From NCBI GenBank assembly GCA_965217775.1, contig CBDCJH010000002.1, forward strand, positions 2,304,001 through 2,368,000: 64,000 nt of DNA, read 5' to 3'. Shown here piece by piece: positions 1 through 64,000 of this stretch. The position numbers and the translations under genes are program-made. The stretch comes from Acidobacteriota bacterium (lineage in GTDB: Bacteria > Acidobacteriota > UBA6911 > RPQK01 > JAJDTT01). Below the pieces are notes generated by a model. That model was not told the DNA's origin, made no database searches, and saw only the letters and a program-made list of their open reading frames with translations. How positions within the stretch are numbered: the first letter of the stretch is position 1; each line of letters opens with the position of its first letter.

Positions 1-410
1 CGCTTGGCCGCGTTGGCCACCTCGCGCGGTGTGCTTCCGCCGATGCCCAGATAGACCCGGACCTTATCCCGGCAGCGGCCGCCGATCAGTTCATAGACGG
101 GGACCCCCAGGGCCTTGCCCTTCAGGTCCCAGCAGGCGATCTCGATGCCGCTGATGGCAGCGTTCAGGATGGAGCCTCCCGGGAACCGGGAGCCGTTGTA
201 GAGGAGGCGCCAGATGTACTCGATCCGAGTCGGGTCCTGGCCCAGGATCCAGTCCTTGAAGTAGTGGACCGCCTCCTCCACCGCATGGTCCGGACCGACG
301 CGGTAAGCCTCGCCGACCCCGTGCAGATGCTCGTCGGTCAGGATCTTGACGAAGACGTGGTTGCCGTCTCCCAGGTTCACGCCGAAGGTCTGGACGTCGA
401 TGATCTTCAT
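1..410 (-). CDS. Mandelate racemase/muconate lactonizing (enolase superfamily) enzyme, galactonate dehydratase-like; runs off the window edge
   Basis: Manual translation from ATG at 410: MKIIDVQTFGVNLGDGNHVFVKILTDEHLHGVGEA...AAISGIEIACWDLKGKALGVPVYELIGG; GAGGAGG RBS upstream. Confidence 0.85.
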   Translation of the reverse strand, partial: MKIIDVQTFGVNLGDGNHVFVKILTDEHLHGVGEAYRVGPDHAVEEAVHYFKDWILGQDPTRIEYIWRLLYNGSRFPGGSILNAAISGIEIACWDLKGKALGVPVYELIGGRCRDKVRVYLGIGGSTPREVANAAK

Positions 411-422
411 GGTCCTCCTCGA

Positions 423-597
423 CTACAGCTTCCGGATGGTGTCGCCGATCCGGATTCTTTCCGCCTCCACCACGTCAGCGAAGCATCCACGCAGCCGGAG
501 GTCCTTCGAACCGGGCCCGTTGACGAACTTCAGGGCGTCGGCACCGTAACGGGTCGAGAATTTCTTGCAGCCCCGGTGAGGAACCTCCGAAACCTCC
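423..597 (-). pseudogene. Orphan 3' fragment of a MOSC-domain gene (diverged copy of 39544-39718)
   Basis: EVSEVPHRGCKKFSTRYGADALKFVNGPGSKDLRLRGC...IRKL* aligns to the C-terminus of ORF 39544..40098; DNA similarity stops abruptly near 597. Confidence 0.9.
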
Positions 598-852
598 GGA
601 AACACCCGTCCGACCTGGAACCAAAGCCGTCACCAGGTTTTCGATGGGAAATTGTACATCAAATATTCCATGGCCCGTTGACACAGGGAAAGTCTGTCTG
701 ATTGAGTCACTCGATAAATCCAAGTTTTTGATTTTTTGCCTTTTTTTGCCTCTTGGAAATTCAATTTATTGGATCAAGAGGGTTGATCGCGGGGGCTGCC
801 CAGTTGACATAAGTAAAGAAATGACTCCACTTAGTCAGCTTCTTGAGTAACG

Positions 853-868
853 TGGCACCATTCTTGCT
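853..868 (+). promoter_or_regulatory. sigma54 (-24/-12) promoter upstream of the TonB receptor
   Basis: TGGCAC-CATTC-TTGCT matches TGGCAC-N5-TTGCW exactly; AT-rich region with T-tracts upstream. Confidence 0.7.
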
Positions 869-922
869 GAATTTGGGCCGATATTATTAACATTGCTAGT
901 GATCTAGCAAGTTCTTTTCCAA

Positions 923-1083
923 CAGCCCGTGGTAAAAGTCGGCACGGCATTCGGTCGGGGCTGCATCCCGGCCCACTTCATTAACTCCTTGATCACATAC
1001 GGTCGAGTATGCTGCCTCGCCGCGCCTTGTCCGGCGGGCGCAGCCCCCGTCTCGGTGCTATGCGGGACTATCACCACAGACTG
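923..1083. mobile_element. MITE with ends like the IS1182-type element at 21898-23373
   Basis: Left end CAGCCCGTGGTAAAAGTCG is 18/19 identical to the IS end; right end GACTATCACCACAGACTG is an imperfect inverted copy (14/18); CAA on both flanks. Confidence 0.6.
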
Positions 1084-1186
1084 CAAGAACAAGCCAAAAA
1101 TCGGCTCGTTGTCTCACTGAGTCTGCCAGGAGCGTGATTTTGCCATCTGGGCGGACATTTTAATTCGCCAAAGGGAGGACGCAGCG

Positions 1187-4100
1187 ATGTGGACCGCAAA
1201 TTACAGGACCGTGATCGCAATCTGTGTGTTTTGCCTGATGGGTGCCGGCTCGGCGTTGTTGGCTCAGGGGCATCGGGCCATTATCTCGGGCCTGGTCGTC
1301 GACGCGAGTGGCGCCAGTGTCCCGGGAGCCGAGGTGAGGGTCATCCATCAATCCACCAACATTGCCCGCAATACGATTACCAGCGACAGCGGTTACTACG
1401 AGGCCCCGGGACTGCTGCCCGGCCAGTACCGGATTGAGGCCGCACTCGAGGGCTTCAAAACCGCTGTGGTCGAGGACATACCCGTCGCCAGCAACGAGCG
1501 GGTGCGGGTTGACCTCAGTCTCGACGTAGGGGAGGTCGAAGACAGCGTGACGGTGACCTCCGATCCCACGCTTCTCCAGTCGGCGGATGCCGATCTGGGC
1601 GTCGCCTTTGGGCAGAAGCCGCTCACCTCGCTGCCCATCGGCCAGGGAAACCCCACTTATCTGTTCCTGCTTTCACCCTCGGCCGACTCAGCTGCAGGGT
1701 ACGGCAACTTCAGTATGAACCAGGAGCCCTATCAGCGGGCTGGATCCGGTCTGGTCCGGTTCAACGGAATGCCCACGGGAACTGCAGAGTTTACAATGGA
1801 CGGAACTCCCAACACCCAGCGAAACAATGCGGTCGACGGCGGTGCCGTTTCCTTTAATGCGACCACGGAACTGGTCAAGGAAGTGCGCATCCAAACCACC
1901 ACCTTCGATGCCAGTGTGGGGCATACCGGCAGTACGACCGTTGACGTCATCATGAAAACGGGCACCAATGACTATCACGGTGAGGCCTTTTACTTCGGGC
2001 GCCATGACATGTTCAACGCGAACAGCTGGGTCCGCAACCGGGCTGGACAGGATAGAAGCAGTTTTCCCTACAAGCGTTACGGTTTTACAGGAGGAGGTCC
2101 GGTTATCAAGGACAAGACCTTCTTCTTTCTGGGCTGGACCCATTGGGAACAGGTCAGGTTCGGTGACTCTCAGGCAACCGTACCCAGAGCGGCACATAAG
2201 TCCGGCGACTTTTCGGACCTGCTGGCACTGGACCCAGAATATCAGCTCTACGACCCAATGACCGCGGTTCTGAACGCGGAGGGGCGAGTCGAGCGCCAAC
2301 CTTTCCCCAACAATATCATTCCATCCAGTCGCATCCACCCGATTGCAGCACCCCTCCTCGGGTTCTTCCTTGCCCCCAACAATTCGAGTGGGGCGAGTTC
2401 GGACGGCTTTCGCAACTATCTTTACGACAAAGGCTATACCCCGCTTCCCAGAACGGACCGGCACACGGTTCTTCGAATCGACCATGACTTGAACGATTCG
2501 CACACACTGTTTGGCAGGTATCTCAATTCGGACGGTCCTTCCAGCGGGTGGACCATGTTCGACAACCACCCGGGAGGTCCGGGCTGCGAGTGCGTCGACG
2601 TGCACGGTACGCGACACCAGATTTGGAATTTCTCGGTCGGCGACGTTTGGACCATCAACCCCACTTTCGTGGCTGACTTTCGCGCCACGAACAATCGGCA
2701 TACCTCAAGGGCTCGGAACAACGCGGGGGGACTGACCTGGGCGGATCTCCCCACCAACATGTCCCAGTTCGTCGACGTCGAGTTTACGGGTTTTCCCTAC
2801 GTTTCAATCACCGGTTACCCCAAACTGAGTAACCTTCCCGGTGGCCACAACGGGTTTACCAATTTCGATCCGGGCCTCCAGGTTGATGAGATTCGAAGCG
2901 CCTCCGCCCATTTCACCCAGATTTCAGGGAACCACAGTTTCAGGTTTGGGGCCGACTGGAGGGGCTATGTCTACAACTCCGTTCGAAGCGATCAAGCCCG
3001 AACTTTCTTCACCGGTCAATTCAGCAGTGGTCCCTTCGACAACTCCCCGCCCCCTCCGCGGGGCCACGGTCTGGCAGACTTTCTGTTGGGCCTCCATTCC
3101 TCCACCAACCGGAACGTACGTGCCGATTATGCGAATTATTCCACCTATACAGGCATCTATCTCCAAGACGACTGGAAAGTCACACCCCGACTCACCGTGA
3201 ACCTCGGGCTCCGGTGGGAGCGCGAAGGTCCCCCCACCGAGATGCATGACCAGGCACTGACACGATGGGCGGCCGACGTGGAGAATCCTGTCTCGGCAGC
3301 GGTCCAGGCAAATTATGCCAAGAACCCGATTCAGGAAATCCCGGTGGATCAGTTTCGGCTGATGGGAGGCGTGCTCTTTGCCGGAGTTGATGGAGAACCC
3401 CGCACCGTCTACGACTCTGACAACAACAACTTTTCTCCGCGGACCGGCGCGGCCTACCGCTTGAACGACAACACGGTCCTGAAAGGCGGCTACTCGCGTA
3501 CTTTCATCCCCCTCAACCAGCGTCACTTCGCTGCCCGTTTTCCGATTGCCGGATTCGACACGAGCACATTCGCCTTTTCCAGCACCGACGGAGGCTTGAC
3601 CTTTCCGGGCTCTCTGAACGATCTCTTCCCGGGTGGCTTAAACCAACCCCGGGGGTCCAGCGACGGACTGATGACCAATCTGGGCCAGCTCATCTGGATG
3701 AACCACGGGGTCGATCGAAGTACCACAAACCCCTATGCTCACCAGTTTCAGTTGGGCATCCAACGCAGATTGTCGCCCAACGCCACCGTGGAAGTGCGTT
3801 ATGTGGGGAACCGGACGAGGGACTTCGGCATTTCCAACAACGACCATAACCGGCTGCCGGGGCAGTACTTGACCAGATCGATAGAGCGGGATCAGGCCCA
3901 TATCGACTACATGACGGCGCGGGTCCCGAATCCGTTCCAGGGAGTCGAGGGTGTGGGTGGTTCTCTGGGAGTGGCGTCGACCATCCAACGCCAGGCTCTG
4001 CTGCGACCCTATCCCCATATCAGCGGGCTTCGCTCGTGGGCCGACAAGGTAGGCTCGACCGACTACGATGCCATGCAGGTAGAATTCCGGGCCCAGGACC

Positions 4101-4753
4101 TTGGGGGCTGGGACGTTCAGAGCAGTTACACCTGGGGTAAGACCATGGAGGAGCTGCAGTTTCTCAATGGTTTCGGAATTGACCCGGGGCCGGAAAGGAC
4201 GATCGGCATCAACGACCGTCCCCATGTCCTTCGCTTTGCGGGCACCTTCAGCTTCCCCTTCGGCAAGGGCCAGCGTTTTGGACCAAAGTCGGGCCTTGCC
4301 AGTCACCTGATCAGTGGGTGGAGTGCAACCTTCATTGGGTTCGCGCAGAGTGGAATCCCCATGAAATGGGGGAATATTATTTTCCGGGGCAACATCAGGA
4401 ACATCCCGGTTGGCCAGCATGAGGCGACCCGAATGTTCAACCAGAATGCCGGGTTTGAGAGGAGCTCCGCCAAACAGCCCGCCTACAATCTGCGCACCTT
4501 TCCCCTTCGTCTTTCCGGGGTCCGGGATCAGGCGCCCACGGACGTGGGTTTGACTCTTGTCAAGAACACTTACATCGGCGAGCGGTTTCAGGCCCAGTTT
4601 CGGTTGGAAGCCTACAATCTCCTCAATTCGCACTACTTCTGGGGCGCCCACCGCAACGCGGTCAATACGAACCCCAGGAGCAGCGGGTTTGGGACGCAAG
4701 GCTTCTCCTCGGGTCCGCGAATCGTCCAGTTTGGCGTGAAGTTCATTTTCTGA
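1187..4753 (+). CDS. TonB-dependent receptor (Oar/acidobacterial type, N-terminal carboxypeptidase-regulatory-like domain)
   Basis: Signal peptide, ISGLVVDASGASVPGAEV, plug region, YLQDDWKVTPRLTVNLGLRWE, C-terminal PRIVQFGVKFIF. Confidence 0.95.
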   Translation: MWTANYRTVIAICVFCLMGAGSALLAQGHRAIISGLVVDASGASVPGAEVRVIHQSTNIARNTITSDSGYYEAPGLLPGQYRIEAALEGFKTAVVEDIPVASNERVRVDLSLDVGEVEDSVTVTSDPTLLQSADADLGVAFGQKPLTSLPIGQGNPTYLFLLSPSADSAAGYGNFSMNQEPYQRAGSGLVRFNGMPTGTAEFTMDGTPNTQRNNAVDGGAVSFNATTELVKEVRIQTTTFDASVGHTGSTTVDVIMKTGTNDYHGEAFYFGRHDMFNANSWVRNRAGQDRSSFPYKRYGFTGGGPVIKDKTFFFLGWTHWEQVRFGDSQATVPRAAHKSGDFSDLLALDPEYQLYDPMTAVLNAEGRVERQPFPNNIIPSSRIHPIAAPLLGFFLAPNNSSGASSDGFRNYLYDKGYTPLPRTDRHTVLRIDHDLNDSHTLFGRYLNSDGPSSGWTMFDNHPGGPGCECVDVHGTRHQIWNFSVGDVWTINPTFVADFRATNNRHTSRARNNAGGLTWADLPTNMSQFVDVEFTGFPYVSITGYPKLSNLPGGHNGFTNFDPGLQVDEIRSASAHFTQISGNHSFRFGADWRGYVYNSVRSDQARTFFTGQFSSGPFDNSPPPPRGHGLADFLLGLHSSTNRNVRADYANYSTYTGIYLQDDWKVTPRLTVNLGLRWEREGPPTEMHDQALTRWAADVENPVSAAVQANYAKNPIQEIPVDQFRLMGGVLFAGVDGEPRTVYDSDNNNFSPRTGAAYRLNDNTVLKGGYSRTFIPLNQRHFAARFPIAGFDTSTFAFSSTDGGLTFPGSLNDLFPGGLNQPRGSSDGLMTNLGQLIWMNHGVDRSTTNPYAHQFQLGIQRRLSPNATVEVRYVGNRTRDFGISNNDHNRLPGQYLTRSIERDQAHIDYMTARVPNPFQGVEGVGGSLGVASTIQRQALLRPYPHISGLRSWADKVGSTDYDAMQVEFRAQDLGGWDVQSSYTWGKTMEELQFLNGFGIDPGPERTIGINDRPHVLRFAGTFSFPFGKGQRFGPKSGLASHLISGWSATFIGFAQSGIPMKWGNIIFRGNIRNIPVGQHEATRMFNQNAGFERSSAKQPAYNLRTFPLRLSGVRDQAPTDVGLTLVKNTYIGERFQAQFRLEAYNLLNSHYFWGAHRNAVNTNPRSSGFGTQGFSSGPRIVQFGVKFIF

Positions 4754-4784
4754 ACCGGGATCAAAAGGTTGTAACTGGCAAGAC

Positions 4785-4820
4785 AAAAGCCGGCTATCAA
4801 ATTTGACGGCCGGCTTTTTT
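4785..4820 (+). terminator. Intrinsic terminator after the TonB receptor
   Basis: AAAAGCCGGC...GCCGGCTTTTTT stem-loop followed by a T-run. Confidence 0.8.
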
Positions 4821-4913
4821 GGTGCGCCCAGCCGGGCCCGCTTCTGCGATTGAAGGACGGACGCGGGCCCTGCCTACCCAGAGCCCGTACCTTGGATTGG
4901 AAGGAGACTTGGA

Positions 4914-6590
4914 ATGCGAGCAATAGGGTTTGTCCTGCTGGCCATGCTGACGGGTCAGACGGCCCTGCCTGCCCAGAGCAACCCTCTGGACGTCGCCAGC
5001 CGAAGGCAGGTGTTCATCGACGAGCGTTTCCTGGAGGTTTCCGATGGCGTCGAGCTGGTCGTTCACCAGCCGACCAAGACGAACGAACTCACGATTGCGC
5101 CGGAACACCCCTGGGAAACCGTAATTTCCGGCTCCTCCACCGTCATCAAGGCAGGGGATGTCTACCACCTCTGGTACAGCGCCAGGGCTCCCAAGAAGAG
5201 GGATCCCGACACCGGCGAACCGATGTGGAACAAAGGGAGGTTTCAGAGTCTGGCTTATGCACGCTCGCAGGACGGGATTCACTGGGAAAAGCCCATGCTG
5301 GGTCTGGCTGAGATCTTCGGAAGCAAGGAGAACAACATCGTTCTTGGCTACGGTGCCGGTGGCGTCAAAGCGGGACTCATCGGCACCACTGTGTTTCTGG
5401 ACCCCAACGCAGTTGCCAAAGAGAGATTTCGCCAGTTGGCTTACGTCAGAAACCCCCCTGCGCTCCCCGCTTCCGCCCTGCACCTGTTTTCTTCGCCAGA
5501 CGGAATCCACTGGAGCCTCACCCGCAAATCCGTCATCGTTTTCGAGTCGAAAAAGCACCACCTGGATTCCCCAAATGTGATCTTTTGGGATGATCGCATC
5601 CACAAATATGCGGCCTACATCCGGCGAAATCTGCGTCCTCCCGGATCCCAGGGCAGGGCCGTGGCCCGCAGCGAATCGGACCATCTCGAACGGTTCATGA
5701 ATGCCGAAGTTACGCCTGTCGTACTGGCTGTCGATCACCTGGATCCCCACCACTACGATTCGAGGGAAGACCGTAATGTCCAGGTCATGGATTTGTATAC
5801 GAACGCCACTGTGAAGTATCCCTGGGCCCAGGACGCCTACTACATGTTCCCCTCGGCCTATTACCACTACCACAGCCGGTTCCTCCGCGAATTCGAAAAC
5901 GATCCGGTCTACGATTTCGAATCTTTCTGGGACAAGAAAGGAGAGACCATGCCTCGGGAAGGTCAGACGGCTGCCAACACGGGACCACTGGACATCCGGT
6001 TCGCAGCAAGCCGGGATGGAATCGACTGGCACCGATATGACCGCCGCGCCTTTGTGGACCTGGGCATGAAAGGCGAATTCGATTCAAAGTCCAACTACAT
6101 GATTCTCGGCCTGGTTCCCGCTCTCAACGGGCGCGAGATGTACATGTACTACAGCGGCAGCGATCAGATACATGCCTGGGGCTTTCAGCCTCAGAGCGAA
6201 GCGGTTCGAAGGGAGGGGCTGGGTCCCATTCGGAATATTCGAGCCCTCAGTCGGCTGGTTCTGCGGAGGGACGGGTTTATCTCCGTTCGAGCCTCGTACC
6301 CGGGAGGGCAGTTTACCACCCCCCTCCTGAAATTTGAGGGTCGGGAGCTGGTCTTGAACGTCGACACCTCAGCCTTGGGCACGCTCAGAGTAGAAATACT
6401 GGACGAGTTCGACAATCCCCTGGAAGGTTTTCGACTGGCGGACTGCGACCGTATTCACACCACCAACGAGATGAACCGGATCGTCACCTGGCACCGGCAG
6501 TCGGACCTGAGTCGTCTCGCCGGAAAGCCGATCCGACTCCGGTTCGTCATGAATGACACCGACCTGTACGCCTTCCAGTTCAGGCAGTGA
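4914..6590 (+). CDS. Secreted GH32/GH43-like five-bladed beta-propeller protein with C-terminal beta-sandwich
   Basis: Signal peptide; RQVFID, repeated S.DGIHW motifs; LRRDGFIS...LVLN...LRVEI...IRLRF..DLYAFQF tail. Confidence 0.8.
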   Translation: MRAIGFVLLAMLTGQTALPAQSNPLDVASRRQVFIDERFLEVSDGVELVVHQPTKTNELTIAPEHPWETVISGSSTVIKAGDVYHLWYSARAPKKRDPDTGEPMWNKGRFQSLAYARSQDGIHWEKPMLGLAEIFGSKENNIVLGYGAGGVKAGLIGTTVFLDPNAVAKERFRQLAYVRNPPALPASALHLFSSPDGIHWSLTRKSVIVFESKKHHLDSPNVIFWDDRIHKYAAYIRRNLRPPGSQGRAVARSESDHLERFMNAEVTPVVLAVDHLDPHHYDSREDRNVQVMDLYTNATVKYPWAQDAYYMFPSAYYHYHSRFLREFENDPVYDFESFWDKKGETMPREGQTAANTGPLDIRFAASRDGIDWHRYDRRAFVDLGMKGEFDSKSNYMILGLVPALNGREMYMYYSGSDQIHAWGFQPQSEAVRREGLGPIRNIRALSRLVLRRDGFISVRASYPGGQFTTPLLKFEGRELVLNVDTSALGTLRVEILDEFDNPLEGFRLADCDRIHTTNEMNRIVTWHRQSDLSRLAGKPIRLRFVMNDTDLYAFQFRQ

Positions 6591-6613
6591 GGGGGCCTCC
6601 GACTTGTCAGCCC

Positions 6614-6724
6614 GAGGCGTTTGCCGATTTCCGCAATCTGCCGGACCAGAAAGATATTGACGCCGTCGGGGTCGTCACACCGGATCACCGGCACGCCATT
6701 CCGGCCGTTTGGGCCGGTCAAGCC
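6614..6724 (+). pseudogene. Relic of a Gfo/Idh/MocA oxidoreductase gene
   Basis: Frame reads EAFADFRNLPDQKDIDAVGVVTPDHRHAIPAVWAGQA, resembling the DFR..L...DIDAV.IATPDHWH motif; no start or full ORF. Confidence 0.6.
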
Positions 6725-6787
6725 GACTGTCCTCTCTTCGAATCCGGCAATTGAATTTACCTGCCAAAAACTACGAGGGAAACATCC

Positions 6788-7906
6788 ATGCCAACCCATC
6801 GCTCATCCAAACCGCTGATGGTGCTGACTCTCATGGCACTGGCCAGCGCCGGAACGCTGCCGGCCGAGCCGGCGGGCAAGGCGCCGTGGGCGCGCATTAC
6901 CGAGGACGACAACACCATCAAGATCGAGACCGGCAAACTCGAAGCCGTCATCCCCAAGAAGAACCCCAAGCAGTGGATGACCGGCATCGAAAAGGGATCG
7001 TTTCTCGATAAGCGCACCGGCTTCCGCGAAGCCGGCGACGGGCTCTGCATCGTGGACTGGATCATGGAGCCCGGCAGCGACGAGGCCTGGCAGGAGCAAG
7101 GGACCAAGACCGTTCGTTATCGATACAACAACGACAACCACGGGACGCGGGCCAAGCGCATCATCGAGGGGCCCCAGCTCTGCCACAGGATGAAGCCGGT
7201 CCAACCCCAGGTGATCCGGGGCCAGGATTTCGTCGCCGTAAAGACGACCTACCGCTACGAGTACGCCGCCCCCGGCTACAACGCCGGATCGCAATGGACT
7301 CAGCTACTGGTGTTCCCGAAAGGCAAGCGCTACTTCTTCTCGATGGACAGAATCGACAGCGTCAACGACTCGGACGAAATGTTCCTCCGCGTTGACATGC
7401 CGGGCTGTGTCCGCCACCGGCGCGGCGAGACGTTCAGCGAGATCTACCTCAGTTACCTGGGTGGTCCGGAAGGGCTGCGGATCCCGCCCAGCGAGTTCTA
7501 CGACGTCTTTCCGCCCGATGAAAAATTCAACTACCGGCGAGACACGCACGAAATGCCGGAGCATTTCATCCGCGCCTACCGCTTGCGCGACCCGGAAACG
7601 GGCAAACAGGGTCCGTGGCTGGCAGGTATCACGCTCGAACCCTCCGTCGTCTACGAGGCGTGGTGCAACCAGCGGCCCGGGATCGTGATCTTCATCCATG
7701 AGATTGGGGGCCGGCCGATCAAGGCCGGCGAATCCTTCAGCGCTGCCTTCATCGTCGGCTACTTTGACAGCATCGAGGAAATGCACGCCCTGAATGACCG
7801 CTACCGGGGCCACCGCGCCCTCAGCGTTGACGGATCGGGATGGCGCCTGGAAAAACAAAGGGTACGCCCTGATCAAGGGTATGAGGCTCGTCAATCCACA
7901 AACTGA
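6788..7906 (+). CDS. Secreted hypothetical protein
   Basis: 372 aa ORF, GAGG RBS, signal peptide, strong GC3 codon bias. Confidence 0.8.
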   Translation: MPTHRSSKPLMVLTLMALASAGTLPAEPAGKAPWARITEDDNTIKIETGKLEAVIPKKNPKQWMTGIEKGSFLDKRTGFREAGDGLCIVDWIMEPGSDEAWQEQGTKTVRYRYNNDNHGTRAKRIIEGPQLCHRMKPVQPQVIRGQDFVAVKTTYRYEYAAPGYNAGSQWTQLLVFPKGKRYFFSMDRIDSVNDSDEMFLRVDMPGCVRHRRGETFSEIYLSYLGGPEGLRIPPSEFYDVFPPDEKFNYRRDTHEMPEHFIRAYRLRDPETGKQGPWLAGITLEPSVVYEAWCNQRPGIVIFIHEIGGRPIKAGESFSAAFIVGYFDSIEEMHALNDRYRGHRALSVDGSGWRLEKQRVRPDQGYEARQSTN

Positions 7907-9447
7907 AACGCATACAGATCCGCATCTTTCAGTTGGAATTGCAGCCGGACCGGCTTTTCGGCCCACCTGCCGACGTCCCTGCCGGATTTCCAGGTGACAG
8001 CACGGTCATGCGTGTCACCGAAGACTTCATTGCAGTCCGCCATCGAGAATCCTGGTATCGGCGATCCATCGGGACGTCGCAGAGCGACGCGGATACTTCC
8101 AGCACCAGAGGTGGCGAAGTTCAGGTGAAGTTCTTTTCCTGAGAAGGTCAGCGGTTTCGTCACCAGTTGGCCGCCGCTCATCGGGGCACTCACCGAGACG
8201 AAGCCGTCGAGGCGAAGGGTGTAACGCCGCATCGCACTGCTGGTCCCGGTCCAGCCACCCTCCTTCGCGTACAGAGACAGTTCGTTCGGCGCTCCTTTGA
8301 GTGCCGACTTGGTTTCGACGACATGCCAAGCCGTGAATTGATGGCTATAGTTCCAGGTGTCCTGCCGCTCGATTCCGGGACGCAGGAAGGCTTCGTTCCA
8401 GCGTTTGAATCTGACGCCGTCCCGGCTGGCCATGAGCAGCCCTTCCGTGAGCGCCGTACCGTATCGCAGGTTTGCCTCGGCTCGCAGTTCGCGGTGTTCA
8501 CGCTCCGGCAAGGCACGCATCGAATCGGACCAGCCACGTTCCGTATAACGCACCGGAAAGCCAATCAGGATGTGCGGTGCCCGGTAATAGGGTTTGATTT
8601 GATTCGTGTAGAGATGCTCGTCGGGCGAGTCCTCGTAGGTCAGGTCGGCTTCGTCACCCCAGTTGAGGAAGTCGCTGGATGATCCCGTGCGGATGGCTCG
8701 GTGCCCGGCCGGCTTCCAGACCTTTTCCGTGGTGATCCCCGCCGTGAAAGTCCGCCAGTAAGCCCGGTACTTCCCCAGTGTCGGATCCCAGAAAGCCAGA
8801 TTCTGTGAATCGAACGCTCCGTTGGTAATGACCGGTTTGTCGCTAATCAGCGACCAGTGGATGCCGTCGGGCGACTTGAACGCAAACAGGCCGCCTTCGG
8901 CTCGGAGTCCGCCCAGCGCCTTGTAGCGGGCCTCGGCAGGACAGTTCGGACGAAGGTCCTTGAACGGTGTGAAGTTATGAATGCCCACACCATCCCACAC
9001 GATGTTGTTCTGCTTTGAACCGTCGAACTCGAACAGACCGAGGATCGGTTTGGTCCAACCGATTCCGTCCCGGCTCTCCGCATAGCAATAGACCGTCTGG
9101 TGGCGATCCGTGATGAGCCGGCCGTCTTTCACTTCGAGCTGTGACCCGCGATAGTACATCCGGTAGAGGTCGCCATCCTGAAACACGGTATGGTAACCAC
9201 TGCTGGTGCCTTCCCAAGGGGCATCGTGGACAAGTGCGAGCTCACGCGGAATCGGGTGGTGCAGCCGCGATTCGGCCTTCCCCTCCAATCGTTCGATCAG
9301 AAAATTATCGACAAACAGCTCGCGCCGCGAGCCGATGTCGATCCAGGATTCCTGCTGTCGCTTTCCGGCGAAGGAAGTCGAGGGAGCCAGGGCTGTGAGC
9401 CCCAGTGCCGTAGATTGCACGAACTCTCTTCTTCTTATCTGGTTCAT
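7891..9447 (-). CDS. Tat-exported GH32-like beta-propeller + beta-sandwich protein
   Basis: MNQIRRREFVQ twin-arginine signal, GGAG RBS; same family motifs as 4914; clear paralog of 15225. Confidence 0.85.
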   Translation of the reverse strand: MNQIRRREFVQSTALGLTALAPSTSFAGKRQQESWIDIGSRRELFVDNFLIERLEGKAESRLHHPIPRELALVHDAPWEGTSSGYHTVFQDGDLYRMYYRGSQLEVKDGRLITDRHQTVYCYAESRDGIGWTKPILGLFEFDGSKQNNIVWDGVGIHNFTPFKDLRPNCPAEARYKALGGLRAEGGLFAFKSPDGIHWSLISDKPVITNGAFDSQNLAFWDPTLGKYRAYWRTFTAGITTEKVWKPAGHRAIRTGSSSDFLNWGDEADLTYEDSPDEHLYTNQIKPYYRAPHILIGFPVRYTERGWSDSMRALPEREHRELRAEANLRYGTALTEGLLMASRDGVRFKRWNEAFLRPGIERQDTWNYSHQFTAWHVVETKSALKGAPNELSLYAKEGGWTGTSSAMRRYTLRLDGFVSVSAPMSGGQLVTKPLTFSGKELHLNFATSGAGSIRVALRRPDGSPIPGFSMADCNEVFGDTHDRAVTWKSGRDVGRWAEKPVRLQFQLKDADLYAFQFVD

Positions 9448-9540
9448 TGGCAACTCCATTCTACTGAAATCCCATCCGGACGAGGCCAAGCCCTTCGCCT
9501 TCCGGTTGGTGGAGGAGTGAAGGCACGGCCCGGTTGGCGA

Positions 9541-11667
9541 TCAATCAGCCATTTTCTCTATTTCTTCCGCCGACAGGGCCCGGTCGAACACCGCCACCTC
9601 ATCGAGGCGGCCTTCCCAATTGGACTGATTGTCGCAGCGGCCGCCGAAGAACAAGTGGTCAAACCGGACGGGAAAATCTGCAGGTGACTCGGTCTCGATC
9701 TCGGGCTGGCGCCTGCCATTCAAATGAACCCGCACGGTTTCATCGTCGCGTACGAACACAACCTGATTCCAACTCCAGCGCCGAATCTCCGTACGACCCG
9801 CCACCAGCTTCCCTCCCTCGCCGTTCTCACCGCGGAGGAAGATAAGCTTACCCGGATGACTCGTGCCTCCCAGGCCGAGGTGGTCGCCTTCCAGACCATG
9901 GTCGCGGCCACGTGAGAACATCCAGCCGGCGATCTGGCGAGCATCTGCCGGCATGCCATTCCAGAACCAGAGGGCCACGGAATACTGTTCACCCAGGTCG
10001 GCAATTCGTGCCCGCAGCCGTCCTCCCGCAAAGTGGGCCGCTCGATTCTGTTCATTGTCGCTGCAGTAAGTCTCCGAGCGTGGACCCTCGAGGAAGAACG
10101 CCACACCCGGCTCGTACCGCGCGTCACGATCCTGACCGGACGAATCCAGGGCACGGGAACCAGTGAATTCATCGAGTCGCCAGTAGGCCGCCGGACTGGC
10201 TTTCAGGAGCACGTCGGAGGCGGGACCTCGACTCTGTCGGTACGGATGCCGGGGCCGTGCGGCCACCTTTTCCAACAGTTGGAGGGCGACTTCGGTGATT
10301 TTCGGCTCGGCCTCGATCTCCAGTCCGGCCCCGCGTTTCGCCCAGGTGTTGTAGCCTCCAAGAAAATGCTGTTCGGGTGGCGGAATGTAGCCGTCCCCGC
10401 CGTTGGCCAGATCCATGACCATGGTCTTCGGCAGCGGGCTCTGCAGCTTCAGCTTCAAGCCGGTGAGGGCATAGGTTTCGGTGGGAGTCGTCGCGACTGC
10501 GATGTCGCCGATGCGGAGGGCCTGAACCACGATTTCGGCCGACTGCAGTTCGTGCATGACGATTTGCTCACGGGCGTAGGCTTCCACGCTCACTTTGGGT
10601 ATCCGATCTCCCATCGCTTCCACGATCCGACGGGCCCACTCCAGGCGCTGTTCGTCCGGGACACGATACTTGAGTTCCAGTCGCTTCTCCGCCATGGCCA
10701 AGTCCACATCCTCGCGATATTCGATCGTGCCATAGGCGCCCAGAACGATGTCCACCATCTCCGCCGAGTAACCTTCGATCGTGGGCTCATACCTGGAGGC
10801 CGGGGGCTTTGCGTAATCGCGTCTCCAGATATCGCCGCTGCAGCCGTGTGACATGATCCCCACGAAGGGCGGGCCGCTGTCGTCGTGGTGTTCGCCAAGA
10901 CGGGACTTCAGCCCTTCGCAGAACAATCCGAAGTAATCCGCGCTGAGGCCCTGCTCACCCGAAAAGTAGTGCATGGAAAAGTTGGCCAGCACCGCGATCG
11001 GGCGGCCGTCGAGCGCTTGAAACGAAATCAGCGACAGCTCGGGATCCTCCGGCCCGGAGGGGCCGGTGACGTTGTCCCAGTTGCTGGCGGCGTGCATGGT
11101 CGCGCGTACGGTGGGGTTGCCGAACACGTCGTCGGCAATTCGGTCCGGCCGGCGAATCCAACGCCGCGTGGCCGTGAATTTCTCGGCGTTCACGACGGTC
11201 CAGCCCACTTGAGCGGGTTCGAGGTTCGCTTCCGCCTCGGCCAGGGCTTGGGCGATCCTCCCCGGAAGATAGGGCAGATAAGTCGGCTCAGCGTGCACCA
11301 TGCTATCCGCGACCGACGGCGCGGAGTGCGTATGCGTCGCCGAGATCAGCATTCGATCGGTTCGGATCTGCGTTCGCCGCGCCGCCAGTTGCTTCACCTC
11401 ATCCAAGAACGGACGCTGCATCAAACAACTATCGACAACCACAATCCCGAGACGCACTCGGCCGTCGTCGAGCACGATCGCCCGTGAATTCAATGGGGTC
11501 TTCACCTCGCCGACAGTACGGGCGACGAGGCCGCCGTTGACGACAACAGGTAGCTTCAGGGGTGTCACGTCCACCACCGCCGCCCCAGCCTTGAACTCAG
11601 CCGAAGCGTCTACCGTCGTCAAGACCGACAAGACGCAAAACAGAAGAGGTGCTGCAGGCGACTTCAT
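9541..11667 (-). CDS. Neutral/alkaline ceramidase-like protein with C-terminal LamG (ConA-like) domain
   Basis: ISATHTHSAP, ANFSMHY, DLANGGDGYIP motifs; C-terminal AYWRLDE...GRLDEVAVFDRALSAEEI. Confidence 0.8.
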   Translation of the reverse strand: MKSPAAPLLFCVLSVLTTVDASAEFKAGAAVVDVTPLKLPVVVNGGLVARTVGEVKTPLNSRAIVLDDGRVRLGIVVVDSCLMQRPFLDEVKQLAARRTQIRTDRMLISATHTHSAPSVADSMVHAEPTYLPYLPGRIAQALAEAEANLEPAQVGWTVVNAEKFTATRRWIRRPDRIADDVFGNPTVRATMHAASNWDNVTGPSGPEDPELSLISFQALDGRPIAVLANFSMHYFSGEQGLSADYFGLFCEGLKSRLGEHHDDSGPPFVGIMSHGCSGDIWRRDYAKPPASRYEPTIEGYSAEMVDIVLGAYGTIEYREDVDLAMAEKRLELKYRVPDEQRLEWARRIVEAMGDRIPKVSVEAYAREQIVMHELQSAEIVVQALRIGDIAVATTPTETYALTGLKLKLQSPLPKTMVMDLANGGDGYIPPPEQHFLGGYNTWAKRGAGLEIEAEPKITEVALQLLEKVAARPRHPYRQSRGPASDVLLKASPAAYWRLDEFTGSRALDSSGQDRDARYEPGVAFFLEGPRSETYCSDNEQNRAAHFAGGRLRARIADLGEQYSVALWFWNGMPADARQIAGWMFSRGRDHGLEGDHLGLGGTSHPGKLIFLRGENGEGGKLVAGRTEIRRWSWNQVVFVRDDETVRVHLNGRRQPEIETESPADFPVRFDHLFFGGRCDNQSNWEGRLDEVAVFDRALSAEEIEKMAD

Positions 11668-11951
11668 GTGATGTTCCCTCCCGGTCGTGGAAGACGGCTA
11701 CACGATGTGGAGCTGAATAACTTGTTGGTCGAACAAATCGACAGCACTGGAACTCCCCGAATTTATGGCTAAATCGACCGCCACAGTTGTATCCTAGCGT
11801 AGTGCGTGGTGAAAGCCGCGTGCGGTCGCGGGGCTTTCAGCGCCAGCCTTCTGGATATTGTCAACATATGATGGGGGAAAACCCGTCCTTCGCGAGCGCT
11901 CTATTCTCGCCTTGGATTTCAGTCACTGGCAGCCTCGAACGAAAAGGGCTG

Positions 11952-13469
11952 ATGCGACGATGCCTGCAGAGCCGGAGATATTCGATACCGCCTGCAGTCG
12001 TGTCCAGCCTCCTGGTCTTCCTCTTCCAGGCTGGGGCCGGGGCCTGGTCTCAGGAGAAGCGACCGGGCGATTCCTTTGCCATCCGCTCACCAGAAATCTG
12101 CGGCGCCGCGAACCGGACGCTCCCCAAGTGGGCATTTGAGCAGGAATCACCAGAGCAGGCTGTGCGGCTGTTGCAGGATCGTCTCCGCTCGAACCCTCAA
12201 GATCCCATGCTCAATTATCAACTGGGAATCCTCTACCAAGCCCAGAATCAGTTCCGGAAAGCCATCGCCCAGTATTGGAAAAGCAGGAGCCTGGATCAGG
12301 ACTCAGATCTTTACTCGCTGGCCCTAGCCTCGGTTTTGTTTCACTGTAAGCAACGGAGAGAAGCCATTCAAGTGCTGCAGACCTTTCTGGTACGGCATCC
12401 GAAGTCTCTCCCCGGTATTCGCTTCCTGTGCCGGATATACATCCGGGAGGGCCAGCATGATCAAGCACTGGCTTTGGCTCAGAAGGGCCTGACGCTGGAC
12501 CCCGGCGACAGCTACGGACATTACCTCTTGGGAGTCAGCCATAAGGGGCTGATGCAATTCGAGGAAGCGCAAGCTGCATTGGAGCAGGCTGTTGCCCTGG
12601 CTCCCTCGTTTGCCGACGCCCGCTTGGAGTTGGGTTTACTTTACAGCGCCGATCACAAGACCTTCGGCCTGGCCGTTGAGCATCTGGAGATGGCGATCTC
12701 GTCAGGATTGGTTCGACCGGATGTTCACAAGAACCTGGGCTTTGTGCTCCTCAAACTGGGAGAGCATCAGAAAGCGGTTGCACAACTGGAGCTGGCTTTG
12801 CAAGGCAGCCCGGATTATGCGGAACCCCATTTTCTGCTGGCTGACGCATTTCGCAAACTGGGGATGAAGGAGAAAGCGGCTGCCGCTCTGAAACGATTTC
12901 AATCTCTGCGGACAGCGGCCCGGGAAAGGCTGGCGGTGGAGAACAGAGGCCCAAGGCTATACGCGCAGGGAATGGACCTCTTGTCCAAGCAAGCTGCACC
13001 GGAGCAGGCCTATGCGGCCTTCCTCAAATCCATTGAGGCTTCTCCCGACATGGATCTGGGTTTCTATCGCCTGGCCCAAATCGATTACAAAATGGGGAAC
13101 CGCCAACGTGCGGCCGATTGGATTCGCCAGGCGATTCAGGTGTATCCGCTTGACGCACGATACCACTTTGTGCTCGCCAGACTCTTGGAGCAAACGCATG
13201 TCGCGGGCTCCCTCGACGCCGTCAAGACGGCCATCGACTTGAACCCGGCGAATGCGGATTACCACAACCTCCTGGGCAACCTACTCTTCAAGCAGAATGA
13301 CTTTCAGGGTGCTGTCCAATCTTATCGCCGGGCTATAGAAATGGACCCCGATGACCCCATCCCTCACCTGAATCTTGCCACTACGCTGCCTAGAATCGGA
13401 GCCGTTCAGGAAGCCGAGAGAGAAAGAGAGATCTACCTCCGACTGACCCGCGGAGGGAATCCCGAGTAG
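11952..13469 (+). CDS. Tetratricopeptide repeat protein
   Basis: Many TPR units (e.g. ADYHNLLGNLLFKQNDFQGAVQSYRRAIEMDP); stop abuts next start; start codon uncertain. Confidence 0.85.
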   Translation: MRRCLQSRRYSIPPAVVSSLLVFLFQAGAGAWSQEKRPGDSFAIRSPEICGAANRTLPKWAFEQESPEQAVRLLQDRLRSNPQDPMLNYQLGILYQAQNQFRKAIAQYWKSRSLDQDSDLYSLALASVLFHCKQRREAIQVLQTFLVRHPKSLPGIRFLCRIYIREGQHDQALALAQKGLTLDPGDSYGHYLLGVSHKGLMQFEEAQAALEQAVALAPSFADARLELGLLYSADHKTFGLAVEHLEMAISSGLVRPDVHKNLGFVLLKLGEHQKAVAQLELALQGSPDYAEPHFLLADAFRKLGMKEKAAAALKRFQSLRTAARERLAVENRGPRLYAQGMDLLSKQAAPEQAYAAFLKSIEASPDMDLGFYRLAQIDYKMGNRQRAADWIRQAIQVYPLDARYHFVLARLLEQTHVAGSLDAVKTAIDLNPANADYHNLLGNLLFKQNDFQGAVQSYRRAIEMDPDDPIPHLNLATTLPRIGAVQEAEREREIYLRLTRGGNPE

Positions 13470-15182
13470 ATGCGGCGTCGACTCCTGACCGCGGTGCTTT
13501 TCCCGCTGCTTGCCGTCGAAGCTTGGGCCCTGGTCGAATCGCCCGACCCCGGCTCCTCGGTAACCTTTCAGGATGTGACCGCACAAGCCGGTCTCAGTTT
13601 CTTGCACCGGAATTCGCCTACTCTCAAGAGATACGCCGTGGCAACGGTGGGATCGGGATGTGGTTTTATCGACTTTGACAAAGATGGCTACCAGGACATT
13701 TTGCTCATCAACGGCGGCTGGACTCCGGGTACCGACCAGAATCTCTCCTTCGATCACTCCCTTTATCGAAACCGGGGAGACGGCACCTTCCAGGAGGTGA
13801 CCTCCCGGGCCGGAATTGAAGCCAATCAGTACTATGGAATGGGCGTCGCCGTCGGCGATTATGACAATGACGGGTTCGACGATATCTTTATAACCAATTT
13901 TGCCGGTCCCGATCTCCTTTATCGCAATAACGGAAACGGAACCTTTCACAACAGGTCCTTGGCGGCGGGTGTGGGAGGCGATGGCCGATGGAGCTCGAGT
14001 GCAGCCTTCTTCGATTATGACAATGACGGTTTCTTGGATCTCTATGTGGCCAGTTACACAGACCATTCACTTGAGAAGAATAATCCGATCTGTAAACACG
14101 GACCCATCGTGGCCACCTGTGGTCCCGAGGCCTTCAACGGTGTCCCGGATGTCCTCTATCGGAACAATGGCGACGGCACCTTTGCCGAGGTGGGTCAAAA
14201 AGCCCGCGTCGCTCAGTTTGCAGGAAAGGGTCTGGGGGTGGTGCCATTGGATTATGATCGGGACGGCCTGGTCGACATTTACGTGGCCAACGACGGAGTC
14301 GACAATTTTCTCTTCAGGAACCAGGGAGATGGATCGTTTTCCGAAGTGGGGCTGTTGACCGGAACCGCTCTTGACGAGAACGGGGAGCCGCAGGCAGGCA
14401 TGGGAGTCGTAGCTGGAGACTACGATGGGGACGGGCTTCTGGATCTGGCGGTGACCAATCTGGACTTGGAATACCTGGCCCTTTACAAGAACATGGGTGA
14501 CGGCTTTTTTGAAGACATGAGCTCCCGTGCCGGTGTTCTGGCTCCCAGCCGGCCCTTTGTGGGTTTTGGCCTGGGTTTGATCGATGTGGACAATGATTCG
14601 GATCCGGACCTGGTCGTCGCTAATGGCCACATTATGGACAACGCGGCCCAACTGAGAGCAGGGGCATCCTACCGGCAACCCAAACTTCTGCTGGAGAACG
14701 TTGGCGGCCTGTACGAGGACGTCACCTCTGAGCGGGGCGAAGTATTGACGGTTCCTCAGGTCAGCCGGGGCCTGGCCTGGGCCGATTACGACAATGACGG
14801 CGACCTGGACGTGCTGGTCAGCAATTGCGGCGGAAGCCCGGTGCTGTTGCGCAACGAGGGAGGCAACGAAAATGCCTGGCTGCAATTGAAACTGGTCGGT
14901 AGAAAATCCAACCGAAACGGTTTCGGGGCGCTTGTGGAGCTCAAATTTGGCGAGAAACGCCTAGTCTCTCAGGTCACCTCGGCCGGCAGCTATCTTTCGG
15001 CCAGCGACTATCGAGTTCATTTTGGCCTGGGAGATTACGAGGGCAAGGTTGAGATCACGGTTCACTGGCCAAGTGGAGCCCGAGACTATCTCCGAGAGCT
15101 TCAACCTCGGCAGGTTGTCGTGCTGGAGGAAGGAAGCACCAACCACCCAGTGACAGCAGCCGAGGCAAAAGATCCGGGCTAA
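13470..15182 (+). CDS. CRTAC1-family FG-GAP/ASPIC-UnbV protein
   Basis: Repeated DYDNDG.D FG-GAP motifs, LYRNNGDGTF, C-terminal GSYLSASDYRVHFGLG. Confidence 0.92.
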   Translation: MRRRLLTAVLFPLLAVEAWALVESPDPGSSVTFQDVTAQAGLSFLHRNSPTLKRYAVATVGSGCGFIDFDKDGYQDILLINGGWTPGTDQNLSFDHSLYRNRGDGTFQEVTSRAGIEANQYYGMGVAVGDYDNDGFDDIFITNFAGPDLLYRNNGNGTFHNRSLAAGVGGDGRWSSSAAFFDYDNDGFLDLYVASYTDHSLEKNNPICKHGPIVATCGPEAFNGVPDVLYRNNGDGTFAEVGQKARVAQFAGKGLGVVPLDYDRDGLVDIYVANDGVDNFLFRNQGDGSFSEVGLLTGTALDENGEPQAGMGVVAGDYDGDGLLDLAVTNLDLEYLALYKNMGDGFFEDMSSRAGVLAPSRPFVGFGLGLIDVDNDSDPDLVVANGHIMDNAAQLRAGASYRQPKLLLENVGGLYEDVTSERGEVLTVPQVSRGLAWADYDNDGDLDVLVSNCGGSPVLLRNEGGNENAWLQLKLVGRKSNRNGFGALVELKFGEKRLVSQVTSAGSYLSASDYRVHFGLGDYEGKVEITVHWPSGARDYLRELQPRQVVVLEEGSTNHPVTAAEAKDPG

Positions 15183-15224
15183 GTGGGTACTAAGAATGGA
15201 TGAGATCGGCGTTGGATCCGGAAC

Positions 15225-16790
15225 TCATTCCCCAAACTGAAACGCATACAGATCGGCATCCTGCAGGCTAAAGCGCAGACGTATCGCCTGACCCGCAATC
15301 CTGCTCACATCCGTTGAATCGTTCCAGGAAACCGTTCGGTCGATCTCATTCCCGAAGGTCTCATCCGCTTCCGCCAACGAGTAGCCGGGGATCGGACGGC
15401 CCTTGGCGTCCTGTATTTCAACCTTGAGTGTGCCCGCCGCCGAGGTGGCGAAATTCACCTTCAGCTTGCTTCCTTCGAACTTCAAGATTCGGGTCAGCAA
15501 CTCGCCTCCCTGCATCGGCGCCGAGGCTGAGACGAATCCATCCAGGCGCAGGGTGTAGCGGCTCATCTTTCCACCCCTGCCGTGCCAATAAGCCGAGGAG
15601 GCATAGAAGGACAATTCATTGGGGGCCCCGGCTCGGGCCGCTTTCGTTTCCAGCATCTTCCAGGCCACTGTCTGGTGAGCGTAATACCACGAGTCGTCAC
15701 GTTGAATGCCCGGTCGAATGAAACCTTCATTCCAGCGCTTGAACTTCACACCGTCACGGCTTGCCATGATCAGGGTTTCGGTCAAAGCTGTCCCAAAGCG
15801 TTGATGCGAGCTGGCTCTCAATTCCCGTTTCTCGAGGTCCGGAAGAGCTTTCATCGAAGCTGACCAACCCCGCTCGATATATCGTTGCGGTGTTCCCACC
15901 AGGATGTGGGGCGCCCGGTGGTAGGGCGCCACGTTGTTTATGTACATATGTTCTTCGGGAGAATCGACATAGGTCAAATCAGCATGGTTGTCCCAGTCAA
16001 GGAAATCTGCAGAAGTGGCGGTTCGAATGGCTCGGAATCCAGCCGGCTTCCAATTGTCCTTTTCGGTGACGCCGCCGGTGAAGGTTCGCCAGTAGGCACG
16101 GTACCGGCCGATGGTGGGATCCCAGAAGCCAAGGTTGGCAGAATCGAACGCACCGTTGGTGATCACCGGTTTTTCCTGCATCAAGGACCAGTGGATGCCG
16201 TCCGGGGACTTGTAGGCGAACAGTCCGCCCTCTCTCTTGATGCCGGCCAATGCCTTGTACCGTTCCTCCCTCGGGCAGGCGGGGTTCTCGTCGATCACGG
16301 GCATGAAATTATGAGTGCCAATTCCATCCACAATGATGTTGTTTTGTTTCGATCCCTCGTATTCGACGATGCCGAGTTCGGGCTTGACCCAGTGAATTCC
16401 ATCCTGGCTCTGGGCAACACAGGTGACCGGTTTGCCGTCGAATACGAGTTTGCCCGGGAGGGTGTTGAAGTTCCAACCGCGATAGTACATGCGGTAGCCG
16501 TCGCCATCCTGGATTACGGTGTGGCTTCCGCTGGCGTTTCCTTCCCAGGGTGCATCATGTTCGATCACGACCTCGCGAAAGACCGGATGATGAAGTCGAA
16601 GTTGAGCTTTCCCTGAGAGTTGCCCGATCATGAAGTCGTCCAGGAACAACTCGCGGCGCGACCCTATGGGAACGGCCTCATCGGTGCTCTTCCGACCCGG
16701 GCGGGCCAGTAAGGCCGGACGCATGGCAGCAGCTGCCGTTATCAAGGGGATGTGATTCAAAAAGGTGCGACGATTGGTGGTCCCGTTCAT
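15225..16790 (-). CDS. Tat-exported GH32-like beta-propeller + beta-sandwich protein (copy 1)
   Basis: MNGTTNRRTFL Tat signal; RELFLDD, SQDGIHW, LRLDGFVS, DLYAFQF. Confidence 0.85.
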   Translation of the reverse strand: MNGTTNRRTFLNHIPLITAAAAMRPALLARPGRKSTDEAVPIGSRRELFLDDFMIGQLSGKAQLRLHHPVFREVVIEHDAPWEGNASGSHTVIQDGDGYRMYYRGWNFNTLPGKLVFDGKPVTCVAQSQDGIHWVKPELGIVEYEGSKQNNIIVDGIGTHNFMPVIDENPACPREERYKALAGIKREGGLFAYKSPDGIHWSLMQEKPVITNGAFDSANLGFWDPTIGRYRAYWRTFTGGVTEKDNWKPAGFRAIRTATSADFLDWDNHADLTYVDSPEEHMYINNVAPYHRAPHILVGTPQRYIERGWSASMKALPDLEKRELRASSHQRFGTALTETLIMASRDGVKFKRWNEGFIRPGIQRDDSWYYAHQTVAWKMLETKAARAGAPNELSFYASSAYWHGRGGKMSRYTLRLDGFVSASAPMQGGELLTRILKFEGSKLKVNFATSAAGTLKVEIQDAKGRPIPGYSLAEADETFGNEIDRTVSWNDSTDVSRIAGQAIRLRFSLQDADLYAFQFGE

Positions 16791-17054
16791 TCTCCATCTC
16801 CTCTGCGATGATGACAATCTTCGGTCCTGAAACGCTATTCGGAACGTCGAGTCCAGCCTCCTGACCCGCAGTTCTCACCGGAAACCTGGATACAGGCCGG
16901 GTTCTGTGCTATAAGTTCTTTTTTAACAACAACTTACGGAACCACGGGAGCACAAGCTTATGAACTCGGATTGTACCAGAACCAAGCTCAGTGCCGCGCT
17001 GCTGAAAAAGGCTGCCCTGGGGAGGATCGAAGGGACAGGAATCTGAAATTCTCC

Positions 17055-19757
17055 ATGCCGAAAGTCGGCTCTCTTTTGCTGCTCGCAATTCCGGCGCTCT
17101 TACACCTATGTTCTCCCCTTCTCGCCGGCCCCAGCAGGCTGTTGCTTCGAGAGTTCGATCGGGCCCTCAGCAGGTGGGTGGTCCGAGACGGCGAGGGGAT
17201 CCGCTACCTCCTGACGGCCAGGAGGGGACCCGAGGGACGGGCCGGCTTCACCCTTCGAATCTCAAAAAACTCCAGACCTCGATCCCTGGAGGATTTTCTT
17301 CCCCCGGCCGACCTCGTCCCTCCCCGGAATGCCCGGGAATCGATGGGCTGCGCCGGCATGGCCCTGGATGGCGCCGACCGTCTTCATTTTGCCTGGAGCA
17401 CCGAAAAGGGCCTTTCCGGTTACAGCTTGATGAGCCTGGATCGACTCAAGAGGCGTCTGGAGGCCGGAGAGGAGCCACCCTGGGTGAATCCAGCCGACGG
17501 GACGCCGGGAGCGCTGATTCTGGCTGAGGCGGGTTCGCTCGTGGGTGATATCAGGCAGGCGCCCAATGGCGACGTCTGGCTGGCATGGACGGCCGGGGCG
17601 GGCGACGACATCTCCCTCCATCTGGGGAGCACAAGGGGTGGAAAATGGGAAGCTTTCGAAGTCGCGGCCGGAGACAGCCATGCTCCACCCGCGCTTCTCA
17701 TTGACAGCGGGGGGCGCCTTCACCTGGCGTGGCATAACCGGGAAGGGCGTGGTTTCTATCTCAGCAAAGAGCCTTCGGATCTGCGAGAGACGCTCAAGGG
17801 TTCTGCCGTTGAAACCCGGACCTCCTCTTCCGTGCCCGCCGGACCCTGGAGGCTCTGGGCCTATCGGCCGGCCCTGGTGGAGACACCCGCTGGAATACTG
17901 GCGGTCCATGAGAGCGGAACCGCGGAGTTGAGATCCGTGTTTCCAGGGGGCGAAAAAAAGCAACACTTTCCTCTTACCGGTGAGGACGAAAGGTTCGCGT
18001 GGGATTTCTGTCACTCGCCCCGGTTTGCCGTCGACCGCTACGGCATCCCCTGGGTTTTCTTCATCAACGGCACCCGCCAGCACGTGTTTTACGCCCGCTG
18101 GCTGGAAAAGCAGTGGAGTCCGGTCTTGAACGCCTACTGGCTCACGCGCAATACGCCCAGAATGGATGAAAATCATCTCTCCATCGAGCGGCTGGCGGTG
18201 GAGGAGAGAATGGCTGACGATGCTGAGGGGATCGGCGTCTCCATTACCCATGAAAGCCGGTTTCCCCAGACGGCCTATCACACGATGCCGGTCCCGTCTC
18301 TAACGGCCACACCCGGAACCACCGTCTTGTTTTTGGACCTGAAGGAGTTGAAAGCGCTGGACGGTCTGCGCCTGAAGGTCAATGAGGCCACGAAATACGA
18401 GGGAAACCCGGTGATCGGGAGGGGAGCAGCCGGTGATTTTGATGCCGGGGGAGCCTCGCAATTGGGCGTCCTGAAAGAGAACGGCGTGTATCGAATGTGG
18501 TATTCGGGGGTCTTCCGCGAGCCCGGGTCCAAGTGGCCCGAGTCGGGCCCCGTACCCATGCGGCGGATCGGTTACGCGGAGAGTCAGGACGGTTACGATT
18601 TCAGGAAAGTGGATCTGGGGATGGTTCCCTTTGGAGGCCGGGAGCGTACGAATCTGGTTCCGGGACTTCCCCCCGCCCCGGTTTACAAGCCCATTTTTGC
18701 GGGGGGCATCCATCGTGACGCCCACGAGGCGAACCCGGCGAAGAGGTACAAACTGCTGAAGTGGGACCGGGATCCCGTCGAAGATTCGAATGCGCCGCAC
18801 CTGCCGGAGAGGCAGCGCTGGACCCTGTTCACTTCACCTGACGGAATCCGGTGGAGGGAGCAGGTGGCAGGGAACATTTCCTTTCCTGCCGGCCAGCCCA
18901 GTTCTTTCGTGCCGATGTCGCTTTTTTTCGACGAGGCCGAAGAGGATCCGGGAAAGAAATACAAGGCTTACGGTTTTACTTCTCTGAATATCAGCCGCCG
19001 CGGGGGAGCCTACGGCTACAGCCCGGATGCCGTTCACTGGACGGGGCATCCTCAAAACCCCATTTTTGACCCCTTTGCCCGAAGCATACCCGTCGTGAGA
19101 AGCGGCAAGGTGGAACAGATCCATGATGCGGTGGTGTGGAAGCACCACGGCTACTACCTGGCCCTGTATCAATACCAGCACAGCGGGACGAACATGGATG
19201 TGGAACTGGCCGCGAGCCGTGACGGAGAGCACTTCGTATTCATCCAGCCCGGCGAGAAGGTGATCACTCGCGGCATTCCGGACGCCTGGGACTCGGACAT
19301 GGTCGCCCCTTCCGTGCCCCTGGTGGATGGCGAAGATATCAAGCTGTACTACGGAGGCTGGCGCAGTTCGCCCTGGGCGGAAGGACAGCCCTCGGGGGGC
19401 GTGGCGACGCTGAGACTCGACGGCTTTACCCATCTGGAGTTGGTGAAGGACCGGGCGCGAGGGAGTCTCACCACCATTCCCATCGGCCCCGGCACGGCTT
19501 CTGAACTTTACGTGAACGCCGACTGCAGCGAGGGCGGCTCCCTGCAGGTCGAGCTGATCGATCCCGCCACCGGACGGCCCCGGCCGGGGTATTCCAGAGA
19601 GGAGAGTCCCCGGTTCGAGGGGGACTCGGTGGCTTGGAGAGTCGAATGGGAGCAAGGAAGAAGCCTCGATGGGCTGAAGCGGGATTCGTTCCAGATCAAG
19701 TTCCACCTGGCCGCCACCGGGGGATCCCCCAAACTCTATTCATTTAGTTTGAAGTAG
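17055..19757 (+). CDS. Secreted multidomain protein: N-terminal repeat propeller + GH32-like propeller + beta-sandwich (copy 1)
   Basis: Signal peptide MPKVGSLLLL; repeated D..G.LH.AW units; YEGNPVI, ESQDG, SPDGIRW, LRLDGF tail. Confidence 0.8.
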   Translation: MPKVGSLLLLAIPALLHLCSPLLAGPSRLLLREFDRALSRWVVRDGEGIRYLLTARRGPEGRAGFTLRISKNSRPRSLEDFLPPADLVPPRNARESMGCAGMALDGADRLHFAWSTEKGLSGYSLMSLDRLKRRLEAGEEPPWVNPADGTPGALILAEAGSLVGDIRQAPNGDVWLAWTAGAGDDISLHLGSTRGGKWEAFEVAAGDSHAPPALLIDSGGRLHLAWHNREGRGFYLSKEPSDLRETLKGSAVETRTSSSVPAGPWRLWAYRPALVETPAGILAVHESGTAELRSVFPGGEKKQHFPLTGEDERFAWDFCHSPRFAVDRYGIPWVFFINGTRQHVFYARWLEKQWSPVLNAYWLTRNTPRMDENHLSIERLAVEERMADDAEGIGVSITHESRFPQTAYHTMPVPSLTATPGTTVLFLDLKELKALDGLRLKVNEATKYEGNPVIGRGAAGDFDAGGASQLGVLKENGVYRMWYSGVFREPGSKWPESGPVPMRRIGYAESQDGYDFRKVDLGMVPFGGRERTNLVPGLPPAPVYKPIFAGGIHRDAHEANPAKRYKLLKWDRDPVEDSNAPHLPERQRWTLFTSPDGIRWREQVAGNISFPAGQPSSFVPMSLFFDEAEEDPGKKYKAYGFTSLNISRRGGAYGYSPDAVHWTGHPQNPIFDPFARSIPVVRSGKVEQIHDAVVWKHHGYYLALYQYQHSGTNMDVELAASRDGEHFVFIQPGEKVITRGIPDAWDSDMVAPSVPLVDGEDIKLYYGGWRSSPWAEGQPSGGVATLRLDGFTHLELVKDRARGSLTTIPIGPGTASELYVNADCSEGGSLQVELIDPATGRPRPGYSREESPRFEGDSVAWRVEWEQGRSLDGLKRDSFQIKFHLAATGGSPKLYSFSLK

Positions 19758-20314
19758 AACAACGAAAACGCCCCGGAATCTCGAATGGGGGCGAAAACCA
19801 CGGCCCTCTTTATGTCAATTACGGATCTCCTCTACGCTGGCCCGATCCTCCGATTTACCCTCCTATAATCTATCGTTAGACCGCCTCAACGTTAGCATTA
19901 ACGGACGAAATGGGGCTTTTTTCTACGGGCCGATAGACACCGGTTTTCGAGAACAAGAACAGCCGGCCATTCGGCCGGCGGTCCCCGAACCGGACGGTAG
20001 CCGTTCCAGTACCTTCAGGCTTTGTGTAGACCCAGATTATTCATCACGCAAACATAAAATGAGCAAGCGTGTCCGTCATGTCGAGTCGGATCAGAGGGTT
20101 ACCGGATACCCACAGAAAACGGCTGAGACCCGACCTGGGTGAAACGCTATCTTTGTTTTCAACGTCGGTTTAATCCCAGGATTCAAGTGGGTCCGAAACC
20201 CAAGTACTTCCACGGTTTTCGTCCCCTCCAAGGGCGGCAAGAAGAGGCGGCGTGCCCGTCATTTATGGTATGATTATGGTGTTGCTAAAACAACCACAAA
20301 GAACGGAGCACGCC

Positions 20315-21731
20315 ATGCCTGAGACGATACCGCTGATCCGACCCTCATTCAACCGATCCCTCCGCCTCGAGACCCGCCCCGAGTTGCTCAGTGCGGACAC
20401 GGGAGCCCTGGTGCAACGGGAGATGATGGATCGCAGCGGCCTCATCGATTGGTTGACCGAGCGGTTGCACGATCCGCGACACCCGAGTTCGATCCGCTAT
20501 CCGCTGTCGGATCTGCTGCGGACTCGACTCCTGCTGTTGGGGCAGGGCTGGCGCGACCAGTCCGACGCCGACCGCCTGCGTCAGGATCCGAGCTTGCGGG
20601 TGGCGAGCCAGACCCGTCGGGGCACGGCGGCCTTGGAGGAGGGCCACGGGCTGGCGTCACAGCCGACCTTGTCCCGACTGCTGGGCACGCTGAGCCGGGA
20701 GGAGAACCTTCCGGTCCTGCACCAGGCGGTGACGGAGCTGGCGTGCCGTCGGATCGAGATGATCGAAGGTCGGCGGCGAAAACGGGGGAAAAAGAGACGG
20801 AAAAAGACGATGTATCTGGACGTGGACGGTCTCCCGGTGGAGGTCCATGGGCATCCCCCGGGAAGCGAATGGAACGGACACTATCACCAGCGGATGTACC
20901 ATGGGTTGGTGGCGAGTTGTGCCGAGACGGGGGACCTGATCGACGGGGAGATTTTTCCGGGAGCCAGCTACCTGGGGAAGAAGGCGCTGAAGTTGACGCT
21001 CCGGGTGGTGGACCGCTGTCGGGGGCGTCTGTGCGGCTCGATGATCGTGCGGATGGATGCGGGGTTCCCGGAGCCGGGGCTGCTGAAGGGGTTGGAGTCG
21101 AGAAGCGTGCCCTATATCGCTCGAATCCGCAAGAATGAGGTCCTGAACCGGATGGCGAAGCCCTACTTGACCCAACCGGCGGGGCGATCCCCGAAAGCAC
21201 CACCGAGGCTCTGGTTCCATGAGCTGACCTACCAGGCGGAGAGTTGGGATCGGGCGCGCCTGGTGGTGCTGGTGGTGCGGGAGCGACCGGGGGAGTTGTA
21301 TCCGGATCATTTCTGGTTGCTGACGAGCCTGAGCCGGAAGCGTTACGAGGCGGAAGTGTTGCTGGCACAGTATCGCAAGCGGGGGAAGGCGGAAGGGCAC
21401 ATGGGGGAGTTGATGGACGTGCTCGATCCGGCCTTGTCCTCCGCGAGCCGGCCCAAGACGCACTATCACGGAGGCCGGGGTTCGCCCCCACAACGAAGTC
21501 CGGTTCCTGCTGAATCTGCTGGGGTACGAGATCCTGCACCTGGGTCGGGTGCTGATGGAGCAGGCGACGCGTCGGGGCTGGAGTCTGCGTCGTTTTCGCG
21601 AGCGGGTGTTGCGAGTGGCGTCTCGGGCGCTACGTCAGGGGAGGCGATTGATTTTCGTCATCAGTCAAGGGGCGACGGACTGGAAGCGGTTGTGGAAGAA
21701 ACTGGCGCGGGTGTCCTGGGCGCCGGGATAG
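20315..21731 (+). pseudogene. IS1380 transposase, frameshifted by a ~40 bp deletion near 21469
   Basis: LSADTGAL, LASQPTLSRL, LDVD, VRMDAGF, YRKRGKAE motifs; segment present in copy 2 is missing here. Confidence 0.85.
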
Positions 21732-21897
21732 TGGACGGAGGAGGCATCGGGCCCGTGGAAGGGACCGAAACGGTGGGAATTTCTCACCGGAAAGTCAACC
21801 TGTCGGCGGGTGACGCCCCCCCTGGCCGATAAACGGTTTATGACTGGTTCAATCGCCCTGTTTTTGAGCCAATTCAGTCGAATCGACAGAGGTTCAA

Positions 21898-23373
21898 CAG
21901 CCCGTGGCAAAATCCGGATTTCTCGGGTTTATGTTCTTTTCGAACGCTGGCGTTGAGATGGCCTAATGATGGATTCGAGGAGCGCAAAACAGCGAATCGG
22001 GCCGGATCGAAGCCCAGCAACGCCCCCAATGGCGATTCCTGGCTATCCAGCGGCCCATTTGCGCCCAAATAAACGTAAAAAGGCGCATCCAGGCGCGACT
22101 TTGGAGACTCCGAGGCGTGCCGACCCCCGTCAGGTGACGCATCAGCAATCCCAGGTTGAATCCGCAGACATGGATCAGCAGTCGCTTGCGCACGTTGGCG
22201 TGCCCCCGCACGAAGATCCGGCGCAACCCCCCGGTCACGAACTGATGCGCGAACGGCCGCTCCACCAACTCGCTCCGCTGCCGCTGTAACCGTCGCCCCC
22301 GCCGGCCCCGAATGCGCCGCCGATTCGCGTACACCGGCGCTTGGTATTTCTTGTTGTTCCCCTTCCAATTTCGCCGCCCCCGATCCGTTTCCGACAGATA
22401 GCTCCGTAGTCCGACCGCCTTCAACTCCAGCACCGTCTCGTTGCTGTGGTATCCCTTGTCCGCCACCACTTCATGGACCTCCGCGTCCGGCTCGACCGCC
22501 GTCACCTCCTCCTGGGCCATCCGGAGCGTCTCGCCCATCGTCTGAGTGTCCCCCAATTCGTCCGGCGCCGTCACCGCCACCACCGCCCCTGTCTCCAGGT
22601 CCACCGCTTCTTCCACCTTGTGGCCCAAACGGGTCCGCCCGTCCTTCAGCTTCGTGATCTTCGCGTCCGGGTCGTGGGGATTCATCCACTCCTCGTTGCT
22701 CATCTTTTTCGGCTTGCGCTTGCGGTCGAACCGGATCAGTTCCTCCCGAGTCGGCGTCTCCACTCCCGACGCCTCCGCCAATCCCCTCACGAACGTCTCA
22801 TAGTCTTTGCCCGTGTCCCGGCGCACGATGCTCCGCATCGCCGCGTTCGCCTCCAGCGTCCTCGCATCGATCCCGATCGTCTTCCCCTTCACCAGTCCCG
22901 CTTCCGCCAACTGCTTCAGCACCCAGGTGAACACCTCTCCGTGCGTCTCCACGTCGATCCGCCGTCGCGTCCGCGACAAGGTCGAATGATTCGGCGGCGC
23001 CTCCTCCGGGTCGTATTCCAGAAAGGCTCGCACGCTCGCCGAATCCGACACCCGCCAGGCGATGGCCCGCTCCGAGTTCAGCCCCTCGAAGTACCCCACC
23101 AGCAGCAGCCGAAAGTACCGTCCGGGCCGCAGACTCGGGCGGCCCAACCGCTCCGCATAAAAGCGCGCACAAAGCTTCTCGACAAAGGCGTCAAACCCGG
23201 CTTTCACCAGCACCTGGTTCAACCGCTCGTAGAAGGGATGTCCCGGACTTCGAGGCAGTTTCTCCGTCGCCACCCACATCTGCCGTTGCCGTCCCGCTGA
23301 CGGTTTCTTTCCCATAGACATAGCGCCATTTTATGTCAGCAGTGTGACTTCTCACGACTTTTGCCACGGGCTG
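21898..23373 (-). mobile_element. IS1182-like insertion sequence with 4 bp TSD
   Basis: IRs CAGCCCGTGGCAAAA / TTTTGCCACGGGCTG; TCAA duplicated at 21894-97 and 23374-77; the empty site is visible in IS1380 copy 2. Confidence 0.92.
21963..23321 (-). CDS. IS1182/IS5-type DDE transposase (apparently intact)
   Basis: GRPSL, PNHSTLSR, IGIDARTLEANA, DPDAK, VADKGY, VERPFAH motifs. Confidence 0.9.
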   Translation of the reverse strand: MSMGKKPSAGRQRQMWVATEKLPRSPGHPFYERLNQVLVKAGFDAFVEKLCARFYAERLGRPSLRPGRYFRLLLVGYFEGLNSERAIAWRVSDSASVRAFLEYDPEEAPPNHSTLSRTRRRIDVETHGEVFTWVLKQLAEAGLVKGKTIGIDARTLEANAAMRSIVRRDTGKDYETFVRGLAEASGVETPTREELIRFDRKRKPKKMSNEEWMNPHDPDAKITKLKDGRTRLGHKVEEAVDLETGAVVAVTAPDELGDTQTMGETLRMAQEEVTAVEPDAEVHEVVADKGYHSNETVLELKAVGLRSYLSETDRGRRNWKGNNKKYQAPVYANRRRIRGRRGRRLQRQRSELVERPFAHQFVTGGLRRIFVRGHANVRKRLLIHVCGFNLGLLMRHLTGVGTPRSLQSRAWMRLFTFIWAQMGRWIARNRHWGRCWASIRPDSLFCAPRIHH

Positions 23374-23499
23374 TCAAGAGAAACCGGGCTGCGACCGCAC
23401 GAAAACGCCGCGTTGGAAGCCCTTATCAACATGTTCCATGAATAATCTGGGCTTATTGCGAGTCAACTCGCAGGGTGGCGTGTTCCACGTTATTCTGCT

Positions 23500-24447
23500 A
23501 TGGTCTCTTTTATTATGAAGCTTGTTCTAGACACTCTTGAGCGTCCAACCTCCCGACTGCTGGTCGTCGTGATCGGTTTCCTCATTGCCGGAATCGGTCT
23601 TGCCGAACCCGATCTGGGAAGCATACACCCGAACATAGTTGTCATTGCAGGTTACGCAATTTCAATACTCGGATTGATGTTGATCCTCGTTGCGCATAAC
23701 GCTTCGATTAAACGAAATAATGAAGTAATAGAGGAAATTGACCGAACATTGAATCGGTATTCGACATTGAGTCGTATAGAAAGAAGTTCGAATTCCCAGA
23801 GCGATATCATTAGAAAAACTGCATGCAGCACTCTTATATCGCTTGTTGATAAAGATATACCAGAATTGGCACAAGCAATATATAGCTTCCAGAAAACAGG
23901 AACTACGCAGCTGCAATTAGATGATAACTATCTCGCTAAGAACTCACCATTCGAGTTGTTAAAGTTGCTACCACCTGGTAGCATTTGGCTAGGTGTTTCA
24001 CTGCTTGATCAAGCAAATTGGCAAAGCGATCATCTTCGTGGATTTCTAGATAGGTCAAGGTCGATGTGCGCAGGCAATAGATTGCACATGTGCCGCATAT
24101 ATGCACATGATGGAACTCGTCCTCGAGTATCCAAGGACATGATTGATAGAGATGAGCGAGCAGGTATTAATCTAAAGTTTCTGGACTTACTCAAATTTAA
24201 GGGGGCCAGCTTACCTCGAGACCTTACGCTAATTGTGAAGAACAAATTAGGCTCCGCGAATAAACTCATTGAAAAACTAAATAATCCAAAATCCAAGATT
24301 GACTATGAAGCGATAGGTGCTTTGGTGTTTGAAATTGATCGAAACAGGGCTCTCTCTAAGGTCACGCTATATACCGGGGGTTCGACAGCGTTCGATGGTT
24401 ATTTTAATGACTTTCGACATTGGTGGTCTAGTAGTCTAATCCCATAG
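23500..24447 (+). CDS. AT-rich orphan protein, two N-terminal TM helices plus a possible PLD-like (DUF6879/DUF5919-like) domain
   Basis: 315 aa ORF, markedly AT-rich against its surroundings; two hydrophobic stretches; W..S..LR.FL...RIY and terminal Y..DF..WW pattern; domain call is tentative. Confidence 0.7.
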   Translation: MVSFIMKLVLDTLERPTSRLLVVVIGFLIAGIGLAEPDLGSIHPNIVVIAGYAISILGLMLILVAHNASIKRNNEVIEEIDRTLNRYSTLSRIERSSNSQSDIIRKTACSTLISLVDKDIPELAQAIYSFQKTGTTQLQLDDNYLAKNSPFELLKLLPPGSIWLGVSLLDQANWQSDHLRGFLDRSRSMCAGNRLHMCRIYAHDGTRPRVSKDMIDRDERAGINLKFLDLLKFKGASLPRDLTLIVKNKLGSANKLIEKLNNPKSKIDYEAIGALVFEIDRNRALSKVTLYTGGSTAFDGYFNDFRHWWSSSLIP

Positions 24448-24736
24448 TCTAACCCCAGATTATTCATCATGCAAACATAAAATGGGAAAGCGTTCCCGCC
24501 ATGTCGAGTCGGATCAGAGGGTTGCAGGATACCCACATAAGAAGGTCGAGAGCCGCCGTGAGTGAAACGCCATCGTGGTTTTCGACTCCGCCTTAATCTT
24601 TGGGTTCAGAGGGGTCCGAAACCCTCGCATTTCCAAGGTTTTCTCCCCTTCCATGGGCGGCAATAAGAGGCGGCGTGCCCGTCATTTATGGTATAGTTAT
24701 GGTGTTAAGAAACAACCACAAAGAACGGAGCACGCC

Positions 24737-26623
24737 ATGCCTGAGACGATACCGCTGATCCGACCCTCATTCAACCGATCCCTCCGCCTCGAGACCCGCC
24801 CCGAGTTGCTCAGTGCGGACACGGGAGCCCTGGTGCAACGGGAGATGATGGATCGCAGCGGCCTCATCGATTGGTTGACCGAGCGGTTGCACGATCCGCG
24901 ACACCCGAGTTCGATCCGCTATCCGCTGTCGGATCTGCTGCGGACTCGACTCCTGCTGCTGGGGCAGGGCTGGCGCGACCAGTCCGACGCCGACCGCCTG
25001 CGTCAGGATCCGAGCTTGCGGGTGGCGAGCCGGACCCGTCGGGGCACGGCGGCCTTGGAGGAGGGCACCGGCCTGGCGTCACAGCCGACCTTGTCCCGAC
25101 TGCTGGACACGCTCAGCCGGAAGGAGAACCTTCCGGTCCTGCACCAGGCGGTGACGGCGCTGGCGTGCCGTCGGATCGAGATGATCGAAGGCCGGCGGCG
25201 AAAACGGGGGAAACAGACCGCACGGAAGAAGAGACGGAAAAAGACGATGTACCTGGACGTGGATGGTCTCCCGGTCGAGGTCCATGGGTATCCCCCGGGA
25301 AGCGAATGGAACGGATACTATCGCCAGCGGATGTACCATGGGTTGGTGGCGAGTTGTGCCGAGACGGGGGACCTGATCGACGGGGAGATTTTTCCGGGAG
25401 CCAGCTCCCTGGGGAAAAAGGCGCTGAAGTTGGCGCTCCGGGTGGTGGACCACTGTCGCGGGCGTCTGTGCGGCTCGATGATCGTGCGGATGGATGCGGG
25501 GTTCCCGGAGCCGGGGCTACTGAAGGGGCTGGAGTCGAGAAGCGTGCCCTATATCGCTCGAATCCGCAAGAATGAGGTCCTGAACCGGATGGCGAAGCCC
25601 TACTTGACCCAACCGGCGGGGCGATCCCCGGATGCACCACCGAGGCTCTGGTTCCATGAGCTGACCTATCAGGCGGAGAGTTGGGATCGGGCGCGCCGGG
25701 TGGTGCTGGTGGTGCGGGAGCGACTGGGGGAGTTGTATCCGGATCATTTCTGGTTGCTGACGAGCCTGAGCCGGAAGCGTTATGAGGCGGAAGCATTGCT
25801 GCCAATGTATCGCAAGCGGGGGAAGGCGGAATGGAGTTGACCCGCTTTCGTGGACACATCCAAAGTAGGGGGAGAAAGGAGGGATCCACGATGGCAAGAA
25901 AGCAGCGGCCGTACCCGCCGGAGTTCCGGCGGGAGATCGTGGGGCTGGTACGCTCGGGGCGATCGCCGGAGTCGCTGGCGCGGGAGTTCGAGCTCTCGGC
26001 GGCGGCGATCCGGAAGTGGGTCAAGCAGGCCGATCTGGACGAGGGGCACCGGAGCGATGGGTTGACGACGTTCGAGCGCCAAGAGTTGCGCCAGGCGAGG
26101 CGGGCCGTCTTCGACATCATTGAGGGATTCTACAACCGGCGGCGCCGACACTCGGCGCTGGGCTACGAGTCGCCGTACCGCTACGAGCAGCAGGCAGCGT
26201 AGGACCAACGGCGGCGGCGAAACTCGATCCGGACGACGAGATCCTCGATTCGTGCTCTCGCCGAATGGACGTGTTCGATCCGGCCTTGTCCTCCGCGAGC
26301 CGGCCCAAGACGCACTATCGGGCCAACCGCTGAAGTCCGAAGCAAAGCCGGAAGCGACGACGGAGGCCGGGGTTCGCCCCCACAACGAAGTCCGGTTCCT
26401 GCTGAATCTGCTGGGGTACGAGATCCTGCACCTGGGTCGGGTGCTGATGGAGCAGGCGACGCGTCGGGGCTGGAGTCTGCGTCGTTTTCGCGAGCGGGTG
26501 TTGCGAGTGGCGAGTCGGGCGCTGCGTCAGGGGCGGCGATTGATTATCGTCATCAGTCAAGGGGCGACGGACTGGAAGCGGCTGTGGAAGAGACTGGCGC
26601 GGGTGTCCTGGGCGCCGGGATAG
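24737..26623 (+). pseudogene. IS1380 transposase disrupted by insertion and frameshift
   Basis: Reading frame broken at YRKRGKAE (25831) and resumes at 26265. Confidence 0.85.
25832..26264 (+). mobile_element. Internally deleted IS3-family remnant (orfA N-terminus fused to orfB C-terminus, CDS 25891-26202)
   Basis: Left end TGGAGTTGACCCGCTTTCGTGGACAC; YPPEFRREIV HTH joined to FYNRRRRHSALGYESP. Confidence 0.85.
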
Positions 26624-26915
26624 TGGACGGAGGAGGCATCGGGCCCGTGGAAGGGACCGAAACGGTGGGGATTTCTCACCAGAAAGTCAACCTGTCGGCG
26701 GGTGACGGTCCCCCTGGCCGGTAAACGGTTTATGACTGGTTCAATCGTCCTGTTTTTGAGCCGATTCAGTCGAATCGACAGAGGTTCAAGAGAAACCGGG
26801 CTCCGACCGCACGAAAACGCCGGGTTGGAAGCCCTTATCAACATGTTCCATGAATAATCTGGGGGAAAAGTACCTCTCGCACTTATCTGGATAAGAAATC
26901 ACTAAAATACCACTA

Positions 26916-27044
26916 CCCAGAATTTCTCACCGGGTCGCTGAGTGCATAACTAAAATGATCGTATCTTCAGTCACTTACCGGTATTTTATTGAAATCTCGA
27001 GGGCACAGCCTGCGCTGGGCGCGCCCCCCGGTGAGAAACGCGGG
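26916..27044. mobile_element. MITE-like element (short member of the family at 39330-39542)
   Basis: IR ...TTTCTCACCGG / CCGGTGAGAAA...; shares TCGCTGAGTG and CTGGGCGCGCCC with the 39330 copy. Confidence 0.6.
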
Positions 27045-27106
27045 CGAAACAAACCGATTACTGCTTCTCTCGTGAGAAGTGCAGGCGAGACCCTGAAGTC
27101 GCGAGT

Positions 27107-29833
27107 CTACTCAAAGCGTAAAGAAAAGAGGTCTCCGTCCTTGATTTCAAACTTGAGGCGGATGGCCTGGCCAGCCAGATGGGCCAGGTCGGAACCGTCC
27201 TTCCAAGTGACCAGGCGGTTGGTTTCGTCCCCGAAGATCTGGGGACAGTCCTCCAGACTATAGCCCGGGAGCGCCTTCCCCGAAGCGCTTTGAATTGCTA
27301 CCCGAATGCTCCCCGCCGCTGAAGTCGAGTAATTGATACGGAGTTCAGCACCCGAGAAACGTAGAGGCTTCGTGAGTACGGATCCTCCCTGGTAAGGGGC
27401 CCGAAGCGAGACGAATCCGTCCTCTCGCAGCACTCCGCGGCGAATGCGCACGTCGGGGAGATAGTAATGTTCCATGTAATACACGGACATCTCCCCTGGT
27501 CCTGTGGGCACCAGGGTGGGACCGATCTCAATAGCGCGGGGGGCCCAGTTCTTTGGATCCGGACCCGGGCGCAGGAACGCCTCCATAAAGCGGCGGTCGA
27601 AGTGGAATCCATCGCGGCTGAACATGAACACCACGTCGGAGAGCCCGCGGAAAGACCAGTTCTTGGGATACTTTTCAAGATAAGGCTCCGGGTAATCGGG
27701 GTGAAACTTGCGGTCAGGCACCAAGCGTTTGGGAAACATCAGAACGAGGTCGGGTCGACGATAGTAGGGGGTAGCGGCATTCTTGTATAGATGCTCCAAA
27801 GGGGTAGATCCCAGGTCGATGTATTCGGGGCCGGTCCAGGTGCGGAAGTCCGGAGACGTGTAGCGCCGGATGTCGCGGACCCGGGTGAAGCGGCGCACCT
27901 CCCCGGAAGGTAGCTCCACCAGGATTCGGTTCAATTCTTCCCCGACCTGCTTGCCTTCCAGCGGAGGCGCTCCCTCGCGATACCACCCGCGAGCGTAAAC
28001 GACGTACTGCTGCCGGGCGGAATCCCACAAGGCGATGTTGTGGGAATCGAACTGGGGATCCTCCGGGGGCGCTACGATCATGGGCTCAGGTTCGCGCAAA
28101 CGCCAGCGCAGACCGTCCGGGGAAACCAGGGCATAAATGCCGGCCCGCTTCTCGCCTCCCACGGTCGGTTCCCCGCCAATGGCTTTGTAACGCTCCTCAG
28201 CGAGCGCCGCCGGATTTTCGTCCCTAAAGATTGACAGGGAGCGCCCCCGGCCTCCCGGAATTGGCCACACCAGGTTGTTTTCTCTCGAGCCCTCGTACTC
28301 GATCAGCCCCAGATCAGGTTTCGTCCAATGAATTCCGTCGGCACTCTCGGCATAGCCCGTGTGGGGAGGCAGCGAGTAATAGTTGGTGCGGTACCACATC
28401 CGGTAGCGGTCACCTTCCTTGATGACGACGGGATCGTACATGAGCCCGTCCTCGTAGGGACGGTCCGCCTCGATGACCACCTCTCGGGGTTGTGGACTGT
28501 GCAGGACTTGCCTGACGTTGTCCAGCGACTCGATTAACCACTCGTCCAGAAACAACTGAAGCTGATCCGATACCTCCAGCGCGGTTGGAGGTTCCACCGC
28601 AAAACTACCTTCGTTACGCCACCAGCGTAATTCGAGGGAGCCCCTCTCAGCGACAGCGGCAATGTCGGCCCGGCCATCCCCGTTGAAATCGTCAATGATG
28701 ACCTGATTGGCGTTGCTCCATCCTGCTTTCAGGAGGTGCCGGGTCCATCGTCCCCGGGCCTCACCAGGGTTTTCGAACCAGGCCAGGATTCCCGATCCGT
28801 GTCCGGTGGCTGCCACATCCACATCCCCGTCCCCGTCCAGGTCGCCGGCCACCGCCTCAAAGCCCCTGGGGAGTTTCTGACTGATGATGTGCTTCCTCCA
28901 CTGTAGCCGGCCCTCTTCCATCTCCAGGTTTTCGTACCAGAGGACGCCACCTCCCGGATTCTCACCCCAGCCACCCAGTGCCATTACGACGTCCAAATCC
29001 CCGTCACGGTCTATGTCAAAGGCCTCGCCATGAACCGGCTGGACCCCCAGGGTGAGGTCGATGACGTGCCTTTTCCATCGATCTCGCCCCGACCGGCCCG
29101 TGTTTTGATACCAGAGCACGATCCGTGCCACAGCGCTCGTTCCCAGAAGATCCGGCCGTCCGTCCCGGTCAAAGTCCGCCACTCGAACAGTCCGGGTGTC
29201 TTCGGGCAGCGTGTCGATCGGCTGTGCTGCCCACGGCTCCTGCCCGGTCGTGCCCGGATGGGCAAACCAGGTGAAATTGTTCCCGAGGCGCCAACTGGAG
29301 GCGGCCACGTCCGGGAAGCCGTCTTGGTTAATGTCCGCTATGTCCAGGTCATAAGCCCCGAGCAGACCGCCTTTGCTAATGTAATGACGTTTCCAGAGCA
29401 CCCCTGGCCGGAAATCCCCCGGATTCTCATACCATTTGACGTCGCCGAAGAAGTTCTCCACGATGACCACGTCGGGACGGCCGTCCCGGTTGATGTCAGC
29501 GACCCGGTGACGCTCCGGCCGGTAGGGGTCCTTTCTAGTGATAAAGTGCCGTCGAAAGTTGCCCCGGCCATCGTTTTCAAACCAGTAGAGGGCATTGTTT
29601 CCGCCGGCATCGGCACTCGTCAAATCGGGATCCCCGTCGCCGTCGATATCGGCTGCACAGATGCCATAGTTATAAGTGTAATCGCTCCAGATCAGGTGCT
29701 CCGTGAAACGGATGACGCTCGTCTCCTGGCCCACGGACCCGCCTTCGGTGCTCTTGACAGTGACCATGCCCAAGCCGACCAGCACCAGCAATGTCGCGAA
29801 ATGCGACCGCACGATGCTCTCGAACTTTTCCAT
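27107..29833 (-). CDS. FG-GAP/VCBS repeat domain fused to GH32-like propeller + beta-sandwich
   Basis: Seven D(I/L/F)(D/N).DG..D motifs with WFEN; then QLFLDE, ESADGIHW, LREDGFVS, DLFSLRF. Confidence 0.85.
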   Translation of the reverse strand: MEKFESIVRSHFATLLVLVGLGMVTVKSTEGGSVGQETSVIRFTEHLIWSDYTYNYGICAADIDGDGDPDLTSADAGGNNALYWFENDGRGNFRRHFITRKDPYRPERHRVADINRDGRPDVVIVENFFGDVKWYENPGDFRPGVLWKRHYISKGGLLGAYDLDIADINQDGFPDVAASSWRLGNNFTWFAHPGTTGQEPWAAQPIDTLPEDTRTVRVADFDRDGRPDLLGTSAVARIVLWYQNTGRSGRDRWKRHVIDLTLGVQPVHGEAFDIDRDGDLDVVMALGGWGENPGGGVLWYENLEMEEGRLQWRKHIISQKLPRGFEAVAGDLDGDGDVDVAATGHGSGILAWFENPGEARGRWTRHLLKAGWSNANQVIIDDFNGDGRADIAAVAERGSLELRWWRNEGSFAVEPPTALEVSDQLQLFLDEWLIESLDNVRQVLHSPQPREVVIEADRPYEDGLMYDPVVIKEGDRYRMWYRTNYYSLPPHTGYAESADGIHWTKPDLGLIEYEGSRENNLVWPIPGGRGRSLSIFRDENPAALAEERYKAIGGEPTVGGEKRAGIYALVSPDGLRWRLREPEPMIVAPPEDPQFDSHNIALWDSARQQYVVYARGWYREGAPPLEGKQVGEELNRILVELPSGEVRRFTRVRDIRRYTSPDFRTWTGPEYIDLGSTPLEHLYKNAATPYYRRPDLVLMFPKRLVPDRKFHPDYPEPYLEKYPKNWSFRGLSDVVFMFSRDGFHFDRRFMEAFLRPGPDPKNWAPRAIEIGPTLVPTGPGEMSVYYMEHYYLPDVRIRRGVLREDGFVSLRAPYQGGSVLTKPLRFSGAELRINYSTSAAGSIRVAIQSASGKALPGYSLEDCPQIFGDETNRLVTWKDGSDLAHLAGQAIRLKFEIKDGDLFSLRFE

Positions 29834-29908
29834 ATTTCCCCTTTCCAGGTCTTTTGGCCCAAGTGGGTACTAAGACTCAATGGGTGAGATCAAGGTTGGA
29901 TCCGGAAC

Positions 29909-31474
29909 TCATTCCACAAACTGAAACGCATACAGGTCCGTATCCTGCAAGGTAAAGCGCAGACGTACAGCCTGACCCGCAATCCTGCTGACATCCGTGG
30001 AACCGCTCCAGGAAACCGTTCGGTCGATCTCATCCCCGAAGGTCTCATCCGCTTCCGGCAGCGAGTAGCCGGGGATTGGACGGCCCTTGGCGTCCTGTAG
30101 TTCAACCTTGAGTGTGCCCGCCGCCGAGCTGGCAAAGTTCACCTTCAACTTGCTTCCTTCAAACTTCAAGACTCGGGTCAGCAACTCGCCCCCCTGCATC
30201 GGCGCCGAGGCTGAGACAAATCCATCCAGGCGCAGGGTGTAGCGGCTCATCTTTCCACCTTTGCCGTGCCAATAAGCCGAGGAGGCATAGAAGGACAATT
30301 CATTGGGAGCTCCGGCCCGGTCCGCTTTCGTTTCCAGCATCTTCCAGGCCACTGTCTGGTGAGCGTAATACCACGAGTCGTCACGTTGAATGCCCGGTCG
30401 AATGAAACCTTCATTCCAGCGCTTGAACTTCACACCGTCACGGCTTGCCATGATCAGGGTTTCGGTCAAAGCTGTCCCAAAGCGTTGATGCGAGCTGGCT
30501 CTCAATTCCCGTTTCTCAAGGTCCGGAAGAGCCTTCATCGAAGCTGACCAACCCCGCTCGATATATCGTTGCGGCGTTCCCACAAGGATGTGGGGCGCCC
30601 GGTGGTAGGGCGCCACGTTGTTTATGTACATATGTTCTTCGGGAGAATCGACATAGGTCAAATCAGCATGGTTGTCCCAGTCAAGGAAATCTGCAGAAGT
30701 GGCGGTTCGAATGGCTCGGAATCCAGCCGGCTTCCAATTGTCCTTTTCGGTGACGCCGCCGGTGAAGGTTCGCCAGTAGGCACGGTACCGGCCGATGGTG
30801 GGATCCCAGAAGCCAAGGTTGGCAGAATCGAACGCACCGTTGGTGATCACCGGTTTTTCCTGCATCAAGGACCAGTGGATGCCGTCCGGGGACTTGTAGG
30901 CGAACAGTCCGCCCTCTCTCTTGATGCCGGCCAATGCCTTGTACCGTTCCTCCCTCGGGCAGGCGGGGTTCTCGTCGATCACGGGCATGAAATTATGAGT
31001 GCCAATTCCATCCACAATGATGTTGTTTTGTTTCGATCCCTCGTATTCGACAATGCCGAGTTCGGGCTTGACCCAGTGAATTCCATCCTGGCTCTGGGCA
31101 ACACAGGTGACCGGTTTGCCGTCGAATACGAGTTTGCCCGGGAGGGTGTTGAAGTTCCAACCGCGATAGTACATGCGGTAGCCGTCGCCATCCTGGATTA
31201 CGGTGTGGCTTCCGCTGGCGTTTCCTTCCCAGGGTGCATCATGTTCGATCACGACCTCGCGAAAGACCGGATGATGAAGTCGAAGTTGAGCTTTCCCTGA
31301 GAGTTGCCCGATCATGAAGTCGTCCAGGAACAACTCGCGGCGCGACCCTATGGGAACGGCCTCATCGGTGCTCTTCCGACCCGGGCGGGCCAGTAAGGCC
31401 GGACGCATGGCAGCAGTTGCCGTTATCAAGGGGATCTGATTCAAAAAGGTGCGACGATTGGTAGTCCCGTTCAC
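29909..31474 (-). CDS. Tat-exported GH32-like beta-propeller protein (copy 2, GTG start)
   Basis: Near-identical to 15225..16790. Confidence 0.85.
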   Translation of the reverse strand: MNGTTNRRTFLNQIPLITATAAMRPALLARPGRKSTDEAVPIGSRRELFLDDFMIGQLSGKAQLRLHHPVFREVVIEHDAPWEGNASGSHTVIQDGDGYRMYYRGWNFNTLPGKLVFDGKPVTCVAQSQDGIHWVKPELGIVEYEGSKQNNIIVDGIGTHNFMPVIDENPACPREERYKALAGIKREGGLFAYKSPDGIHWSLMQEKPVITNGAFDSANLGFWDPTIGRYRAYWRTFTGGVTEKDNWKPAGFRAIRTATSADFLDWDNHADLTYVDSPEEHMYINNVAPYHRAPHILVGTPQRYIERGWSASMKALPDLEKRELRASSHQRFGTALTETLIMASRDGVKFKRWNEGFIRPGIQRDDSWYYAHQTVAWKMLETKADRAGAPNELSFYASSAYWHGKGGKMSRYTLRLDGFVSASAPMQGGELLTRVLKFEGSKLKVNFASSAAGTLKVELQDAKGRPIPGYSLPEADETFGDEIDRTVSWSGSTDVSRIAGQAVRLRFTLQDTDLYAFQFVE

Positions 31475-31686
31475 TCTCCATCTCCTCTGCGATGATGACA
31501 ATCTTCGGTCCTGAAACGCTCTTCGGAACGTCGAGTCCAGCCTCCTTGCCCGCAGTTTTCGCCGGAAACCTGGATATAGTCCGGATTCTGTGCTATAAGT
31601 TCTTTTTTAACAACGACTTACGGAACCACGGGAGCACGGGCTTATGAACTCAGATTGTACCAGAAAAAAGCTCAGTGCTGCCCTAG

Positions 31687-31844
31687 GAGCCTGCGCGGCA
31701 GAAATTAATCTACTGCGAAAGCGTAGAATCGGTCCATATTTCCCCGATTTCTCGGCGAATAGAACAACTATGCACCTCAAAATCGTGAAAATCTGGCCTC
31801 GATTCTCCACTTTCTCGCTACGATCATTTCTACCGCGCAGACTC
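31687..31844. mobile_element. 158 bp MITE flanked by CTAG
   Basis: GAGCCTGCGCGG...CCGCGCAGACTC IRs; CTAG on both sides; absent from duplication copy 1; second copy at 48279. Confidence 0.9.
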
Positions 31845-31901
31845 CTAGTGAGAAAAGGCTGCCCTGGGGAGGATCGAAGGGACAGGAATCTGAAATTCTC
31901 C

Positions 31902-34610
31902 ATGCCGAAGGTCCGCTCCCTGTTGCTCCTCGCGTTTCCGGCGCTTTTATACGTATGCGTATGTGCTCCCCTTCTCGCCGGCCCCAGCAGGCTGTTGCTT
32001 CGAGAGTTCGATCGGGCCATCAGCAGGTGGGTGGTGCGAGACAGCGAGGGGATCTGCTACCTCCTGACGGCCAGGAGGGGACCCGGGGGACGGGCCGGCT
32101 TCGCACTTCGAATCTCAAAAAACACCAGACCTCGATCCCTGGAGGATTTTCTTCCCCCGGCCGACCTCGTCCCTCCCCGGAGTGCCCAAGAATCGATGGA
32201 CTGCGCCGGCATGGCTCTTGATGGCGCCGGACGTCTTCATTTTGTCTGGAGCACTGAAAAGGGTCTTTCCGGTTACAGCTTGATGAGCCTGGATCGACTC
32301 AAGAGACGCCTGAAGGCTGGAGAGGAGCCACCCTGGGTGAATCCAGCCGACGGGACGCCGGGAGCGCTGATTCTGGCTGAGGCGGCTTCGCTCGTGGGTG
32401 ACATCAGGCAGGCGCCCAATGGCGACGTCTGGCTGGCATGGACGGCCGGGGCGGGCGACGACGTCTCCCTCCACCTGGGGAGCACAAGGGGTGGAAAATG
32501 GGAAGCTTTCGAAGTCGCGGCCGGAGACAGCCATGCTCCACCCGCGCTTCTCATTGACAGCGGGGGGCGCTTTCACCTGGCGTGGCATAACCGGGAAGGG
32601 CGTGGTTTCTATCTCAGCAAAGAGCCTTCGGATCTGCAAGAGACGCTCAAAGGGTCTGCCGTTGAAACCCGGACCTCCTCTTCCGTGCCCGCCGGACCCT
32701 GGAGGCTCTGGGCCTATCGGCCGGCCCTGGTGGAGACACCCGCTGGAATACTGGCGGTCCATGAGAGCGGAACCGCGGAGTTGAGATCCGTGTTTCCAGG
32801 GGGCGAAAAAAAGCAACACTTTCCTCTTACCGGTGAGGACGAAAGGTTCGCGTGGGATTTCTGTCACTCGCCCCGGTTTGCCCTCGACCGCTACGGCATC
32901 CCCTGGGTTTTCTTCATCAACGGCACCCGTCAGCACGTGTTTTACGCCCGCTGGCTGGAAAAGCAGTGGAGTCCGGTCTTGAACGCCTACTGGCTCACGC
33001 GCAATACGCCCAGAATGGATGAAAATCATCTCTCCATCGAGCGGCTGGCGGTGGAGGAGAGAATGGCTGACGAGGCTGAGGGGATCGGCGTCTCCATTAC
33101 CCATGAAAGCCGGTTTCCCCAGACGGCCTATCACACGATGCCGGTCCCGTCTCTAACGGCCACACCCGGAACCACCGTCTTGTTTTTGGACCTGAAGGAG
33201 TTGAAAGCGCTGGACGGTCTGCGCCTGAAGGTCAATGAGGCCACGAAATACGAGGGAAACCCGGTGATCGGGAGGGGAGCAGCCGGTGATTTTGATGCCG
33301 GGGGAGCCTCGCAATTGGGCGTCCTGAAAGAGAACGGCGTGTATCGAATGTGGTATTCGGGGGTCTTCCGCGAGCCCGGGTCCAAGTGGCCCGAGTCGGG
33401 CCCCGTACCCATGCGGCGGATCGGTTACGCGGAGAGTCAGGACGGTTACGATTTCGAGAAAGTCGATCTGGGGATGGTTCCCTTTGGAGGCCGGGAGCGT
33501 ACGAATCTGGTTCCGGGACTTCCCCCGGCCCCGGTTTACAAGCCCATTTTTGCGGGCGGAATCCATCGTGACGCCCACGAGGCGGACCCGGCGAAAAGGT
33601 ACAAACTGCTGAAGTGGGACCGGGATCCCGTCGAAGAATCGAGTGCGCCGCACCTGCCGGAGAGGCAGCGCTGGACCCTGTTCACCTCACCTGACGGAAT
33701 CCAGTGGAGACAGCAGGTGGCAGGAAACATCTCCTTTCCTGCCGGTCAGCCCGGTTCTTTCGTGCCGATGTCCCTTTTCTTCGACGAGGCGGAACAAGAT
33801 CCGGGAAAGAGGTACAAGGCTTACGGTTTCACTTCTCTGAACATCAGCCGCCGCGGGGGCGCCTACGGCTACAGCCCGGATGCCGTTCACTGGACGGGGC
33901 ATCCTCAGAACCCCATTTTTGACCCCTTTGCCCGAAGCATACCCGTCGTGAGAAGCGGAAAGGTGGAACAGATCCATGATGCGGTGGTGTGGAAGCGCCA
34001 CGGCTACTACCTGGCCCTGTATCAATACCAGCACAGCGGTACGAACATGGATGTGGAACTGGCCGCGAGCCGTGACGGAGAGTACTTCGTATTCATCCAG
34101 CCCGGCGAGAAGGTGATCACTCGCGGCGCTCCGGACGCCTGGGACTCGGACATGGTCGCACCGTCCGTGCCCCTGGTGGATGGCGAAGATATCAAGTTGT
34201 ACTACGGAGGCTGGCGCAGTTCGCCCTGGGCGGAAGGACAGCCCTCAGGGGGCGTGGCTACGCTGAGACTGGACGGTTTTACCCATCTGGAGTTGGTGAA
34301 GGACCGGGCTCGAGGGAGTCTTACCACCATTCCCATCGGCCCCGGCACCGCTTCTGAACTTTACGTGAACGCCGACTGCAGCGAGGGCGGCTTTCTGCAA
34401 GTCGAGCTGATCGACCCCGCCTCGGGACGGCCCCTGCCGGGGTATTCCAGAGAGGAGAGTCCCCGGTTCGAGGGGGACTCGTTGGCTTGGAGAGTCGAAT
34501 GGGAGCAAGGAAGAAGCCTCGATAGGCTGAAGGGGGATTCGTTCCAGATCAAGTTCCATCTGGCCGCCACCGGGGGATCCCCCAAACTCTATTCATTTAG
34601 TTTGAAGTAG
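31902..34610 (+). CDS. Secreted double-propeller + beta-sandwich protein (copy 2)
   Basis: Near-identical to 17055..19757. Confidence 0.8.
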   Translation: MPKVRSLLLLAFPALLYVCVCAPLLAGPSRLLLREFDRAISRWVVRDSEGICYLLTARRGPGGRAGFALRISKNTRPRSLEDFLPPADLVPPRSAQESMDCAGMALDGAGRLHFVWSTEKGLSGYSLMSLDRLKRRLKAGEEPPWVNPADGTPGALILAEAASLVGDIRQAPNGDVWLAWTAGAGDDVSLHLGSTRGGKWEAFEVAAGDSHAPPALLIDSGGRFHLAWHNREGRGFYLSKEPSDLQETLKGSAVETRTSSSVPAGPWRLWAYRPALVETPAGILAVHESGTAELRSVFPGGEKKQHFPLTGEDERFAWDFCHSPRFALDRYGIPWVFFINGTRQHVFYARWLEKQWSPVLNAYWLTRNTPRMDENHLSIERLAVEERMADEAEGIGVSITHESRFPQTAYHTMPVPSLTATPGTTVLFLDLKELKALDGLRLKVNEATKYEGNPVIGRGAAGDFDAGGASQLGVLKENGVYRMWYSGVFREPGSKWPESGPVPMRRIGYAESQDGYDFEKVDLGMVPFGGRERTNLVPGLPPAPVYKPIFAGGIHRDAHEADPAKRYKLLKWDRDPVEESSAPHLPERQRWTLFTSPDGIQWRQQVAGNISFPAGQPGSFVPMSLFFDEAEQDPGKRYKAYGFTSLNISRRGGAYGYSPDAVHWTGHPQNPIFDPFARSIPVVRSGKVEQIHDAVVWKRHGYYLALYQYQHSGTNMDVELAASRDGEYFVFIQPGEKVITRGAPDAWDSDMVAPSVPLVDGEDIKLYYGGWRSSPWAEGQPSGGVATLRLDGFTHLELVKDRARGSLTTIPIGPGTASELYVNADCSEGGFLQVELIDPASGRPLPGYSREESPRFEGDSLAWRVEWEQGRSLDRLKGDSFQIKFHLAATGGSPKLYSFSLK

Positions 34611-34614
34611 CACA

Positions 34615-36288
34615 ATGAAAACGTCCCGGGATCTCAAATGGGGGGCGAAAGCCATGGCCCCTTCATGTCAGATATGGATTCTCCGTCGACTTCTGATTGC
34701 TCTTCTCCTGTCCGGTCTGCTGAAGGTTCCGATCCAGGCTGGAGCCCAGGAGAACGAGTCCCGGAAGTCCCCGCCTCAGGGTCAGCTCAAAGAGGAGGCG
34801 GAAGACTACTTTCGACGCTGGTTGGACGAGGACGTCGTCTACGTTATCTCCAAGCAAGAGCGTGCAGTCTTCGAGAGTCTGACCGCCCCGGAAGAGAAGG
34901 AACAGTTCATCGAACAGTTCTGGTTTCAAAGAGATCCGGATCCGCGCAGTGCCGCCAACGAGTTCAAGGAAGAACACTATCGCCGGATCGCCTATGCCAA
35001 CGAGAGATTCGCCAGCGGCTTTCCCGGATGGATGAACGATCGAGGCCGCATCTACATCATCCACGGACCACCCGACGAGATCGAAGCGCACCCTTCCGGC
35101 GGGAGGTATGAGCGACCCCTTGAAGAGGGGGGAGGAACCACCGTAGCGCATCCGTTTGAAGTCTGGAGGTACCGCTTCGTAGAAGGCCTTGGCTCCGATG
35201 TCATCCTGGAGTTCGTAGACCCTTCATGGAGTGGGGAATACCGGCTCGCCCTCAACCCCGACGAGAAGGACGCCCTGCTCAATGTGGCCGGCGCAGGCAA
35301 TACGATCGCTGAAATGATTCAGCGCGACGAATCCTTGGAAGGGACGACCTTCACGTCGCCCGGAAACGCCAATCTCCGAAGCTTTCGATCCCGGGACACC
35401 GCCTTCGACCGCTATGAAACGTTTACTAAGATCCGGCATGCCAAGCCCCTCAAGCATCGTGATCTGAAACGCCTCGTGGAGATCGACGTCACCTACCAGG
35501 ACCTTCCCTTTTCTCACCGGGTCGATTATTTCGGCCTCGACGAGACGCGCTCACTCGTACCCGTAAGTGTCGAAATCCACGATCGTGAACTCACATTCGG
35601 TGAGGAAGAGCATGGAAGGCGGGCCCGCATGGCGGTCTATGGAATCGTAACCAATTTGTCGAATCGGATTGTGGACGAATTCGAAGCGGATCTGGTGAGC
35701 GATTATCGGGCCCGGACCGCCCGCTCCGTCTATCAAAGAGTTCTGGTGCTGGAACGAAAGGGCCGCTACAAGCTGGACCTGATCATCAAGGATCTCATCA
35801 GTGGGCGTGTCGGTGTACGCCGTCTGGTATTGATTCCACCGCCTCACCGGTCTGAGCTATCAGTCAGCTCGATTCTGCTCTCGAATCGAATCACACGACT
35901 GGAGAGCGCCCCGGAGCGCCATGCGATGTTTGTTCTGGGGGACTTGCACATTCGACCGAGCCTCGACAAAGTCTTCCGGCCCTCAGAGAATCTCAACTTT
36001 TATCTCCAGGTGTACAACGTTGCCCTGGATCAGACCGCAATGAGGCCCTCGCTGAGGGTCGCGTACCGGGTGGCAAATGACGGACACCCCGTCGCGCAGT
36101 TCATCGACATAATTGGTAAGTCGATGCAATATCTCTCCGAGCAGAGAGTCGTGCTGGTCCTGCCCATCTCCCTTCAGAGCTTTGAGCCGGGAAGCTATGA
36201 GATCACCGTGACGGTGAAGGATCTGATCCAGGAAAAAGAAGTTCGAGTCTCCGAGAGCTTTGAGGTGGCCGCAGGGGCCGGTCGCTGA
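34615..36288 (+). CDS. GWxTD domain-containing protein
   Basis: WLDEDVVYVIS..E...F, FIEQFW..RDP, EHYRRIAYANERF, GWMNDRGRIYIIHGPPDEI. Confidence 0.9.
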   Translation: MKTSRDLKWGAKAMAPSCQIWILRRLLIALLLSGLLKVPIQAGAQENESRKSPPQGQLKEEAEDYFRRWLDEDVVYVISKQERAVFESLTAPEEKEQFIEQFWFQRDPDPRSAANEFKEEHYRRIAYANERFASGFPGWMNDRGRIYIIHGPPDEIEAHPSGGRYERPLEEGGGTTVAHPFEVWRYRFVEGLGSDVILEFVDPSWSGEYRLALNPDEKDALLNVAGAGNTIAEMIQRDESLEGTTFTSPGNANLRSFRSRDTAFDRYETFTKIRHAKPLKHRDLKRLVEIDVTYQDLPFSHRVDYFGLDETRSLVPVSVEIHDRELTFGEEEHGRRARMAVYGIVTNLSNRIVDEFEADLVSDYRARTARSVYQRVLVLERKGRYKLDLIIKDLISGRVGVRRLVLIPPPHRSELSVSSILLSNRITRLESAPERHAMFVLGDLHIRPSLDKVFRPSENLNFYLQVYNVALDQTAMRPSLRVAYRVANDGHPVAQFIDIIGKSMQYLSEQRVVLVLPISLQSFEPGSYEITVTVKDLIQEKEVRVSESFEVAAGAGR

Positions 36289-36471
36289 GAGGGCCCCCGG
36301 ACCCGTTCTCAAACCTCTCCCCTGCCTGACCAGACTGAAGACTCAAGGACGGGCCACTTCCTGAGCTACTTTTCCATGTAGCGCGGACCGCTCAAATACG
36401 GTCAGGAATTGAAAGGCTTTAATGCTATCGTGTCTCTCAAATAGTCGATAACGACGAACCCGGAGAGGACG

Positions 36472-38226
36472 ATGCCTGCCCGGAGACCAGCCCGAATCCC
36501 CGTTGTAGGCGCAACTCTCACTCTCACGGCTTCACTGCTCACAGGCTGTGTCGCGGACCCCGGCCTGGAGGAGCACGGTGCCGGACAGGATGTACCCAGC
36601 CTGGAGATTTTCAAGTACCCGAGCCCCGTCCTCGATAATGGACCGCCCGGCTCGTATGACGAGGGCTACCTGGGCGAGCCCTGTGTGCAGTTGGTCGATG
36701 GCATCTACGAGATGTGGTATGAAGCCATCGAATATCCCCCCTATGACGCCGGACACCGGTGGACTATCGCCTATGCCTCCTCCCGCGACGGAGTTCACTG
36801 GGTCAAGGATCCTGCTCGACGCTTTCTCCCCAACCCGGACTACCCCTGGTGCAACAAGGAGGTGTTAGAGCCTTGGGGCTTCAAGCAGGGGGGACTCTAC
36901 CGGATGTACTTTTCGGCCAACGGCATCGAGCAGATCGGCTACGCCGACAGCCCGGACGGTACTCACTGGAAGAATTACCGTCTGGTCCTGGGTGCGGCGC
37001 AACTGGAGGGAAAGAAGATCAACGGCCTGCCGATTCTCACTGCCGGCGAACCTTCCGTCGTTGAACGGCCTGAAGGGGGCTACATCATGTACTTTCAGGC
37101 CGAGACTTCCGGTAACTTCGACCACATCGGCTATGCCGTCTCCCCTGACGGACTAGACTTTACCGTTCCCGCCGATGGGGATGGCAACCATACTCCTGCC
37201 TGGAATGCCCGCGACGCCTGGCAGCCGGCCCGCGGGTTGGCCGGTCCCTGCGTCGTCCGGCATGGAGGTTTGTATTATCTGTTCTGCAGCACCTGGTCGG
37301 CGCCTTACAATCTAGGGTATGCCGTTTCCCGGGACGGACTCGACTTTGCGCCCGGGACGGCGAATCCCCTGGCAGCGACGACTCCCTTCAGTTGGGATAA
37401 CTGGGCAACCTACGAGCCAGGCGTCTTGATCCTGCCGGACGGCCGGGTTCAGATGTGGTGGAACGGGGTACGGGAACGGGGAGGTCGGGCCAACGCCAGG
37501 TACGTGGGTGCCATCGGCTACGGCTTCGGATACCTTGATGGCTCACCCTCCGACAGTCTGGTCTGTCACTGGCCTCTGGATGAAGCCGGGGGCAGCCATT
37601 TGGAAGACAAAACAGCGTTTGGGCACCGGGGCCGGAACGAGGGTGCCGTGGTGGGACGACCGGGTGCCCGTCCAGAGACGGGAAGGGCCTACGAGTTCGA
37701 CGGTCAGGACGACTTTTTGTGGTCGCACCACCTGCCGCTTCTTGGGCGCGCAAGCTTCAGGATCTCGTTTTATCTGTGGCCGGGCGACGTGAGCCGCCCA
37801 CAGGCTCTGGTGAGCAAGTCCAACGTGGAAGGGATGTTTTCGGGCTTTCCGAGCCGGGAATGGCGTATCGGGATCGACGGCCGGGGACGGCCTTTCTTCG
37901 AGGTGGGAAGGTCAGACGCTGCCGATGGCTTTACTCGATGTCGGGGTTCCCGACCAGTTGTCTTGCACGAGTGGCAGCACCTCCGGGCGGAATACAGTGA
38001 AGAGGCCGCCAAGATCAGCCTGTATCTGGACGGGCAGCTCGTTGCAGCGGCGCCTCACCCGGGCGGAAGGAGAACGGGCCGTTCCATTCTCTCGATGGGA
38101 GCGGAGCTGGATTTTCAGAAGCCCGTCCAAAACAGAGCGCCATTGAGCCGGGACCTGACCCACGACATGGGCAGGTTTTTCAAAGGCGCTCTGGATGACT
38201 TCCGCTTCTACGCATCCGCTCGATGA
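36472..38226 (+). CDS. Lipoprotein: GH43/GH130-like beta-propeller + LamG domain
   Basis: LLTGC lipobox; repeated EP.V...YxM(W/Y)...IGYA.S.DG blades; C-terminal HWPLDE...GALDDFRFY. Confidence 0.8.
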   Translation: MPARRPARIPVVGATLTLTASLLTGCVADPGLEEHGAGQDVPSLEIFKYPSPVLDNGPPGSYDEGYLGEPCVQLVDGIYEMWYEAIEYPPYDAGHRWTIAYASSRDGVHWVKDPARRFLPNPDYPWCNKEVLEPWGFKQGGLYRMYFSANGIEQIGYADSPDGTHWKNYRLVLGAAQLEGKKINGLPILTAGEPSVVERPEGGYIMYFQAETSGNFDHIGYAVSPDGLDFTVPADGDGNHTPAWNARDAWQPARGLAGPCVVRHGGLYYLFCSTWSAPYNLGYAVSRDGLDFAPGTANPLAATTPFSWDNWATYEPGVLILPDGRVQMWWNGVRERGGRANARYVGAIGYGFGYLDGSPSDSLVCHWPLDEAGGSHLEDKTAFGHRGRNEGAVVGRPGARPETGRAYEFDGQDDFLWSHHLPLLGRASFRISFYLWPGDVSRPQALVSKSNVEGMFSGFPSREWRIGIDGRGRPFFEVGRSDAADGFTRCRGSRPVVLHEWQHLRAEYSEEAAKISLYLDGQLVAAAPHPGGRRTGRSILSMGAELDFQKPVQNRAPLSRDLTHDMGRFFKGALDDFRFYASAR

Positions 38227-38234
38227 GTCTCTCT

Positions 38235-39245
38235 TCAACCCACCAGCTCCGCCACCCCGATTCCAGCAAAGCGATTCCCGTCATAGAACATGTAGGTGTG
38301 TTCCGCAGAGTGCCAAATGGAGGGATAGCAGGTCATTTCGCTGTCCCAGCCCGACTCGCTGACCTCGAGAACCGGGTCGGGCCACCACTTCCATCGTATT
38401 CCGTCCGGACTCTCGGCATAGTGAACTCGGTAGAGACGGCGCTGGTCTTCTACGACGCTGAACCACATTCGAAAGCCGCTCCCGGTCTTCTCCACGAAAG
38501 GCTTGGAACAGGTTGAAAAGTAGGAATCAAGCCGGGGCGGAATACTGATCAGCGCCCCCGCGGGATGTGGCCTGAAGGTATGGCCCCCGTCGTTTGAAAC
38601 GGCAAGGGCAATGGAAATCTTGCTGTGCGTCTCGGGCCAGCGCACGACCGCCGTGTACCACATCCAATACTGCGAACCGACCTTCATGACGGCGCAGGAA
38701 CCAGTGCCGTGCTCGTCGCAGGAAAAGGGCCTTCCCAATTCCAGCAGGGCCCGGCCGCTGCGTTTCCAGGTCAGGCCGGCGTCGTCGCTCTCGGCCAGAG
38801 TGGTCCGATAGGCTTTGAACCTGCCGAAGGGGTGATAGTCTCCGCCCCAGCCACAGTAATACAGGTGCCAGTGTTTCTCGGTGACGGGCACCACCCAGGG
38901 ATAACTCACCCAGTGGGAATCGATCGACCCGGGCGCACCGAAGTCCAAGAGCGGCTGGTTCGAAGCTTTCCTCCAACTCAGGGGATCGGAAATGTCAGCT
39001 TCCGCAAGGCCGATTCGCCTCCGCTGACCCTCGATGCTCATGTAGTACATGCGCAGTTGATCGCCGGACTGGATGACGTGAGGAGCGGACGGGCGCCGGT
39101 CCCAGCCACCTTCATCTCCGTCGGGAAAAATGAGCTTCAGTTTCCTCCACCTCTGGCCCTGAAAGTGGGTTGACAGACTCATCCCGGTCCTCGCCCCCAG
39201 CAGAGGCGGCAACGTCGTTGCATAGAGGAACTTACGCCGGTTCAT
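38235..39245 (-). CDS. Tat-exported five-bladed beta-propeller glycosidase-like protein
   Basis: MNRRKFL signal; blades with MYY/MWY and ES.DG..W. Confidence 0.8.
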   Translation of the reverse strand: MNRRKFLYATTLPPLLGARTGMSLSTHFQGQRWRKLKLIFPDGDEGGWDRRPSAPHVIQSGDQLRMYYMSIEGQRRRIGLAEADISDPLSWRKASNQPLLDFGAPGSIDSHWVSYPWVVPVTEKHWHLYYCGWGGDYHPFGRFKAYRTTLAESDDAGLTWKRSGRALLELGRPFSCDEHGTGSCAVMKVGSQYWMWYTAVVRWPETHSKISIALAVSNDGGHTFRPHPAGALISIPPRLDSYFSTCSKPFVEKTGSGFRMWFSVVEDQRRLYRVHYAESPDGIRWKWWPDPVLEVSESGWDSEMTCYPSIWHSAEHTYMFYDGNRFAGIGVAELVG

Positions 39246-39329
39246 GTCGATTATTGGTGACCTCCATCGCCTCAATCCCTTTCCTTGCTTCCGCAAGCCG
39301 CCGGTGAGCCTCGGGGGCAGCGCACGCCC

Positions 39330-39542
39330 CCGAATTTCTCACCCAGTCGCTGAGTGTCTGAAGTAAACGTTAGTTTCTTCAGGTACTTACGGCTATTTTG
39401 CGGCAGCCTCCCGGGGACAGACAGCACTGGGCGCGCCCTCGCCGGTCTTTTTGCCCTCAGCCTGCACATGCTCGCTCAAACGTAGCACCCGCCGAGGAAG
39501 AAAATCCTGCGCGATCATCGCGCCCACTGGTGAGAGATTCGG
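39330..39542. mobile_element. 213 bp MITE-like element abutting the MOSC stop codon
   Basis: IR CCGAATTTCTCACC / GGTGAGAGATTCGG (13/14); homologous to 26916-27044. Confidence 0.65.
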
Positions 39543-39543
39543 A

Positions 39544-40098
39544 CTACAGCTTCCGGATGGGGTCGCCGACCCGGACCTGCCCCGCCTCCACCACGAAGAC
39601 GTAGCATCCGCGCAGACGGAGGTCCTTCGTACCGGGTCCGTTGACGAACTTCAGGGCGTCGACGCCGTAACGGCTCGAGAATTTCTTGCAGCCCGTGTGC
39701 GGCAACTCCGAGACCTCCACCAACGCCTCGCCGATCCGGAACCGGGTGCCGACGGGGAGATTCTCAGCGGTGAGGTTCATATCCACCGCCAGATTGTCTC
39801 CCGACAGGGACCAGCGATCGCGGCTGCCGGCGATGAGGGAAAGGAGGCGCGAATTGATGAGGGTCAACTGCACCTTGGGATCGGGGCTGCCGTCGGGAAG
39901 TTTTCGCCAGCAGGTCTTTTGCCAGCGGTCCCCTTCCAGGCCCCCCTCAGGTGAGAGCCGGGCTTCGCTCAAAGACTTCCGGAGGTTCGTGGCCGGACAG
40001 GCGGTGATGGCCTCCAGCCTGCCCTCCTGGCGGGGAGCCGCCAGAATGGAATCCAGCTCCTCCTGCAGTCGATCCAGAGTGGCAAATTGTTGCGTCAT
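39544..40098 (-). CDS. MOSC domain-containing protein
   Basis: GLEGDRW, GDNLAVD, GTRFRIGEALVEVS..PHTGCKKF. Confidence 0.9.
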   Translation of the reverse strand: MTQQFATLDRLQEELDSILAAPRQEGRLEAITACPATNLRKSLSEARLSPEGGLEGDRWQKTCWRKLPDGSPDPKVQLTLINSRLLSLIAGSRDRWSLSGDNLAVDMNLTAENLPVGTRFRIGEALVEVSELPHTGCKKFSSRYGVDALKFVNGPGTKDLRLRGCYVFVVEAGQVRVGDPIRKL

Positions 40099-40170
40099 CG
40101 TTTTCCTCCGCTCCGCCGCCGGCTGGGTGACGTCCGCCGGGAAAGGGCTGAATGCGGTGCCGTAGCGCCG

Positions 40171-41679
40171 CTATTTGATCTGGAAGGAGTAGAGCCGGGC
40201 GCGGCTGTAGACGAACTTGAGCCGGATCGGACCCGTCAGTCCGCTCAAGTCTCCGCCTTCCCAGCTCACCGTCCGGTAGACGCCCTCTTCCTCGCTCAAC
40301 TTCGAATCCGCAGCGGCAAATCCCGGGATGGTCGTGCCGCTCCGGTCCTGGAGCTCGACCCGCAGGTAGCCGTTGTTGTCCGGGTCGTCGTTGAAGATGT
40401 CCTTCCAGGGCGCGTCCGCCCCTCCCTTGCCTCCCGCCAGCAACTCCACGTTGACCTTCAGGGTGCTCCCCTCGAAGTGGAGCGGATGAGTGGTCACGTG
40501 ACCCTCCGCGGTGGCATCCAGGGCGGCCCATCCGTCCTGCCGGATCTTCATCAGGCCGATCTGTCCCTTGTGTTCGGCCGCGGGGGCGTTGTGGAGGTTG
40601 TCGAACCCCGAGTAGTAGATCCAGACCTCTCCGTCATGGACCACGGGCGTCGAGATGGGAAACACCATCCCGCTGTCGAAGCTGCTCCCGTCGTAGCCAT
40701 TGACCTGGTAGCCCAGCACTATGAAGGGACGCCGGTAAACGGACCGCTCCCAGTTCACGCCGTCCCGGCTCGACGCCAACTGGGCGTCCATGGTCTGGAT
40801 GTCAGTATGGAAGACCCAGACCAACCCCAGATAGTGAGAGCCGTAAGGAAAGGCCGAAACCCCGTAGAATTCGGTGTGGGGCGGGTCGAACTCGTCCGGC
40901 TCCAGGACGAAGCGGCTGTCGCGCCAATGGATGAAGTCGTCGCTCACCAGCCGCGACACCTTGCGCGGTCCGCCGGGGCTGGTCTTGTGGTAGAGCCAGT
41001 ACTGTTTGGTGCCAGGATCCCGCATCAGGCCGAAGGTGTCGCCGCTGCCCCAGATGGGCACCACCGGATTGTTCTCGTAGTCGGTCCAGTTCAGACCGTC
41101 GGGCGAGAAGGCCACCCAGATGCCATGCTTGGGCCGGTCATGGGACTGCCAGTAGGCCAGCTTGTAGCGGCGGTTGGGGTCGGGGTCGTCCGGCTCCTTG
41201 AGGACCACGTGGTTCCAACTGACCCAATCGAGGACGATGTTGTTGGCCTTGGAACCGCGGAACTCCACCAGGCCCAGCTCGGGCTTCTCCCAGTGGATTC
41301 CGTCTTTGGAAGTGGCGTAACAGAGGAATTCGCGAATGTCGGTGTTCCTTGACTTGCCGAAGGTGTTGTACCAAATCTTGAAGATCTGCTCTTCTTCGTC
41401 GTAGATGGCGCTGCCCGGCTGCAGCACCAGGTAGCCTTCCCAGGGACGGTCCGGCTTGATGATGGGGTTTTCGGCGACCTTCCGGGGGCGGGTGTTGTAG
41501 GCCCCGGTCAGGGTCCGCCAGACCCGGTCGCTGTCGGCGATCAGGTGGTCGTCCACGAAAAGCTGCACTCTGGAATCGATCTCCCGCACCGGGCTCGGCT
41601 CCGCGGGCGCGCCCGGCTGGCACGACGGCAACAGGAGCAAGGACAGTGCCAAGAGCAGCAAACGATGGGAGTTCCGCAT
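40171..41679 (-). CDS. Lipoprotein GH32-like beta-propeller + beta-sandwich
   Basis: LLPSC lipobox; QLFVDD, ENPIIKPDRPWE, SKDGIHWEKP, RLYSFQI. Confidence 0.85.
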   Translation of the reverse strand: MRNSHRLLLLALSLLLLPSCQPGAPAEPSPVREIDSRVQLFVDDHLIADSDRVWRTLTGAYNTRPRKVAENPIIKPDRPWEGYLVLQPGSAIYDEEEQIFKIWYNTFGKSRNTDIREFLCYATSKDGIHWEKPELGLVEFRGSKANNIVLDWVSWNHVVLKEPDDPDPNRRYKLAYWQSHDRPKHGIWVAFSPDGLNWTDYENNPVVPIWGSGDTFGLMRDPGTKQYWLYHKTSPGGPRKVSRLVSDDFIHWRDSRFVLEPDEFDPPHTEFYGVSAFPYGSHYLGLVWVFHTDIQTMDAQLASSRDGVNWERSVYRRPFIVLGYQVNGYDGSSFDSGMVFPISTPVVHDGEVWIYYSGFDNLHNAPAAEHKGQIGLMKIRQDGWAALDATAEGHVTTHPLHFEGSTLKVNVELLAGGKGGADAPWKDIFNDDPDNNGYLRVELQDRSGTTIPGFAAADSKLSEEEGVYRTVSWEGGDLSGLTGPIRLKFVYSRARLYSFQIK

Positions 41680-41749
41680 AAAACACCCTCCTCAAGGTTC
41701 TCGGTTTCCGCCCGAATTCTTGGGTCCGACCCTGGAAAAGTCAAGGAGC

Positions 41750-41915
41750 GGGAGCGGCGGCTTTCTTGCCGCCGATTGGGAGCGGCGGTTTCCAGCCGCC
41801 GATTGGGAGCGGCGGTTTCTAGCCGCCGAACTCCCAGGGGAGCAAGGGGGCAGGAGAGTCTGGGGAAATGGAAAGAGGGGGCGACTGGAAATCGCCCCTC
41901 CAAATCGCCCCTCCA
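41750..41915. repeat. Tandem REP-like palindromes (3 x 27-28 bp GGGAGCGGCGG..GCCGCCGATT) plus a related hairpin
   Basis: Head-to-tail hairpin units without spacers; dispersed copies elsewhere in the window. Confidence 0.85.
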
Positions 41916-41999
41916 ACGCGCCCCTACATTTTCCGTGGAAGCAAAAAAAGTAGAGGTGTTCGCCGACGGGGTGATGGTCTAGCATAGGCCCTTCGCCCC

Positions 42000-43289
42000 A
42001 TGCGGAGCGGAAACGAGGAACAGACGACAGTGGAGACTCCCAACCCCGAGACGGTCACCCGGGACATGGACCGGCACAACTCCTGGGTCTTCGCCATCTC
42101 CCATCTCCTCATCTACTTCGCCTCTCCGGTGGTCTACGTGGGGATCGTTCAGGCGGCTCTGTGCGACAAGCTGGGAGCCGGCGCCGCGGTGGCCAACCTC
42201 CCCAACTCGGCCTACTTCCTGGGATTCTTCTTTCCCGTCATCCTCTCCTGGACCCTGGCCTACCGCTTCGAGCGGAACGTGGTGGTGGCGGCCAACCTGG
42301 TGACCTCATCCTCCCTGGTCCTGGTGGCGCTCTCACTCTTCCTGCCGGTGGCGGACTCGATCCGCCTGGGGGTGGTCATCGGTCAGGGGCTGGTCCTGGG
42401 CTTGGCGGACTCCTCCTCCATCGTCTACATGTACCAGTGCCTGAAACGGGGCACGAGCCTGAAGGGCCGGGCCCGCTGCCTGAAATGGACCTTCGCCTTC
42501 ACACCCATCCTGGCGGTGGTGGGGAACCTGCTGGCCCAGTTCATCCTCGACGGAGGGATTCCTTTTCTGTCGCATCCCCAGGACTTCGGACTTCTCTACC
42601 TGCTGGCCGCGGGCTGCACGGGTGGAGTCGCCTTCCTGGCCACGCGCTTCCGTCTGACGGAGATCGCCGAGAAGAAACCGCCCTTCGCCGAGACCATGAA
42701 GACCACGTTCCGGTCCTATCTCCAAGTCCGGACCCTCTTCCTGATCTGGATCGCGTACTTGCTCCTGTTCCTGGCCTGGAACTCCATGACCAACCTCTCT
42801 CTCTACAGCCGAGAGGCCCTGGGGGCCGATCCCAAGGACTACGCCGGTTACATGAACGCCCTCCGCTTCGGATTCAAGGCCGTCACCGGTTTCGCTCTGG
42901 GGGTGATCATGATCCGCTGGGGGATCCGGGCGCCCCTGGTGACGACGGTGCTCCTGACGGCCGCAGGCATCCTCTGGGCCTGGGTGGTCCCGGGCCACGC
43001 CTTCCTGATGGCCTTCGCCTTCATGGGCGGAGGGGAACTGGCGGGCGCCTACTTTCCCAACTACGTCATCAGCGTCTCCGCGGCGGCCGCGGCGGCCCGG
43101 AACAACGCTTTCCTTTCACTGGTGCTTCCCGTCAGCTCCTTTGCACCGGCGCTCCACGGCGCCCTCGCCGACGCCTTCGGCTTTCCCGCCAGCTTCGCGT
43201 TCGGCCTGGCTATGGCGGCTCTGGCGCTGACGCTGGTGTTGTGCTTGCCGGCCCGGGCGGAGACAATCGCTGCCAAGTCTCATGACTGA
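42000..43289 (+). CDS. MFS transporter
   Basis: About 12 hydrophobic segments in 429 aa; first gene of a 4-gene operon. Confidence 0.8.
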   Translation: MRSGNEEQTTVETPNPETVTRDMDRHNSWVFAISHLLIYFASPVVYVGIVQAALCDKLGAGAAVANLPNSAYFLGFFFPVILSWTLAYRFERNVVVAANLVTSSSLVLVALSLFLPVADSIRLGVVIGQGLVLGLADSSSIVYMYQCLKRGTSLKGRARCLKWTFAFTPILAVVGNLLAQFILDGGIPFLSHPQDFGLLYLLAAGCTGGVAFLATRFRLTEIAEKKPPFAETMKTTFRSYLQVRTLFLIWIAYLLLFLAWNSMTNLSLYSREALGADPKDYAGYMNALRFGFKAVTGFALGVIMIRWGIRAPLVTTVLLTAAGILWAWVVPGHAFLMAFAFMGGGELAGAYFPNYVISVSAAAAAARNNAFLSLVLPVSSFAPALHGALADAFGFPASFAFGLAMAALALTLVLCLPARAETIAAKSHD

Positions 43290-44052
43290 TCAGACCGCAC
43301 GCATCGGAATCCTGTACCCGTTCCAATCGGCGGAAGACGACTATCCTCGCATGGCTCCCATGGTCCGCCCCGAGGTGCGGATGGAAGTCGTCCACACCAC
43401 CATCGCGGAGGACGCCCACCGCGAGGACGCCTGTCTGGCCACGGGAGACGTGAAGCGGCTCCTGGAGGGCGCCCGTAATTTGGCTCCCAAGAAGGTGGAC
43501 GCCGCCATGTGGGCCTGCACCAGCGGCAGCTTCGTCTACGGATTGGAAGGGGCCAGGGATCAGGTCCGGCCGGTTGCCGACTTCCTGGGAGTCCCTGTCT
43601 CCAGCACTTCCCTGGCCTTCGTCTCGGCCCTCCATTTCCTGGGCATCCGTCGCGTGGCGGTGGCCGCCAGCTATCCCCGGGACGTGACCCTGCTGCTGAA
43701 ACAGTTCCTTTCCGATGCCGGTGTCCGGACCGTCCATCTGGACTGCCTGGACATCGTCACCGGGGTGGAGGTGGCCCTCTTGAACCAGGAACAGGTCACG
43801 CGGTTCGTCTGCGGCAACGATCACGCCGAGGCCGAAGCCATCGTGGTCCCGGACACGGCCATGCACTCGGCCGGCTGGGTCGCCGACCTGGAAGAAGCCG
43901 TCGGAGGCAAGCCGGTCCTGACGGCGAATCAGGTGACCCTCTGGCAGGCGCTTCAACTCGTCGACGGAGGATCCTTCCACGTGGACGAGTCCATGGGTTC
44001 TCTATTCTGTGCCGGAACCGCCCGCCCGGCGTCGAGTTCCGGCGGAGAATGA
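43282..44052 (+). CDS. Maleate cis-trans isomerase / Asp-Glu racemase superfamily protein
   Basis: RIGILYP, WACTSGSF, VAVAASY, PDTAMH, KPVLTANQ. Confidence 0.88.
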   Translation: MTDQTARIGILYPFQSAEDDYPRMAPMVRPEVRMEVVHTTIAEDAHREDACLATGDVKRLLEGARNLAPKKVDAAMWACTSGSFVYGLEGARDQVRPVADFLGVPVSSTSLAFVSALHFLGIRRVAVAASYPRDVTLLLKQFLSDAGVRTVHLDCLDIVTGVEVALLNQEQVTRFVCGNDHAEAEAIVVPDTAMHSAGWVADLEEAVGGKPVLTANQVTLWQALQLVDGGSFHVDESMGSLFCAGTARPASSSGGE

Positions 44053-44079
44053 ATCCGGACCCCAAAGGAGAAGACGGAC

Positions 44080-45243
44080 ATGCCCATCCCCAGAGAGCCC
44101 GCCTTCGACGTCGCCGAGTACCGGCGCCGGCTGGAACGGGTCCATCGATCCATGGCCTCCCGGTCCCTAGGCGCCCTGGTCCTGTTCAGCCCCCACAACG
44201 TCTTCTACCTCTCGGGGATGGATACGGAGAACCTGTCCGACTACCAGTGCCTGCTGGTCCCGGCCGGCGACGACCCGATTCTGGTCACGTCCCACTTCGA
44301 GGAGGCCCGGGCCGCGAACTCGTGCTGGCACCGCGGCCAGGTGTTCTACGGACCGTTCGAGAACCCGATCCAAGTGACGCTGGATGCGGTGCGCCGGCTG
44401 AAGGTCCGGACTCTGGGCCTGGAACGGCGCAACCGGGCGGTCTCGCCAGACCACTATCAGTCGTTGGCAGGGGAATTGTCCGACCTGCGGATCGACGATC
44501 CATTCGGCGTGGTGGAACATTCCCGGCTGGTCAAATCGCCGGCCGAGATCGCCTGCATGCGCCGGGCCGCCATCCTCACCGATCTCGGAGTCGAGGCGGC
44601 CTACGGCGCCATGAGCGAGGGCCAACGGGATTCGGACGTGGCGGCCGCCATCATGGAGGCCATGTACGGCAACGGCAGCGACACCGTCTGCTGGGGACCC
44701 ATCGTGGCCGCCGGCTACCGCGCGGGGAGCGCCCACAGCACCTTCATGGGGCTGCCGCTACGCCGGGGGCAGACCGTCTTCCTGGAGCTGACGGCCCAGG
44801 TGCGGCGTTATGTGGCACCCCTCATGCGAACTGCCGTTTTGGGACCGCCGACCGACGACATGAAGCGCGTGGAAGCGGCCGGCCGCGCGGCGCTCGCCTG
44901 CATCCTGGAGGAGGCCCGGCCCGGCGTCCCGGCCGCCCACGTGGCCCGCACGGCCCTGGCGATCCTGGAGCCGGTCCTTCCCGGACACGTCTTCCACTAC
45001 AACTTCGGCTATCCGGTGGGAATCGGCTACCCACCAAGCTGGATCGAAGAGTTGGACTTTCTCATGCGCACCGACAATCCGAGGCCGCTGGAGGCCGGCA
45101 TGACCTTCCACCTCCCCATGTCGGTCCGCAAGTACGGCGAGTACGGAGTCAACCTGAGCCAGACCATCCTGGTGGGAGAAGACGAGACCGAGGCCCTCGC
45201 TCGGACTCCGGCGCGGTTGCACCAGATCAGATTCGGGAATTAG
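44080..45243 (+). CDS. M24-fold hydrolase, ectoine hydrolase (EutD/DoeA)/creatinase-like
   Basis: EYRRRL..V, RLVKSPAEI, ELTAQVRRYVAPLMRT, GYPVGIGYPPSW, GMTFH. Confidence 0.85.
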   Translation: MPIPREPAFDVAEYRRRLERVHRSMASRSLGALVLFSPHNVFYLSGMDTENLSDYQCLLVPAGDDPILVTSHFEEARAANSCWHRGQVFYGPFENPIQVTLDAVRRLKVRTLGLERRNRAVSPDHYQSLAGELSDLRIDDPFGVVEHSRLVKSPAEIACMRRAAILTDLGVEAAYGAMSEGQRDSDVAAAIMEAMYGNGSDTVCWGPIVAAGYRAGSAHSTFMGLPLRRGQTVFLELTAQVRRYVAPLMRTAVLGPPTDDMKRVEAAGRAALACILEEARPGVPAAHVARTALAILEPVLPGHVFHYNFGYPVGIGYPPSWIEELDFLMRTDNPRPLEAGMTFHLPMSVRKYGEYGVNLSQTILVGEDETEALARTPARLHQIRFGN

Positions 45244-45322
45244 AAATTAAGGATCCGGGAGTCGGCGTCTGGAGACCGATGCCGTCCCAAACCCAACTTC
45301 AAGACCAACCGGAGAGGACAGC

Positions 45323-46381
45323 ATGATCGAAGCGCTTCGAGGCAAGATTCAGACGGTGACCGGCCCCATCGAACCGGACGATCTGGGGGTGACGCTGATT
45401 CACGAGCACCTTTATTTCGACCTGACCTGCTACTACCAGCCGCCGCAGGACGAGAAGGGAGAACGGCTGACGGACCAGGAACTGAGCCTGTCTAATCTGG
45501 GCTGGGTCCGGAACAACACCATGACTTCACGGCCCAACCTCCGGTCCTATGACGACGACGTCATCGCCTCGGAAGTCGAGCTCTACATGGACCTGGGCGG
45601 ACGAGCCATGGTGGACTGCACCATCAACGGCATCGAGCCCAATCCGGCCGGTCTCAGGAGGATCGCCGAGAGAACCGGTTTGCACGTAATCGCCGGCAGC
45701 GGATATTACATCTATCCCTCCCATCCCCCGGACATGGACTCCAAGACCATCGACGACATCCAGGACGAGATCGTCGGGGACCTCACCCGGGGCGGGCACG
45801 GAACCGACGTCCTCTCGGGCCTCATCGGCGAGCTGGGGGCTTCCTGGCCCTTGCATCCCAACGAAGAGAAAACCTTCCGGGCGGGAGCCCGGGCGCACCT
45901 GGAAACCGGCGCCCCCATCTCGGTCCACCCCGGACACGACCCCGACTCTCCCCGCTCCCTCATCGAGCTGCTGAAGGAAGAGGGCGTGCAACCCGACCGG
46001 GTCATCATGAGCCACATCGAGAACCGTTATCGCGAAGACCTGGACCGCTACAAGCGCCTGGCCGACACCGGCTGCATGCTGGGATTCGACACTTACGGAC
46101 GGGATATGTACTTTGCCGGCGCGGGCCGCCAGCATCCGCCCGACGACCTCCGAAACCACATCATCGCCACCCTGGTGGCCGACGGCTACGCCGAGTCCGT
46201 CACGGCGGCTCAGGACTGCTGCTTCCAGTGCGACCTGGTCACTTACGGCGGGAACGGCTACGGGCACATCCTGGAGAACATCGTGCCCCGGCTCGGGAAC
46301 CTGGGGGTGGACGAAAAGGCCCTCCACCAGATCCTGGTGGAGAATCCCAAACGGGTCCTGACGTTCCGCGATCCCAGCTGA
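45323..46381 (+). CDS. Phosphotriesterase-related (PTER-like) amidohydrolase
   Basis: IQTVTGP, TLIHEHL, IGELGASWPL, VHPG, MSH, QD. Confidence 0.9.
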   Translation: MIEALRGKIQTVTGPIEPDDLGVTLIHEHLYFDLTCYYQPPQDEKGERLTDQELSLSNLGWVRNNTMTSRPNLRSYDDDVIASEVELYMDLGGRAMVDCTINGIEPNPAGLRRIAERTGLHVIAGSGYYIYPSHPPDMDSKTIDDIQDEIVGDLTRGGHGTDVLSGLIGELGASWPLHPNEEKTFRAGARAHLETGAPISVHPGHDPDSPRSLIELLKEEGVQPDRVIMSHIENRYREDLDRYKRLADTGCMLGFDTYGRDMYFAGAGRQHPPDDLRNHIIATLVADGYAESVTAAQDCCFQCDLVTYGGNGYGHILENIVPRLGNLGVDEKALHQILVENPKRVLTFRDPS

Positions 46382-46401
46382 TCACGCAGCGCCGGCGGAT
46401 T

Positions 46402-46429
46402 GGGAGCGGCGACTTTCTTGTCGCCGATT
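46402..46429. repeat. REP-like palindrome (family of 41750)
   Basis: GGGAGCGGCGACTTTCTTGTCGCCGATT. Confidence 0.75.
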
Positions 46430-46552
46430 GGGGGGGCAGGGGGGACGGAGTCCCCACTTTACAGCCCCGACTCCTCCAAAAACAAAAGAGGACGCCCACA
46501 AGGAGCGCCCCCAATTCCGTCGGTCGCACCGCCGGTCAAATCCCGGCGGCCT

Positions 46553-48130
46553 CTATTGCGTGGCTCCGGCCTCGGTAAGAATTCCCACGATGTTGCCGTA
46601 ACCCTGCTGGACCGCCAACTTCAGGGCGCTGCGGCCGTCGTTTCCTTTGACGTTGACGTCGGCGCCGTTCTCGACCAGCACCTGGACCACGTCGGCTTCC
46701 TTCCCCGCGACCGCCAGCATAAGTGCGTTCCAGCCATTGTAGTTGGTGGCCTTGAGGTCGGCGCCACCCGCCAACAGGGAACGGACCATTTCCGCCTCCC
46801 CTTCCGAAGCCGCATGCATCAACGGGGTCCAATCGGCGTTGAGACGGAAGTTGACCCGAGCTCCACCCTGGATCAGAGCTTCCACCGTGTCGGCATGTCC
46901 TTCGTTGATGGCCAGCATCAGACAGGGAAGACCATCCTTGGTCTTGGAGTTCACGTTGGCCCCCTTGGCCATCAAGAGCTTTGCCGCCTCCGTCTGTCCC
47001 TGGTTGGCGGCGATGAGGACGGCCGTCCAGCCGGTCCGGCGGGAGCGAGTTTTGACTCTGGAACCGGCGTCGACGAGCAGGTTCATGCTCCCGACATGCC
47101 CTCCTTCCGCTGCCGCCATAAGTGGAGTCTGGTCCCCCCTGTCGCCGGCATCCCGGAAATAGCGAAGAGACCGCGGCCACTTCTTGCGGCCCCTCTCCAG
47201 CAGCAGCGTCAAGGTCTCGTCGTGACCCTTACTCGCAGCGAGCCAGACGCCGTTTCGGCCATCGCCGTCCTTGCCATCCAACTGGGCGCCCTTATCCGCG
47301 ATCAGCTCGACCATGGCGGTCTGTCCTCGACCCGCCGCCCAGAGCAAGGCGGTACGCTTGTCCGCGTCCTTGTAGTCCACACGCGCTCCCTGCTCCAACA
47401 GCACCTTCGCCGTCTCCACATGCCCTTCACCCGACGCCACCATGAGTGGAGTCCAACCCAGCTTGGTGTAGGCATTGACGTCGGCCCCCTTGGAAAGAAA
47501 ATCGGAGACCATCTCGGTATGACCGCCGGTTGCGGCGAAGAGGAGGGGAGTCCGACCCGAGTTGTCCGTTTCCTTGACGTTGGCGCCGGCGTCTTCCAAA
47601 GCCCGGACCACCGCCATATACCCTCCTTCGGCGGCGCGCATTATGGCCGTTCGTCCTGCGGCGTCCTTGGCCCCGACCTCAGCCCCCTTCTTCAAAAGGA
47701 ATTCCACCATCGCCGTCTGTCCCTCGGCGGCTGCCAAAGCCAGCGGCCGCTCGCCCCGCCGGCTCTCGCCATCCAGCGGCCCTCCCAGTCCCAGGAGGGC
47801 GTCCACGGCCTCGACGTGCCCCTTTTCTACGGCATACATCAGCGCCGTCTTTCCGTCCGGGTCAGTCCGAGCCAGTTCGGCGCCACCCGCCACCAGGGCC
47901 TGGATCACGCCTGTATGCCCCTCCTCCGCCGCCCTGACCAGGAGGGACTTGCCGCCATAGACGCGGTTGGGATCGGCGCCCTGCACGATGAGATCTTCCA
48001 CATCGGAAGCCTCGCCGGCCGCCACCGCATCCTCCATCTCCCGCCGGACGTTGGAGGAGCAGCTCACCGAAACCAGTAACAGGAGCAGAAGAAGACCAAA
48101 ACTATTTGATTGACACAGTGCCCGGATCAT
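46553..48130 (-). CDS. Ankyrin repeat protein, probable lipoprotein
   Basis: More than a dozen G.T(P/A)LM.AA..G...V..L...GA.V repeats; LLLVSVSC lipobox-like signal. Confidence 0.92.
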   Translation of the reverse strand: MIRALCQSNSFGLLLLLLLVSVSCSSNVRREMEDAVAAGEASDVEDLIVQGADPNRVYGGKSLLVRAAEEGHTGVIQALVAGGAELARTDPDGKTALMYAVEKGHVEAVDALLGLGGPLDGESRRGERPLALAAAEGQTAMVEFLLKKGAEVGAKDAAGRTAIMRAAEGGYMAVVRALEDAGANVKETDNSGRTPLLFAATGGHTEMVSDFLSKGADVNAYTKLGWTPLMVASGEGHVETAKVLLEQGARVDYKDADKRTALLWAAGRGQTAMVELIADKGAQLDGKDGDGRNGVWLAASKGHDETLTLLLERGRKKWPRSLRYFRDAGDRGDQTPLMAAAEGGHVGSMNLLVDAGSRVKTRSRRTGWTAVLIAANQGQTEAAKLLMAKGANVNSKTKDGLPCLMLAINEGHADTVEALIQGGARVNFRLNADWTPLMHAASEGEAEMVRSLLAGGADLKATNYNGWNALMLAVAGKEADVVQVLVENGADVNVKGNDGRSALKLAVQQGYGNIVGILTEAGATQ

Positions 48131-48278
48131 TCGAAACCACCTCCAAGATTCACCTACACCATTCCGCCGAGGTGAGCGCATATCTTAGCCGGAGGACCGG
48201 CGGCGAGACAACCTGACGACCGCGCCCATCCGATCTCCGGCGTAGACTCGAACCCGCCGATTCCGTGCGACGCCCTAG

Positions 48279-48437
48279 GAGCCTGCGCCGCAGAAATTGA
48301 TCTACTGCGAAAGCGGTAGAATCGGTCCGGATTTCCCCGATTTCTCGGCGAATAGAACAACTATGCACCTCCAAATCGAGAAAATCCGGCCTCGATTCCC
48401 CACTTTCTCGCTACGATCATTTCTACCGCGCAGACTC
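48279..48437. mobile_element. MITE, second copy of the 31687 element
   Basis: Highly similar over its full length; flanks CTAG/CTAA. Confidence 0.9.
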
Positions 48438-48483
48438 CTAAGTTGGATTTCAGTTAGGGTCGAAAAGATCAAAAGTGAGAGAA

Positions 48484-49539
48484 TCACACGACAAAGATGG
48501 GCGGCGCGGCGTCGGTGAGCTTCACGGCGACGGGCGCGCCAACGTTTAGCGACGAGGTATCGGTCCGTAGGGTCCGGAAACTCGCAAGCTCCGTTCCCGA
48601 AGGCAGCCGCACACGGTAGCGTTCGTGGGAGCCGCGAAACGCACGCTCGACGACGACGCCTGGTCCGGCGCGACTCGGCGTGACCTCAAGCTCGTGCGGT
48701 CTGACGGCAACCATCACCTTTGTCCCGACCGCGAGCGAGTCGGAACCCCGAGCCGGTCCCAGCTCAGTCTCGACCCCCACCCTCGTGACGACACCGGGCA
48801 GGAACGTGGCATCCAGCACGAATTCCGCAACGAACCGGCTGCCCGGACGATCGTGAAGGTCGCGGGCCGAGCCCACTTGCTCGAGCCTTGCATGGCGCAT
48901 CACTGCCACCCGGTCCGCGATCTGAAAAGCCTCCTCCCGGTCGTGCGTGACGACGATGGCGGCGCGTCCGGCATGTTTCAGGATCCGCCGAAGCTCTTTA
49001 CACAAGCTCGTGCGCAGGGCCGCGTCCAGGTTCGACAGCGGCTCGTCCAGCAGCAGCAGCTCGCACCCTGGAGCGAGCGCCCGCGCGAGCGCGGTGCGCT
49101 GCTGTTGGCCGCCGGAAAGCTGGTGCGGAAAGCGTGATTCCATCCCCTTGAGGCCGCACAAATCCATCGTTTCGCGAGCGCGCCGCGCGCGAGCGGCGGG
49201 GGTGAGTCCGGTCAGTCCGAACTCGACGTTTCTTCGGACATCCAAATGTGGAAACAGCGCGTAGTCCTGGAAGACGAAACCGATGCGACGCTCTTCAGGC
49301 GGGAGCTCGACCTCGTCACTCTGTACGATTCGACCCCCAATGCGAATCGTGCCACGGTCCGGTGTCTCGAATCCGGCGATCAGTCGAAGGGTCGTCGTCT
49401 TGCCGCACCCGCTCGGACCGAGAAGCGCCAGGATTTCACCCTTCGGCATCGAGAACGATACGTCCGACACGGCCGGCGACGGCGAGCCTTCGAAAGTCTT
49501 GTCAAGGCCGTCGAGGGACAGGAAGACGTCCGTCATCAC
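48484..49539 (-). CDS. fbpC: Fe3+ ABC transporter ATP-binding protein
   Basis: GPSGCGKT, LSGGQQQR, LLLDEP; operon context. Confidence 0.9.
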   Translation of the reverse strand: MMTDVFLSLDGLDKTFEGSPSPAVSDVSFSMPKGEILALLGPSGCGKTTTLRLIAGFETPDRGTIRIGGRIVQSDEVELPPEERRIGFVFQDYALFPHLDVRRNVEFGLTGLTPAARARRARETMDLCGLKGMESRFPHQLSGGQQQRTALARALAPGCELLLLDEPLSNLDAALRTSLCKELRRILKHAGRAAIVVTHDREEAFQIADRVAVMRHARLEQVGSARDLHDRPGSRFVAEFVLDATFLPGVVTRVGVETELGPARGSDSLAVGTKVMVAVRPHELEVTPSRAGPGVVVERAFRGSHERYRVRLPSGTELASFRTLRTDTSSLNVGAPVAVKLTDAAPPIFVV

Positions 49540-51168
49540 TTATGGCCTCGCCTCGTTCGTGCCCCGAAGTCTGGTCAGCACGATAACCGGCAAGATCCCG
49601 GCTGCGACGATCGAGAGTGCCGGGGCAGACGCTTCCGTCCACATCGACTCGGCCGTTCGCTGCCACACTTCCACGGCGAGTGTGTCGACACCGAACGGGC
49701 GAACCAGCATCGTTGCCGGCATTTCCTTCATCACATCGACGAAGACGAGAATGAGAGCGGTCAAAAGGGAACCTCGAAGCAGCGGGAGATGAATGCGGCC
49801 CAGCACGCGAACCGGTCCCGCGCCGAGACCGCGCGCACTCTCGTCCATGCTACCCGAGATCCGGGTGAGCCCGGACTCCACCGAGAAGAACGCCACCGAG
49901 ATAAAGCGCACGAGATACGCGAACAACAGCCCGAACGCCGAGCCGGTCAGAATCAATCCGGCATCGAAGTCCCCGAACCATCCGAGAGCGGAGTTGATGA
50001 TGCCGTCGGCGCGGGCGAGCGTCAACAGAACGCCGACGGCGATGACGGAGCCTGGTATGGCGTAGCCGAGACTCGCAAAACGAGCCGCGAGCGACAGAGC
50101 GCGCGAACGAGTGGAACGGGTCGAATACGCGAGGACGATTGCCGCCAAGACCGCGAGCAGGCTGGCGGACGCCGCGAGCGCGAGCGTGTTGCCCAAGAGC
50201 TCCGGAAAATTTCTCGGAAGCAGCGACGCTTCCGCCGCACGGAGGCTCCAGTAGACGAGAACACCGGTCGGAACCACAAAGGCGGCCGCGAGAACGCTCG
50301 AAACGAACGCCGTCGCCGCCCAGCCTTTTATTCCCGTAAGCGGGGGAAGCGTTCGAGCGACGTTTCGTCCATGAGCTTGAACGAATCGCATACGACCCCG
50401 CGCCCGCTGCTCCAGAGCGACGAGTGTCAATGCGAACAGCATGAGTATCACCGCGAGCTGGCCCGCCGCGACCCGGTCGAACATCCCGAACCAGACGCGA
50501 TAGATGGCCGTCGTGAGCGTTCGATAGCCGAACACGGAGACGGTTCCAAAGTCCGCGAGCGTCTCCATGAGAGCGAGTGTGACGCCGGTGGCAATTGCCG
50601 GTCGCGCCAGCGGCAATCCAACTCTCCGGAATACGGCTGTCGAACGGCATCCCAGGCTTCGCGCCACTTCGGTGAGGTTCGCCCCGAGCTCGCGAAACGC
50701 CGTCAGGGCGAGCAGATAGACATACGGATACACGACCAGGCTCATTGCGAGAACGACGCCTCCGTACGACCGCACGTTCGGAAATCGCCAACTGAGGTTC
50801 AGAGTCTCGCGGAAAAACGTGGGGACGGGCCCTGCAAACTCGAAGAGCGCCACAAAAACGAAGCCGATGACGTACGTCGGAACGGCGAGCGGCAGGACGA
50901 GCGCCCACTCGAAGACATCACGGCCCGGAAACCGCCGGGTCGCGACGAGCCACGCGGAAACCGTCCCCATGAGGCCGGCGAGCGCGCCGACCCCCAGCAG
51001 GAGCCAGAGAGTGTTCGACAGAAGCTCCCAGAGAATCGTGTCTGCGAGGTGGCGCCACACGTCCCCTCGCGGAGAGGTCAGATTGAACGCGACGCCAAGG
51101 ACCGGGAGCGCGACGAGCGCGGCCGTGAGCCACGCTCCGACGGTGAGGGCTCGCGAGCTTCGAGCCAT
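49540..51168 (-). CDS. fbpB: Fe3+ ABC transporter permease
   Basis: Two permease modules, LVVYPYVY, DFGTV, KEMPAT. Confidence 0.9.
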   Translation of the reverse strand: MARSSRALTVGAWLTAALVALPVLGVAFNLTSPRGDVWRHLADTILWELLSNTLWLLLGVGALAGLMGTVSAWLVATRRFPGRDVFEWALVLPLAVPTYVIGFVFVALFEFAGPVPTFFRETLNLSWRFPNVRSYGGVVLAMSLVVYPYVYLLALTAFRELGANLTEVARSLGCRSTAVFRRVGLPLARPAIATGVTLALMETLADFGTVSVFGYRTLTTAIYRVWFGMFDRVAAGQLAVILMLFALTLVALEQRARGRMRFVQAHGRNVARTLPPLTGIKGWAATAFVSSVLAAAFVVPTGVLVYWSLRAAEASLLPRNFPELLGNTLALAASASLLAVLAAIVLAYSTRSTRSRALSLAARFASLGYAIPGSVIAVGVLLTLARADGIINSALGWFGDFDAGLILTGSAFGLLFAYLVRFISVAFFSVESGLTRISGSMDESARGLGAGPVRVLGRIHLPLLRGSLLTALILVFVDVMKEMPATMLVRPFGVDTLAVEVWQRTAESMWTEASAPALSIVAAGILPVIVLTRLRGTNEARP

Positions 51169-51174
51169 GAGAAA

Positions 51175-52176
51175 CTACCGGTAGCCGGCACGGTCGGCGA
51201 GCTTGATCGCGGCCGCCTGATTCTCACCGGCCGCAGCGACGCCCACCTGCTCTGGTTTGAAGACGCCCCAGTCTTTCAGGATCGGGTGCGGTTCCGCAGC
51301 AGGGTTTGCCGGATACTCGAAACTGCTCGCGGCAAGGGTCTCTTGAGCCTCGGCGGAGGTCATGAACTCGAGGAGTCGCACGGCGTTTTCCTTGTTCTTC
51401 GCGTACTTGGTGACACCCGCTCCCGAGATGTTCACGTGGGTCCCGGTCGTCTCCCGGTTGGCCCAGAATGGCGCGACCGGTAGATCCGGCTCTTTGGACA
51501 GGATGCGCGCGAGGTAGTAGCTGTTGGTGATGCCGACGTCGCACTGCCCCGCCGCGATCGCGCGGAGGACGGGCCGATCCGAATTGACGATCTCCGGCTC
51601 GTTCTCGACCCAGCCCCCAATCATCTTCTCCACTGCCGCTTCGCCGTGAACTCCGATCGCCGAGGCGAGCAAAGACTGGTTGTAGATGCTGTTCGACGTG
51701 CGCAAGCAGATGCGGCCCTTCCATTTCGGATCCGCCAGCGCCGCGTACGTCGAGAGCTCCGAAGGCTTCACGCGCTCGGTGCTGTACATGATCGTGCGCG
51801 CGCGAACAGCGAGGCCGAACCACCGGTTCTCCGGATCACGGAGGTGCGCCGGGACGTTCCTCATCAGAACGTCGGATTCGATGGACATGAGGAGTCCTTC
51901 GCGGGCCGCATTCCACAGATTCCCGGCGTCGACCGTCACCATGACGTCGGCCTGGGTGTTGGCGCCCTCGGCCCGCAACCGTTCGAAGACCTCGTTGTTG
52001 TTGCCCATGAAGAAGTTGACCTTGATTCCGGTCTTCTCGGTGAACAGCTCGAAGGCGGGCTCGGACCCGTAGTGCGAGCGCGCCGAATAGACGTTGACCT
52101 CTTGTGCATTCGCTATCCCTATCAGAATCAACGAAATAGCGGCCAGGATGACAAACCGCCGGTAGTTCGGGTTCAT
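51175..52176 (-). CDS. fbpA: Fe3+ ABC transporter substrate-binding protein (FbpA/FutA)
   Basis: EVNVYSAR, TVDAGNL, YNQSL, NSYY, HVNISG; AAGGAG RBS. Confidence 0.92.
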   Translation of the reverse strand: MNPNYRRFVILAAISLILIGIANAQEVNVYSARSHYGSEPAFELFTEKTGIKVNFFMGNNNEVFERLRAEGANTQADVMVTVDAGNLWNAAREGLLMSIESDVLMRNVPAHLRDPENRWFGLAVRARTIMYSTERVKPSELSTYAALADPKWKGRICLRTSNSIYNQSLLASAIGVHGEAAVEKMIGGWVENEPEIVNSDRPVLRAIAAGQCDVGITNSYYLARILSKEPDLPVAPFWANRETTGTHVNISGAGVTKYAKNKENAVRLLEFMTSAEAQETLAASSFEYPANPAAEPHPILKDWGVFKPEQVGVAAAGENQAAAIKLADRAGYR

Positions 52177-52210
52177 GATGCTGTATCTCCTTATCGAACG
52201 TGCCTGTATA

Positions 52211-52231
52211 TGAAAATGAAATTCGTTTTCA
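52211..52231. promoter_or_regulatory. Fur box upstream of fbpA
   Basis: TGAAAATGAAATTCGTTTTCA palindrome; 14/19 to GATAATGATAATCATTATC. Confidence 0.75.
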
Positions 52232-52350
52232 AAATCAACCATGGCTTGCCCGCAGGGAGAGTTTTGAGATCGCCGGCGTCAAGGTGACCCACTGACGATG
52301 GCGGCGGTCGGGAAATCGTGACCCACCCCAATCAGGCCTTGGTTCCAGGC

Positions 52351-52670
52351 TGTTGGTGAGCAGTGAACAGTCAGAACCGACGTCGGAAGCTGATTGGGAT
52401 GGACCAGGACGCGATTATCAGAACGGCCCATCGAGTGCATGGCAAGAGTATCCGTCAGATGCAGCGGGAGGCGGGTTCGATCCGGTCGTGTGGATAGCCG
52501 GGTCAGTTCAAGTGAAGTCCGCACCGAAGCCGGGAGCTGCAGCTACGACATCCTCGATCCGCCCTGCCACCAATTCCTCAAGGGGACGCGCGACACGGTC
52601 GGAAAAAGGCCATTCCTGGGTCAAAAATTCCCAAGCTAATTCGGGGTCATTATGTCAGCCGTTCCCCGCA
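52351..52670 (+). mobile_element. IS21-family remnant
   Basis: TGTTGGTGAGCAGTGAA end followed by LIGMDQDAIIRTAHRVHGKSIRQMQREAG (IstA-like N-terminal HTH); GGGTCA repeats near the right end; right boundary approximate. Confidence 0.65.
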
Positions 52671-52825
52671 CTCGATACCGTCGGGATCGGTCGCGGCCAA
52701 AAAGGCAGGAGACGCACTTTTCGCGTAGGGAGGCCTATTCCTCGCAGGCCGTGAGAATCGTCTGAGGAACCACCCGCAAACCTACTGGCTCGGGACTCGT
52801 ATCGCCGGGCTTTGTTGGAGACGCC

Positions 52826-54583
52826 TCAATCCCCCGACTTCGCCGGGGCGTCCGCTTCGACGCGCACCGTGACCACATCGGTGTCGTGGTACTGCCGGTG
52901 GCGCACCGAGCTGGCGTAGTGGCGGAGCAGCCGGAGCGAGAACTCCCGGTCGACGGATCGTCTCGCCCATTGACCCATGAGCGCCAGCCGGTCCTCGAGA
53001 TTCCCGTCCACGGCCGAGGCGATGAACTCCAACTCCACTCCCCGGCCGTCCCCCCGGACCAGGAGCAACAGGTGCCGGGCCTCTTCCTCCTCCGACGCCT
53101 CCTCATCCGGAATCAGGCTCAGGACCGATTCCTCCGCCGCGGCCCGGAGCCGTTCCGTCGACGCCTCGTTCCAACCCTTGTCTTCGGCGAACCTGCAGAC
53201 GAACCCGTCGATCTCCGGCAGCGACTCGACGCTGAGCATGGCCTTGACTCGCCGCCGCCGCGGCTTGGCCAGATCCAGAGCCACCGTCATCACGATCGCG
53301 GCCAATCCGCCGGCCGCCATTCCGTTCCCCAGGATGGTCGCCAACGTCCCGCCCATGTAGTCCGCAAAGATCTGCTGGTTCTGAAAACCGACCCCCAGCC
53401 AGAAGGACAGGCCGACCACCACGCTCTTGCGGCTGTCGAGGCCGTCCTGTGCCACGATCCTCATACCCAGCACGAACAGGATGGCCATCAGGACCAGGAT
53501 GTAGGCCGCGACGACCGGGTCCGGAATCGCCAGGATCGCCGCCGTCACTTTGGGGAGGAAGGCGAAAGAGAAGAACAGGATTCCGATGCAGACCCCGACG
53601 GAGCGCGCGGCGACGCCGGTGAGTTCGGTGACCGCGACGCTGGAGGAGTAGGTCGTATTGGGCACGGTCCCCATCAGACCCGACAGGAGGTTGCCCACGC
53701 CGTCGGCTCCAACCGCTCCCTGTACCGCGCGAAAGTCCGTCGCCCGCGGCCTCCGCCAGGAGATCTGCTGGATCCCGATGGCATCGCCGACGGTCTCGAT
53801 GGCGCCCACTACGGTCACCAGAACGAAGACCGGGAGCAAGGTCCAGAACGAGGCACCGAACGTCAGGTCGAGGCCAGGCCAGCCGCTTGTGGGTATTCCG
53901 AACCAAGGAGCGTCGGCAACTCGGGCGACGTCGTAGAGGCCGTAAAAAGAGGCGACGACACACCCCGCGGTAACGCCCAGAACGGGCGCCCAGAGCCGCA
54001 AGCTCCCCTTGGCGAAGAGGGCGAGACCCGCCGTAAAGACGAGCGTCGCCGCCGCGCTGGTCGGAGCACCAGAGGCCGCCCCTTCCGCCGCGTTGGCCAC
54101 CAGGTTGAAGGCGATGGGCATGATGGTCACCGAGATCAACATGATCACGGTCCCCGCCACCAAGGGGGTGATCACCCTCCGGAGCAACGACAGATGGGAC
54201 GCCAGAACGAATTGGAACAGGGACGAGATGACGACCAGCGTCGCCAGGAGTCCGGGTCCCCCTTCCGTCAGCGCCGTCACCGACACGGCGATAAAGACGC
54301 CGGACGTTCCCATCAGGAGGACGTAGCCGGAACCGAACCTTCCGACGCGGACGGCTTGGAGGATGGTGGACAAGCCGCAGACGCAGAGCGCCGCGAACAC
54401 CGCCCAGGTCATGTAGATCTCCTCGCCGCCGGCCGCGCGGACGATGATCGCCGGGGTCAGGACGATTCCGCCGATGCTGAGCAGGACAAGCTGAAATCCG
54501 AGTCCCAGGGAGAGCAGGTTCGGCGGCCTCTCGTTGGGTTCGTAACGAATTTCTTTCTGAAGGGCTGGAGCGGATGTTTTCAT
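52826..54583 (-). CDS. NCS2 (xanthine/uracil) permease with C-terminal HATPase-like domain
   Basis: ILQAVRVGRFGSG, IETVGD, PNTTYSS NCS2 signature; ~140 aa soluble tail. Confidence 0.9.
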   Translation of the reverse strand: MKTSAPALQKEIRYEPNERPPNLLSLGLGFQLVLLSIGGIVLTPAIIVRAAGGEEIYMTWAVFAALCVCGLSTILQAVRVGRFGSGYVLLMGTSGVFIAVSVTALTEGGPGLLATLVVISSLFQFVLASHLSLLRRVITPLVAGTVIMLISVTIMPIAFNLVANAAEGAASGAPTSAAATLVFTAGLALFAKGSLRLWAPVLGVTAGCVVASFYGLYDVARVADAPWFGIPTSGWPGLDLTFGASFWTLLPVFVLVTVVGAIETVGDAIGIQQISWRRPRATDFRAVQGAVGADGVGNLLSGLMGTVPNTTYSSSVAVTELTGVAARSVGVCIGILFFSFAFLPKVTAAILAIPDPVVAAYILVLMAILFVLGMRIVAQDGLDSRKSVVVGLSFWLGVGFQNQQIFADYMGGTLATILGNGMAAGGLAAIVMTVALDLAKPRRRRVKAMLSVESLPEIDGFVCRFAEDKGWNEASTERLRAAAEESVLSLIPDEEASEEEEARHLLLLVRGDGRGVELEFIASAVDGNLEDRLALMGQWARRSVDREFSLRLLRHYASSVRHRQYHDTDVVTVRVEADAPAKSGD

Positions 54584-54591
54584 AATTCAAT

Positions 54592-55856
54592 GGGGCTTAT
54601 ATACCTAAGTGCCCTTGGCATACAGTTCTGGCACCACGCTTTCCCCAACGAGATACGTTCCGGTACCCAGGGCAAGAACCCCAGCCCTGAGAATGTTCAG
54701 GGCGGCATTGTGGTCCCTGTCCATTCTAAGTCCGCAGGCCCTGCACCGGAAGGTTTCGCTCCGCCCTGGATCGTGGCGGGCGCCGCACCGGTGGCAGTCC
54801 TGCGATGTAAATGCGGGATTCACTTCTACGAACTTCCGACCGGCCCATTCTGCCTTGTACTGGATTTGATTCCGCAGAAGCCCCCAGGATTGCGTCAGTA
54901 TTTCTCGATTCAGCCCCTTCTTCTTCGAGCCCTTCGTTACCATCCCTTGGATGTTCAGCTTCTCCACAGCGATCAGACCGTGCTCACGAATGATCCTGCT
55001 GGAGAGACGATGGCAGGCATTACGGTTTCGGACCGATTCCCGGTGACGGAGCCGAGATAGCTGTACGATCCGCTTCCGTCTGGTCTTGGAAATCTTCTTG
55101 CACCTGGAGACCTTTCTCTGCTGCTTTCGGATCCCCGCCCAGTCCCGTCTATTCCGTTCGATCCTCTCACCCGTGGACAGCACCGCTCGCTTGCGGACTC
55201 CCAGGTCGATCCCTACCGAAGACTCGCATTTCGGTAGCGGCGGCTTCTCCACCTCGTACGTCAGGTCCACATACACCCGGTTCGGCTTGCGGACAATCCG
55301 CAACGCCTTCAACGGGCATCCGTCCGGCAACAGCCGGGACGGAAATATCCGGATCGTCGGGAAGCCCTTGGGCCGGATGGCGTAGCCCCGAGCGCGCTTC
55401 TTCACCATGGTCGCTTTGGGGTCGACGACGGCTTCTCCCCCGCCTTGCAGCGACGATGGTCTCCATCCGCCTCGCAATGGGCCGGTCAACCCCTTCATCT
55501 GATCGAGGATACCCCGGCTTCTCCCCCGCCTTGCAGCGACGGAAGAACGCCTTGAAGGCCCGGTCCAACCGCATCAACATCCCACGCTCCGCCTTGACCG
55601 CCACCGACCCGAGCCCCTCCGGATCGTCCTTCCTCTGGGAGGCTGATCGTACAGGGTCACGCCGCGTTGCTCGGATTCCCAGGCCGTCCTGCGTTCCTCC
55701 AGTGCAGCCAGCCGATTCAGGATGGACCTCACCCCGTCCAACCGCCGGATTCCACCCTTGGACAGCTTGGCTCGGCACTGGATAGTTGCGTGGACTTTCA
55801 TGGTAGGAATTGTAACCTATCAGCCTGAATTCTCGGCACTTACGTATATAATTCCC
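54592..55856 (-). mobile_element. Non-autonomous tnpB-carrying element with 22 bp TIRs and 8 bp TSD (IS1595-like ends)
   Basis: GGGGCTTATATACCTAAGTGCC vs GGGAATTATATACGTAAGTGCC (19/22); AATTCAAT at 54584-91 and 55857-64. Confidence 0.85.
54605..55801 (-). pseudogene. tnpB: TnpB RNA-guided endonuclease, frameshifted
   Basis: AFKAFFRRCKAGEKPGYPR, VGIDLG, IAVEKL, TSQDCHRCG..CRACG, DRDHNAA; split over three frames. Confidence 0.92.
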
Positions 55857-55947
55857 AATTCAATCCCTGTTTGTCACAACCTGGCGTTGCCGGTTCGTTT
55901 CCGAAAAGGGAGCCGGCCGAGTCCTTGGCGGCCCGTCAATCTGCGAG

Positions 55948-57699
55948 TCATGCCGCCGTGTCCGCGTCCACACGGATCGTGACCACATCGGTGTCGTGAT
56001 ACTGCCGGTGAGTCACTGACGTGGCGTAGTGGCCCAGCAGCCGGAGCGAGAACTCGCGATCGCTCGACTGTTTCGCCCACTGTCCCAACAGCGCCAGCCA
56101 ATCCTTGAGATTATCCTCCCCGGCCGCGGCGATGAACTCCAACTCCGCTTTCCGGCCATCACCTCCCAACGACAGAACCAGGTTCCTCGCACCTTCCGGC
56201 TCCGAACCCGGCTCGTCCGGAACCAGGCTCAAGATGGCTTCCTCCGTCGCCGCCCGAAGCCGTTCCGTCGAAGTCGCGTTCCATCGCTTCTGTTCGGCGA
56301 ACCGCCGAACGAACTCGTCGATCTCCGGCAACGACTCCACTCCCAGCTTGGTCTTGATTTTCCCTCGCCCTGGCTTGGACAGTTCCAGGGCGACGGCCAT
56401 CACGATCGCGGCCAATCCACCGGCTGCGATCCCGTTTTCCAGGATCGACGCCACCGCGTCTCCCAGATGATCCGAGAAGATCTGCCGGTTCTGGAAACCG
56501 ACCCCCAACCAGAACGCGACGCCGACCACGATGCTCTTGCGGCTGTCCAGCCCGTCCCGGACCACGATCCGAGTTCCCACCACGAACAGGAGCGAGATGA
56601 GGACGATGATGTAGCCTGCAACCACCGAATTGGGAATCGCCAGGATCACCGCCGTCGCTTTGGGGAAAAACGAGAAGACGATGATCAGGATCCCGACGCA
56701 GACCCCCACGTTGCGGGCGGCCACACCCGTGAGCGCGGCCACCGAGATGCTGGAGGAGTAGGTCGTATTGGGCAACGTTCCCACCAGACCGGAGAGAAGG
56801 TTGGCCAAGCCGCTTGCCCCAATGGTGCCCTGCACCGATCGAAAATCGGTCGCCCGCGGCTGCCGCCAGGAAACCTGCTGGATGCTGATGGAGCCGCCGA
56901 TGGTCCTCACGGTATCGATGGCCACCACGAGTACGAAAACCGGCAGCAACGCCCAAAATAACGAGCCGAAACTCAGGTCGAATCCAGGCCAGCCGCTTGC
57001 GGACAGCCCGAACCAAGGGGCGGCAGCAACTCGGGCGGTGTCGTAGATCCCATAGAACCCCGCTACGGTGCAACCCGCGATCACGCCCAGAACCGGCCCC
57101 CAGAGCCGCCATGCGCCCGTCGCGAAGAGCGCAAGACCCGCCATCGAGACGAGAGTCACTCCGAAGCTGGCGGGGGCGGCAGCCGGCGGGGCCCCTGCCG
57201 GCGGCTTGGCCAACATGTTGAAGGCGATGGGCATGATCGTGACCGCCACCAGCATGATGACCGTCCCCGCCACCAACGGTGTGATCACCCGGCGAAGCAG
57301 CACCAGACGCGATCCCAACAGGAACTGGAACAGGGACGAGACCACGATCAAGGTGGCCAACAGAGCGGGCCACCCTCCCTCCGTCAAAGCCGTGATCGAC
57401 ACGGCCACGAAGGTGCCGGAGGTCCCCATCAGGAGAATGTAGCCCGCTCCCATCCTTCCGATACGAATCGACTGGAGAATGGTGATCAGACCGCAGACGC
57501 AGAGTCCGGCGAACACGGCTCAGGAGAGGTAGATCTCACCGGTGCCTGCGGCTTCGATGATGATCTTCGGGATCAGCACGATTCCGCTGATATTCAGTAT
57601 CACGAGCTGAAGGGCGAGTCCCAAGGAGAGCAGGTGCGGAGGCTTCTCGGGAGGTTCGTAGCGAACGCCCGTCCGAGGGGGCGGTCCGGAGCGTTTCAT
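55948..57699 (-). pseudogene. Second NCS2-HATPase-like permease with an in-frame TGA at 57520-57522
   Basis: Paralog of 52826; IYLS*AVF aligns with IYMTWAVF; frame open on both sides. Confidence 0.85.
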
Positions 57700-57899
57700 C
57701 TGGCGGTTTTTATACCGCAGGCACGGCGGGGCCGCCAGCCGGATTGCCTCGATGAACCTTCCGCCGCAGTCGGGACATGTGACTGAAATCGACGTTGGGA
57801 GTTCAGTGGAGCTGCCGGGCGACCAACGCTGCCGACCGAAATGCCGTGCCAGTCAAGTACCGAAGCGACTCGTGCCACGCGCCGAAGAAAGTGATCCGT

Positions 57900-59090
57900 T
57901 CAGGGGGCCTTGCGCTGGAGCCATCCAAAAGTCGGTTCAGATCTGACCCGGACCCATTCCCCTCCCCATAGCCGGTCCAGAAAGTCGGACCAGGGAAGGA
58001 TCAAAATCCCGTCCACGACCCTGGGTGCCGGCTCCATCGAGACCAGCAGGAAGTGGCTGAACAAGTTCTCCTCTCTCAAGGCTCGCAATCCTTTGAGGTC
58101 TCGCGCGCTCACGTTCTTCTTTGCCTTCGTCTCGACCGCGAGATCCTCGAAAACAAAATCCACCTCGAATTGCGATTTCGATCGCCAGTAACGGGGCGTG
58201 TCGAGCCGATGGTAGTCACAGAAGGCCTTGATCTCCTGGAAAATGTAGCTTTCGAACGCGCTGCCGTATTCGGCGGTTCCCGGCGCCAATCCCCGCCGGC
58301 CCTGCAGATGACGGGCGAGTCCGACGTCGAAAAGATAATACTTCGAGGTGGAGATCGCCTTGCGTTTCCGGCTCTCGCTCAACGCCGGAACCTCGTGGGC
58401 AATGAACGTGTCCTTCAGGATCTCATAGTATTCCCGCACGGTGGACCTGGGCACTTGAGAATCGTTGGCCATGGAGGAGAAATTGATCATCTCTCCATGC
58501 GCGTGCCCCGCCGTTTCCAGAAACCGGCTGAAGGCGCCGATGTTCCTGACGATCGCCTCGGCTGCGACCTCCTCCTTCAGATAGTCGCCCACATACGCGG
58601 CCAGGTCCTCAGTGGGAGAATCGGAAAAATAGATCGGCGGCAGGAGACCGTACTCCAGGGTTCGGTCCAGATCGAACCACTCACCGAGTTCAATCCGGAC
58701 GAACGGATGCAAAGCCCGCGATCGGGCGCGGCCGCCCAGGAGATTGACGCCCTTCCGGCGCAGACTCCGGGCGCTCGATCCGGTGAGAAGGAACCGAACA
58801 CCGGATTCCTGAATCATGAGTTGCACCTCGTTGAGCAATTGGGGCATTTTCTGGATTTCGTCGATGACGACGATGGAGGTGTCGTCGGTGAGTTCCTGCC
58901 GGATCAGCGCGGGATTGCGCGACAGACGGACGAACAGAATCTGGTCGAGCAAGCTGTAAGTGGGATAGCCGGCGAGCTGCTGACGAATCAGCGTGGTCTT
59001 GCCGGTCTGACGCGGACCGAACAGAAAACAGGAGCGGTGCTCCAGAATGTCCATCACTTTCAGGTAACGAGGAACCAGGGGATGGCTCAT
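57900..59090 (-). CDS. AAA_14/DUF4143 family ATPase
   Basis: GPRQTGKT, IDEIQK, LTGSS, KYYLFDVGL, YWR...EVDF..AVETK. Confidence 0.92.
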   Translation of the reverse strand: MSHPLVPRYLKVMDILEHRSCFLFGPRQTGKTTLIRQQLAGYPTYSLLDQILFVRLSRNPALIRQELTDDTSIVVIDEIQKMPQLLNEVQLMIQESGVRFLLTGSSARSLRRKGVNLLGGRARSRALHPFVRIELGEWFDLDRTLEYGLLPPIYFSDSPTEDLAAYVGDYLKEEVAAEAIVRNIGAFSRFLETAGHAHGEMINFSSMANDSQVPRSTVREYYEILKDTFIAHEVPALSESRKRKAISTSKYYLFDVGLARHLQGRRGLAPGTAEYGSAFESYIFQEIKAFCDYHRLDTPRYWRSKSQFEVDFVFEDLAVETKAKKNVSARDLKGLRALREENLFSHFLLVSMEPAPRVVDGILILPWSDFLDRLWGGEWVRVRSEPTFGWLQRKAP

Positions 59091-59370
59091 ATTTTCCAGA
59101 CAATTGACAATTGTTTCGTCAATTATCATGACAATTAACGACAGACATGTCAATTGTCACAATCATCTCTCGACCAACAGCAGGAAACTAAAACGCTGCC
59201 TCCAAGCTGCCAGAATGCAGTAATCAATAAGTCTTGGCTTTTGTTTTCTTGACTTCCCTCTCTGCCCGCTGCTATGAGGAACGGATGTTGACGGCACGAT
59301 TTTTTCCCACTTTCCGGCTTGGCCTTCTCGTCACCGGGAATGGATCTCCTACGGCGGGGACCCGGGAGGG

Positions 59371-61137
59371 ATGCAGTACTCCTCCCTGGGCCAGATCAAC
59401 CGCGAGAACGTCGGCCGCCTGAAGGAAGCCTGGGTCTACGACACGGGTGATTTCAGCGACGGCTCCGAGTTGCCCACCTTCTCCTCCTTCCAGGCCACGC
59501 CCTTGATGATTGACGGCGTCCTCTATGTCTCCACCGTCTTTCATCGCCTCCTGGCCCTCGATCCCGACACCGGAAAGAAGCTCTGGGAGTTCGATCCCAA
59601 GTTCGACCGCAACGAGCGGGTGAACATGTACAAGAGCCGCGGCATCGCCTACTGGACCGACGGAAAGGCCAAACGGATCTTTCTGGGGGACCAGTTGGGG
59701 CGCCTCTTCTCCGTGGACACCACCACCGGAAAGGCCGACTCGGCCTTCGGGACCGCGGGGATGGTGGACCTGAAGCAAGGGATGATGGGCGACTACGGTC
59801 ATCTCCGCTTCGGATTGGGGTCACCGGTGGCCCCCTGCGGCAACGTGCTGGTGGCGGGAAGCTGGGTCAGCGACGGCGAACCCCAGGGACCGAGCGGCGA
59901 CATCCAGGCCGTCGACGCCCGGACCGGGCGCCGGGTCTGGCGCTTCCACTCCATTCCCCGTCCGGGAGAATTCGGCCACGACACCTGGGAGGGAGACTCG
60001 TGGAAGGACCGGTCGGGTGTCAACGCCTGGTCCAACCTGAGCGTGGACGAAGAACGGCAGATGGTTTTCGTCCCCCTCACCTCCCCCGGCACCGACTTCT
60101 ACGGAGGGGACCGCAGAGGGGACAACCTCTTCAGCGACGCCATCGTGGCCCTGGACTGCCGCACCGGAAAGCGGGTCTGGCATTTCCAGACCATCCACCA
60201 TGACCTCTGGGACTGGGACCTGCCCTCGCAGCCGTCCCTGGTCACCGTGCGGCGCGACGGCAAGGCGGTTCCGGCAGTGGCCCAAACCACCAAGACCGGG
60301 TTCGTCTTCCTGCTCCATCGGGAAACGGGGAAGCCCCTCTTCGAAGTCCGGGAGCAGCCGGTGCCCCAGGGGAACATTCCCGGCGAGTACTACTCCCCCA
60401 CCCAACCCGTCCCGGTCAAGCCGCCGCCCTTTGCCCGCCAAGCCATGACCCGGGAGGAGATCACCGATGTCACTCCCGAGTCCCGGGCCGAGTGCCTGGA
60501 AATGGTCAAGGACGCCTATGTGGAGGGCCCCCTCTTTCGGCCCATAGGACTGCGGCTGACCGTCATGTTTCCGGGGACCAACGGCGGCTCCAACTGGGGC
60601 GGCGCGGCGTTCGACCCCGAGTCGCAGGTGCTCTACATCAACTCCATGGACGTGGGCGCCATCGTCCGGATGGTGAGCCGGCCCGAGGGATCCAAGGTCC
60701 CCTTCCGGGCCCGAGGCACCAAGTATGGGCGCTTCTGGGATTCCAATCAGTACCCCTGCCAGAAGCCGCCGTGGGGTTCGTTGACCGCCATCGACCTGAA
60801 CACGGGCGAGTTCCGTTGGCAGTCCATCCTGGGCGAATTCGACGAGCTGACGCGGCGAGGCGTCCCCAAGACCGGGACCCCCAGCCTGGGCGGCCCCATC
60901 GTGACGGCCGGCGGACTGGTCTTCATCGCCGCCACCAACGACAGCCGGTTCCGCGCCTTCGACAAAAAGTCGGGGGAGGAGATCTGGGTCCGGCGGCTGC
61001 CGGCCAGCGGCCACGCCACCCCCATGACCTATCTGGGACCCAAGACCGGCAAGCAGTTCGTCGTCATCGCGGCGGGCGGGGGAAACAAGTACAACAAGGT
61101 CTTCGGCGGCAAGCTCGTTGCCTTTGCCCTGCCGTGA
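59371..61137 (+). CDS. PQQ-dependent glucose/quinate-type dehydrogenase (N-terminus probably damaged)
   Basis: YSSLGQIN..NV, QATPL, HHDLWDWD, PGTNGG.NWGG, CQKPPWG; conserved WISYGGDPGG lies upstream in frame with no start codon. Confidence 0.88.
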   Translation: MQYSSLGQINRENVGRLKEAWVYDTGDFSDGSELPTFSSFQATPLMIDGVLYVSTVFHRLLALDPDTGKKLWEFDPKFDRNERVNMYKSRGIAYWTDGKAKRIFLGDQLGRLFSVDTTTGKADSAFGTAGMVDLKQGMMGDYGHLRFGLGSPVAPCGNVLVAGSWVSDGEPQGPSGDIQAVDARTGRRVWRFHSIPRPGEFGHDTWEGDSWKDRSGVNAWSNLSVDEERQMVFVPLTSPGTDFYGGDRRGDNLFSDAIVALDCRTGKRVWHFQTIHHDLWDWDLPSQPSLVTVRRDGKAVPAVAQTTKTGFVFLLHRETGKPLFEVREQPVPQGNIPGEYYSPTQPVPVKPPPFARQAMTREEITDVTPESRAECLEMVKDAYVEGPLFRPIGLRLTVMFPGTNGGSNWGGAAFDPESQVLYINSMDVGAIVRMVSRPEGSKVPFRARGTKYGRFWDSNQYPCQKPPWGSLTAIDLNTGEFRWQSILGEFDELTRRGVPKTGTPSLGGPIVTAGGLVFIAATNDSRFRAFDKKSGEEIWVRRLPASGHATPMTYLGPKTGKQFVVIAAGGGNKYNKVFGGKLVAFALP

Positions 61138-61147
61138 ACGGGGATTC

Positions 61148-61168
61148 GGGACTATAGAAAATAGTCCC
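61148..61168. terminator. Hairpin between convergent genes
   Basis: GGGACTAT-AGAAA-ATAGTCCC. Confidence 0.5.
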
Positions 61169-61230
61169 ATCGCGTTCTTTATATCCCACGATTCGGACCT
61201 CCAACCCCGCGTACGCACAGGCAATCAGAG

Positions 61231-61255
61231 TCGGCGGCTGGAAGCCGCCGCTCCC
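61231..61255. repeat. REP-like palindrome (family of 41750, inverted)
   Basis: TCGGCGGCTGGAAGCCGCCGCTCCC. Confidence 0.75.
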
Positions 61256-61264
61256 GGCCCGGTC

Positions 61265-62386
61265 TTACGCCGAGATCGTGGCGCGGCCGACCGTGCACTC
61301 TTCCAGCATTGCGGGGTCCGGCTCGGTTCCGTGGCCCGGCTCCTCCGATAGGCTCATGACAGGTTCGCCCGAAGGCCCCTGATCCAGGAACACCTCGGGC
61401 CGCGCCAGATCCTTCCGGTAGAAGCGGCTGGTGGGGAAGAGGTCGGCCGGGTAGGTGAAGTTCTCCAACGTGGCCAGAGCCAGGTTGACCCGGGCGCCCA
61501 CGGCGCTTTCCAACATGGACCCGATCCAGCAGGGGATCCCGGCCTCTCGGCACCGGTCGTGGATCTGCAGGGCCGGTGTCAGTCCTCCGACCCGGCAGGT
61601 CTTGATGTTGACGATTTGGCAACTCCCCATTTCGATAGCCTTCCGGGCCTTGTCGGGAGAAGTCACGCTCTCATCCAGACAGACGGGCGTTCTCAGTTCC
61701 TTCTGGAGCCGGGCGTGGTCCGCCAAGTCGTCGTACTGCAGCGGCTGCTCGATCATGGCCAGGCCCAGTTGATCGATCTCCCGGAACATCTCCAGGTCGG
61801 ACAGCCGGTAGCCGCTGTTGCAGTCGATGTGAAAGGTGTGATCGGGAAAGTTCTTCCGAACCTCCTTCAGGACGGGCAGGTCCCATCCCGGCCCGTACTT
61901 GAGCTTGGTCCGTTTGAAGCCCGCCTCCACGCCCCGGCCGATGGCCTCCAGCAGATCGTCCACCGAGTCCATGATTCCGAAGTCGGCCCCCACGTCCACC
62001 TGGGACCGCCGCCCTCCCAGGAGACGGTAGAGAGGAGTCTCCCGTCTCATGGCCTCCAGAACCCACCAGGCGCTGTCCAGGCCGCCTTTGGCGAACGAGT
62101 TTCCCTTGACGAACGAGAGCCGGGCCTGGAGTTCCTCTCCACTGTCGATTTCCTCACCCACCAGGATTGGCGCCAACCAGTCCCGGATGCAGGCGAAGAC
62201 GCCGCCCGCCCACTCCGGCAGGTATTGGGGCGCGGCCAGCGGCGCCGCCTCGCTCCAGGCGGCCAGTCCCTGCGACTCCATCCGGACCAGGACTGACTGA
62301 ACGGTCGCATCCTCACCGTAGGCGGTTCGCCAGGGATAGATGAGCGGCATGGCCACGTGGACCACTTCGATGGAATCGATTCTCAT
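61265..62386 (-). CDS. menC: o-succinylbenzoate synthase / N-acyl amino acid racemase
   Basis: RTKLK, IDCNSGY, MIEQP, CLDES, NIK..RVGG, GSMLES; no men genes nearby, so the racemase role is plausible. Confidence 0.85.
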   Translation of the reverse strand: MRIDSIEVVHVAMPLIYPWRTAYGEDATVQSVLVRMESQGLAAWSEAAPLAAPQYLPEWAGGVFACIRDWLAPILVGEEIDSGEELQARLSFVKGNSFAKGGLDSAWWVLEAMRRETPLYRLLGGRRSQVDVGADFGIMDSVDDLLEAIGRGVEAGFKRTKLKYGPGWDLPVLKEVRKNFPDHTFHIDCNSGYRLSDLEMFREIDQLGLAMIEQPLQYDDLADHARLQKELRTPVCLDESVTSPDKARKAIEMGSCQIVNIKTCRVGGLTPALQIHDRCREAGIPCWIGSMLESAVGARVNLALATLENFTYPADLFPTSRFYRKDLARPEVFLDQGPSGEPVMSLSEEPGHGTEPDPAMLEECTVGRATISA

Positions 62387-62465
62387 GGGTTCCAGGGTAT
62401 ACGGAAAGGCCCGCAACGGAAAACGGATCAGAGCCGGCCTCGGGCGGTCCGCCCGTACGACCGAT

Positions 62466-63197
62466 TCAGTGATCCATCCGCCGGAGCAGGCTGCCGAACC
62501 CTTCGATGGGTCGGGTCAGCCCCAGCTTCCGGAAGCTGGCCCAGATCGTGGACTGGTTGGAGGTCACCACGGGACGGCCCGTGATCCGCTCCAGCTCCTC
62601 CACCACCTCCAGGGACCGCCAAGCCGTGCAGGAACAGAAGAGCAGATCGGCCTCGGGCCGGCAGGCCTGGGAGGCGAACCGCACCACTGATTCCGGATCC
62701 TGATCGTTGATGCCCTGCTGTCCGGCGCCCACCGCAACCGGCTCGCCCTCCACGTTGAGGACGGTGAAGCCGGCGGTCTCCAGGTAGATGCGGAGCCTCC
62801 GGTTGCTCCAATCCGGGTAGGGGGTGGCTACCGAGATCTTGCGGGCGCCCATGAATCGCAGCGCCTCGACCACGGCCGGACTGGTGCCGATGGCGGGAAC
62901 CTTCGCCTTTCGCTCGATGAGAGCGAGCATCTCCCGATCCCAGCCGGCGCCCTTGAAGAAGCTCCCCGTGGTGCAGGCATAGACGATGGCGTCCACCCGG
63001 GCCGTGGACAGGTAGCGGGCGCCGCTCTCGATGTCCGTGTTCATCCGCTCCATGCCGTCTTCGCCCATGGAGTCGTTGGTCAGCCAGAGTCTCTGGCCGT
63101 GGACGGTCATGGACCGCGGCGCCACCAACTGGTAGTCCCCCTCGCAGGTGGTGTTGGTGGAGGGGACCATCAATCCGATTCGATGACGAATGCTCAT
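62466..63197 (-). CDS. Maleate cis-trans isomerase / Asp-Glu racemase family protein
   Basis: RIGLMVPSTNTT.E, YACTTGSF, ATPY, SCTAW, PVVTSNQ. Confidence 0.9.
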   Translation of the reverse strand: MSIRHRIGLMVPSTNTTCEGDYQLVAPRSMTVHGQRLWLTNDSMGEDGMERMNTDIESGARYLSTARVDAIVYACTTGSFFKGAGWDREMLALIERKAKVPAIGTSPAVVEALRFMGARKISVATPYPDWSNRRLRIYLETAGFTVLNVEGEPVAVGAGQQGINDQDPESVVRFASQACRPEADLLFCSCTAWRSLEVVEELERITGRPVVTSNQSTIWASFRKLGLTRPIEGFGSLLRRMDH

Positions 63198-63326
63198 TTT
63201 GGGAGTCTCCTGCAATAACGATCCTATCCGAACCAGGAGATTATACTGATACCGTCAGATGAGACGATCGACTTCATGGGACGCATTGTACTGCTCACGC
63301 AACGATCCGACCTTGTTTTTTCCATC

Positions 63327-63351
63327 TAGGGGCGCCCCTTGTGGGCGCCCT
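63327..63351. repeat. GTAG-type REP-like palindrome (related inverted copy at 46489-46512)
   Basis: TAGGGGCGCCCCTTGTGGGCGCCCT. Confidence 0.6.
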
Positions 63352-63436
63352 CCTTCGTCTAATCAGGAGGGGTGACTTCCAGAGGCCTATGCCTCAGTTT
63401 CCCCGTGGACTCATTCTCTCGTGGTCCATCGCGACT

Positions 63437-63461
63437 TCGGCGGTTGGAAACCGCCGCACCC
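63437..63461. repeat. REP-like palindrome (family of 41750, inverted)
   Basis: TCGGCGGTTGGAAACCGCCGCACCC. Confidence 0.7.
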
Positions 63462-63514
63462 AGGCCGTGACGCCGGGGGTTTCGTGCTATTCTGGACTCC
63501 ATCAGGCACCGAAG

Positions 63515-64000
63515 ATGCACAGGCCGCCTAGCTCTCTTTCCCCCATCCTGGTTCTGGCTGCAGGACTCCTGCTCCTGACCGGAAACCTCGTCACCGCACA
63601 ATCGGGGACGGGGAGTCTTCTGGGAACCGTGCGGGACGGTCAGAATGGGACCCTCAGCGGGGTCGAGCTGACCCTCACCCGGATCCAGACCAACGAAGTC
63701 TTCGTGGCTCTGAGCGCGGCGAACGGCAACTATCGCCTGGACGGGGTGCCCGTCGGCGACTATGAGATCGGAGTGAGTCTGGCCGGATACCAGAGTGAGG
63801 TGCGCACCGGGGTCCTGCTTCAGGTGGGGCAGACGGTTCGCCAGGACTTCAATTTATTGTCCGGGGACTCGGCTGAGGTCCGCCGCACCCAGGCGCAGGC
63901 TCTCCAATTGGAATCGGAGGACGCCGAGCTGGGACAGGTCATCGGCCGCAAGAAGCTGGAAGACATGCCGTTGAACGACCGCGACTTCACCAAGTTGGCG
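63515..64000 (+). CDS. TonB-dependent receptor, 5' part (runs off the window edge)
   Basis: Manual translation MHRPPSSLSPILVLAAGLLLL..AQSGTGSLLGTVRD...GNYRLDGVPVGDYEI...MPLNDRDFTKLA. Confidence 0.85.
   Translation, partial: MHRPPSSLSPILVLAAGLLLLTGNLVTAQSGTGSLLGTVRDGQNGTLSGVELTLTRIQTNEVFVALSAANGNYRLDGVPVGDYEIGVSLAGYQSEVRTGVLLQVGQTVRQDFNLLSGDSAEVRRTQAQALQLESEDAELGQVIGRKKLEDMPLNDRDFTKLA

Follow-up and report, generated by a model that had tools for sequence, protein, structure and literature searches.

The window, the 64,000-nucleotide stretch of an Acidobacteriota metagenome-assembled genome analysed here, contains a 1265 bp unit (54592-55856) in which tnpB, on the minus strand, is the sole gene between two terminal inverted repeats (TIRs). 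On either side lie minus-strand genes for transporters of the Xan_ur_permease family, assigned from their ORFs and Pfam matches: a 585-aa protein (52826-54583) and its paralogue (55948-57516), the upstream member of the tandem pair. In the orientation of tnpB, the right-end (RE) TIR (54592-54613, minus strand) reads GGGGCTTATATACCTAAGTGCC and holds the TAG stop codon of tnpB (54605-54607), and the left-end (LE) TIR lies at 55835-55856 (plus strand; reverse complement GGGAATTATATACGTAAGTGCC, and GGGGATTATATACGTAAGTGCC in intact copies). The two arms, of 22 nt each, are identical at 19 of 22 positions. The 8-mer AATTCAAT flanks the unit on both sides as a target-site duplication (TSD), at 54584-54591 next to the 3' end of tnpB and at 55857-55864 next to its 5' end. 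The first of these copies (ATTGAATT in the orientation of tnpB) abuts the ATG of the 585-aa permease gene, and the insertion parts this start codon from an upstream AGGG that resembles a Shine-Dalgarno sequence. The second is followed by CCCTG on the plus strand, and therefore reads ...CAGGG|ATTGAATT in the orientation of tnpB, which is the RGG|A signature discussed below. The first-pass annotation had described the length of the unit, its single gene, the TIRs with their degree of identity, the flanking 8-mers and the position of the stop codon, and all of this was confirmed when the sequence was read again.

What that annotation had missed is that tnpB is broken in the window. Pfam matches, ORFs and comparison with intact 391-aa paralogues identified the gene (54605-55801, minus strand) as a pseudogene. 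Relative to the consensus of 10 intact 391-aa copies, it shows 18 substitutions, lacks 6 bp in one place and 13 bp in another, the latter loss shifting the frame, and has insertions of 15, 3 and 22 bp around 55433-55643; its frame is split into pieces at 55574-55801, 55167-55778 and 54605-55498. The rearrangement within this copy could be an assembly error. Despite the broken gene, both TIRs and the 3' RNA module are intact.

The genome contains 13 full-length copies of the tnpB element at separate sites, with pairwise nucleotide identities of 95.1-98.8%. Eleven of these copies have intact ORFs (391 aa in 10 and 393 aa in one), and a dN/dS of 0.32 showed that TnpB is under purifying selection. 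Pfam detected OrfB_IS605 and Cas12f1-like_TNB in the protein, and residues 31-375 aligned with ISDra2 TnpB (8bf8/8exa) with an E value of 3.5e-32. The 391-aa copies keep the GIDLG, AVEKL and DRDHNAA motifs, which carry the RuvC D-E-D triad, along with two CxxC pairs. A scan of one intact copy with a sigma-70 promoter model, which is uninformative for this phylum, gave no site on the tnpB strand.

The flanks of the 13 copies bear out the expectation that further tnpB copies would each have a different 8-bp TSD: the two 8-mers matched at 8/8 positions in 11 copies, at 7/8 in one and at 3/8 in one, and all were different sequences. Since the genome holds 13 full-length copies, 12 of which are flanked by 8-mers matching at 7/8 positions or better, each of them different, the TIR/TSD layout is more than a chance arrangement. 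Congeners carry several diverged subfamilies of the element, and there a TSD of at least 7/8 was found at 10 of 11 further loci scanned; two further loci were read by eye. Overall, 24 of the 29 tnpB-element copies examined had a TSD of at least 7/8, and matching TSDs were missing at the copy C2:1186779 of this genome and at the congener loci L037 and L042. An empty site in relatives, also anticipated by the first-pass annotation, was found as well: in all seven congeners that have the orthologous region, the site occupied in the window is element-free and holds a single 8-mer. At a second locus (L002), a contig from run X1 joined position 1494 to position 2747, skipping 1252 nt and sharing 8 letters at the joint, as is expected of an empty site. 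One sample contained both the filled and the empty allele, an insertion polymorphism that is suggestive of recent movement.

No transposase gene lies between the TIRs of the tnpB element, which hold tnpB only, and in the absence of a DDE transposase of its own we classed the unit as a non-autonomous derivative and not as an autonomous IS. The same genome contains a 1762-bp IS of the IS1595 family, present in five copies that are 98-99.9% identical and have 8-bp TSDs. Its 334-aa ORF matched PF12762 (DDE_Tnp_IS1595) at 132 bits, in addition to an N-terminal Zn_ribbon_IS1595 domain; the PF12762 profile has nine matches in this genome. The TIR of the IS, GGGGATTATATACGAAAGTGCC, is identical to the LE TIR of intact tnpB elements (GGGGATTATATACGTAAGTGCC) at 21 of 22 positions (25/27 when extended) and to the RE TIR at 19 of 22. 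IS1595 transposases with the same ends had been predicted, and this IS provides one. Rfam found nothing in it. Among autonomous IS1595 copies, all 15 of 15 had an 8/8 TSD. The 34 matches to the TIR core in the genome fell in tnpB elements, in IS1595 copies or at three other sites, two of which were divergent or partial tnpB-element copies, and a tnpB-less MITE with these TIRs was not found among them.

The ends of the tnpB element, GGGG(A/C)TTAT, and its AT-rich 8-bp TSD resemble those of the ISNwi1 group of IS1595. Both GGGGATTAT and GGGGCTTAT agree with ggnnatTAT, the ISfinder end consensus of the group. The tnpB element has no transposase; the ISNwi1 group, as classified in ISfinder, includes passenger-carrying derivatives. 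Given the near-identical TIRs and the 8-bp TSDs of the co-resident IS, mobilisation of the tnpB element in trans by the IS1595 transposase is well supported as the probable mode of movement. The shared TIRs, the common TSD length and the empty sites likewise favour the earlier suggestion that tnpB has been recruited by a DDE transposon family that would mobilise it in trans.

An omega-RNA-like structured region of approximately 135 nt was recognised by covariation at 54592-54726 (minus strand). From the RuvC-III DRDHN motif onwards, the closing codons of tnpB lie within it, and it ends at the final base of the RE TIR, which is the last base of the element. In the window copy, this region is identical to that of the intact copy L002. 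A covariation model built from 18 sequences of at least seven subfamilies comprised 31 pairs in five helices, with 97.8% of cells paired compared with 33-47% when the partners were slid. Changes on both sides were seen at 12 pairs, compared with 1-2 on sliding, and none of 500 shuffles reached this value. The last 6 nt of the RE TIR are predicted to pair with the loop of a scaffold hairpin in a pseudoknot (loop GGGGTT with terminal ..AGCCCC), and the pairing changes to GGGAAT/ATTCCC in two sequences; this covariation comes essentially from one lineage, that of the two sequences, plus one single change, and the transposase places a constraint of its own on the terminal G4/C4. Folding of a single sequence gave a z-score of -2.1, with a minimum free energy structure unlike that obtained by covariation. 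Rfam detected no family in the tnpB element at E<=1 other than a sub-threshold COG3860 match (16.8 bits, with a gathering score of 42.5).

Contigs from RNA libraries extend across the right TIR and into the flanking DNA, as assembled sequences that can show neither strand, nor ends, nor that the source was RNA. Depth peaks and short contigs from these libraries at L002:1751-1788 and 1566-1637 were considered as RNA ends and rejected, as they mix several subfamilies; the uncovered parts carry no meaning. The first-pass annotation had proposed that the omega RNA runs through the TIR. Covariation as far as the terminal TIR base strengthens that part of the proposal, and no RNA ends were seen in the contigs. 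Together, the data support a putative omega-type guide-RNA scaffold embedded in the 3' end of tnpB. As this omega-like RNA extends to the end of the TIR, its guide would start at the TSD.

We estimate a probability of about 85% that the unit derives from an IS1595-family IS with ISNwi1-like ends and is non-autonomous, its sole cargo being tnpB together with an omega-type scaffold in the 3' end of that gene. Such an element could operate as follows. The transposase of the co-resident 1762-bp IS would cut and paste the tnpB element in trans. Transcription of tnpB would cross the right TIR into the flank, and the guide of the resulting omega RNA would have its first base at the start of the TSD or a few nucleotides further in, and extend into neighbouring DNA. 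TnpB and the omega RNA may then cut an unoccupied or precisely excised site, where RGG would stand in front of the sequence matching the guide; in occupied sites this place would be taken by the TIR end GCCCC. By analogy with IS605 TnpB, for which a role in restoration or homing has been shown, this cutting could promote recombinational restoration or homing of the element. The window copy is a decayed member of the family that inserted in this lineage alone, between a ribosome-binding-like sequence and the start codon of the permease gene.

The target sites of the tnpB element are asymmetric. On the LE side, where tnpB starts, a G was present at -1 in 23 of 24 insertions, and the TSD began with A (+1) in all 24. 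On the opposite side, the mirror motif T|C was found at background level (5/22). In autonomous IS1595 copies, G|A occurred on only 10 of 40 sides, a share near the 27.7% expected genome-wide. The bases W at +2, +3, +7 and +8 were also seen in the autonomous IS, and we therefore attribute these to transposase preference. This one-sided signature appears to be unreported so far, and on the evidence of the insertion sites RGG|A is a plausible candidate TAM. We tentatively propose, at a little short of even odds, that TnpB may be a nuclease serving the retention or homing of a DDE transposon with a long and variable TSD. The first 8 nt of the guide would be the element's own TSD. The TAM would be (R)GG, immediately 5' of the TSD in an empty site, and may reach into the first bases of the TSD (GGAW). 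Such a TAM would filter insertions, so that an insertion is kept or spreads only if RGG|A lies on the side of the tnpB start.

A serious, less probable possibility is that the element is built as described and its TnpB works, but that the one-sided RGG|AWW is not a TAM. The asymmetry would then arise from the transpososome (positions 5 and 14, and those beyond 22, are not the same in the two TIRs), from selection acting on the expression of tnpB or its neighbours, or from a preference for AT-rich 8-mers beside ribosome-binding sites. The W positions shared with the autonomous IS are in keeping with a transposase-derived pattern. Some insertions also lie at translation starts: the window copy reads CAGGG|ATTGAATT|ATG, and the TSDs of L047, L043 and L052 end in or run into an ATG. 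The gene context of the 13 copies in this genome was, however, mixed, with insertions within ORFs, at stop codons and upstream of genes on the opposite strand, and just one to three lay directly upstream of a same-strand start. We therefore rejected a Shine-Dalgarno sequence as a general explanation of RGG|A. Also against this possibility, the signature is found on the side whose TIR nearly equals that of the autonomous IS, which itself stays near the genomic expectation, and the mirror motif on the other side does not rise above background.

It is also conceivable, although unlikely, that the IS1595 ends are shared by descent, while the elements are moved by another, perhaps lost, transposase or are now immobile relics. 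The tnpB copies (95-98.8% identical) and the IS copies (98-99.9%) may stem from bursts of different age. The IS and the matching tnpB-element subfamily co-occur in G000 and G006, but G002 has the IS and lacks the tnpB element, and G005 has at least five tnpB elements with a single PF12762 match that contains an internal stop. A cognate autonomous IS1595 was found solely for the window copy's own subfamily; among 22 loci scanned, five had clean ends and none matched the other subfamilies. The closeness of the TIRs and the equal TSD length nevertheless favour movement by the co-resident transposase, as do the filled and empty alleles in one sample and the absence of the window insertion from all seven congeners compared.

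We found no point in support of the idea that an IS605/IS1341-type tnpB element dropped into a pre-existing IS1595-derived MITE, with TIRs and tnpB unrelated, and consider it highly improbable, since tnpB starts 53-66 nt and stops 16-41 nt from the ends, leaving no room for the separate IS605-type hairpin ends that the first-pass annotation had named as a refuting case, the stop codon lies within the TIR in the window subfamily, the RNA scaffold is predicted to pair and covary with terminal TIR bases, the same layout recurs in every diverged subfamily, the genome has no tnpB-less MITE with these TIRs, and metagenome relatives of at least 44% identity (C-terminus and 3' flank included) have a TATA..CCCC end 6-27 nt past the match in 9/9 cases. 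At 23 metagenome loci of at most 39% identity this end was not seen, save for a weaker motif in L157/L158, at a distance of 62 nt. TnpBs from outside the genus in a sample of 300 Acidobacteriota genomes were at most 37% identical, and a scan found TIRs with a TSD in 0/11, a result that is silent on the origin of the clade.

Compared with known systems, the protein belongs to the same family (OrfB_IS605 and TNB) as TnpB of ISDra2 and the IS1341 group of IS200/IS605. As in that group, the scaffold overlaps the ORF at its 3' end and terminates where the element does, and the element is non-autonomous and contains tnpB only. IS605-type elements are without TIRs and TSDs; they carry subterminal hairpins, and the fixed tetra- or pentanucleotide on whose 3' side they insert also serves as their TAM. 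The tnpB element described here differs in having 22-nt TIRs and variable 8-bp TSDs in place of subterminal hairpins and a fixed motif.

The statement in the first-pass annotation that TnpB normally travels in IS200/IS605 or IS607 elements is out of date, since DDE-associated branches of TnpB have been published (PMC10691335). Altae-Tran et al. (2023) described six of these (DDE-1 to DDE-6), in which TnpB lies within elements with inverted terminal repeats and the 3' end of tnpB is near the transposon end, as is seen here. The paper also describes solo TnpBs flanked by ends that hardly differ from those of elements with a transposase, and infers mobilisation in trans (PMC10691335). In contrast to the present family, the main text of that paper names IS630 only, with no occurrence of IS1595, and neither target-site asymmetry nor TSD-derived guides appear in it. 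A 2026 review lists ISL2, IS630 and IS1031 for DDE-associated TnpB (PMC13565253), and among papers judged by their titles and the openings of their abstracts, we found none that pairs IS1595 with TnpB cargo. Fanzor, the eukaryotic TnpB, is likewise an RNA-guided nuclease in DDE transposons with TIRs and TSDs, and its 5' TSD has been read as part of the TAM and its 3' TSD as part of the RNA scaffold (PMC13565253). The TSDs of Fanzor elements are short and fixed (TA, TTAA), whereas those of the prokaryotic element described here are 8 bp long and variable, which leaves only the first TSD bases, with the RGG before them, as a possible TAM. As TnpB in TIR elements mobilised in trans was already published in 2023, the novelty here is the IS1595 partner and the target-site signature, and not the concept.

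The 2026 review considers that the benefit of TnpB to DDE transposons may be small and that the association is rare (PMC13565253). The present family offers a compact natural test case for the role of TnpB in transposons that excise by a DDE transposase and leave TSDs, with many intact copies, an autonomous partner in the same genome and documented empty sites. In addition, the predicted pseudoknot uses the transposase-binding end, and a strong one-sided motif that is not seen in the partner IS predicts a TAM. If the candidate TAM is real, the family would provide evidence from natural populations for an OMEGA nuclease influencing the distribution of a DDE transposon, and the predicted TAM would be directly testable. 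With a TAM that may be rich in G, the 391-aa nuclease would also widen the targeting range of miniature editors.

Re-examination of the window bore out the first-pass annotation of this unit exactly. The 8-mer AATTCAAT stands at 54584-54591 and again at 55857-55864, and the 1265 bp between are bounded by 22-nt terminal inverted repeats (TIRs; 54592-54613 and 55835-55856, identity 19/22) and hold a sole gene, tnpB, on the minus strand, with its TAG stop (54605-54607) inside the left repeat. Pfam matches were OrfB_IS605 (65 bits) and Cas12f1-like_TNB (90 bits). The gene is broken, its translation being split over three frames, and relative to the consensus of ten intact 391-aa paralogues it carries 18 substitutions, a 6-bp deletion, a frameshifting 13-bp deletion and insertions of 15, 3 and 22 bp. 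To judge from the sequence, this damage resembles a local rearrangement in the region of 55433-55643. The rearrangement, which includes a perfect 27-nt direct repeat (55429-55455 and 55515-55541, 86 nt apart), sets the window copy apart from every other copy and could be an artefact of assembly.

The element belongs to a family. The host genome (6.43 Mb, two contigs) holds 13 full-length copies as well as fragments, and every copy, read in tnpB orientation, has the target-site duplication (TSD) followed by GGGG(A)TTATATAC at one end and GTATATAAGCCCC followed by the TSD at the other. The TSDs all differ in sequence and match at 8/8 positions in 11 copies, at 7/8 in one and at 3/8 in one, so that the expectation of further copies, each with its own 8-bp duplication, held for 12/13 at 7/8 or better. 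Intact TnpB is encoded by ten copies of 391 aa and by one diverged copy (81% nucleotide identity) of 393 aa; intact copies share 95.1-98.8% mutual identity, with a dN/dS of 0.32. The protein aligned along its length with ISDra2 TnpB (E 3.5e-32) and retains the motifs GIDLG, AVEKL and DRDHNAA and two CxxC pairs. Two copies are broken, namely that of the window and one (contig C2:4647305-4648722) split by a 162-bp repeat with inverted termini (C2:4647530-4647691). This repeat gave ~265 BLAST matches in the host genome, many of them 98-100% identical, and is therefore a very abundant MITE-like element.

Related elements of several subfamilies (71-97% identity) were found in 6/8 congeners, all with TIRs of the GGGG(A/C)TTATA type, and 10/11 of those scanned had a TSD of at least 7/8. 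The element is also present in sponge metatranscriptome runs; a DNA search of 32 genomes outside the genus gave no element match. Good TIRs flanked by non-matching 8-mers were seen at C2:1186779-1188029 and at loci L037 and L042/L016, as expected after inter-copy recombination or adjacent deletion, and no partner with swapped flanks was seen for these copies.

The window copy lies between two tandem paralogues encoding Xan_ur_permease transporters (52826-54583 and 55948-57516, both minus) whose C-terminal extensions of ~150 aa lack a Pfam match. It separates a ribosome-binding-like AGGG from the ATG of the downstream paralogue, and the insertion may silence this gene. In all seven congeners having these genes the orthologous site carries a single 8-mer and no element, ruling out that relatives already held both 8-mers. 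The left- and right-flank BLAST matches abut or overlap in 6/7, and in congener G006, to take one case, AATTGAAT runs straight into CCCTGTTTGTC. For the intact copy at C2:418913-420162 (locus L002), one contig from the RNA-library run X1 joins L002:1494 to 2747, omitting 1252 nt (the 1244-bp element plus 8), and at the joint 8 letters fit both sides, as in an empty allele. X1 being an RNA library available as contigs, this shows that an empty allele exists and nothing beyond.

The first-pass annotation had named IS1595 transposases with the same ends, in this genome or related MAGs, as support for its reading, and such elements were found. Nine matches to PF12762 (DDE_Tnp_IS1595) were detected, five of which are copies, 98-99.9% identical, of a 1762-bp IS bounded on either side by the TIR GGGGATTATATACGAAAGTGCC, every copy being flanked by an 8-bp TSD. 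Its 334-aa ORF matches PF12762 (132 bits) and the IS1595 zinc ribbon. Compared with this TIR, the tnpB-start side of intact tnpB copies differs at 1/22 positions and the other side at 3/22. Each of the 34 TIR-core matches in the genome fell in an IS1595 copy, in a tnpB element or at one of three further sites, two of which lie in divergent or partial tnpB-element copies; this distribution leaves no MITE devoid of cargo that tnpB could have entered. At least 7 copies of the 1762-bp IS are present in G006 and at least 5 in G002; the matching tnpB-element subfamily is found in the host, G006 and G007. From the ends, the TSD length and this co-residence we infer that the tnpB element would be mobilised in trans by the IS1595 partner, and the earlier interpretation is to that extent supported. 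No autonomous IS with matching ends was found for the remaining subfamilies among the loci scanned. Congener G005 has at least five elements of one subfamily (loci L038, L043, L047 and L050) and a lone PF12762 match with an internal stop; these elements may have been left with no mobiliser. The 1762-bp IS itself carries ~715 bp beyond the transposase gene, including a 110-aa ORF (L021:909-1241, minus, in C2:445385-447146) with a weak restriction-endonuclease-like match (NA-iREase1 31.9 bits, cut-off 27; Mrr_cat 21.7 bits), which may be a passenger gene. At G002:C1:4122494-4126026 (L082, L089), two copies stand almost head to tail, their ends 9 bp apart.

In a collection of 5.8 billion proteins, the relatives form a continuum whose lower end is at 45-60% identity, and some are named TnpB of Bryobacterales or Acidobacteriia MAGs. 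Among metagenome loci retrieved by means of an alignment of these proteins, with at least 44% identity to the query that included the C-terminus and 3' flank, TATA..CCCC lay 6-27 nt past the match in 9/9. Several (L132, L133, L134, L139, L141) had a matching left TIR; in L141 the TSD, AAAAATAT, is perfect and follows a G, and in L139 it matches at 7/8. None of the 23 examined loci with at most 39% identity had this end, except for a weaker motif 62 nt away in L157/L158. IS1595-type ends thus characterise a TnpB clade and are not peculiar to one genome.

In every subfamily 16-41 nt separate the tnpB stop from the end of the element, and any omega scaffold must therefore be inside the ORF. We aligned the last 215 nt of 18 elements from at least seven subfamilies and folded them with RNAalifold, which gave a consensus with 13 compensated pairs. 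A pseudoknot was then added between the first-hairpin loop (GGGGTT) and the last six element bases (..AGCCCC). In the full structure of 31 pairs and five helices, 97.8% of cells were paired, compared to 33-47% when partners were slid by 1-3 columns, and 12 pairs had changed on both sides, compared to 1-2 in the slid controls; 0/500 shuffles reached these values. In the G005 subfamily, CAGGGC/GCCCTG of hairpin 1 is replaced by GGCGGC/GCCGCC, a switch that costs amino-acid changes. In the G004/G008 subfamily, whose TIR end is itself altered, the pseudoknot reads GGGAAT/ATTCCC instead of GGGG../..CCCC. Since this pseudoknot covariation amounts to one evolutionary event and the transposase also constrains the terminal bases, the putative pairing of the hairpin 1 loop with the TIR tip is supported but not proven. 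A covarying structure reaching the last element bases fits the earlier suggestion that the RNA would run through the TIR and the guide begin at the TSD. A 1226-nt contig from the RNA run X2, extending from close to the tnpB start through the TIR into 50 nt of flank, is compatible, if weakly, with such read-through. The module of the window copy (54592-54726, minus) is identical to that of intact copies.

We oriented by tnpB the 22 insertions with a TSD of at least 7/8 (from 24 copies, own and congeners). On the side of the tnpB start, the bases directly preceding the TSD were G at -1 in 21/22, G at -2 in 15/22 and a purine at -3 in 16/22; within the TSD, +1 was A in 22/22, +2 was A or T in 22/22 and +3 was A or T in 21/22. 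The G-A step across the boundary was also present at two sites read by eye (L049, L055), giving 23/24, and the mirror T-C step occurred on the opposite side in 5/22. G-A is found at 27.7% of all WWWNNNWW genome sites (binomial P for 23/24, ~3e-12). For the 1762-bp IS, ends were obtained at 15/16 loci, all with 8/8 TSDs; together with five usable IS1595 variants, G-A occurred on 10/40 sides, and on 7/30 for the 1762-bp IS alone (Fisher's test against 23/24, 4e-8).

At an empty site, RGG directly precedes the sequence matching a read-through guide (TSD plus flank). At an occupied site that sequence is preceded by the TIR end GCCCC, and at the other end only 8 matching bases follow RGG. This is the arrangement expected of a TAM, the recognition motif of the nuclease, and we give a probability of roughly 0.4 to the motif being the TAM of TnpB. 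Alternatively, the motif could stem from asymmetry of the transpososome, or from selection unrelated to TnpB. A ribosome-binding-site origin was rejected because the gene contexts of the insertions are mixed. The reading as a TAM has a parallel in Fanzors, whose 5' TSD is taken to belong to the TAM (PMC13565253).

That TnpB resides in DDE elements with TIRs and is moved in trans is a known concept. Altae-Tran et al. (2023; PMC10691335) described six TnpB branches that are associated with DDE transposases and have inverted terminal repeats. They also described solo TnpBs, "mobilized by transposases in trans", whose ends are almost identical to the ends of elements that carry a transposase. The main text of that paper names IS630 only and does not contain 'IS1595', its supplements may already include the clade, and a 2026 review lists ISL2, IS630 and IS1031 (PMC13565253). 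A literature search on TnpB with IS1595 or DDE transposases, judged by titles and abstract openings, did not find the pairing. As far as could be seen there, the IS1595 partner, the TIR tip in an RNA pseudoknot and the one-sided target motif are apparently not in print. The one-sided target motif is an unexpected, testable feature of the finding.
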